A DNA stretch of 34,521 nt, from positions 1 to 34,521 of IMG/VR virus record IMGVR_UViG_3300017747_003863. The stretch is one strand, 5' to 3'. This document shows positions 1 through 34,521 of the stretch, piece by piece. Both the position numbers and the translations under genes were made by a program. Source of the DNA: a virus (Duplodnaviria; Caudoviricetes). The notes beneath the pieces are model-generated. The model was not told where the DNA came from and did no database searches. It saw nothing but the letters and a program-made list of their open reading frames with translations. Positions within the stretch are counted from its first letter, which is position 1, and every line of letters begins with the position of its first letter.

Positions 1-209
1 ATAACTTCGGTAGAAGATTTAAAGAAGGTGGTATGATGACTGGCGGTAAGTTTGACCATAACACAAACCCAATTGATATTGTACAGAAGGGCAAGAAGGT
101 TGGCGAGATGACTGGAGGGGAAGTAATTCTGAATCCATCGCAGGCCAATAAGCTGTCCAAGGAGAGCGCATACTTCCGTACGCTTCTGAAGAAATTTAAC
201 AAGAAATAA
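1..209 (+). CDS. 3' end of a putative virion/ejection protein (5'-truncated by window)
   Basis: Open frame from nt 3 to TAA 207-209 (NFGRRFKEGGMMTGGKFDHNTNPIDIVQKGKKVGEMTGGEVILNPSQ...KFNKK); ends 2 nt before the next ATG; carries an FxxGG motif. Confidence 0.7.
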   Translation, partial: NFGRRFKEGGMMTGGKFDHNTNPIDIVQKGKKVGEMTGGEVILNPSQANKLSKESAYFRTLLKKFNKK

Positions 210-211
210 GA

Positions 212-1471
212 ATGGCTGCCATTTTACCCACAGTACCTATTGAGATGCCAGACCTCGCTGGTCAGGCTTTCAAGTTACAAGAATACAGAGCGGATCAGAA
301 AGCTACTGCTGCTGCCCAGAGAGAAAAGGATAAGCAGGCCAAAGGAAATTCGATTGGACTTAATAAGCTGTACGAATCTCAGGCAGAGGCCAGTCAAGTA
401 CTGAACAGATTCAAGCCAGAGACACAGAAGGCTTTTAACGAGGCTGTTAAACGTGGAGAGGCTTATTCTTATAGTGGATTAGACTCAGATAAGAACGCCT
501 TTCTGGAGAGTATGGGGGCTTACAATGCTTTGTTGGGTTCCGCAAAGGCTAAGACTGACATCTTTCTTGATGCAAGAAATAGTTACGTAAAGAATCCTTC
601 TCAGTTCTCGATTACGGGTTCCGAGTTTATGGATGTTTCAAATGGCTATGCCAACACTCCTGCGTCTACAGAAGAAATCTTAGACATCAACCAAGGCGTA
701 TTTACACTGCCTGCCGTGGAGGAGTTTAAGTACTTGGCTCCAGAGGATATGGCTAAGACTGGTATGCAGCTTATGAGTAATATGGCTGATACTTTTTCTC
801 CAGATGGCGTGTCGTTTAACAAACAGGGATTCATCGACTACGCAAGTAAGGAGTGGTTGCCAACTATGTTCCCTGCCAATTCTAATGCTGAGTTGCAGGC
901 TGTCATCTACGGTGCCCAGGCTCTTGGAGATGGAGGTCTTGGACTTCTTAGAAATCCTTCTCCGCAAGATATTCAGCGTTATGCTGCATTGCCGCAAGAA
1001 CAGAAGGAGAAATTCAAGCAGGTATACTACAATGATGTTATGAAACAACTGAGTGCATCTACTCCTACTCGCATTGGACAGCCTAAAGAGAAAGATGCAA
1101 ACGAAGGAATTGCAAAGCAATCGATACCGTATATGGACCTTGTCCCACGTACGCTTGCAATTGCTGATGCAAAATACACTCCCGCTCCAAAAGGTAAGGG
1201 AGGTAAGTCTGAAGGGAAAGGCACTATGAAAGAAGGAGCTAAGAGGAACGTTGATATGTATGAACTACCTGAGAACTTGTTTATTAAGACTGGAACGTAC
1301 GACATAACTGGATTCGGATTTGGCGAGGACGGCACTCAGTGGGTAACAAAGCGCAGAAAGAGAGATGACGATACTATTGAAATCGTAAGAGACCGTGCTA
1401 ACGACCGTGATCTTACTATTATACGCAACAAGATTGGTCCTGATGCGTATTACAAGTATCTTCAATTTTAA
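212..1471 (+). CDS. Hypothetical 419-aa protein, putative internal virion/ejection protein
   Basis: Long ORF, Ala/Gln/Lys-rich helical N-terminus, directly upstream of the giant protein. Function inferred from position only. Confidence 0.6.
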   Translation: MAAILPTVPIEMPDLAGQAFKLQEYRADQKATAAAQREKDKQAKGNSIGLNKLYESQAEASQVLNRFKPETQKAFNEAVKRGEAYSYSGLDSDKNAFLESMGAYNALLGSAKAKTDIFLDARNSYVKNPSQFSITGSEFMDVSNGYANTPASTEEILDINQGVFTLPAVEEFKYLAPEDMAKTGMQLMSNMADTFSPDGVSFNKQGFIDYASKEWLPTMFPANSNAELQAVIYGAQALGDGGLGLLRNPSPQDIQRYAALPQEQKEKFKQVYYNDVMKQLSASTPTRIGQPKEKDANEGIAKQSIPYMDLVPRTLAIADAKYTPAPKGKGGKSEGKGTMKEGAKRNVDMYELPENLFIKTGTYDITGFGFGEDGTQWVTKRRKRDDDTIEIVRDRANDRDLTIIRNKIGPDAYYKYLQF

Positions 1472-1472
1472 C

Positions 1473-1480
1473 TAAATTTG
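1473..1480 (+). promoter_or_regulatory. Bacteroidota-type -7 promoter element (TAAATTTG)
   Basis: Matches TAnnTTTG in the 26-nt gap before the giant ORF; no clear -33 TTG. Confidence 0.4.
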
Positions 1481-1497
1481 CATATTAACAGAAGCAT

Positions 1498-4400
1498 ATG
1501 CCATCATTAGAACAGATTGCCAAGGGTGCCAAGGCCAGTGGTTTGACACAGAAGGACTTCGAGGCTCGCATACTTGCAAATCCAAGATACTCTAACCTGT
1601 CTCGTGAAGAGATTGCTACTGCTTGGGGTGGTGGGTTAAAAAAAAAAGACCAGTCTTCTGGATTAAACGAACCTGGAACCAAGACGGCATCTACGGTTTC
1701 TCCATCTCGCTTAAGTGGCGTGGTACCGTCTACTCGGCCTACTTCGGTATCAGACGTAGCGCCATCACTAAGTAGACAACAAGGTCTTTCAGACTTAAGC
1801 AAACAGAAGCCAGCATCTACTAAGCCACGTGGCGAGTATGATGGACTGGCTCGGCCTGGTCGTACACCAGTAGTTCCTGCTGACGTTATTGCTACGGCAA
1901 CTCAGAAGCAGATGACCAATGAGAATGAGCTCGGTCAGGTTCGTGCTTTTGCAGGTAGAGAGCTTCTTAACGAGATTGCAAATATCACCAGTAAGGTTAC
2001 TGATGACCAGGCTGGACCTGCCTTGTTAAGAAATGCTAAAAAGGTTGATGACCTGTACAGACAGTTCTCACCTGACGATAGCGGTTCTATGTTCGTTAGA
2101 GATCAGAATGGCAAAACTTCCATTGATCCTAACGCTTTAAACAACGTATTTAAGTTTGCTGACGCTGAAGTAGCAAAGGGAGTGGCTCTCAAGCTAAGAG
2201 AGGAAGAACTTGGAGAAGCTGTTGAAAATAACGCTACATCGAGACTCGGACTGAGTGTGCTTGAAATGGCGTTCACTCTGCCAGATCTTATTGGAAATTT
2301 AGCTTTATCTGCACCTTACTATTTAAGCAGGGCTATGACTCCAGGTTTTACTGGAGAGTTTAATCCAGTAACTACTGCTTTTGGTGACTTTGCTGACAGA
2401 AACAGAATTCAGACAGAGTTAGGAGAGATAGGTAAGGGATTTGGAGAGGTAAGAAATGAACTATCTCGTGCAGAGATGGTTACGGACTTCGGTGAAGAAC
2501 GTGCAAACCTTGGTATAGTCGGAAACTTTTCAGAAGGTACCGTAGAAGGCTTTGGCGCTGGTATGGCTATGCTTGGAAATTCTTTCGTTGAGAACTTGCC
2601 ACAGTTAGCTATTACAGTAATAGCTCCAGAGATTGGCCTCCCTATGTTGGCTACTATGTCCGCCACTCAGACATACAACGAGGTTCTTGATAATAAAAAT
2701 TACAGTACTGCTGACAAAGTTGCTTACGCTACTGTAATGGGAGGAGTTGAGTTTTTATCAGAGAAAATTCTTAACGCAGATATTAGAGCTTTACGTGGAG
2801 CTATAAGTGACGCTGGTATTGACTTGACTACAAAACAAGGAAAGAAAGAGCTCGCAGACTTGATGTTTGGAAAAGTACCAAAATCTCTTCGTGTAGCTGT
2901 TGAAGAGCCTCTTGAAGAAGCTATTGTATCTGCCACTGGAGAAGTTATGCAGGCAGCCATAGAGGGTAAGCCAATCAACGTTGCTAACATTGCAGAGGGG
3001 GCTCTTGCTGGACTTGGAGCTGGAGCTGGTATCAGTGTATTGACTAACGGCATTTCTGCTATTGGCAAGTCTACCGATGCTGCAAACATAATCAAGACAC
3101 AGTCTCAAATTAAGAAACTGAGTGACTTGATGAACGACCCTTCCATTTCTGAGGAAGAAAAGGCTGTTCTGCGCCCTAAACTCGAACAGCTTATTAAGGA
3201 CGACAAGAAGATCCGTGAGAACTCCGCTGACTACTACAGCAATTTTACTGATGAGGACGTACAGGAAACTGTTAAACTAAATCAGGTTATATCTGAAGGT
3301 ATTAAGAACTTTTCTAAGATGACCACACCAGAGGCTAAGGCTGAGGTGGCTGCTAACGTAAAGGCAGCAATGGAAGCTAAGAAAGCAATAGAGACAAAGT
3401 ATGATAGTCAAGAAGGAGTCGATGAAATAATGTCATTACCTGATGATCAGGTTATCTCATTCAATGTTGAGTCTTTAGACCAGATACCCGAACAGTTTAG
3501 AGATCGAGCCGAAAAAAAGAACGATTTTGAATTTAAAGTTAGAGAAACAATTTTTGGACTACCAATTGGTAAGGAAACAACAAAAGTTGTTAATCAGGGT
3601 TACTCATACACGTTAACTGGAAAGGAAGCAAAAGATTATGCCGCTCAAAATAAAACAGTAGATACTAAATATGATAGTCAAGAAGGACAGCAAGTACCAG
3701 GTACTCAGCAAACAGGGGAAGCCCCTGTCGAAGCCCAACCTGTCGAAGAAGCAGGCGCAGAAGCGGCTCCAGCAGGTGGAGTGGTTCAAGAAGAAACAAA
3801 ACCTGTAGAGGAAGCTGTTACTGAGGAAGTAGACACCAAAGAGGAAGATTCAGAAATCGAGTTCTACGACAGTAAGATTATCGACCTTGAGTCTGAGATT
3901 GAAATAGAGAAAGGTAACCTCAAGGAAGCCAAGGCTGAGATCGACCAACAGATTAAAGATGTACGTGCTGACAAGACTCCCACTCCTGCCGAGAGAAGGG
4001 AAAAGATCGAGGACTTACAAGCACAGAAGCAAGATGTTATTGATGACCTTACTGGCAACATTGAGGTATATAAAGAAGAGATTAAAGCTTTCAAGTCTGA
4101 CATTAAGAAGCTTGAGAAGGCTAAGGCTAAGAAGCTTGAGAAGGCCAAAGCTGCTCCTGTAACTGCACCAGTTGCTCAAGCAGGTCCAGTACAGCCTGTG
4201 GTTGAACCAGTATTTGCAGAAACTGCAACAGCTCAGGAGACTGCTACAGCAGAAACAACTCAGGAAGCTGCTCCAGTTAAAGAAACTAAGAAGCCAGCTG
4301 GTAAGGTAGCCAGCAGTGAGGAAGTTGCAAGTCGTATTGCTTCTTCACCTTCTAAGGCACGTATGTACACGGCTGTTAAACGTGCTACAAACTCTCTTAA

Positions 4401-7400
4401 GAAGCTGTTCCCATATGCTGAGTATGTATTCGTAGACTCTGATGCAGAAGCTGCTGAGTACTACAAGCAGAATATGGACAAGGTTCCTGCTGATGAGAAA
4501 GGAACCGACAAGGGCAGAATTATCCAGAACAAGAACAATGGTAAGATTGAGATTGTAATCAACACAAGCAGTGCTGATGCGACTACAGTTTACCACGAGC
4601 TGTTCCACGCTGCCTTCTTCAAGGCGTACGCTCAAGATGCAGCTACTGCTGTCGACTTCGCCAACAGATTATCCAAAGTTCTTAACTCTGGTACATCTGC
4701 AGAAAAGGCCATTGCAAAGCGTGTTGATGAGCACGTAGCAAAGTACGATGGAGATACTGAAGGTGTAGTCAGCGAAGAGTTTCTATCTGAACTTGCTGGT
4801 ATACTTGCTGCTGACTCTAAGTCTATCACGCAGGGTATGGCAGCTAAGATTGCCAACTTCATCAATAACATTTCCAAGAAGATTGGAATTGGCCCCGTGT
4901 TCACAGAGGCAGCTACTACCAAGGAAGTTGTAGACTTTATGAATTCATTTGCAGCAGCTGCACGTGAGGGAGGAAATGTCCTGGCATTTTTGGATGGACC
5001 AGTTGAATCGTTTTTGAGTACAGGAAGAAATGATGCTGTAGACATCGAAGTAAGACCAAGTAAACAAAAGTCTACTCAAACACTTGAAGAGGCAAGAAAG
5101 TCACTTGAGGAAAAAGCAAGGAAGGTTTTCCCATCTTCTACAGATGAAGCTCTAACCAAAAAGGAAATTTCTGTTTTCTTTATGAACAATGATTTCAGTT
5201 GGGTAAATCATTTTTTTGGTGGTAACTACGAAAAAGTAGCACAAATGTTTTCTGATATATCCAAGCAAGATGGGGTATATTTATTTCCAAGCGTTACTCT
5301 TCCTGGAGGTTTTATTGTTATCGACACATCAAAAGGAGACGCTCAAATTGAAATGAACATAAAGATGTCCCCCAGAAAGGGTGATACTGTGTACATTGAC
5401 GCAATTGAGTTGTTTGACAAGGGATTAAAGGGTACTGGTGCTGGAACCAGACTGATGAACAGGATTATTTCTTCGGCTGATAAACTTGGTTTCACTATAA
5501 AGCTTGATGCCTTCCCAACCAGAAGATTCCAGTACGATCAAGAAAAAGGAAAAGACATTCCAGATAAGATGCTGGAGAAGATGGCTGACAGATTGGTCAC
5601 CGACTTCTACAGCAAGTTTGGATTTGTGTCTCAGTCAAGCTCTCCAAAAAATAAAGAGAAGTTCCGCTCTATGTATAGAGAGCCTGGAGCTAAATCTTCG
5701 GAACTAAGACCTTCAAGTAGCACTGTTGTTGCAGATGATACTGATGCTGTTGTAGCTACTGCCGTATTTAGACCTTCCAGCAGTAAGTCTGCTAAAAAGA
5801 TTACAGTTGAGGAATCACGTCCTGGATTTACAAGACCAGGTAAGTTTCCATCAAGGACTACTTCTGCTATGGATTTTGATGGAGAGACATTCATCACCAC
5901 ACAGTCAGACAGATTGGCTACTGGGGAACAGGTGTTGTCCAATGGTGAAAAAATCACGCTTCGTGGTGGTTTTGGCTATCCATCTATGACTGGATACGTG
6001 TGGGCTGCATCACAACTATCAAAGGCAAACGAAATTGCCGCACAGATTAATAGACAGATTAAGGAGAGAGGATATGCGCTACTATCTCCTCTTGTTATGA
6101 GCGAGGAGTCTCACAAGGGCAACTATACCTACTTCTCAGCTGCTATGAGTTTAGTTAATTCAGCAGCGGATAAGAAAAAGCTCAGCAACAAAAAGTTTCT
6201 TGAAGTTGTTAAGAAGGCTGCGGAGATCGCTGATGTTGATGTGTCGTCCGTAAATGCAAAGACTGTAAAGGAGAACACTGAGATACTTATGGACCTGTTC
6301 TCTGTAGAGGGTGGAACTTTCCAGAAACGTTCGTCTTTCGTAAAAGCTCTCCTTGGAAATACTACTAAAAAGGGCGGTGTTCACAAACCAAGTCTCCCAG
6401 GAGTAATAACTTCTGACCAACTGGCTGACATAACAGCAGATCCATTTTTGAAAGGACTTGCTGGTACTGGATATGTTATGTCTGTAATCAGAATAACCAA
6501 ACCAGTAAAAACACGTGAAACTTCTGCCAAGGAAGATGGTTTTGCTTTTCACGAATCTTACCCAGCTATTATCGAATCAACTGACAGTAAAGACTCTGGA
6601 GTTGAGCTAATAGTGTTTGATAATGCATTTGCTGTACAAGATGTATTCCCATCATTTGAAACTACTTCTGGTAAGACTATAACTCTTGAATCTGTTGGAG
6701 GTGATGTTAACAAGTATCAACTATTTTTAGGACTTCGCAACATCCCAGCAGTTACAAAGGCTAAGGTTTCTATGAAGCCATCCACCCAGGAAGGCCCGAA
6801 GCTGTCCCCACGTAGCTCCAAGCTTAACTACGACAAGAAAGGATTCGATGCTAATGAGTTGGCTTCCTTGCCGAAATCTACTATGACTAAGGCTAAGATT
6901 CAAGAGATAATCAACTCTGGGACATACGCATTTTTAACCGCAGAGAATCCTAATAACAAGAAGGCTACACTTGAAGAGAACGCATCGTATATGGCAGCTG
7001 CTAAAGCTTGGTTATCCAAGAGAGGATACAAGCCTACTGCTATATATGGTATGTACACAAACAAGGAGAACAGCTTCTTCATTCCAGATATGTCGTTTAA
7101 AGACGCTGAGGCTTTTAGAAAGAAGTTCAAGCAGGAGTCTGTTGCCCATTCTGAAGCTCTCGTATACGAAGACACGTACCAGGAAAGAATCCCTGGGGAG
7201 AACTCATTTAACGCAAACTACAAAGACCCCAAGAATGACTACTACTCCGTCTTCAAGGACAAGGAAGGAAATATCTTTGGGGTATCTACTACCTATGCAG
7301 ATGACACTCAACCACTAAGTAACTTTGAGTCAAGAAGTTCAAAGGCGGAAGAGGCGTCTGATGTTGCACGAGAGGTGGTTGATCAGTACTACAAGAACAG

Positions 7401-9942
7401 AGGTAATGTCGACCAAAACTGGATGCAGAAACTTGCTGGTAACGTGTACTCTAATATGGTTCGTACACCTGAACAGATGGAGGCCCTTCGTATAAAGGAG
7501 ACCCGTGACTCTAAGACAAGTAGACAGGCTCTCAAGATTCGTAGAATGGCTCAAAACCTATACAACCTAATTGAGAAAAGTGGTGCCGATGCAGCTGCTC
7601 TTGTTACGGAGTATATGTCTGGACCTACTGCTGAAAACATTGATGCTATTGAGAACCTGAAGAACGGTGCCAAGATTCTTGATGCAGCAACAGAGATGCG
7701 GGCCTTCTTAGACCAGATGTCAAGACAATTAGTTGATGGTCCTGCATTTTACGCACTGAACCAAGAACTTAAAGAAGCCATCCTTGGCAACGTTGGAAGT
7801 TACCTGAAGACCTCATACAGATTCTGGAAGGACAAGAACTACAAGATTACTGACAAGGCTATTAAAAATGCAGCGGCTCACGTGTACGATGTTATTCGTG
7901 CTAAGAAGATGGGCTTGTTAGTCAAGGAAGGTAAGAGCCCTCAGGAGATTGAAGAGTTCTTTGAAGCTACCAAGGAGCAGATGTTCCGTGAAGCCGTGCA
8001 ACAGATTAACGACTACGTGCGTGAAGTCGAGAAGATTCGAAGCGCTCCTAAGTTTAAAGGCTCTGGTATGGTTACTACTGGGCAGCTAAAGATTCCTGGT
8101 GAGTCATTCCAGAAGCGTAAGGATATTCCAGCATATATCCAAGAGCTGTTAGGTGTAGAGAAAGACCCACAGATTCGTTTCATCGACACTGCTTTAGCGC
8201 TTACAAACATCCTGTACAAGGGTGAGATGGCAGCTAAGATGGCTAATGCCTTTGGTAACGACTTCTTTATCTCTGACGATGTCATCACTAAAGAGGATAA
8301 AGAGTCTGGTATGTACAAGCAGGTTAAGGATGAGTACTCTCCTCTTAACCGTATGTGGGTTCCAACTGAAATCTTCAAGGTTATAAATAACGAAGACATT
8401 TATAGCGCAGATACCATATTTGGTCAACGTTACTATGATCTTTTGAAACTTTCCAGAAAAAGCAAGGTCACGTGGAACTTGCCTACCTGGAGAAAGAACA
8501 TCACTGGAGGCTGGCAGGTCATTATGGCTAACGGTATCCTTAACCCTCAGTTCATAAAAGACTTAGCAAACAGACCTGCCTTTACAGTAATGGGGAAAGA
8601 AACCGAGGAAATGACACAGCTCCTCGATGAAATGGCTCAGTACGGACTTATTGGAGGTGACGTTAATGCAAACGTCATCAATGGTGTTGATGCGATGTAC
8701 AGCGGCATTATACGTGGAGACTATAGCTATACAGACAAGGCTTGGAATTGGGTAAAGAATAAGGACAAAAAGCTGTCCGAGCGCTACTCTGCAATTGATG
8801 ATTACACTAAAATGATCATCTACAGAAATAAGCGTGATTCATTTGCTAAGAAGCTGTATGGCGCTAATTACGACACTTTAAACCAAACTCAACAAGAGCA
8901 AGTTCGTGCAGCGGCTGCTGAAGAAACTAAGCAGACCACACCAACGTTCTCAAGGCTCCCACCATTCTATCGTGCATTAGCTAAAGTTCCACTCGGAGAC
9001 TTCTTATCCTTTAAGCTTGAATCTGTCCGTTCGCTATCTATGATTGTCAAGACTGCAAATGACGACATCAAGAAGGCAATGGATCCAAAACTTTCCGCAG
9101 TACAACGTGCTGAATATGCAAAGACTGGACTGGCTAAGATTATGGGAGCTGCTGGTGCATTGTCTTTATCATACGTAATACCAGGTATGATTGAATCTGC
9201 ACTTGGGTTTGACGAGGAAGAGACGGAAGATATGAAGTTACTGCGCCCTGACTGGATGTCTGGAGACAACTTAATCGTTAAGAAGGCAGACGGCAGTGGT
9301 AACGTATCTGTATACGATATGACTATGGAGGATACTTATGGGGATGTGAGTTCTATGATAGTCAATCTTAGTAAGGGTGAATTTAAAGAGGTTGCTAAAA
9401 TCTTTTCAGATGCTTTAGGAGTCAATATGGTCGTCACTATGCTGTTTAATCTTGCTGAGAAAAAAGACCAGTACGGAAGACCTCTGTTTGAGTCATACGA
9501 CAGTGATATGAACAGCATTTTTAAAGTTGTAAAATACCTAAGCAAAGAGACTGTTATTCCGCCATCTTTTTACTCATCTGGTCGTGATGCTGCATATATT
9601 TCTGAGCAAACTGGGGAAAATGTTTACTATCTGTTCGGTGAACTTGCTCTAAAGAGAGTCGTGATTCGTGACTACCAATACAATATGGGACAGCAGTTTT
9701 ACTTTGATGCTGTTGATGGAGCTGAAGGTATTAAGAAAGATGAGCAGTATACTAACCTTACTGGAGCTGAGTATGAAAAAAGAATTGCTAAGATTGATCA
9801 GATTAAGGATAAGTATGAGGCGATAGTTCGATATGGAAAGCTGTATGATAACAATGATATGATTAAGAGCGCCAAGAGTGCCATCAAGAAGTACTACGGC
9901 AAGGACGAAGAGAGATACATTCTATACGGTCAAATGAAGTAA
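1498..9942 (+). CDS. Large polyvalent (probably virion-packaged/ejected) protein, 2814 aa: zincin-like metallopeptidase, GNAT, SAM-lyase/DUF3293-like and unknown modules
   Basis: HELFH (4594-4608) with downstream EEF (4774); GNAT motif A KGTGAGTRLM plus FYSKFGF; FLTAENP...GMY...ENSFF...FKQESV; acidic coiled-coil and Pro/Ala/Glu linkers; long helical C-terminus. Confidence 0.8.
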   Translation: MPSLEQIAKGAKASGLTQKDFEARILANPRYSNLSREEIATAWGGGLKKKDQSSGLNEPGTKTASTVSPSRLSGVVPSTRPTSVSDVAPSLSRQQGLSDLSKQKPASTKPRGEYDGLARPGRTPVVPADVIATATQKQMTNENELGQVRAFAGRELLNEIANITSKVTDDQAGPALLRNAKKVDDLYRQFSPDDSGSMFVRDQNGKTSIDPNALNNVFKFADAEVAKGVALKLREEELGEAVENNATSRLGLSVLEMAFTLPDLIGNLALSAPYYLSRAMTPGFTGEFNPVTTAFGDFADRNRIQTELGEIGKGFGEVRNELSRAEMVTDFGEERANLGIVGNFSEGTVEGFGAGMAMLGNSFVENLPQLAITVIAPEIGLPMLATMSATQTYNEVLDNKNYSTADKVAYATVMGGVEFLSEKILNADIRALRGAISDAGIDLTTKQGKKELADLMFGKVPKSLRVAVEEPLEEAIVSATGEVMQAAIEGKPINVANIAEGALAGLGAGAGISVLTNGISAIGKSTDAANIIKTQSQIKKLSDLMNDPSISEEEKAVLRPKLEQLIKDDKKIRENSADYYSNFTDEDVQETVKLNQVISEGIKNFSKMTTPEAKAEVAANVKAAMEAKKAIETKYDSQEGVDEIMSLPDDQVISFNVESLDQIPEQFRDRAEKKNDFEFKVRETIFGLPIGKETTKVVNQGYSYTLTGKEAKDYAAQNKTVDTKYDSQEGQQVPGTQQTGEAPVEAQPVEEAGAEAAPAGGVVQEETKPVEEAVTEEVDTKEEDSEIEFYDSKIIDLESEIEIEKGNLKEAKAEIDQQIKDVRADKTPTPAERREKIEDLQAQKQDVIDDLTGNIEVYKEEIKAFKSDIKKLEKAKAKKLEKAKAAPVTAPVAQAGPVQPVVEPVFAETATAQETATAETTQEAAPVKETKKPAGKVASSEEVASRIASSPSKARMYTAVKRATNSLKKLFPYAEYVFVDSDAEAAEYYKQNMDKVPADEKGTDKGRIIQNKNNGKIEIVINTSSADATTVYHELFHAAFFKAYAQDAATAVDFANRLSKVLNSGTSAEKAIAKRVDEHVAKYDGDTEGVVSEEFLSELAGILAADSKSITQGMAAKIANFINNISKKIGIGPVFTEAATTKEVVDFMNSFAAAAREGGNVLAFLDGPVESFLSTGRNDAVDIEVRPSKQKSTQTLEEARKSLEEKARKVFPSSTDEALTKKEISVFFMNNDFSWVNHFFGGNYEKVAQMFSDISKQDGVYLFPSVTLPGGFIVIDTSKGDAQIEMNIKMSPRKGDTVYIDAIELFDKGLKGTGAGTRLMNRIISSADKLGFTIKLDAFPTRRFQYDQEKGKDIPDKMLEKMADRLVTDFYSKFGFVSQSSSPKNKEKFRSMYREPGAKSSELRPSSSTVVADDTDAVVATAVFRPSSSKSAKKITVEESRPGFTRPGKFPSRTTSAMDFDGETFITTQSDRLATGEQVLSNGEKITLRGGFGYPSMTGYVWAASQLSKANEIAAQINRQIKERGYALLSPLVMSEESHKGNYTYFSAAMSLVNSAADKKKLSNKKFLEVVKKAAEIADVDVSSVNAKTVKENTEILMDLFSVEGGTFQKRSSFVKALLGNTTKKGGVHKPSLPGVITSDQLADITADPFLKGLAGTGYVMSVIRITKPVKTRETSAKEDGFAFHESYPAIIESTDSKDSGVELIVFDNAFAVQDVFPSFETTSGKTITLESVGGDVNKYQLFLGLRNIPAVTKAKVSMKPSTQEGPKLSPRSSKLNYDKKGFDANELASLPKSTMTKAKIQEIINSGTYAFLTAENPNNKKATLEENASYMAAAKAWLSKRGYKPTAIYGMYTNKENSFFIPDMSFKDAEAFRKKFKQESVAHSEALVYEDTYQERIPGENSFNANYKDPKNDYYSVFKDKEGNIFGVSTTYADDTQPLSNFESRSSKAEEASDVAREVVDQYYKNRGNVDQNWMQKLAGNVYSNMVRTPEQMEALRIKETRDSKTSRQALKIRRMAQNLYNLIEKSGADAAALVTEYMSGPTAENIDAIENLKNGAKILDAATEMRAFLDQMSRQLVDGPAFYALNQELKEAILGNVGSYLKTSYRFWKDKNYKITDKAIKNAAAHVYDVIRAKKMGLLVKEGKSPQEIEEFFEATKEQMFREAVQQINDYVREVEKIRSAPKFKGSGMVTTGQLKIPGESFQKRKDIPAYIQELLGVEKDPQIRFIDTALALTNILYKGEMAAKMANAFGNDFFISDDVITKEDKESGMYKQVKDEYSPLNRMWVPTEIFKVINNEDIYSADTIFGQRYYDLLKLSRKSKVTWNLPTWRKNITGGWQVIMANGILNPQFIKDLANRPAFTVMGKETEEMTQLLDEMAQYGLIGGDVNANVINGVDAMYSGIIRGDYSYTDKAWNWVKNKDKKLSERYSAIDDYTKMIIYRNKRDSFAKKLYGANYDTLNQTQQEQVRAAAAEETKQTTPTFSRLPPFYRALAKVPLGDFLSFKLESVRSLSMIVKTANDDIKKAMDPKLSAVQRAEYAKTGLAKIMGAAGALSLSYVIPGMIESALGFDEEETEDMKLLRPDWMSGDNLIVKKADGSGNVSVYDMTMEDTYGDVSSMIVNLSKGEFKEVAKIFSDALGVNMVVTMLFNLAEKKDQYGRPLFESYDSDMNSIFKVVKYLSKETVIPPSFYSSGRDAAYISEQTGENVYYLFGELALKRVVIRDYQYNMGQQFYFDAVDGAEGIKKDEQYTNLTGAEYEKRIAKIDQIKDKYEAIVRYGKLYDNNDMIKSAKSAIKKYYGKDEERYILYGQMK
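3400..3687 (+). repeat. 18-bp exact direct repeat TATGATAGTCAAGAAGGA (3400-3417 and 3670-3687)
   Basis: Read directly; copies are 270 nt apart, both within (E/D)TKYDSQEG. Confidence 0.9.
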
Positions 9943-9943
9943 T

Positions 9944-10078
9944 ATGGCAAAGATGAAAGAGGGAACAGCCTTCGTTCCTAAACCTAAGAGAAGACGCAAG
10001 GGCGTACACGCAAAAACAAAAGTGTCTAAGAGTAAGAACGCAAGTAATTACAAGAAGGCATACATTGGACAGGGGTAA
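9944..10078 (+). CDS. Small very basic protein, 44 aa (not in ORF track)
   Basis: MAKMKEGTAFVPKPKRRRKGVHAKTKVSKSKNASNYKKAYIGQG; ATG 1 nt after the giant gene stop; resembles a common small phage family ending in YxGQG. Confidence 0.75.
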   Translation: MAKMKEGTAFVPKPKRRRKGVHAKTKVSKSKNASNYKKAYIGQG

Positions 10079-10106
10079 AAAAGAAAGGGGGACGTATGTC
10101 CCCCCT
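10077..10106 (-). terminator. Intrinsic terminator at the convergence of the two arms
   Basis: Perfect 9-bp stem AAGGGGGAC-gtat-GTCCCCCTT (10085-10106), followed on the - strand by TCTTTTTT; downstream of nrdA. Confidence 0.8.
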
Positions 10107-10164
10107 TCCAAACCAAACTACTGCGAGACACGTCCCACCGAGTGTGGTGAGAAATGCTGTAGGC

Positions 10165-11934
10165 TTAACCATCACAGCTCACGCAGTCGACCATAGCACG
10201 TGCGGCAATGTCGCCACGCAGAACAGACTCTGTCCGCATATAGTACAGCGTCTTGATTCCACCTCTCCACGCCTCCATATGGACCTGGTTGATCCACTTG
10301 GGAGTTGCTTCGGATGGGAAGGCAAGGTTAAGTGATTGTGATTGACTGATGTAGCGTTGCCGTACAGCAGCAAGGCGTACCAATTCCAACTGATTGATTT
10401 CCTTAAACGTCTTGAACACATCCTTGACCTTGTCGGCAGTTTCAAACTGACCGATGTCACTTATATGTGTCAACTTACCACTAACGAAGGCCCAGTTATC
10501 AAGTTCAGCAATGCCCTGGACTGATCCACCATCTGCAAGGATTTGGTCCCATCCCTCTTTGCCGAGTCCAATCTTCTTGAACACACGCTCCAACTCTGGG
10601 TTCTTACGGATGAACGTACCCTTTGCAGACTGTTCCGTGAATACGTTAGCAGCCCAAGGCTCAATGCCAGCAGAGACATTACCCGACAGCTTAGAGTTAG
10701 ACACTGTAGGAGCAATTGCAGTTAGGTGCGTGTTACGCATACCGAAACCTCGGCACCACAGAGGCTCTCCGTAGGTACGTGCCATATCACGACTTGCCCG
10801 TTGTGTCTCCATATAGATGTGCGAGAACACACGTCTTGTCTCAAACTCAGCAGCCATACCCTCGAATGGAAGGCCACGCTGTTGCAGGTAGGTGTGCCAC
10901 CCAAGGACACCGAGTCCCAGGGCACGTCCACGCTCCGCAGAACGCACTGAATTCTCAAAGCCACGCATACCCTTAGCCTTCTGGATAAACTCCTCCATAA
11001 CGCCATCTAAGAACATCGTAGACAGGTATACAGCATCAGTGTTGCACCACTCGTCATACTTAGCCAGGTTCATAGAAGACAGACAGCATACGAAGCTGTG
11101 CGCCTCATCCGTGTACAGAGTAATCTCAGAACAGATGTTGGTCATAAAGACCTTCAGTCCATTCTTCTTGTACATCTCAGGGTTCTGCTTGTTCACGTTG
11201 CCACGGTACATAATGTACGGCTCCCCTGTAGACTTACGCTTCTGTAAGACCTTGGACCAACGCTTACGTGCATCTTCGTCACCCTCTTCCAACTTTCGCA
11301 TAAACTTGTCACCAACAACTACGCACTGGTGCAGGTTCAGCGACTGGCGGTTAACGTCACCCTTAGGCTCACGGATTTCCAACCAGTCGTAGAAGTCATC
11401 GTGCTCAATGTTCAGGTTGATAGATGCAGCACCTCTACGTACGTTGCCCTGGGATGTGGCAAGGATGGAGCTGTCGTAAATCTTACAGAAAGGAACCACT
11501 CCATCTGTAGTTCCTTCACCATTTGCAATTGGCGATCCAGCAGGACGAACCATATTCATCCCGATGCCTACTCCACCTCCGTGCTTAGCCAACAGCATCA
11601 TCTCAAGGTTCTTGGAACCAATCTCCTGAATGCTGTCCCCTACGTCAATGCCGAAGCAAGAGATAGGTAGTCCACGATCCGTACCCATATTAGCAAGTAC
11701 AGGCGTAGCCAAGCCAAGCCAGTTGTTCCAGATGATGTTAAAGAACTTCTGCTCCAAGTCAGGACGCTTCAAACGTCCTGCTGCTGCACGTGCTACCCGT
11801 AGGTATGCGTCTTTAGGGCTCTCGTTACCGATTAGGTAACCTTTACTGATGGTCTTGATATAGACCTCAGCGTTCCCCCACTCGGGGAAGTCTACTCCGA
11901 CCTCCCATCCAAATTGTTCTCCGTAGTTTTTCAT
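10165..11934 (-). CDS. nrdA: Class Ia ribonucleotide reductase, alpha subunit
   Basis: ATPVLAN, PISCF, GGGVG, TNICSEI, CCLSS, APTVSNS, QSQSLN, KTLYY and C-terminal CxxC; short form with no obvious ATP cone. Confidence 0.97.
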   Translation of the reverse strand: MKNYGEQFGWEVGVDFPEWGNAEVYIKTISKGYLIGNESPKDAYLRVARAAAGRLKRPDLEQKFFNIIWNNWLGLATPVLANMGTDRGLPISCFGIDVGDSIQEIGSKNLEMMLLAKHGGGVGIGMNMVRPAGSPIANGEGTTDGVVPFCKIYDSSILATSQGNVRRGAASINLNIEHDDFYDWLEIREPKGDVNRQSLNLHQCVVVGDKFMRKLEEGDEDARKRWSKVLQKRKSTGEPYIMYRGNVNKQNPEMYKKNGLKVFMTNICSEITLYTDEAHSFVCCLSSMNLAKYDEWCNTDAVYLSTMFLDGVMEEFIQKAKGMRGFENSVRSAERGRALGLGVLGWHTYLQQRGLPFEGMAAEFETRRVFSHIYMETQRASRDMARTYGEPLWCRGFGMRNTHLTAIAPTVSNSKLSGNVSAGIEPWAANVFTEQSAKGTFIRKNPELERVFKKIGLGKEGWDQILADGGSVQGIAELDNWAFVSGKLTHISDIGQFETADKVKDVFKTFKEINQLELVRLAAVRQRYISQSQSLNLAFPSEATPKWINQVHMEAWRGGIKTLYYMRTESVLRGDIAARAMVDCVSCDG

Positions 11935-12641
11935 TAGTTATTATTAAAAAAGTTCCAATTGTCAAAGTTTTTACTCCTGCATCTTTTTGATACGGCTGTT
12001 CCAGATATATTGTATTTTAATGCACACTCTCGTATTGTGTCAAAAACAGTCTCATCTACAATAATTTTTACCGCAACTGGATTTTTGCCTCCAATTCGTG
12101 ATAAACTTATTTTTCTTCTTGACTCATCGCTACATACCCTACCCTTCTTTGCTGCTGATATTTTTCGTCTATAATCTATTGAGTTAAATACTGACGATGG
12201 GTCCTTCCATAGATTAGATACTTTTTTACCTATAGCAGCTCTATCTCCAAGAATCCTTCCCTTGTTTTTGTCTGATATCTTTTTTCTTGTCTCACTGGAA
12301 ACAACCCTTCCCTTCCTTGAGTCACTTAACTTCTTCTTGTACTCAGTCAATTGATCCTCTGTGTAGAACTTAGTAACCCATCCGCCAGTCCCCCCTTCGG
12401 ATATGTTATAACAGTCTCTGGTTTTCTTGTATTCATTTATCCAATAAATTTCTCTTTCATTTAAATGAGACTCACTGCCGCAAACCTCTATCAACTTTAC
12501 TGAGAAGTTTTCTCTACCATACTTTTTTATAGCACGAATCAATATTTTACCAGATCCAAGATAGCGGGGATTGAACTCCTTAGAACTCTTCCCCACATAT
12601 CTGAATCCATTGATCAAATTTGTTGTTTCGTATATATACAT
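11934..12641 (-). CDS. Free-standing GIY-YIG homing endonuclease with NUMOD3-like repeats
   Basis: YIY...YVG...YLGSG...EIYWI...YN motif set; repeated basic SxETRKKIS-type segments; AT-richer than flanks. ATG at 12641 preferred over TTG at 12647. Confidence 0.9.
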   Translation of the reverse strand: MYIYETTNLINGFRYVGKSSKEFNPRYLGSGKILIRAIKKYGRENFSVKLIEVCGSESHLNEREIYWINEYKKTRDCYNISEGGTGGWVTKFYTEDQLTEYKKKLSDSRKGRVVSSETRKKISDKNKGRILGDRAAIGKKVSNLWKDPSSVFNSIDYRRKISAAKKGRVCSDESRRKISLSRIGGKNPVAVKIIVDETVFDTIRECALKYNISGTAVSKRCRSKNFDNWNFFNNN

Positions 12642-12643
12642 AT

Positions 12644-13636
12644 TCAAAACATATCACTCCAATCTTCTCCCTCGTTAGCCTTGGAATAGTCAGTTGGCCT
12701 TAATGCGAAAAAATCAGTCCAGGTAACGCCCGATGTTAGGTGGTCGAACCACTCCATATCTTGAACAGAACCATAGTTTACCGTGAATATTTCATCGTAT
12801 CCCATCTCTCGCAGTTTGATATTTGCACGATGGCTAATGAAGTGCTTCATATCGTAGGCTCTCAGGTTCTCCAGGTCTCCTTGTTCAAAGATTTTGTCAA
12901 TGAACTTGTGCTCCATCTCAACCGTGATTTCTGCCGCCTCGTAAATATCTTCAGCTACGTCCTCACGAAGCCCTGGATACTCATCGCACATATGGTTAAA
13001 AAGGTGTACTCCCATACGGCTATGCAGAGACTCGTCACGGACTGACCACTTCATCTGCTGCCCAATACCCTTCAACAGATTACGCATCTGAAAGGAGTAC
13101 AGTACAGCAAAAGACGAATAGAGGGCTACGCCTTCTGCAAATGCTGAGAAGATGGCAATAGACCGAGCGATGTCAGTACGTGCAGCAGAGTCCACGAGAA
13201 GCTGTTCTGGAGTGTAGTCGTGAGATACTTCCACGAGTCTGTCAAAGCGAGAGCGCATAACATCATCGTGCAGGAACGCATTGTAGTCATCCAAGCCAAG
13301 CGTGTCGTTTAGATAGCTGTAGGCTGCTGCGTGGATGGTCTCCTGTGATCCGAACATCATCGCCATCTGACGAATCTCGTGCTTCGGGAACCACTTAGTA
13401 ACCATACCTGTCCAGTAGTCACCAACTGCACATTCTGTCTGAGCAAAGCCAAGGAGAATGTTTCCTACAAGATGTCTCTCAGCGTCTGACAGATTCTCCC
13501 TAAAATCCTTCAGGTCGTTCTGCATTGGAATTTCAGTATACAGCCAAAACGCCTGCGCCTGCTTCAGCCATCCTTCAGTGAAGTACGTGTCGTACTCGAA
13601 CGGTTTGTAGGCCACCCGTTCTGTAAATAATCCCAT
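12644..13636 (-). CDS. nrdB: Class Ia ribonucleotide reductase, beta subunit
   Basis: KPFEY, FW, ETIHAAAY, EG..YSSF, RDESLH di-iron motifs, DFF...TDY C-terminus. Confidence 0.97.
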   Translation of the reverse strand: MGLFTERVAYKPFEYDTYFTEGWLKQAQAFWLYTEIPMQNDLKDFRENLSDAERHLVGNILLGFAQTECAVGDYWTGMVTKWFPKHEIRQMAMMFGSQETIHAAAYSYLNDTLGLDDYNAFLHDDVMRSRFDRLVEVSHDYTPEQLLVDSAARTDIARSIAIFSAFAEGVALYSSFAVLYSFQMRNLLKGIGQQMKWSVRDESLHSRMGVHLFNHMCDEYPGLREDVAEDIYEAAEITVEMEHKFIDKIFEQGDLENLRAYDMKHFISHRANIKLREMGYDEIFTVNYGSVQDMEWFDHLTSGVTWTDFFALRPTDYSKANEGEDWSDMF

Positions 13637-13665
13637 AAGTGTTTTTGTTTTCGGTTAAAGGGTTG

Positions 13666-13696
13666 CGAAGATACTTCAATAGTGCTTATCAAACAA
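13666..13696 (-). promoter_or_regulatory. Putative promoter for nrdB-HEG-nrdA
   Basis: TTG-N20-TATCTTCG, a variant of TAnnTTTG; the same TATCTTCGCA occurs upstream of the ERF gene. Confidence 0.5.
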
Positions 13697-14086
13697 CAGG
13701 TGCGACAAGTCTTTTCCTAAAGAAATGTGCAAGTATCCTACCTCCTTTTGAATCATACTCCTATTTGAAAACTCTGTGCTCTTGGGCATTCTACGCATAC
13801 TCCATTCAGGTATAGCAAGTTCAAGCAACTTGAAAGACCATAACCCAACAGGAGTATAGTTTATGTAAACTGGTATCGTAGAAAACTTGTTAGCACGTTC
13901 AATAAGTGCGTCCCACTTGATGCGCTCAATAACGAGTTCATCATAGTGGGTCTTTCTGCACTTAAGTTCTATGTCCGCATTAAACGCAATGCTGTAGCAG
14001 TCATACTTACTCATCCTGCCCTCGCTGTATTCGAGGTCGTTTATAAGCCTTAACTTAAGCAGGTCAAACAACTCTGCCTCATTCAT
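13676..14086 (-). CDS. Hypothetical protein, PD-(D/E)xK nuclease-like
   Basis: YDC...IELKCR motif. Confidence 0.6.
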   Translation of the reverse strand: MNEAELFDLLKLRLINDLEYSEGRMSKYDCYSIAFNADIELKCRKTHYDELVIERIKWDALIERANKFSTIPVYINYTPVGLWSFKLLELAIPEWSMRRMPKSTEFSNRSMIQKEVGYLHISLGKDLSHLLFDKHY

Positions 14087-14622
14087 TACTGAATGTAGTT
14101 GTAGTACGCAATGTACTTGTTTAGTGCTAAGACAGGACCACGTTGGGCTGCCTCCATAGCGTACTCACCATCTTGAACATAGTTCTCTGTGCGTCTTAGG
14201 TCCTTCACGTACTTCCACCTCACCATAAATGAAGCGTTGTCAATGTTACCAATCTGAGGCACGGAAACAGGCTGTAGACGAATCTGTCCATCGTGTGTAT
14301 ACTGGCCCCAAGTGATCATCACGAAGTCCTTGTGCGTGTGCTTGGAGACCTCGTTGTACCAGTCTGGGTGTACGATGTTATCGCTGTCCATAAACACCAA
14401 CCAGTCCTCATCCTCAAACGGATAGTTTTCAAAGGCGTAACTGATGTTAGGACCTCCGTAACCACCTGTGCGACCAGATCGTAGAATCACTGGGCCCTTG
14501 ATGTCCTTCTTATCCTCGATTAACTTGTCGTATACCACAATCCAGTTACACTCCTTGGGTATGCTCTTCTTGATTGTCGGCAGGTTCTTGACCCTATGAC
14601 AAGGTGTTATAATGTGTATCAT
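14086..14622 (-). CDS. Glycosyltransferase, GT-A fold (GT2-like)
   Basis: IITP N-terminus, WIVVYD, VFMDSDN (DxD), QDG motif. Confidence 0.8.
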   Translation of the reverse strand: MIHIITPCHRVKNLPTIKKSIPKECNWIVVYDKLIEDKKDIKGPVILRSGRTGGYGGPNISYAFENYPFEDEDWLVFMDSDNIVHPDWYNEVSKHTHKDFVMITWGQYTHDGQIRLQPVSVPQIGNIDNASFMVRWKYVKDLRRTENYVQDGEYAMEAAQRGPVLALNKYIAYYNYIQ

Positions 14623-14644
14623 ATTGATTTAGTTTAGCAGAAAG

Positions 14645-14718
14645 TACCCCTGGTTGGGCTCGAACCAACAACCTACGAATTAGAAGTTCGTCTATCTATC
14701 CAATTGATATACAGGGGC
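14645..14718 (-). tRNA. tRNA-Arg (anticodon UCU)
   Basis: Cloverleaf GCCCCTG/CAGGGGT, D stem TATC/GATA with A20, ACGAA-CTTCTAA-TTCGT, GTTGG-TTCGAGC-CCAAC; CCA not encoded. Confidence 0.95.
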
Positions 14719-14725
14719 TTACGTT

Positions 14726-15682
14726 CTACGGCTTTAACAATGAGTCTAAGCGAATCTCGTTAACCTTGTCAATGTGGTACTCTTCAACACAGAAGTCGTA
14801 CAGATTATTGGCAAGTCGGGTAGCCTTCTCCAGTGTCATACCTTCGATGGCTTCCTTCCATTCAAGTTTGTCGCTGACCAAGATGCCTGTAATACCATCC
14901 TCAATGACCTGCTTGTACGGAGTCACGTTAGATGCTATGACAGCAGTCTTGGTAAAGCCAGCCTCAGAAATCTTTAGGTCAGACTTACACTGATTGAACT
15001 TACTGGTTCCAAGAGGCACGAGAGACACATCGAAGTACTGGTACAACGTACCGTAAGAGAATGTATCCTTGGGGCTCAGTACGTATTTAGCACCGAACTT
15101 GTCAGGATACTCTTCAATCATAACAGAGTACATCTCCTTGTCAGAGAAGTCATATCCAACCAACTCAACGTCCTTAGTGTGGCCCATAGCACCGAGGTAA
15201 CCGAAGCGTACCTGATCCGTAGGCAACTTACCTCCCTGCCACTGAGGGTCATCGGGATTGATTGAGTTCGGCACGTAATGGTACTCAGCACGTGGATTCA
15301 AGCGTTTCATCTCCTTAATCAGAACGTGAGACGGAGACCAGATGATGTCTGCAATCCGAATCGTGTTCTTGATATCGTGAGTCAAGTACTTGAAGTATAA
15401 ATCGTTAGCCTGATTATGCTTCTCAAGTTCCCAGAAGTCATCGTTGTCCAACACCAACTTGATGTTGTATTTATTTAGAATCTTTCTAAATATGCCATAG
15501 TCGGCAACGCTAATCTTCCGAGAGACAATCAGATAGTCAACCTTGTCCAACTCTATATCTGACAGCTTATTCAAAGAGTCAATCCAGAACATCTGGACAT
15601 CGTCTTCAAGCCTACGCAGTGGCGTGATCAGCCTGTGGTAGTTGATGCCGTGTAGGCCGTCAACATAAATCAGGAGCATCAT
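14726..15682 (-). CDS. Glycosyltransferase, GT-B fold (GT4-like)
   Basis: YHRL..P, DNDD, VPNSI, GYLGAMGH, DVSLVPL..FNQCKSDLKISE, IASNVTPY, GITGILV. Confidence 0.85.
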   Translation of the reverse strand: MMLLIYVDGLHGINYHRLITPLRRLEDDVQMFWIDSLNKLSDIELDKVDYLIVSRKISVADYGIFRKILNKYNIKLVLDNDDFWELEKHNQANDLYFKYLTHDIKNTIRIADIIWSPSHVLIKEMKRLNPRAEYHYVPNSINPDDPQWQGGKLPTDQVRFGYLGAMGHTKDVELVGYDFSDKEMYSVMIEEYPDKFGAKYVLSPKDTFSYGTLYQYFDVSLVPLGTSKFNQCKSDLKISEAGFTKTAVIASNVTPYKQVIEDGITGILVSDKLEWKEAIEGMTLEKATRLANNLYDFCVEEYHIDKVNEIRLDSLLKP

Positions 15683-15891
15683 ATACCCTGGTACTCTTGG
15701 ACCATTGCCTTAATGAAGTCTGTCTCAAGGCGCAGGACCTTCATCGTGGCAGTGATGCTGTTGCTGATAGTTGCTGGATCCGTAATAGGATTACCATCGT
15801 CATCGTGCAACTTCTCGTACATCTCGTCAATCAGGATATGGATTCTATGACATCCATCATAGTAACCCTTACTTAGTCTGTTTAATTCCAT
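15679..15891 (-). CDS. Hypothetical protein, 70 aa
   Basis: ATG ORF overlapping both neighbours in the operon. Confidence 0.7.
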   Translation of the reverse strand: MELNRLSKGYYDGCHRIHILIDEMYEKLHDDDGNPITDPATISNSITATMKVLRLETDFIKAMVQEYQGI

Positions 15892-16321
15892 CTTTTATAA
15901 TATTTATTACGCTGTCAACTTGGTCCTTGTTCTTGGGGATGAATAGCTGATAGTCCATATGGTTGTCGTGTAGAAACTTCATAAACAACTTCCATCGGAC
16001 TGGGAAACTATCGTTCGCCCGAACAAAACCCTTCGTCTCTATAATGAATCTGTTAATGTGGCTTACGAAGTCAGGCTTGTAAGTAATCGGGAGCACTTTC
16101 TTACCAGAAGCTTCAACCAGGTAACGGTCTTTCGGTACAGACTTGTAGTACTTGTTTGTGGGCGTGAAACCTTCTTGGACCGTGAAGGACTCGGACTCGT
16201 AACCGAAGTCGATACCTTCTTCCTTGAGCCTTTTACCGCAGTAGGCTTCGAGACCGCTTTTGTAGACACCGAGGTCTTTTTTCTTTCTGTTTGCATTTGA
16301 TTTAGTTCTTTTAAAGGGCAT
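15869..16321 (-). CDS. T7 endonuclease I-like Holliday junction resolvase
   Basis: YKSGLE...GYE...YKPDF...IIETKG. ATG at 16321 preferred over TTG at 16327. Confidence 0.8.
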   Translation of the reverse strand: MPFKRTKSNANRKKKDLGVYKSGLEAYCGKRLKEEGIDFGYESESFTVQEGFTPTNKYYKSVPKDRYLVEASGKKVLPITYKPDFVSHINRFIIETKGFVRANDSFPVRWKLFMKFLHDNHMDYQLFIPKNKDQVDSVINIIKDGIKQTK

Positions 16322-16332
16322 TGACAAATTTA

Positions 16333-18141
16333 TTAAAAAGCATTGAGAATATCACTATTCAGTTCAAAGTTTATTTTAGGCTGTTCAAAGGATTCGTAGG
16401 CCATAGGTCGGAACAGATTATGTCCAACAATTGGTCGGAACCCTGTAGCCGATGCGTTCATTTCAAAGTATACTGGCTCACCGTATGGAGTCGGCTCACC
16501 ACCAGTCTCAACCTCACGAACCTTGCGTACGTGCATCTCTGTAGTCCTACGTACGTGTGGCTCAGGGTGTTGAATCTTCCTGTGAATCGTTATAAATCCA
16601 TCAGCACGGTTGACAAACTTGCCCCCACCTTCAGTATCCTCAGCGAATGGTGCTATAGGCTGTCCAGACTCATCACGTCTGCGTTGCGCTTCGGTTACAG
16701 CGTGGGTGTTCAGCCACACTGCAATGTTGTTACGCTTGGCGTACGTAAGGAACTCAGATGCTGCCTCGTAGTGGTACTCGTGGGTAGAGATTGCGCTACC
16801 TGCCGACATCTGAATCTTAAGGCTGTTGTACGGATCAATGAAGAACCCATCAAACTTGTTCTGCCGCATCAGCTTGTCAGAGAACAGCATCAAGTCCGTG
16901 TAGGAGTACACATCGTTGTTGTTGATGATGATGAAGTGTTCCTTCACCCAGTTGTAGGCACGAAGACGTTCCTGATAGTCCATCTGCTGTACAGGTCGGT
17001 CCACGTAGAACTGCATCAACTTAGACTTCAGGGAGGCTGTTCGGTTCTCCGAGGAGTAGATCACCCACTTCCATCCGTGACGTATTGCGCTGTTTGCGAT
17101 TAGGAATAAAATAAACGTGGTCTTCCCCACGTTACTGTGCCCATTCACAATCATAAACTCACGCTTGTAGCGAAAGTACTTGTCAAGGTTATCGTTACCT
17201 GTATCCAAGCCAACCTCAATGCGTCCGTTTGCAAAGTCATCAATCCATCGGAAGTCCTCGTCATCAGAAGATATGAACGACATATCCCCATCGTTAATGA
17301 GCATCTCACGTTGGTAGGAAGACTCCTCCTCAATGATTTCACGAATCGGCATACCCTTACCCTTCTCGATGCCATCACGGATGGTCTTTAGGGCAAGTTC
17401 CTCCGACTCTATGTCACGCTTAAGAATCTCACGTACAAGTACACGCAAGACCTCATCCTCCTCCATTCTACCAGCTGCAATGTAACCACCGCATAGGACA
17501 GACGCCTTAAGAAGCATAGCGTGTTTCTGTCCATCTTCAGCAAAGCGAATCATCTTCGCTGCTATGTTTAGCTTGAGGTAGTCGGTATAGGTATCTCTGC
17601 GTTCAGCCTTCTGCTCTAAGGCATCTTCGGACAGCATACCACCGAAACGTTCGGAGTAGTTGTTAAAGACCAGGTCTGGGTCATAGGACTCAAAACAGGC
17701 CCGTGCTTCGTTCTTTCCAGTAGCATCGGCACTGAGTCCGTACTGCTTGGAGAAGTACGCCTCAAGGGCTCTAAAGTGGTCTCTATGGCGTTCTGGATTC
17801 GTTATCTTAACCAAGGCTTTCAGACCGTCTCCTGATGGCGATATCCAGCAGGCGTGTACGTACTGATCCGTGGCAAGGATGGACTTAGAGTTCTCTACAT
17901 CAATGTGGTCAAAGTCTATGACGATAATACCAGAGTGATTGGAGATGTCCTTATCGTTCCGTCCCAAGAATTCACCTGAGAACAGAACGATAGGTAAGGA
18001 CTTCTTTAACTCTTTGTTTCCTGAACGTAACTCAGTGATTAGTTGTTGTTGTTTGCCAGAGGCTATCCGCTGGAGCGCTGTCTCCAGAGTGATGTAGTTC
18101 GGAACCTTGTCCGTCAGTGACCTGAAGATTGTTACGTTCAT
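16333..18141 (-). CDS. Primase-helicase fusion: VirE-N/BT4734-like primase domain plus SF4 (DnaB-like) helicase
   Basis: K..LP...FSG, IDFDH, SPSGDGLK, ACFESYDP in the N-terminus; Walker A GHSNVGKT, SSEN, IDPYN, IHR, KVR in the C-terminus. ATG at 18141. Confidence 0.88.
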   Translation of the reverse strand: MNVTIFRSLTDKVPNYITLETALQRIASGKQQQLITELRSGNKELKKSLPIVLFSGEFLGRNDKDISNHSGIIVIDFDHIDVENSKSILATDQYVHACWISPSGDGLKALVKITNPERHRDHFRALEAYFSKQYGLSADATGKNEARACFESYDPDLVFNNYSERFGGMLSEDALEQKAERRDTYTDYLKLNIAAKMIRFAEDGQKHAMLLKASVLCGGYIAAGRMEEDEVLRVLVREILKRDIESEELALKTIRDGIEKGKGMPIREIIEEESSYQREMLINDGDMSFISSDDEDFRWIDDFANGRIEVGLDTGNDNLDKYFRYKREFMIVNGHSNVGKTTFILFLIANSAIRHGWKWVIYSSENRTASLKSKLMQFYVDRPVQQMDYQERLRAYNWVKEHFIIINNNDVYSYTDLMLFSDKLMRQNKFDGFFIDPYNSLKIQMSAGSAISTHEYHYEAASEFLTYAKRNNIAVWLNTHAVTEAQRRRDESGQPIAPFAEDTEGGGKFVNRADGFITIHRKIQHPEPHVRRTTEMHVRKVREVETGGEPTPYGEPVYFEMNASATGFRPIVGHNLFRPMAYESFEQPKINFELNSDILNAF

Positions 18142-18394
18142 CTTCGATTGCAATTTTAAGTAGAATTAGGTATCCGATTAAGTCTTGAATGGTATCCTCG
18201 GTCTTGTCGGTGATGCCGAGGTTCTTGATGCGCATCAGTTTATCATCAATGCGTGAGCCAAGGTTTTCAATGGCTGATCCACGTGCGAAGATGTTTGCAG
18301 GCTTGAGTGCGCTGTCTCCGTATGCCTTGTTCTTACTGAGCAGTAGGTCACGAACTCCGTTTGCTACTGCTATAATCTTTTCGGCACTTGTCAT
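18032..18394 (-). CDS. Nucleotide-modification-associated domain protein (Nmad1/DUF1599-like)
   Basis: KNKAYG...RIDDKLMRIKN...EDTIQDLIGY signature. Confidence 0.75.
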   Translation of the reverse strand: MTSAEKIIAVANGVRDLLLSKNKAYGDSALKPANIFARGSAIENLGSRIDDKLMRIKNLGITDKTEDTIQDLIGYLILLKIAIEDERNNLQVTDGQGSELHHSGDSAPADSLWQTTTTNH

Positions 18395-18549
18395 CAGTCG
18401 TCTACTCCGTCAATGTGTTCCATTTCGTCTCCTGGGTCTGACACGATAATGCGCCCGTACCCTTTTGGCTGATCCCACCCTGCGTAGGTAAAGTCAGAAC
18501 CGACACCAGTATCTTTACCAACTGGGGTCGTCTTTGTCTGTTTTTTCAT
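18394..18549 (-). CDS. Hypothetical protein, 51 aa (not in ORF track)
   Basis: MKKQTKTTPVGKDTG...EHIDGVDD; TGATG stop/start overlap with the next gene. Confidence 0.6.
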   Translation of the reverse strand: MKKQTKTTPVGKDTGVGSDFTYAGWDQPKGYGRIIVSDPGDEMEHIDGVDD

Positions 18550-19069
18550 TGTTGTAAATTAATTGGTTAACGTAATCCATATGGTACTGGCAATCCTTAC
18601 GAGCATCGTGCAGTCCCTTGATTTTGTTCTTGATTCTGTTCACGATACGTCTGTCCTTGTCGTATAGGACCTGTATGGTCCGTATGTCGTACTGCGCAAA
18701 AGTAGGAATGTTAATCCACATTCCGTGCATCTTGTAGAAATATTTTATGATAGGAATGTCAAAGGCAGCGTGTGTCCAGATCTCAGTGTCATCGTCTATG
18801 TGCTCGTACAAGAAGTACCTAAAGTCTGTCAGCACCTTGTGGACAGATTCTTGCCCTCCAGTCACATAGTAGTACACATCCTCTGGCTGGTTCTGCCACC
18901 AAGTCATAGTCTTCTTATTGAAGTCGTATCCAATCTTTTCAGTTGGCTTCATACGCCCCTCAAACTCTGCTACGATACCCTTATCGTCCCAGACCAGTGC
19001 TGCTATCTGGTAGATGAAGCAGCCGTACTCTGTGCCGCTTGTCTCAATGTCAATAGTTAGTCTGTTCAA
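18515..19069 (-). CDS. DEDDh 3'-5' exonuclease
   Basis: IDIET, TMTWWQNQ, W....FD, DIRT, LHDARKDC. Confidence 0.85.
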   Translation of the reverse strand: MNRLTIDIETSGTEYGCFIYQIAALVWDDKGIVAEFEGRMKPTEKIGYDFNKKTMTWWQNQPEDVYYYVTGGQESVHKVLTDFRYFLYEHIDDDTEIWTHAAFDIPIIKYFYKMHGMWINIPTFAQYDIRTIQVLYDKDRRIVNRIKNKIKGLHDARKDCQYHMDYVNQLIYNNEKTDKDDPSW

Positions 19070-19070
19070 T

Positions 19071-19550
19071 TTAGTATTTGATTAATTTATAAGTTGATAA
19101 TAATTTCAGGTCTGTCAATTCCAATCTTGATATAACATCAAAGCGACCTTCTCTTTGATATAGTTTAAGATATGCATCATTCTTTGGAACAAATTTTTTG
19201 TCAATCATTGACTCGGCAAACAAGACAAGTTCGTTTCTTGACACAACTACGAATCCATTAAGTGAAGCCATCTCAAAGGCAATGTACCCAGCGTGTCCGT
19301 AGAGCCACCCATCGTTACCTCTAACGTTCTTTAACTCCACCCATATCTCTTCATTCTGCTTCTGTCCTTTAACATCCACAGAGGTGTTGCCTTGAGGTCT
19401 TGTTACCCAGTAGTCAATGTGTAGTTCAATGTCTTCTTGTGTGCTACTCTTTAGGCAACTGTACCCAAGGGCCTCACAAGCTATGACAAACTTATTTTCT
19501 CCTTGCTGTCCTATGTTATTAGAGTATAACCATCTTGAGTCACTTACCAT
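19071..19550 (-). CDS. PD-(D/E)xK-fold nuclease-like protein
   Basis: GE..F, IDY, VDVKG, WVELKNVRGNDGWLYG. Confidence 0.65.
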   Translation of the reverse strand: MVSDSRWLYSNNIGQQGENKFVIACEALGYSCLKSSTQEDIELHIDYWVTRPQGNTSVDVKGQKQNEEIWVELKNVRGNDGWLYGHAGYIAFEMASLNGFVVVSRNELVLFAESMIDKKFVPKNDAYLKLYQREGRFDVISRLELTDLKLLSTYKLIKY

Positions 19551-19594
19551 TGGAGTGTATTGTTATGGCACTAACTACTGGTTAATGCCTTTGT

Positions 19595-20257
19595 TTACAG
19601 CTTGAATGCTTTAATCGTTAATTCAAATGGGTTTCCTTCGATGTCTTTTACTTGCTGCAACATCTGCTGTGCCAATTCACGTACCTCCACCTGTGCGTGT
19701 TCGCTGTTACGTAAATGCAGAAAATGCATAAATGAACGCCAGTTGAAACTGATGTCCATAGTAATCTGTGAGTTCATCGTCTTGAAGAATCGTGCTGACT
19801 CCTTGGCCCGCTTACGTCCCAGCAATGGTGTCAAATCAGCAAGGCACTCGTGGTATAATCTGTTGGCCTCCATCGTGAACAGGAACAGCTTATGCTCCCA
19901 GATTGTCTTATCTGATTCATAAATCTCAGGCAGTGTAGTTACCTGCGTATCCCAGTCGGCAGGAATGTAGAACTTATCCTCCTTCAATTCCTTGTAACGT
20001 GCAGACTCACCATTGATGCTTACACCTACACGGTGCTTCAGCAGGTGGATGTGGGTGGCTTGATCCACCGTAACCAAGAAGTGAAGTGTAGACTTCTCGA
20101 ATGGTGTGTGGTGTCCCTCACTTGCCAGCATCTCTAATAGTGAACTGATGCGTGACTGCTTCTCTTCGGTGATGTCTCTGCTGGTAGATGTCCAAGCGGA
20201 CAGGGCGTGAGTAGTGTCATCTCCGTAGTGTCCTATCAATTCAACTCTGTTGTTCAT
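19595..20257 (-). CDS. thyX: Flavin-dependent thymidylate synthase
   Basis: GHHTPFE, KHRVGVSINGESARY, KESARF, NWRSFMHFLHLRNSEHAQVEVR. Confidence 0.93.
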   Translation of the reverse strand: MNNRVELIGHYGDDTTHALSAWTSTSRDITEEKQSRISSLLEMLASEGHHTPFEKSTLHFLVTVDQATHIHLLKHRVGVSINGESARYKELKEDKFYIPADWDTQVTTLPEIYESDKTIWEHKLFLFTMEANRLYHECLADLTPLLGRKRAKESARFFKTMNSQITMDISFNWRSFMHFLHLRNSEHAQVEVRELAQQMLQQVKDIEGNPFELTIKAFKL

Positions 20258-20352
20258 TTCTCTTTGGTGTTAAATTTTTTGTTGTAGTAATTTAGAGAAG
20301 GCGAGTAGACCCAGTCATATGGGTCTGGGATAGCGCAAAGAATGGCGCTCAT
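20254..20352 (-). CDS. Putative 32-aa bridging peptide ending FNTKEK (not in ORF track)
   Basis: MSAILCAIPDPYDWVYSPSLNYYNKKFNTKEK; TAATG overlap with the upstream gene and ATGA overlap with thyX. Confidence 0.45.
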   Translation of the reverse strand: MSAILCAIPDPYDWVYSPSLNYYNKKFNTKEK

Positions 20353-21230
20353 TATTTCCCTCGCTCTTTTGGATAATGGTAAATTTTATTTCTTTCTTCG
20401 TACAACTTACGAAGTTGTTTTGTTTCTTTTTTGTCTTTACCAAGAATATAAGCATATTTGTGCTTTGATGGCATTGATATTTTTTCGGATACCGTTTGTT
20501 TGTATTTTGAATAATCCCTTAATTGTTTTTCAATTTCTGGTGGCATTTTATCCCAATTCATTCCAGTATTATGCGCCCATTCTTTTTGCCACTCAATACC
20601 TAATTCTTTGGCAAATTTTCTGTATGCGGTTTTTTGTCTGAAATACCTATCACTTACAACTTTCCTTGTATATGGGTTTATGTATCTTGTGGTAGTGCCT
20701 GCAGTTTGCCCCATATAGTAGAAATTACAAGCTTGATAAATAGTTCCAAGTTCCTTTGCGATTGGGTCTGAATATGCCGTAAATAATCTCCATTGAGTAT
20801 TATCAACCATCCATTTTATGCACCACATTAAAAATGAACTTGCTAAATTTTTAGGACTCCAAGAAATACAAGCACCTCTGCTTATTAGTCGTTCTAATTC
20901 TTTTGTGTTCTCTCCAAGTGTTTTTGAAAAGGCGTTTGGCATATTAAATAAAATCACCCCTGCAATGATTTCTTTATGGTAGCAAACAAACCAATGTGTT
21001 GTGTATTGAGATAAATTACCCAGCCATTCGTGTCTTTCAATAAATTGTTTTAACTTCTGTTGTTCTTTTTTATCAGTAACATTAACAAACGAAAAATCAG
21101 AAACCCTCAATGCTTCTACATATTCTTTTGTAAAGCCACATTCTTTTAGATCTTCTTCAAGATTTTTTACCCTAATGTCATACTGCCAACATTGGTCTTT
21201 ATCGTATGTGTTTAATCTTTCTTGTATCAT
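20352..21230 (-). CDS. Mom-like GNAT-fold DNA-modifying acetyltransferase
   Basis: FIERHEWLG, GVILF, ISRGAC...PKNLAS, AYSDP...GTIYQACNFYYMG, KHKY; AT-richer than flanks. Confidence 0.75.
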   Translation of the reverse strand: MIQERLNTYDKDQCWQYDIRVKNLEEDLKECGFTKEYVEALRVSDFSFVNVTDKKEQQKLKQFIERHEWLGNLSQYTTHWFVCYHKEIIAGVILFNMPNAFSKTLGENTKELERLISRGACISWSPKNLASSFLMWCIKWMVDNTQWRLFTAYSDPIAKELGTIYQACNFYYMGQTAGTTTRYINPYTRKVVSDRYFRQKTAYRKFAKELGIEWQKEWAHNTGMNWDKMPPEIEKQLRDYSKYKQTVSEKISMPSKHKYAYILGKDKKETKQLRKLYEERNKIYHYPKERGK

Positions 21231-21299
21231 TTTTAATTTTTCAAATTAATTTTGACACCGCAAATAAAAAATAAATACTACTTAACTCTTCAGCTGGCG

Positions 21300-21464
21300 T
21301 CATTTATCTTTGGTGTTAAAGGTTTCCCAGTAATGATCGCACTTGCCGTTCCGAATTGGTACCTCAACAAACATTGATTGATAGGTTCCCATTGGTGCGG
21401 TGAATCGGTAGCACGTTTGTTTTAAGGCGCAACCTTCTCCTGTGCATTTAGTGATGTCTGTCAT
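21300..21464 (-). CDS. Small Cys-rich protein, 54 aa
   Basis: MTDITKC....C.....CYRF...QS...C..YW; internal ATG at 21464 preferred over the ORF-track start. Confidence 0.75.
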   Translation of the reverse strand: MTDITKCTGEGCALKQTCYRFTAPMGTYQSMFVEVPIRNGKCDHYWETFNTKDK

Positions 21465-21696
21465 TTGCAAATCTTTGTACGTAGAATTCCTCTGCGATTC
21501 CTGTACTTTTCTCAAAGTGATGCAGATCCATACCTGCGTGAAACACTTCAATCATCTCCTCCTGGTGCATTATCTTGGCGTGTTGAACATCCTCAAACAA
21601 CTCCCAGTAAAACTCCTCGCTAATCATCCTTACTCGTTCAGCAAGGCATTCAATGCTACTCATTGCCATATTCTGTATCTCAATTATCAGTTTCAA
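21448..21696 (-). CDS. Hypothetical protein
   Basis: ORF in operon (start may be ATG 21669); similar to 25881-26108. Confidence 0.65.
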   Translation of the reverse strand: MKLIIEIQNMAMSSIECLAERVRMISEEFYWELFEDVQHAKIMHQEEMIEVFHAGMDLHHFEKSTGIAEEFYVQRFANDRHH

Positions 21697-21991
21697 CCTT
21701 ATTTACTGGATACGGATAATCACTAAAGGATAGTCCGAATCCCATACTGAAGAATCCCATCTCCCTCTCTGCGTACTTCTTAGTGAGTCGCATCTTCTTA
21801 CGTATAAGTTCAGTACCCCACTTCTCCCACACCTTACTCTGTTCAAAGGTCATAGTCCAGTTGGTGTACCAGTCATCCTGCCTTCCAGCAATGTCATCGT
21901 ACGTTACATCGTGTCCAGCAATCCTGAACATCTCATTGATCAGCTCAATCGACAGCTCCTTCCATTTCTCCTCCCTTGTCTTCCTCTTCAT
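21680..21991 (-). CDS. Hypothetical protein, 103 aa
   Basis: ATG ORF tightly packed in the operon. Confidence 0.75.
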   Translation of the reverse strand: MKRKTREEKWKELSIELINEMFRIAGHDVTYDDIAGRQDDWYTNWTMTFEQSKVWEKWGTELIRKKMRLTKKYAEREMGFFSMGFGLSFSDYPYPVNKVETDN

Positions 21992-22253
21992 CTTTGCTTA
22001 CTTTAATTGTTACGTGCCCATCGTGCATTTCAAGGGCTGTGACCTTAAGTTTCTCAAATTCGGGCGCAACAAACCTTAATGTGTTACCCACGCTGATGTA
22101 CGGTCCGCCACTCGGATCAATCATAGATACAACCCCATCCTTACTTATAGAGTATCGGCAGTAACTGAACGGACCCTCCCATCGGATAGTCTGTTCGTCT
22201 TCCTGTGTGAACTCGTACTTGTCTCGGTACCTGTTTAAGTATTCCACTTTCAT
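21945..22253 (-). CDS. Hypothetical protein, 102 aa
   Basis: NRY...F...IDPSGGPYI motif; ATGA coupling with the upstream gene. Confidence 0.75.
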   Translation of the reverse strand: MKVEYLNRYRDKYEFTQEDEQTIRWEGPFSYCRYSISKDGVVSMIDPSGGPYISVGNTLRFVAPEFEKLKVTALEMHDGHVTIKVSKDEEEDKGGEMEGAVD

Positions 22254-22447
22254 TTTAGTTTTTCTTTTAAGTATTCAACAAGATCCCACGTGTATGCCAC
22301 TACGGCAATTAGGAGAGTAAAAGGCCAGAAGATAGACAGCATATCCCGTGTGGATCTGTCACCTTCAAGTTCATTTTCAGACTTCAATAGTGCCGATGTC
22401 AGTGTTACACCGAACATATAGACACAAACTGCAATTACTATATTCAT
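22250..22447 (-). CDS. Small membrane protein, 65 aa
   Basis: Two hydrophobic segments, FWP motif. Confidence 0.7.
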   Translation of the reverse strand: MNIVIAVCVYMFGVTLTSALLKSENELEGDRSTRDMLSIFWPFTLLIAVVAYTWDLVEYLKEKLK

Positions 22448-22692
22448 AGTTCGTAAGTTGTTTTACCGATTTGTTTTTTTTCTATAATCTGTACAATTCT
22501 GATGGGTCCTGGCTTTGATGTGCCGTAGACCATCTTGACTAATCCTCCTGGTCCATAGAACACCTTGTTGTCCTTTAGTGCAACCATAGCAGGAGTAGTG
22601 TATATGGAAACGAAGTCTACAATCTTGCTGTATTGTATTCTGTTCTTGCTGTATTCAATGACAGCCTTGATGTGATAGATAGGTACCTTCAC
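22444..22692 (-). CDS. Hypothetical protein, 82 aa
   Basis: GTG start and stop both overlap neighbours by 4 nt. Confidence 0.7.
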   Translation of the reverse strand: MKVPIYHIKAVIEYSKNRIQYSKIVDFVSIYTTPAMVALKDNKVFYGPGGLVKMVYGTSKPGPIRIVQIIEKKQIGKTTYEL

Positions 22693-22787
22693 AGGTATGA
22701 GCCAATAACTATTCCTGCAAGTACTCCAGAAGCAAAGATGTACAAGGCAAGACCTATCCCTTCAGCTAATGTTTTAAAGTTTCTCAT
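22689..22787 (-). CDS. Single-TM peptide, 32 aa (not in ORF track)
   Basis: MRNFKTLAEGIGLALYIFASGVLAGIVIGSYL; A-rich leader; GTGA coupling to the next gene. Confidence 0.6.
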   Translation of the reverse strand: MRNFKTLAEGIGLALYIFASGVLAGIVIGSYL

Positions 22788-22811
22788 CTGTATTTATTTA
22801 AGTTGTTTTAG

Positions 22812-22897
22812 CAGCCAGAACGGGATTCGGACCCGTGTCGTCCCTCCAGTCGTGTAGACCTGATAATGAGGGGTGTTGCCCATTACACCACCTGGCT
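22812..22897 (-). ncRNA. tRNA-like RNA with expanded (21-nt) anticodon loop
   Basis: AGCCAGG/TCTGGCT acceptor, GTGT/ACAC D stem, CCCTC/GAGGG stem, ACGGG-TCCGAAT-CCCGT T arm; intergenic. Confidence 0.8.
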
Positions 22898-22925
22898 GTT
22901 TCCGTATGTCAAAGAACAGTAGAAT

Positions 22926-23270
22926 TTACTTGGCGAGATCTACCTCCGCCTTCCAGACTATAAAGTCTGTTACTTCTTTCAGAGCAACTGAATTCTCTGT
23001 GTCTAACTTGTCAAGCAGGGATGGTTTGCATAAAATCACGTTGCTGCCACTCTTATTCACAATCATAACTACAGGGTAACGTCCCAAGCCCACAATCTCT
23101 GGGGCTTTCTTAAAAACGAGTCTGTCACCTTGCGTTGTTGCGGAGTACATCGTTGCGTGTATGAACACATCCGTAGTTCCGATTCTTCTAAACCTGACGT
23201 GAGGGGGCTGAGTACCTTCAATACTCAAGCCCCACTCAAGCGACAGGAATGCTGTCAGCGATTCAAACAT
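22926..23270 (-). CDS. Hypothetical protein, 114 aa
   Basis: ATG overlaps the stop of the SSB-like gene. Confidence 0.7.
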   Translation of the reverse strand: MFESLTAFLSLEWGLSIEGTQPPHVRFRRIGTTDVFIHATMYSATTQGDRLVFKKAPEIVGLGRYPVVMIVNKSGSNVILCKPSLLDKLDTENSVALKEVTDFIVWKAEVDLAK

Positions 23271-23551
23271 TAGAACGGCAGATCGTCTGCTGATAATGTA
23301 GGCTGCTTAGGAGCAGACTGAACAGGAGCACCGCCAGACTGCTGTGCTGCGGCTGCACGTGGGTTGAACACTGTGCACATAGGCTTACCGCTTTTGGCAT
23401 CTCTGATGTCCAAGTTGACGTAGCCTTTTGCGTTGGCGTACTTCTTCAACTCTTCCAGTTGCTCAATCTTGAAAGATACTCGGTATCCTCCAAATTTGCC
23501 AGGCTCGGTGAATCCGATGATGTCTGACGTGTAGGTCTTGTTGTTTTCCAT
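23270..23551 (-). CDS. Putative single-stranded DNA-binding protein
   Basis: Small beta-rich domain, flexible A/Q/P linker, acidic DDLPF tail; next to ERF and exonuclease genes. Confidence 0.7.
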   Translation of the reverse strand: MENNKTYTSDIIGFTEPGKFGGYRVSFKIEQLEELKKYANAKGYVNLDIRDAKSGKPMCTVFNPRAAAAQQSGGAPVQSAPKQPTLSADDLPF

Positions 23552-23571
23552 AATTGTTGTTGTTAATGATT

Positions 23572-23579
23572 CAAAGTTA
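23572..23579 (-). promoter_or_regulatory. -7 promoter element TAACTTTG
   Basis: TAnnTTTG match 20 nt upstream of the SSB-like ATG. Confidence 0.45.
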
Positions 23580-23612
23580 TGATAATGAACTGGTTACTAT
23601 GTTAATTTAATG

Positions 23613-24374
23613 TTAAACTTCCTCAATGTCGTAGAACAAATCAGCAGCAATCTCAGAGAACAGAAACTTCTGTACGTTACTGACAGCCTTGTCAAACTTG
23701 ATACGCCCACCTTCCAGTGTGCGCTCCGATGCCTTGAAAATCTTAGGCGTGAACGGATAACTCGTATCCTGTGCTACCCAGTAGTACTCACGAGTACCTG
23801 CAAGTTCAGAGTAGATGTAGGCTTGGATGTCGTAACCGAAACTAAAGATGTCCCTACGGAATCCAGAGATGGCTCGTGTTGACTTAGAATCAGAAACGTA
23901 TCCATTACCGAGGCAGTCAAGGAAACCACGCACAGGAACGTCTCCAATGAAGCCAGCGAGTTCCTTCTGGTACTGACCCTTTAGGTACGCACCAATAATG
24001 CCTGTATCCTCTAATCTGTTAATCATCTGAACAGCCTTGTCAAAGTCATCGGCAGACACGATACGCTTACCACCTGCATCTGCAATGTACATCTCTTTCC
24101 ATTCCTTGTACGCCTTGGTAGCACGTGGACTTGCACCACCAACCTTCGCCACGATTGACGCATCATCCAGTACAACGAATCTGTCATTGACTGCATCTTT
24201 CTCAAACAGCATCGTGTCGTACAGACTTCCGAACGTCAACGCATCGGAGTCCTTGCTCAGTTGACCCTTGCAGTACATCTCAAACAGACGCACGTCCTGG
24301 AGGGCATACTTGAGTGAGGTGTAGGTAAAGTAATCTTTACCCGTCACCTCTTGTAGTCGGATCGCTAAATCCAT
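23613..24374 (-). CDS. RecE/exonuclease VIII-like PD-(D/E)xK exonuclease (DUF3799-like)
   Basis: YTSLK, FGSLYD, RGFLDC, DSKST, YDIQAYIY. Confidence 0.8.
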   Translation of the reverse strand: MDLAIRLQEVTGKDYFTYTSLKYALQDVRLFEMYCKGQLSKDSDALTFGSLYDTMLFEKDAVNDRFVVLDDASIVAKVGGASPRATKAYKEWKEMYIADAGGKRIVSADDFDKAVQMINRLEDTGIIGAYLKGQYQKELAGFIGDVPVRGFLDCLGNGYVSDSKSTRAISGFRRDIFSFGYDIQAYIYSELAGTREYYWVAQDTSYPFTPKIFKASERTLEGGRIKFDKAVSNVQKFLFSEIAADLFYDIEEV

Positions 24375-24976
24375 TACCCTACAAACTTCTTAAGTGCCTC
24401 AACCTGCTTGTCGCTGAACTGACTTCCGTACTTACCGATGATTGCGCTGTACGCCTTCGCCTTGTCAGAGGAACCCTTGATGTAGTCAACAGCCTGTTGG
24501 AACGTGTCTGATCCACCAGCAGGTGCTGCTGCTTTAGGCTGTTCGGACTTGCCGTGCGTGTTTGTAGCATCGGCATCTTTCGTGTCGTCAATCAAGAACA
24601 TACCATTCAAGGCATACTTACGAGCATACGATGAAGATGCACCGAAAGACTGTGCGATGTCCATTCCTTTACGAGTAGGGTCAATTCCTGCCTGTGCAGT
24701 AACGATAGCAGACTCAATACCGTCAGTAACACGAACTTCTGCCTGAACGTAAATCATACCAGCAACTTCGTGGATGCTGTCAGAGATGTTCATAGACAAG
24801 CCATTCTTTGCCAGCAGTGGTTTGACAGCCTCAAGGATGTCTTCTGCATTGCGATAAGCGTACTTACCGAAACTGTTGTACTGCCCTTTTGGAGCCTTCA
24901 GTTCGCTTTGAACTGCGATAATTCTGTGCACAAGTGCCTGATTGTCAGGCTGTGCGGGGGCTTTTGTTGTAGCCAT
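24374..24976 (-). CDS. erf: ERF-family single-strand annealing protein
   Basis: LKAPKGQYNSFGKYAYRNAEDILEAVKP...GMDIAQSFGASSSYARKYALNGMFLIDDTKDAD. Confidence 0.92.
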   Translation of the reverse strand: MATTKAPAQPDNQALVHRIIAVQSELKAPKGQYNSFGKYAYRNAEDILEAVKPLLAKNGLSMNISDSIHEVAGMIYVQAEVRVTDGIESAIVTAQAGIDPTRKGMDIAQSFGASSSYARKYALNGMFLIDDTKDADATNTHGKSEQPKAAAPAGGSDTFQQAVDYIKGSSDKAKAYSAIIGKYGSQFSDKQVEALKKFVG

Positions 24977-25045
24977 AGTTGAAATGAATTGAAGTTAATG
25001 AATGAATTTAGAATGTACTTGGCGCTACGTCCTCTCTTCCGCTTT

Positions 25046-25074
25046 GCTGCGGGGCTTTGGTGAAGCCCTCCGCT
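25046..25074 (-). repeat. 29-nt GC-rich hairpin element, copy 1
   Basis: 26/29 identical to 33154-33182; intergenic. Confidence 0.8.
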
Positions 25075-25099
25075 TTGCTGTAAACGTGCAAATACTTTG

Positions 25100-25130
25100 C
25101 GAAGATACAAGCCAGAAACGAGAGAATCAA
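25100..25130 (-). promoter_or_regulatory. Putative promoter of the recombination/replication operon
   Basis: TTG-N20-TATCTTCG. Confidence 0.5.
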
Positions 25131-25140
25131 GGGTTTAATG

Positions 25141-25494
25141 TTAAATAATCGTTAATAGTTCAGGGTCTATGTGGTAGTTTCTTGGAGAGATACTTAAGTT
25201 AACTGAACCTAACCAACTCTTATCCACTATCTTACCATCCTGTTCTGATCGGATCAGGACGTCAACCTCTGTGATGAACGGCAATCGCATAGTGCAGATG
25301 TCCACCCAGTAGGTATTCAACTCGTCACCTGTACCTATGCAGTCAAGGTGAACGCTATCTTCAGTTCTCTCTACCTTGTAGGTAACTGCGTATGGTAGTC
25401 CGTCTGCGTAGAATTCAATCAGGATGACCACACCCTCATTGACAGCCTTGTTCAGAAGTATCATACTATCCCCATCAGTTTGAACGACACCCAT
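25141..25494 (-). CDS. Hypothetical protein, 117 aa
   Basis: ATG ORF on the coding strand. Confidence 0.65.
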   Translation of the reverse strand: MGVVQTDGDSMILLNKAVNEGVVILIEFYADGLPYAVTYKVERTEDSVHLDCIGTGDELNTYWVDICTMRLPFITEVDVLIRSEQDGKIVDKSWLGSVNLSISPRNYHIDPELLTII

Positions 25495-25530
25495 ATGAAT
25501 GCAATTAGTTTAGCGAAGTTGATTAGAGAT

Positions 25531-25827
25531 TCAATTAGTATCTTCCTTCGTTTCCTGTTCCCAGAGGATAGGATAGCCTGCTTTCTTGTCATCGTTGTTA
25601 GGTTTGTCTACCAAGAAGGTATCTGAGTTAGACCAATACTTAGGGTTTACGTAAACTGTGACTCCGTTTTCAAACTCAGTCACCCAGTTGTAGTGGACTT
25701 TGTTCTTGGCTCCGATGCACCGCTTACCTTGGCGAACCACTTCTGCAACAGCCTCTATGGCCTCCTGCTCTTTGACGTCACCTCGTAGGTTAATGAGGAT
25801 ACGTCTGCGTTTTGTTTCTCTCGGCAT
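25531..25827 (-). CDS. Hypothetical protein, 98 aa
   Basis: ATG ORF with A-rich leader. Confidence 0.75.
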   Translation of the reverse strand: MPRETKRRRILINLRGDVKEQEAIEAVAEVVRQGKRCIGAKNKVHYNWVTEFENGVTVYVNPKYWSNSDTFLVDKPNNDDKKAGYPILWEQETKEDTN

Positions 25828-25880
25828 TTTGAATTAGTTTGAGATGTAAAAATACGAATAACTTACTGAACTACCAAACA

Positions 25881-26108
25881 TTACAGGTCATATAAGAATA
25901 TATTTGCGTGGAAATCTTCGCCTGATTCACAGGGCTGTGGGTCGCCTTTCCTGCGTGGGCATACCTGCTCTTTGCCGTAGTCCCATACGTCCTCAATCAA
26001 CTGACGTTGCATACGTCTGAGTTGCTTTGCTTCGTGAATGATTTCCTCACGTGTGATGTGCGGGTGTTGGTTGATGATTCTGATCAACTTTTCAATCGGT
26101 GTGTCCAT
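25881..26108 (-). CDS. Hypothetical protein, 75 aa
   Basis: TAATG coupling; similar to 21448-21696. Confidence 0.7.
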   Translation of the reverse strand: MDTPIEKLIRIINQHPHITREEIIHEAKQLRRMQRQLIEDVWDYGKEQVCPRRKGDPQPCESGEDFHANIFLYDL

Positions 26109-26647
26109 TAGAATTTGTCTTTTAGGTTTTGTTTTTCAATGATGTTTTTCAGGGCTTCCTCGTAGTGCGTTGCCTCTGCGTACTTGGACAGCAGGTTGTA
26201 GAACTGCTCCTCGGTCTTGCACTGGTTGGCGTACGTTGCACACCACAGGGCATAGTCAATGACGCTATCCTCCCAAGTGGCGTAGGCTGCGTGGTTCCGA
26301 TTGGTTCCTGTCGCTGTGTTAATCCTGACCCGTGCCTGCTTCATCCCGAACAGATTATTGTTCTCAAGGAATATGCCTGAACGGAAGTCATTGGACTCAA
26401 TTTTTGCCTGCGCTAAGGCTATGTGCGGGAAGCGGATGTTCAACTCCTTCAACTTGTCAATCAAGCGGTCTTCCGTGAAGTTATTGTTTGTCACGTCCAC
26501 GTTCATAACGCTTTCGTAGACCTTGACTGACGTGTGTGCAGTTAGCGCAATTCCAACCGAAGAAAGAGTGATGATTGTGAACAGCAGGTTCTTTTTCGCC
26601 ATACTGACACGCTCAAAGGTCAGGGTTTCTTTGTTGTACCTGTACAT
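26108..26647 (-). CDS. Glucosaminidase (GH73-like) peptidoglycan hydrolase with N-terminal TM segment
   Basis: ALAQAKIES, NNLFGMK, AAYATWEDSVIDY, YAEATHY; hydrophobic residues ~21-37. Confidence 0.82.
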   Translation of the reverse strand: MYRYNKETLTFERVSMAKKNLLFTIITLSSVGIALTAHTSVKVYESVMNVDVTNNNFTEDRLIDKLKELNIRFPHIALAQAKIESNDFRSGIFLENNNLFGMKQARVRINTATGTNRNHAAYATWEDSVIDYALWCATYANQCKTEEQFYNLLSKYAEATHYEEALKNIIEKQNLKDKF

Positions 26648-26651
26648 AGCC

Positions 26652-26939
26652 TTACTTGTTTGTTGCGGAGAATTCCAACATTGCGTCTAAGAACCATTCC
26701 CGATCAACTGCGTGCAGGTGGTACTCGTTCTTGTCTTCGTAACGCTTGAGGATGTCACTCGCAAGTTTACGCTGTGCTCCGTAGATTACTCGCAGGATTT
26801 CTTCTGCAAGATTACCTACCTCGTCTTCGTGCAACAGCCTGCAATCAGATGGCGCAGTTGTTCCATCCTGATTAAACGTAACTCCCTCAGGCATAGTGTA
26901 CTTCAGGATTACTTCTTTGATGATGTTTTCTTTTTTCAT
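26652..26939 (-). CDS. Hypothetical protein, 95 aa
   Basis: ATG ORF, ATGA coupled. Confidence 0.7.
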   Translation of the reverse strand: MKKENIIKEVILKYTMPEGVTFNQDGTTAPSDCRLLHEDEVGNLAEEILRVIYGAQRKLASDILKRYEDKNEYHLHAVDREWFLDAMLEFSATNK

Positions 26940-27097
26940 TTCTCGGTAACTTTAAATGAATGATTACGTGGGTTCTCTTTAAGTTTATGGTAGTCCAAGT
27001 GTAACTCCCATTTGTTGGTGTGCTTATGGTAGATTTCTGTGGTTCCACCTACACCGAATCTGTCGGTGCGCTTGTAGTGCAGGATGTATATGTTCAT
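26936..27097 (-). CDS. Hypothetical protein, 53 aa (not in ORF track)
   Basis: MNIYILHYKRTDRFG...FKVTEK; ATGA overlaps at both ends. Confidence 0.65.
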   Translation of the reverse strand: MNIYILHYKRTDRFGVGGTTEIYHKHTNKWELHLDYHKLKENPRNHSFKVTEK

Positions 27098-27492
27098 AGG
27101 ATTTCCATTTTAGTGTTCTCGTGAATACTCAGTACGTACTTGGCTCCTGTGATGGACGCTACATATAGCGCATCTTCAAGCCTGTCAAAGAATTCATATA
27201 CGTCAATCGTTGTGCTTCCATCCTGAGCAAAGCCTCCGAAGTAGTAGCCACGTCCAATCGGGAACTGACCCTGCATCCATTCCTGAACTCGGTCAGGAGT
27301 CATCAGACCTGTGCTCGTAGCCAACGAACAGCCTAAGGGCAGCGCATAGCCTTCCAATGGGGTCTTCAGGTCAGAGTCAATGAACGATGTGTGCAGTTGA
27401 GCCAAGCGGTTAGCCAATACTTTGGAGGCATTGCGTACGCCTGATAACTTGCCCTGACTATAGGGCGTTGGCGGTGGTGAGAAGACGTTCAT
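27094..27492 (-). CDS. Hypothetical protein, paralogue of 30786-31145
   Basis: G.F..DG...IDV...F....A...A..TG.K pattern shared with 30786-31145. Confidence 0.7.
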   Translation of the reverse strand: MNVFSPPPTPYSQGKLSGVRNASKVLANRLAQLHTSFIDSDLKTPLEGYALPLGCSLATSTGLMTPDRVQEWMQGQFPIGRGYYFGGFAQDGSTTIDVYEFFDRLEDALYVASITGAKYVLSIHENTKMEIL

Positions 27493-27691
27493 ACAGGTAG
27501 TTTTTAATTATGTGGTTCAAGGTAATTTTGCATCGGTTAATGCAGGACTCAACAACAAGTACCTTCACTTCATCAGGTACTGCAATTATCTCCTCCATCA
27601 GGTTTTCACTTACCTGCCCACGTGTGAACAGGAGCGAACAGGTTTGGTCATACAATTTGATGGCCTCCTGATTAGTTATCGTTGGATTCAT
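27458..27691 (-). CDS. Hypothetical protein, 77 aa
   Basis: ATG ORF in the packed early array. Confidence 0.65.
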   Translation of the reverse strand: MNPTITNQEAIKLYDQTCSLLFTRGQVSENLMEEIIAVPDEVKVLVVESCINRCKITLNHIIKNYLYERLLTTANAL

Positions 27692-27827
27692 TTAAACGTG
27701 TTTTAAGCGGTTCTAAGAGCACTTCGGTTAGCGGGTGGACTGAGAGCACGTCCAAGATGTCTGACACGTGCATCTCGTCCAACAGCAGTTTCAATCGTGC
27801 CTTCTGAATTAGGTGGTTTGTCTTCAT
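27672..27827 (-). CDS. Hypothetical protein, 51 aa (not in ORF track)
   Basis: MKTNHLIQKARLKLLLDEMH...; TGATG coupling to the upstream gene. Confidence 0.55.
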   Translation of the reverse strand: MKTNHLIQKARLKLLLDEMHVSDILDVLSVHPLTEVLLEPLKTRLNESNDN

Positions 27828-28204
27828 CAGATTACTTCATATACGGACTCTCCGTTACTGAAGGTGCCTATCTTCTGAGCCTTCGCCCAAGGTGCGATTG
27901 CACGTTTGAAGAAGTGTTCAATCCAAGTTGCTGCCTTGGCTTGGTCGGCCTCTTCCAAGGTTCGTACTGACAGGCTGATAACTCCGCAGTACTCTGAGAT
28001 TGCAATCTCCACCAATGGACTCTGAAGGATGATGTTAATGTCTCGGTCTTCCCACTCGTTAACAACCTCAAACTCAGGGTATTTGTAGATAACGTGCTCT
28101 TGGATGTCTTCAATCAGCAGGTCAAAGTCCTGCATTTCTTCTTCGTCAAGTTGGTGGAAGTAAACTGCGTCTGCGTTTGTTAGGTAATTTACTGAGCGTC
28201 CCAT
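27827..28204 (-). CDS. Hypothetical protein, 125 aa
   Basis: MGRSV...ISEYCG..SLS...GTFSNGE, a recognisable small phage family of unknown function. Confidence 0.78.
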   Translation of the reverse strand: MGRSVNYLTNADAVYFHQLDEEEMQDFDLLIEDIQEHVIYKYPEFEVVNEWEDRDINIILQSPLVEIAISEYCGVISLSVRTLEEADQAKAATWIEHFFKRAIAPWAKAQKIGTFSNGESVYEVI

Positions 28205-28205
28205 T

Positions 28206-28469
28206 TTAGTTGTTGTTGTAGATTGAAATTTGATAAGTGTTTCCGTTGATTACTGCCGCACCGAATGACTCAGGTGCCTCAGATGCCTTGTACTCCTGAA
28301 GGAACCAATCGTCTATGGCGCATTGCAGGTCAGCGTAGGTGTGAGCCTGTGCAAACATTATGGCGTGATGTTCGTGCTTGAAGTACATCGCAAGGTCAGG
28401 GCAGTACCAACCTTCATTCATAGGCTGTCCCGTGATGGTGCAGACCTGTCCGTAGAGTTTTGCTTTCAT
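28206..28469 (-). CDS. Hypothetical protein, paralogue of 29251-29493
   Basis: CT.TG..MNEGWY......YFKHE..A shared. Confidence 0.78.
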   Translation of the reverse strand: MKAKLYGQVCTITGQPMNEGWYCPDLAMYFKHEHHAIMFAQAHTYADLQCAIDDWFLQEYKASEAPESFGAAVINGNTYQISIYNNN

Positions 28470-29023
28470 TGGTTGTTTAGTTCTAAGTTATAGCCTTCTT
28501 TAATTTCCTTAAGTTCTTTCTTGGTCAACTTCGTGTAGAACCTGTCAAGGTATTCCGTCTTGAACTCTGCGAAGTTTTCGCATTGCTCAACGTAGTATTC
28601 CAACTCGTTCCAAAATCTTTCCTGACCTGAGACCCACAGCCACTCAAGGTAGGTGTAGCACTCGTCAGTCATAACTCCCTGCTCGTAGTAACTTACTCCT
28701 GCGAAGTCCTGACCTTGCTCTTCGTACTCTGCGGTTATCTTCACAGGGTAGTGGTCAGACAGCATCTGAAGGAACTTGTGAGGTGGACACCAAGCACTAT
28801 CCCCGAGGACTATCATTGATTTATCTTCGTTGCGCTCCAACCAAAAGTTCCACCACTTGGAGCCATAGTCCTCACTTTTTGGGATGTCTTTCTCGTAGAA
28901 GAATTTGCCTGCGAACTTTGCGAAGGACTCTGATTTATCCCTGTTATTGAACTGCTCGTACAGGTTGTCAATAACTTCTTTACTACCACTGATGTAGACG
29001 TGATTCCAACAATTGTTAGCCAT
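28466..29023 (-). CDS. DUF1281/YubB-like ferredoxin-fold protein
   Basis: MANNCWN, YGSKW, DSAWCPP, YEEQGQDFAG; ATG 29023 preferred over the ORF-track start. Confidence 0.75.
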   Translation of the reverse strand: MANNCWNHVYISGSKEVIDNLYEQFNNRDKSESFAKFAGKFFYEKDIPKSEDYGSKWWNFWLERNEDKSMIVLGDSAWCPPHKFLQMLSDHYPVKITAEYEEQGQDFAGVSYYEQGVMTDECYTYLEWLWVSGQERFWNELEYYVEQCENFAEFKTEYLDRFYTKLTKKELKEIKEGYNLELNNQ

Positions 29024-29046
29024 TTTAATTAAATTTAAAGGTTGTT

Positions 29047-29238
29047 TTACTTTACTAATTTGAATCCGAACTCGTTGACAAAATCGTTCTCTCCGAACTC
29101 TCCGTCCCACTCTTGGTACAGGCGTTGGCCTTCTTCAATCCAAGAGATTGAAACGTTGTGGGTCTTGCCTGTATTCTGAACATCTGCCTGCACTTGCTTA
29201 GCATTGAACAGGTTTTCGTTTGTGATTTCTGTTTTCAT
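29047..29238 (-). CDS. Hypothetical protein, 63 aa
   Basis: ATG ORF with A-rich leader. Confidence 0.7.
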   Translation of the reverse strand: MKTEITNENLFNAKQVQADVQNTGKTHNVSISWIEEGQRLYQEWDGEFGENDFVNEFGFKLVK

Positions 29239-29250
29239 TTTGTGTTTGAA

Positions 29251-29493
29251 TTAATAGATTTCAGTTACGTTTCCTTTCTCATCAACTGCGTACTCGTGGT
29301 CTTCTTCCCATTCAGTCCAATAAATTTCATCGGCTTCGTAGGCTTCGTCAAGGCTGTTGTATCCGAGTTCGTTGCAGTACTTGACAGCATCTGCCTCGTG
29401 CTTGAAGTAGGACATACTGCCTTCTGCGTACCAACCTTCGTTCATCAGTTCTCCTGTGGCTGTGCACTTACGTGCGAATGTTTGTGGCTTCAT
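29251..29493 (-). CDS. Hypothetical acidic protein, 80 aa
   Basis: Paralogue of 28206-28469. Confidence 0.78.
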   Translation of the reverse strand: MKPQTFARKCTATGELMNEGWYAEGSMSYFKHEADAVKYCNELGYNSLDEAYEADEIYWTEWEEDHEYAVDEKGNVTEIY

Positions 29494-29527
29494 AACTTGT
29501 GTTTGTTTGATATGTCAAATGTCGTAA

Positions 29528-29725
29528 CTATTTCTGACCTGTGCAAGTATTTTGCAAACTTTTTTTGGAATTAATTTCATCTACTTGAATGTGAACAAGT
29601 TGCAGTAAGATAAGTAGTGCGATTCCTGCGATACCTACGAAGAAATTGGATGCCTGCACGGCTGCTGCTGTTCCCCAAAGGACGCCAAGTTGTAGGAGGA
29701 TGATTGTGATTGCTGACTTTTTCAT
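29528..29725 (-). CDS. Small membrane protein, 65 aa
   Basis: Two hydrophobic helices; ATGA coupling. Confidence 0.65.
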   Translation of the reverse strand: MKKSAITIILLQLGVLWGTAAAVQASNFFVGIAGIALLILLQLVHIQVDEINSKKSLQNTCTGQK

Positions 29726-29913
29726 TTTGGTTGATGAACTGAGATGAATTTAATGATGCCTTCAACGATTTCAATTTTCTTTTCCGTAGGCATTATTGGT
29801 GCGGCAACTCCAAAGGCAACTGCAAGGAATTGGTTTTTGTCAAAGGAACATTCGTGCTCCAATTGGTGCATCAGTTTCGCCCATTGCAGGTCTTGTTGTG
29901 CTATCTTGTCCAT
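29722..29913 (-). CDS. Hypothetical protein, 63 aa
   Basis: ATG ORF with ACTTAAATTAAAACAAA leader. Confidence 0.7.
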   Translation of the reverse strand: MDKIAQQDLQWAKLMHQLEHECSFDKNQFLAVAFGVAAPIMPTEKKIEIVEGIIKFISVHQPK

Positions 29914-29937
29914 TTTGTTTTAATTTAAGTGTTTTGT

Positions 29938-30162
29938 TTATTTTGAGTAAGATTTCCAAGATAGGGACTCATCGGAAGATAGGTCACAGGCAATTTCTAT
30001 GTTGGAAAGATTCGTCCAACATTCATCTGCTGTTTCGCTTTCATTCTTGAATACCTCTTCAAGTTGGTTGTTTTGGATGAATTTAATCACGATGTCAAGG
30101 TCGTCCTTAATCATAGCAATTCTATGTTCCAACTGCTGTGATTTGTTCAATTTAAGTTCCAT
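29938..30162 (-). CDS. Hypothetical protein, 74 aa
   Basis: ATG ORF with A-rich leader. Confidence 0.7.
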   Translation of the reverse strand: MELKLNKSQQLEHRIAMIKDDLDIVIKFIQNNQLEEVFKNESETADECWTNLSNIEIACDLSSDESLSWKSYSK

Positions 30163-30186
30163 TTTGTTTTAGTTTAAAGTTTAAGT

Positions 30187-30594
30187 TTAACCGAACATTA
30201 CTTCACCGAAGAATACCTGCTGAAGGATGGCGTCTGCCGTATCTGCATCATCACGCTCTTCAATGGCCTCCATCAGCATACTGAAAGGTGTCTGCTGAAC
30301 ACGTTCGTGAACGTCCTCAAGTTTTATAGAGTAACTCTCCTCACCTTCAAGGTCAACCATTGTAAGGCTGTTTCCGTCACGCAAAATCTGCATCAGAATG
30401 TCTTCGTAGCAAATTCCTACAGGTGACAGCAATTCGGATGCTGAAGCATTTTTCACCAAGTTTATGCGTGCGGCTTGGTATTCAAGTGCCTCGTACTCCA
30501 ACTCAAGGTCATAGCACATAATTTGCCCTAAGCCATTGCATAGGCTGTTGAAGAAGATGTCTTCGCTCTCTTTGTTGGTCAGTTTGATTTCCAT
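30187..30594 (-). CDS. Hypothetical acidic protein, 135 aa
   Basis: C-terminal DADTADAILQQVFFGEVMFG motif typical of a small phage family. Confidence 0.78.
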   Translation of the reverse strand: MEIKLTNKESEDIFFNSLCNGLGQIMCYDLELEYEALEYQAARINLVKNASASELLSPVGICYEDILMQILRDGNSLTMVDLEGEESYSIKLEDVHERVQQTPFSMLMEAIEERDDADTADAILQQVFFGEVMFG

Positions 30595-30606
30595 TTTGTT
30601 TTAAGT

Positions 30607-30786
30607 TTAGAAATTGGTTTGAATGAATTGAATTAATGAATCTTTGCTCTTGAAGTACTTGGTGCCTGCGTTCACCTGTAGTTCACTGCTGTCAAGTAGT
30701 GCCCAAGATTTTAGGAAACGTGCAGGCCATTGTGCGTAGGCAAAGTAGAAGGTCTTGCCGTTGTGTTCTATAGTGCTCGCTTTCAT
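30607..30786 (-). CDS. Hypothetical protein, 59 aa (not in ORF track)
   Basis: MKASTIEHNGKTFYF...IQTNF; TAATG coupling. Confidence 0.65.
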   Translation of the reverse strand: MKASTIEHNGKTFYFAYAQWPARFLKSWALLDSSELQVNAGTKYFKSKDSLIQFIQTNF

Positions 30787-31145
30787 TACACGTAAAGGGT
30801 TTCAAAGTTAGACAGGATGAAGATGGCTTTTTCTCCTGTGGCCTTAGCCAAGCGGACAGCCTGTTCCTTGCGTGATTCGGGGAACCGCTTTGCAACGTCC
30901 AAGTAAACGATGCCGTCCTCAATCCACGTGCCGAGGTGAATGTCTTTTTTGCCTGCGTACTTGCGGGAGAATTCGCTGATGAACTCCTCAATGTTTGCAG
31001 GGCTGAAGGACTCCACAGGTATGGTGGTTCCCTGTCCTGCGAGACCGACCATACAGCCTGTCTTAGGTGATTTGCCGTTCAGATTGAAGGTGCCTCCCTC
31101 GTTCTCCAAGGTAACGAGGTGGATGGTTGCTGCGAGATTTTCCAT
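30786..31145 (-). CDS. Hypothetical protein, 119 aa
   Basis: GGTF...P..G.MVG...LGTW..DG.VYLDV...A...A...GEKAIF. Confidence 0.78.
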   Translation of the reverse strand: MENLAATIHLVTLENEGGTFNLNGKSPKTGCMVGLAGQGTTIPVESFSPANIEEFISEFSRKYAGKKDIHLGTWIEDGIVYLDVAKRFPESRKEQAVRLAKATGEKAIFILSNFETLYV

Positions 31146-31180
31146 TTTGTTTGAGTTTAAGTGTTAAAGTTTTGGTTTAA

Positions 31181-31450
31181 TTAGAATCCGAATGAATTGA
31201 TTACCTGACCTTCGCTGTTGAAGGATTTCTGCATATCTACCTGCATCAGGCTGTCTGCATCTGCCTGAGTCAGGGACTTGATGTATGTCTTACCTGAAGG
31301 CATCAGGTAGGCCACAATGTATGGGTGCTTTGCAGTCACGCCCATAACGACAGCACCTGTGCGCTGTGCTTGGTTTATGAATAATTTGCAAGGCTTTGCG
31401 TCACCTGCGAAGTGGAACGTGTTCTCAAGGGTTTCAATTAGGTTTTTCAT
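31181..31450 (-). CDS. Hypothetical early protein, 89 aa
   Basis: ATG 28 nt downstream of a hammerhead cleavage site. Confidence 0.75.
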   Translation of the reverse strand: MKNLIETLENTFHFAGDAKPCKLFINQAQRTGAVVMGVTAKHPYIVAYLMPSGKTYIKSLTQADADSLMQVDMQKSFNSEGQVINSFGF

Positions 31451-31472
31451 AACAGGTAGTTTTAAGTGTTTT

Positions 31473-31522
31473 GGTTAAGACCCCCGAAGGGGTTTCGGCT
31501 ACTTAAGCCTCATCGGTTAACC
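31473..31522 (-). ncRNA. Type I hammerhead ribozyme (downstream copy)
   Basis: GGUUAA CCGAUGA GGCU-UAAGU-AGCC GAAA CCCC-UUCG-GGGG UC/ UUAACC; U4C core variant; predicted cleavage between 31479 and 31478. Confidence 0.9.
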
Positions 31523-31525
31523 TGT

Positions 31526-31768
31526 TTACATCGGGTATCCTAATTTCCCCCATAGTTCGTCTGCGTAGCGAACTCCACGTTGAATTGCTTTGCGTGCCGT
31601 TTCGGGGAAGTTGTAACTCACTTGGAACTCAAAGCCTTGGCCGTGGTTAACCTGTAGTTCCCACTCGTGGTACTTGCCGTTGGACGCAAGTACACCCATA
31701 GGATGGCGCACAATTTGGTAGGCGAACGATGGAGTTTGGGCCTGTAGAACGATAGTTGAATTTTTCAT
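31526..31768 (-). CDS. Hypothetical early protein, 80 aa
   Basis: ATG ORF between the two hammerheads. Confidence 0.75.
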   Translation of the reverse strand: MKNSTIVLQAQTPSFAYQIVRHPMGVLASNGKYHEWELQVNHGQGFEFQVSYNFPETARKAIQRGVRYADELWGKLGYPM

Positions 31769-31801
31769 AAGGTGATTGATTAAAGTTTTAGTTTAAGTGG
31801 A

Positions 31802-32125
31802 TTACTTGTGGTTTCTGTAAGCCTTAAGTATGGTGTTGATGGCGTGGTTGAAAGCCTTTGCTCCTGTTGCGCTGAAGAAGTCATTGTCGTTCAGATTGAA
31901 CCGCTCCTTGGTTATGTATTGGTAGGTGCAGAAGGACGTCTTAGCCTTCTCCTCACCGATGATGGTAACGAACTGACCTGTTTTGCTGACAACGATTTCG
32001 CTGATACTCACAATTGAAGGGAAGGTGCCTCCATCGTAGGTGGTGACGAACTCGTCCTGCATCTGCTTAGCGTAGGCAAGTACTTCGGCAATCTTAAAGG
32101 ACTGAAGTTTGGTGATGGTCTTCAT
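31802..32125 (-). CDS. Hypothetical early protein, 107 aa
   Basis: ATG 29 nt downstream of a hammerhead cleavage site. Confidence 0.75.
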   Translation of the reverse strand: MKTITKLQSFKIAEVLAYAKQMQDEFVTTYDGGTFPSIVSISEIVVSKTGQFVTIIGEEKAKTSFCTYQYITKERFNLNDNDFFSATGAKAFNHAINTILKAYRNHK

Positions 32126-32148
32126 AACGTGTAGTTTTAGGGTTTCTT

Positions 32149-32200
32149 GGTTAAGACAGCCTTTCGGCTGTTTCGTCCACTTAGGACTCGTCAGTTAACC
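32149..32200 (-). ncRNA. Type I hammerhead ribozyme (upstream copy)
   Basis: GGUUAA CUGACGA GUCC-UAAGU-GGAC GAAA CAGCC-GAAA-GGCUG UC/ UUAACC; canonical core; predicted cleavage between 32155 and 32154. Confidence 0.95.
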
Positions 32201-32440
32201 TTGGTACGTTTGCAGGTCACGCTTTAGGAACTTGACTGCATCGGCCTTAGTCCACCAATTTCCTGGCCACCATTCCTCGGGCCCATCGTTGGTCGTTTCA
32301 TAGATGTACCAATACTTGCCGAAGTACTCGTTGGTATCAAAGTTGTAGTCCTTGCGGATTTCAAAGAAGCGGATGGTTCCGTTGTGGACTGCGGAGACGA
32401 TGTAACGTCCTGCCTCGCCTCGGGTGATAACTACTTTCAT
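32195..32440 (-). CDS. First early gene, hypothetical 81 aa
   Basis: ATG 32440 (MKVVITRGEAG) lies downstream of the promoter and shares the CACGTTATG start context with 32125; stop codon lies in hammerhead stem I. Confidence 0.75.
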   Translation of the reverse strand: MKVVITRGEAGRYIVSAVHNGTIRFFEIRKDYNFDTNEYFGKYWYIYETTNDGPEEWWPGNWWTKADAVKFLKRDLQTYQG

Positions 32441-32479
32441 AACGTGGTTGTTTGGATTAGTTGTTATTGTTTGACATTG

Positions 32480-32509
32480 CAAACATACGGCATCAATTCG
32501 GATATGCAA
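32480..32509 (-). promoter_or_regulatory. Early promoter, Flavobacterium-type consensus
   Basis: Exact TTG-N19-TATGTTTG (-33 at 32509-32507, -7 at 32487-32480). Confidence 0.75.
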
Positions 32510-32589
32510 GAATTATTTTTACGGAAAATCGCAACTCGCTCGGAAACCCCAATGAAATCAAGGGTTTACGAATGAAAAAAAGTTTATCA

Positions 32590-32875
32590 GGTACAGCAGC
32601 AGGGAGCAGCAGCAGGCATATAGCAGCAGTAATACAGGTACAACAAAGTACTTTGCTTAGCAAGGTAGGTAAGTAATGTAGGTAGGTAGGCGGGGGGATT
32701 GTCCCCTTCCTTTTGGACCTCTCTCCAAACGTACATACCACCCTACTTAGATGCCTCCCATAGGCTGTCAGAAAACGCCAAATTCCTGTACGGATTTACC
32801 TGCGCTTTGGGGGGGTTGGGTTTGGGAATCCGTTTCGGGTGTCGGGACGCAGTAAGGAATATATATATATTATCC
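32590..32875. other. Non-coding low-complexity region at the transcriptional divergence (candidate terminus/origin)
   Basis: AGC runs 32594-32629, GTAG runs 32664-32690, G tracts 32809-32846, AT dinucleotide run ~32859-32871. Confidence 0.5.
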
Positions 32876-33153
32876 CCTGGGTATTTATTTCTATATACCT
32901 TCTCTCATAAAAGAACGCAGTTCGTGTCGCAGACTCTGTTCCACAAAATGTACCTTAAGGAATCTGTCAGATTTTGGGAAGCAGGTCGGTATAATGCCGA
33001 ATTGGGACTGATAATCTGTCAGTTACGCTCAATCACTTGAACAGACTCTTTAAACGTACGTACTTGTAGCTGACGTATTCTGTCGGGTCAAGACACAGCA
33101 TCCCCAAGACCTCCTTTGCGTGTGAGCAGTTAATCGCCTGTTGTTGTCGTTAC

Positions 33154-33182
33154 GCTGCGGGGCTTTTGGGGAGCCCTCCGCT
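33154..33182 (-). repeat. 29-nt GC-rich hairpin element, copy 2
   Basis: 26/29 identical to 25046-25074. Confidence 0.8.
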
Positions 33183-33247
33183 ACACTAAAGCGTTAGAAT
33201 GAGAAGCGTGTTTACTATTTGCCTCCTTACGTGCTCACTTGTGTAAG

Positions 33248-33279
33248 CAAAGTTACAAGAAATAAATGACATTTCCAAA
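33248..33279 (-). promoter_or_regulatory. Leftward promoter
   Basis: TTTG-N20-TAACTTTG. Confidence 0.55.
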
Positions 33280-33337
33280 TGTTAACGTCTATAATGTAGG
33301 TATGTATTATAGATTTTATCTATGACTCTATATTCTG

Positions 33338-33345
33338 TATATTTG
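33338..33345 (+). promoter_or_regulatory. Rightward -7 element TATATTTG
   Basis: TAnnTTTG match 21 nt upstream of ATG 33367. Confidence 0.5.
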
Positions 33346-33366
33346 TCCAAACATAATCTGTTAACG

Positions 33367-33522
33367 ATGGAAATCAAGAAGAAGTATATGGGTGGCGGTA
33401 TGGCACCTAAGTACGGTAAGGGTGGTATGATGAAGTACCTCAAGGGTGGTCAGGTTAAACTTGATGTGAACAAGGATAACAAGATCACGAGTGTAGACTT
33501 CAAAATGATGAAGAAGAAATGA
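33367..33522 (+). CDS. Small basic protein with three YxxGG repeats and an EF-hand/dockerin-like loop, 51 aa
   Basis: YMGGG, YGKGG, YLKGG; DVNKDNKITSVD; ATG 33367 preferred. Confidence 0.75.
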   Translation: MEIKKKYMGGGMAPKYGKGGMMKYLKGGQVKLDVNKDNKITSVDFKMMKKK

Positions 33523-33728
33523 ACTACAAGAAGACAAAGATGTACGGAGCTGGCGGGATGGTCAAGAAGTACAATGGTGGAGGCGAGATGGAGTCTGGCT
33601 CTGAGGTAGAGGTAAAGGCTATGTCCCTGGAAGAGGCTGTTAAGCAAGTACAGGCAGCAGTTAAAGCAAAAGCCGAACAGCCTACTCACTTCAAGGTGAA
33701 GGCTTGTTACTACGGTGAAGAGGAATGA
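33519..33728 (+). CDS. Hypothetical protein with YxxGG repeats, 69 aa
   Basis: YGAGG, YNGGG; ATGA coupling at both ends. Confidence 0.75.
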   Translation: MNYKKTKMYGAGGMVKKYNGGGEMESGSEVEVKAMSLEEAVKQVQAAVKAKAEQPTHFKVKACYYGEEE

Positions 33729-34114
33729 GCACAGCGAAGAAGCGTAACCCAGGTCTCTGGAAGCGTATAGTTGCACAAGTGAAGGCTGGATCTAAGGGTG
33801 GAGACCCTGGTCAGTGGTCTGCACGTAAGGCGCAGCTGGCAGTTTCCAAGTATAAAGGTTCTGGTGGTGGCTACGAAGGTCCTAAGCGTGAAACTTCTCT
33901 GTCCAAGTGGACAAAGCAGAAGTGGCGGACCAAGAGTGGTAAACCATCATCAGAGACTGGAGAACGTTATCTTCCTGAAAAGGCTATCAAGTCTCTATCT
34001 CCACAAGAATATGCTGCAACCACACGTGCAAAGCGTGAAGGTAAGGCACAAGGAAAGCAATTTGTAGCACAGCCTAAGTCTGTTGCTATGAAAGTCAAGA
34101 AGTATAGGCAATGA
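33725..34114 (+). CDS. DUF5872-like basic protein, 129 aa
   Basis: GQWSARKAQL...GGGY...SLSKWTKQKWRTKSGKPS...ERYLP. Confidence 0.75.
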   Translation: MSTAKKRNPGLWKRIVAQVKAGSKGGDPGQWSARKAQLAVSKYKGSGGGYEGPKRETSLSKWTKQKWRTKSGKPSSETGERYLPEKAIKSLSPQEYAATTRAKREGKAQGKQFVAQPKSVAMKVKKYRQ

Positions 34115-34359
34115 AAGTAAGTAAGACCTCAAAGTACTACAGCGAGAATCCTGAAGCTGCTGAGAAGCGTAGGGAGTACCAGCGTAAGTACAATAAGTCG
34201 GAAGACCGTAAGAAGTACCGTGCCCTACTGAATAAGTACAACAGAGAGCAGGGTACCTACGGCAATGGTGATGGCTTAGATGCTTCACACACCAAGGCTG
34301 GTAAACTTGTAATGGAGGCTGCCTCCAAGAATAGAGCACGTAACAGAGGTAAAAAGTAG
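34111..34359 (+). CDS. Small basic protein, degenerate HNH-like, 82 aa
   Basis: GNGDGLDASH...SKNRARN motif. Confidence 0.6.
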   Translation: MKVSKTSKYYSENPEAAEKRREYQRKYNKSEDRKKYRALLNKYNREQGTYGNGDGLDASHTKAGKLVMEAASKNRARNRGKK

Positions 34360-34521
34360 GGTAAAAACACCATTAATACCCGTTCGGGTACATAATGATG
34401 GATTTTTCCTACTTTAATACCCTTTCGGGTACATTTGGCAGAATATAAACGTGCTATATCTCGCCAAATCAGCATAAAAAAGTCACATTTGGCGGATTAT
34501 GTGTCTTATAGGGACCATAAA

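Follow-up and report, generated by a model that had tools for sequence, protein, structure and literature searches.

Tandem hammerhead ribozymes flank genes in phages and prophages, and processing of mRNA to gene or operon length has been proposed for them (Perreault et al. 2011, PMC3088659). According to the available text of that study, three tandem arrangements were cleaved, and tandem phage hammerheads were active both in vitro and in E. coli. In these clusters several hammerheads flank single genes or short blocks whose identity varies, and the examples tested came from Clostridium, Azorhizobium and Agrobacterium prophages. Clustered phage hammerheads have been reported since 2011 and the mechanism class is already known; what hammerheads do in bacteria and phages continues to be termed open in the accessible parts of later papers (PMC6765202; PMC6155905).

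We analyzed a 34,521-nt stretch of DNA from a virus of the Caudoviricetes (IMG/VR record IMGVR_UViG_3300017747_003863), hereafter the window. A pattern scan of both strands gave two type I hammerhead matches, HH1 and HH2, both on the minus strand (32200-32149 and 31522-31473), with a layout like that of the clusters described above, at least two hammerheads flanking genes or short blocks on the phage coding strand. The scan recovered the same stems, loop II and GUC triplets as an initial annotation of this DNA, and C17 falls at 32155 and 31479, in agreement with the cut sites proposed there. The location after the first and third genes was also confirmed, the order being genes of 81, 107 and 80 aa and then HH2; what had been overlooked is that the UAA in the 5' strand of HH1 stem I doubles as the stop codon of gene 1. 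The features of this segment are the following.

32195-32440, minus strand: gene 1, 81 aa, no assigned function; its UAA stop (32197-32195) belongs to HH1 stem I
32149-32200, minus strand: HH1, type I hammerhead with canonical core CUGACGA; predicted cut 32155/32154
32126-32154, minus strand: predicted leader of gene 2 (29 nt, 5'-OH), rich in A and C, without Shine-Dalgarno sequence
31802-32125, minus strand: gene 2, 107 aa, no assigned function; a 37% identical homolog in locus L017 likewise lies 3' of a hammerhead
31526-31768, minus strand: gene 3, 80 aa, no assigned function; stop 3 nt ahead of HH2 stem I
31473-31522, minus strand: HH2, type I hammerhead whose core, CCGAUGA, carries U4C; predicted cut 31479/31478
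31451-31478, minus strand: predicted 28-nt 5'-OH leader of gene 4
31181-31450, minus strand: gene 4, 89 aa, no assigned function; first gene on the predicted downstream product

Genes 1-4 have no PHROG, Pfam or usable Atlas match, and the 11 homologs of gene 1 are all unnamed.

Stems I, II and III were scored at 6, 4 and 6 pairs in both copies, with stems II and III closed and stem I open, and none of 100 order-2 Markov shuffles of the window yielded an equally strict match. With respect to the type I core (C3-U4-G5-A6-N7-G8-A9, G12-A13-A14, A15.1-U16.1, H17), HH1 is canonical, and HH2 has CCGAUGA instead of CUGANGA, a known natural variant (U4C); the initial annotation had overlooked this substitution. 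The minimum-free-energy structure of each isolated 50-52 nt piece is a three-way junction, with a z-score of -3.8 for HH1 and only -1.2 for HH2. In secondary-structure models, from which tertiary terms are absent, the probability of stem I in HH1 and HH2 is a modest 0.29 co-transcriptionally and 0.02-0.05 with downstream sequence (family medians 0.25 and 0.14, respectively).

The Rfam search that the annotation had put forward as a check gave a mixed result. HH1 resembles Hammerhead_1 (RF00163, clan CL00010; 29.2 bits against a gathering score of 34, E 3.5e-4) and HH2 is unmatched, while RAGATH-1-hammerhead (RF03152, gathering 56.3 bits) gives 22.8 bits for HH1 and 22.3 bits for HH2 (HH2 E 2.6), so that neither copy reaches a gathering score. 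The two ribozymes share with Hammerhead_1 the type I topology and the core CUGANGA/GAAA/UH; they differ from it in a loop II of 5 nt, and neither a stem I bulge nor a pseudoknot was found in them. RAGATH-1 is defined by a minimal stem II with an upstream hairpin. A family covariance model run with filters off added no copy, intact or decayed, to the two in the window, where no type II or type III hammerhead was found either, and Rfam at loose E-values indicated no other ribozyme class between 21000 and 34521.

A strict pattern matches 23 IMG/VR stretches, a looser one retaining GGUUAA an estimated 410, and one fixing only the core and a UNANU loop an estimated 1,300. By these patterns HH1 and HH2 are members of a subfamily of about 1,300 stretches that is characterized by a 6-bp stem I flanked by A on both sides (A/A), a 4-bp stem II and the UNANU loop. 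In the sample gathered through core and loop, type I accounts for 137 of 142 unique matches and stem I measures 6 bp in 135 of 137 copies, with A on its 5' side in 135/136 and on its 3' side in 137/137. An invariant stem I sequence proved to be an artefact of the initial patterns, because without that constraint stem I covaries freely (GRUUAA in 22/137). The fixed positions of U-N-A-N-U are kept at 100, 94 and 91% among 163 copies collected without loop constraint. Pairing of loop II with the 3' tail, hinted at by UAAGU/ACUUA in HH2, was excluded, since it is found in 19 of these 163 copies against 24.7 in shuffles; a Watson-Crick pseudoknot is thus unsupported, and no stem I bulge was found. 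As a pseudoknot fails to explain the A/A flanks and the UNANU loop, these sequences suggest that a non-canonical contact between the two is likely.

Shine-Dalgarno leaders follow 60 of the 116 core-and-loop copies that have an ATG; about half of the unbiased copies therefore precede such leaders, and the family reaches beyond Bacteroidota phages. No Rfam gathering match was obtained among family loci (0 in 6 loci, 0 in 20 loci). In cultured phages, BLASTN of HH1 and HH2 gave partial, weak matches only (E 0.04 or worse), and the covariance model located no copy in the whole record of Maribacter phage Panino nor in 45.9 of the 60.9 kb of MW202828. No description of the subfamily was found in the literature on hammerheads in phages, in a coverage made up mainly of open-access papers. 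Copies were also seen in other settings. Eight family ribozymes occupy 4 kb of a MAG contig of phage-derived look, nearly one per gene (L187:534-4571). Three Mucilaginibacter isolates carry chromosomal copies (L184:2999-3049, L198:2999-3052 and L199:2999-3053) without a nearby ATG downstream, ahead of genes labelled by eye as transposase-like or conjugation-like, and their role is perhaps different. The chromosome of Paraflavitalea speifideaquila has two back-to-back ribozymes in a region resembling a prophage (L196:3001-3242, minus strand), which offers a cultured system.

The distribution of variants points to selection on core and structure for RNA catalysis. With the rest of the pattern held, and on a base of about 410 stretches (estimate) of the GGUUAA form, G12 is changed to A, C or U in no IMG/VR stretch and U4 to a purine in none, and U4C occurs in 30, with stems intact. 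In an alignment of 36 copies, whose rows were preselected as hammerheads, 540 of 540 cells pair and 8 of 15 pairs vary on both sides. Orientation is strict: strands are never mixed within a locus (57 multi-copy loci out of 160, loci overlapping), and in 5/5 near-complete relatives the matches to a general hammerhead pattern lie on a single strand, within at most 1.6 kb. Moreover, type III hammerheads fill neighbouring junctions, 11 on the same strand and none on the opposite one, and therefore the shared feature is the cut and not one topology. The selection on structure that had been read from covariation between the two copies in the window is thus upheld by many more, and hammerheads at early junctions do recur in related phages, these relatives having been collected via the ribozyme pattern. 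The type III hammerheads have their own recurring loop sequences and were observed at neighbouring early junctions of the same operons in L007, L010, L013, L014, L021, L022, L023 and others.

As regards HH2, the sequences make it likely that it is slower, because of U4C, yet still active. U4C considerably lowers activity in vitro, and a viroid U4C variant is still sufficiently active in vivo (PMC3088659, available text). We hold it unlikely that HH2 is a decaying copy inactivated by the substitution, with HH1 working alone: such decay would agree with the loss of activity in vitro, with the occurrence of the same stems with U4 in L016 and L006 and with the fact that, of 17 U4C examples found beyond the window, 12 come from a few near-identical groups (assessed by eye), but the intact stems of the 30 U4C stretches, the complete lack of U4A/G and G12 changes, and the viroid case speak against it.

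The ribozymes lie in what is probably an early operon. The minus strand carries in order a non-coding stretch, many small unknown genes, and then genes for Erf, an exonuclease, a primase and ribonucleotide reductase, and the operon is called early because this corresponds to the usual early-to-middle order. Three sites match the Bacteroidota promoter pattern in full, all on the minus strand between 33377 and 32480.

33348-33377, minus strand: promoter-like site 1, Bacteroidota-type (TTG-N-TANNTTTG; consensus from 10.1101/172254), the most upstream of the three
33248-33278, minus strand: promoter-like site 2, matching the refined TAHHTTTG (PMC6847099)
32480-32509, minus strand: promoter-like site 3, directly upstream of gene 1, the likely early promoter

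Their number is no more than expected by chance (shuffle mean 2.1); their clustering, unlike their count, does not look like chance. The region of site 3 is 88-92% conserved in L006, L016 and L020 and is also present in L003/L078. In the -7 box closest to gene 1 there is a G, which the refined F. johnsoniae consensus disfavours (PMC6847099, available text). Among related loci, a sense promoter-like site occurs at most 1.5 kb upstream of the first copy in 31/74, and an antisense one in 7. All three sites fall in an interval of some 900 nt (32440-33380) that separates divergent gene blocks, lacks any convincing gene and shares 74% identity with L078. Before gene 11 there may be a fourth promoter, whose -7 box is imperfect (29520-29550, minus strand); relatives have a full promoter match near the equivalent position, beyond which ribozymes are absent.

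The host of the phage is likely a member of the Bacteroidota: the primase/helicase of the window is closest to those of phages of Maribacter, Cellulophaga and Flavobacterium. Among genome records in which the motif occurs, those that are long contigs or isolates are Bacteroidota (Mucilaginibacter, Paraflavitalea, Agriterribacter), and short MAG contigs bear assorted labels. Several other elements were recorded in the window. A 29-nt repeat with a predicted minus-strand hairpin is present in two 90% identical copies, one in the non-coding stretch downstream of the promoter-like site at 33248 (33154-33182) and one in the spacer before the Erf-like gene (25046-25074), in regions that fold no better than shuffles. 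A tRNA-Arg(UCU) is located at 14644-14718 (minus strand), and a tRNA-like element at 22812-22897 (minus strand) reaches 35.8 bits with Rfam and is uncalled by ARAGORN. The early-to-middle block on the minus strand includes a Mom-family protein (20352-21230), ThyX (19595-20257) and a glucosaminidase-domain protein (26108-26647). A 237-aa ORF between two ribonucleotide reductase subunit genes (11934-12647, minus strand) presumably resembles GIY-YIG homing endonucleases.

The best explanation of these data, and in our judgement a probable one although drawn from sequence, is that HH1 and HH2 serve for self-processing and insulation of the early mRNAs. The transcript from the predicted early promoter would cut itself in the spacers after genes 1 and 3, giving a gene 1 message of about 320 nt, a gene 2-3 message of 676 nt and a message beginning at gene 4. 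Each upstream product would keep its stop codon, two hairpins and a 2',3'-cyclic phosphate at the 3' end, and each downstream product would have a 5'-OH and open with an A-rich, unstructured leader of Bacteroidota type, only 28-29 nt long; the shortness of the 6-bp, A/U-rich stem I would ease their separation. The likely gain would be that small, often-swapped early genes each receive a standard start region and their own lifetime, regardless of the gene upstream. Processing of an early polycistronic mRNA, as claimed in the initial annotation, remains the best reading, and the conserved Bacteroidota-type candidate promoter upstream agrees with it; as a proposal it is not new.

The fate of the products would depend on host nucleases. 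RNase E/G favours 5'-monophosphate ends. Among five Bacteroidota genomes with the motif, which are not known hosts, RNase E/G is present in 5/5 and RNase J, the enzyme that degrades the glmS cleavage product, is above the cut-off in 0/5; a 5'-OH would therefore be more likely to protect than to destabilise. A limit on insulation is set by the homologs of genes 6 and 7, which have a ribozyme in some relatives and not in the window, and between genes 1 and 10 hammerheads are found at 2 of 9 junctions only. As relatives were gathered through the ribozyme pattern, their counts do not measure prevalence in the phage group; a protein-led search for relatives via genes 2 and 7 returned none.

Stop and start codons are arranged closely around the copies. 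Of 188 unique GGUUAA-type copies, 130 overlap with the upstream stop codon and 37 follow it at a distance of 0-6 nt, 14 copies having no upstream ORF under the rule applied; overlap is found in 79/132 copies gathered without the stem I constraint. The next ATG is 18-29 nt past the cut in 158/188. In 162 copies the leaders have A at -12 (92%), -13 (76%) and -3 (75%) and almost no G, and A-3, A-12 and A-13 are the signature of well-translated F. johnsoniae genes (PMC6847099, available text); ribozyme-free junctions show a similar pattern, in a control set selected for A at -12. The predicted gain in accessibility exceeds 1 kcal/mol at 111/161 real cuts and at 92/150 imagined cuts at ribozyme-free junctions, so that the benefit is a generic one and a ribozyme is dispensable at most junctions; a cleavage-gated opening of the start region was discarded on this ground. 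Pairing between upstream sequence and leader, visible in folds of the window, was likewise rejected, being unconserved in the family (mean -3.5 against -3.7 kcal/mol shuffled) and disrupted in L003. For two 9-nt motifs, no antisense copy of the shared start motif lies on the transcribed strand.

With the stop codon in or beside stem I, a ribosome that terminates there would open up the ribozyme, and cleavage could occur only when the upstream gene is poorly translated, tuning or lowering downstream expression in the manner of glmS. The frequent overlap favours such regulated step-down, as do L016 and L020, in which unrelated first genes likewise terminate at the stem I UAA, but overlap is also expected from compact genomes and from a motif with built-in stops (at least 2 frames in 172/177 copies), and in many copies the stop is just outside the ribozyme. 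Decay does follow glmS cleavage (PMC6765202, available text); against it stand the low RNase J scores in the five genomes, the unconserved upstream pairing and a start region that is not extra occluded. We consider this regulation improbable. Doubtful too, if a little less so, is a broader form of the insulation hypothesis in which minimal type I hammerheads would be natural plug-and-play insulators that combine an A/A-to-UNANU tertiary module, their own stops, cut and leader, and a ribosome-gated cut; if it were true, unrelated genes slotted into the early operon would be expressed at once.

Comparison with relatives illustrates such exchanges. The close relative L003/L078 shares with the window the promoter region, gene 1 and the position of the first ribozyme, and its order is gene 1, hammerhead, gene X, gene 5, against gene 1, HH1, genes 2 and 3, HH2, genes 4 and 5 in the window. 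DNA similarity breaks off at 32121, the start codon that follows HH1, and is regained from 31184 on. Gene X is unrelated to the genes replaced and terminates within the first 8 nt of a ribozyme, the remainder of which is missing; L016 and L020 have the same promoter and different first genes, whose stop is again supplied by ribozyme stem I. These exchanges fit the insulation of swappable genes; recombination at the repeats may be a by-product.

The same cassette exchange, with similarity breaking at a start codon, and the near-identical copies ahead of different genes in L016, L006 and L018 could also indicate that the motifs are chiefly DNA repeats promoting gene swaps in the early region, or harmless passengers, their cutting being incidental. 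We give this little credence: U4C is tolerated and changes at G12 are not seen, orientation is strict, type III hammerheads are interchangeable with these copies, and copies within a locus rarely share stem II or stem III (7 and 6 of 141 pairs), which together indicates selection on RNA catalysis. Gene swapping at ribozyme repeats may be a side effect of self-processing.

Circularisation of the 676-nt piece, after the fashion of retrozymes, through reverse hammerhead ligation or the RtcB of the host is very improbable. In its favour, the identical stems I would allow the piece to rebuild a complete hammerhead from its two ends, a 5'-OH and a cyclic phosphate are suitable for ligation, animal tandem type I hammerheads produce circles (PMC7761336, available text) and B. 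thetaiotaomicron carries RtcB. Against it, neighbouring stems I differ in 9/15 multi-copy loci of an unbiased sample, many loci have a single copy, spliced or circular products were undetected by Perreault et al. (PMC3088659, available text), RtcB is absent in 5/5 near-complete relatives and closure would rebuild an active ribozyme.

Self-processing by HH1 and HH2 can thus be set beside the systems already described. What these sequences appear to add is a subfamily below the Rfam cut-off with A/A-flanked stem I and UNANU loop, the overlap with stop codons, and leaders of Bacteroidota type. It provides a clean test set, with many natural copies of one geometry, a tolerated slow variant (U4C), close phages distinguished by a single cassette, and copies on the chromosomes of cultured Bacteroidota (Paraflavitalea, Mucilaginibacter). 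RNase III, a host protein, leaves 5'-P and 3'-OH ends on T7 early RNA, whereas here an RNA-catalysed cut with 5'-OH and cyclic phosphate is predicted. The likeness with T7 consists in a long early phage transcript that is cut between genes (Dunn and Studier 1973, via PMC5371410). The available text of PMC3088659 holds no description that we found of the A/A-flanked 6-bp stem I with UNANU loop, the stop overlap or the Bacteroidota leaders, and members may be included in its alignment. Non-LTR retrozymes resemble the locus in that a unit is bracketed by two tandem type I hammerheads (PMC7761336); the bracketed unit here consists of protein-coding phage genes, stem III is strong and circles are unsupported. 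RiboJ, too, is a self-cleaving hammerhead that strips off the RNA upstream and gives a gene a uniform 5' end (PMC6206723), but it is engineered and leaves a 5' hairpin, while in the type I copies described here the hairpins are predicted to stay on the upstream product and the downstream leader to be unstructured. By analogy, the gain proposed for the phage would be the same that T7 achieves via RNase III and engineers via RiboJ, and a natural hammerhead of 50 nt with a fixed flank-and-loop signature may in turn serve as a compact part for RNA engineering.
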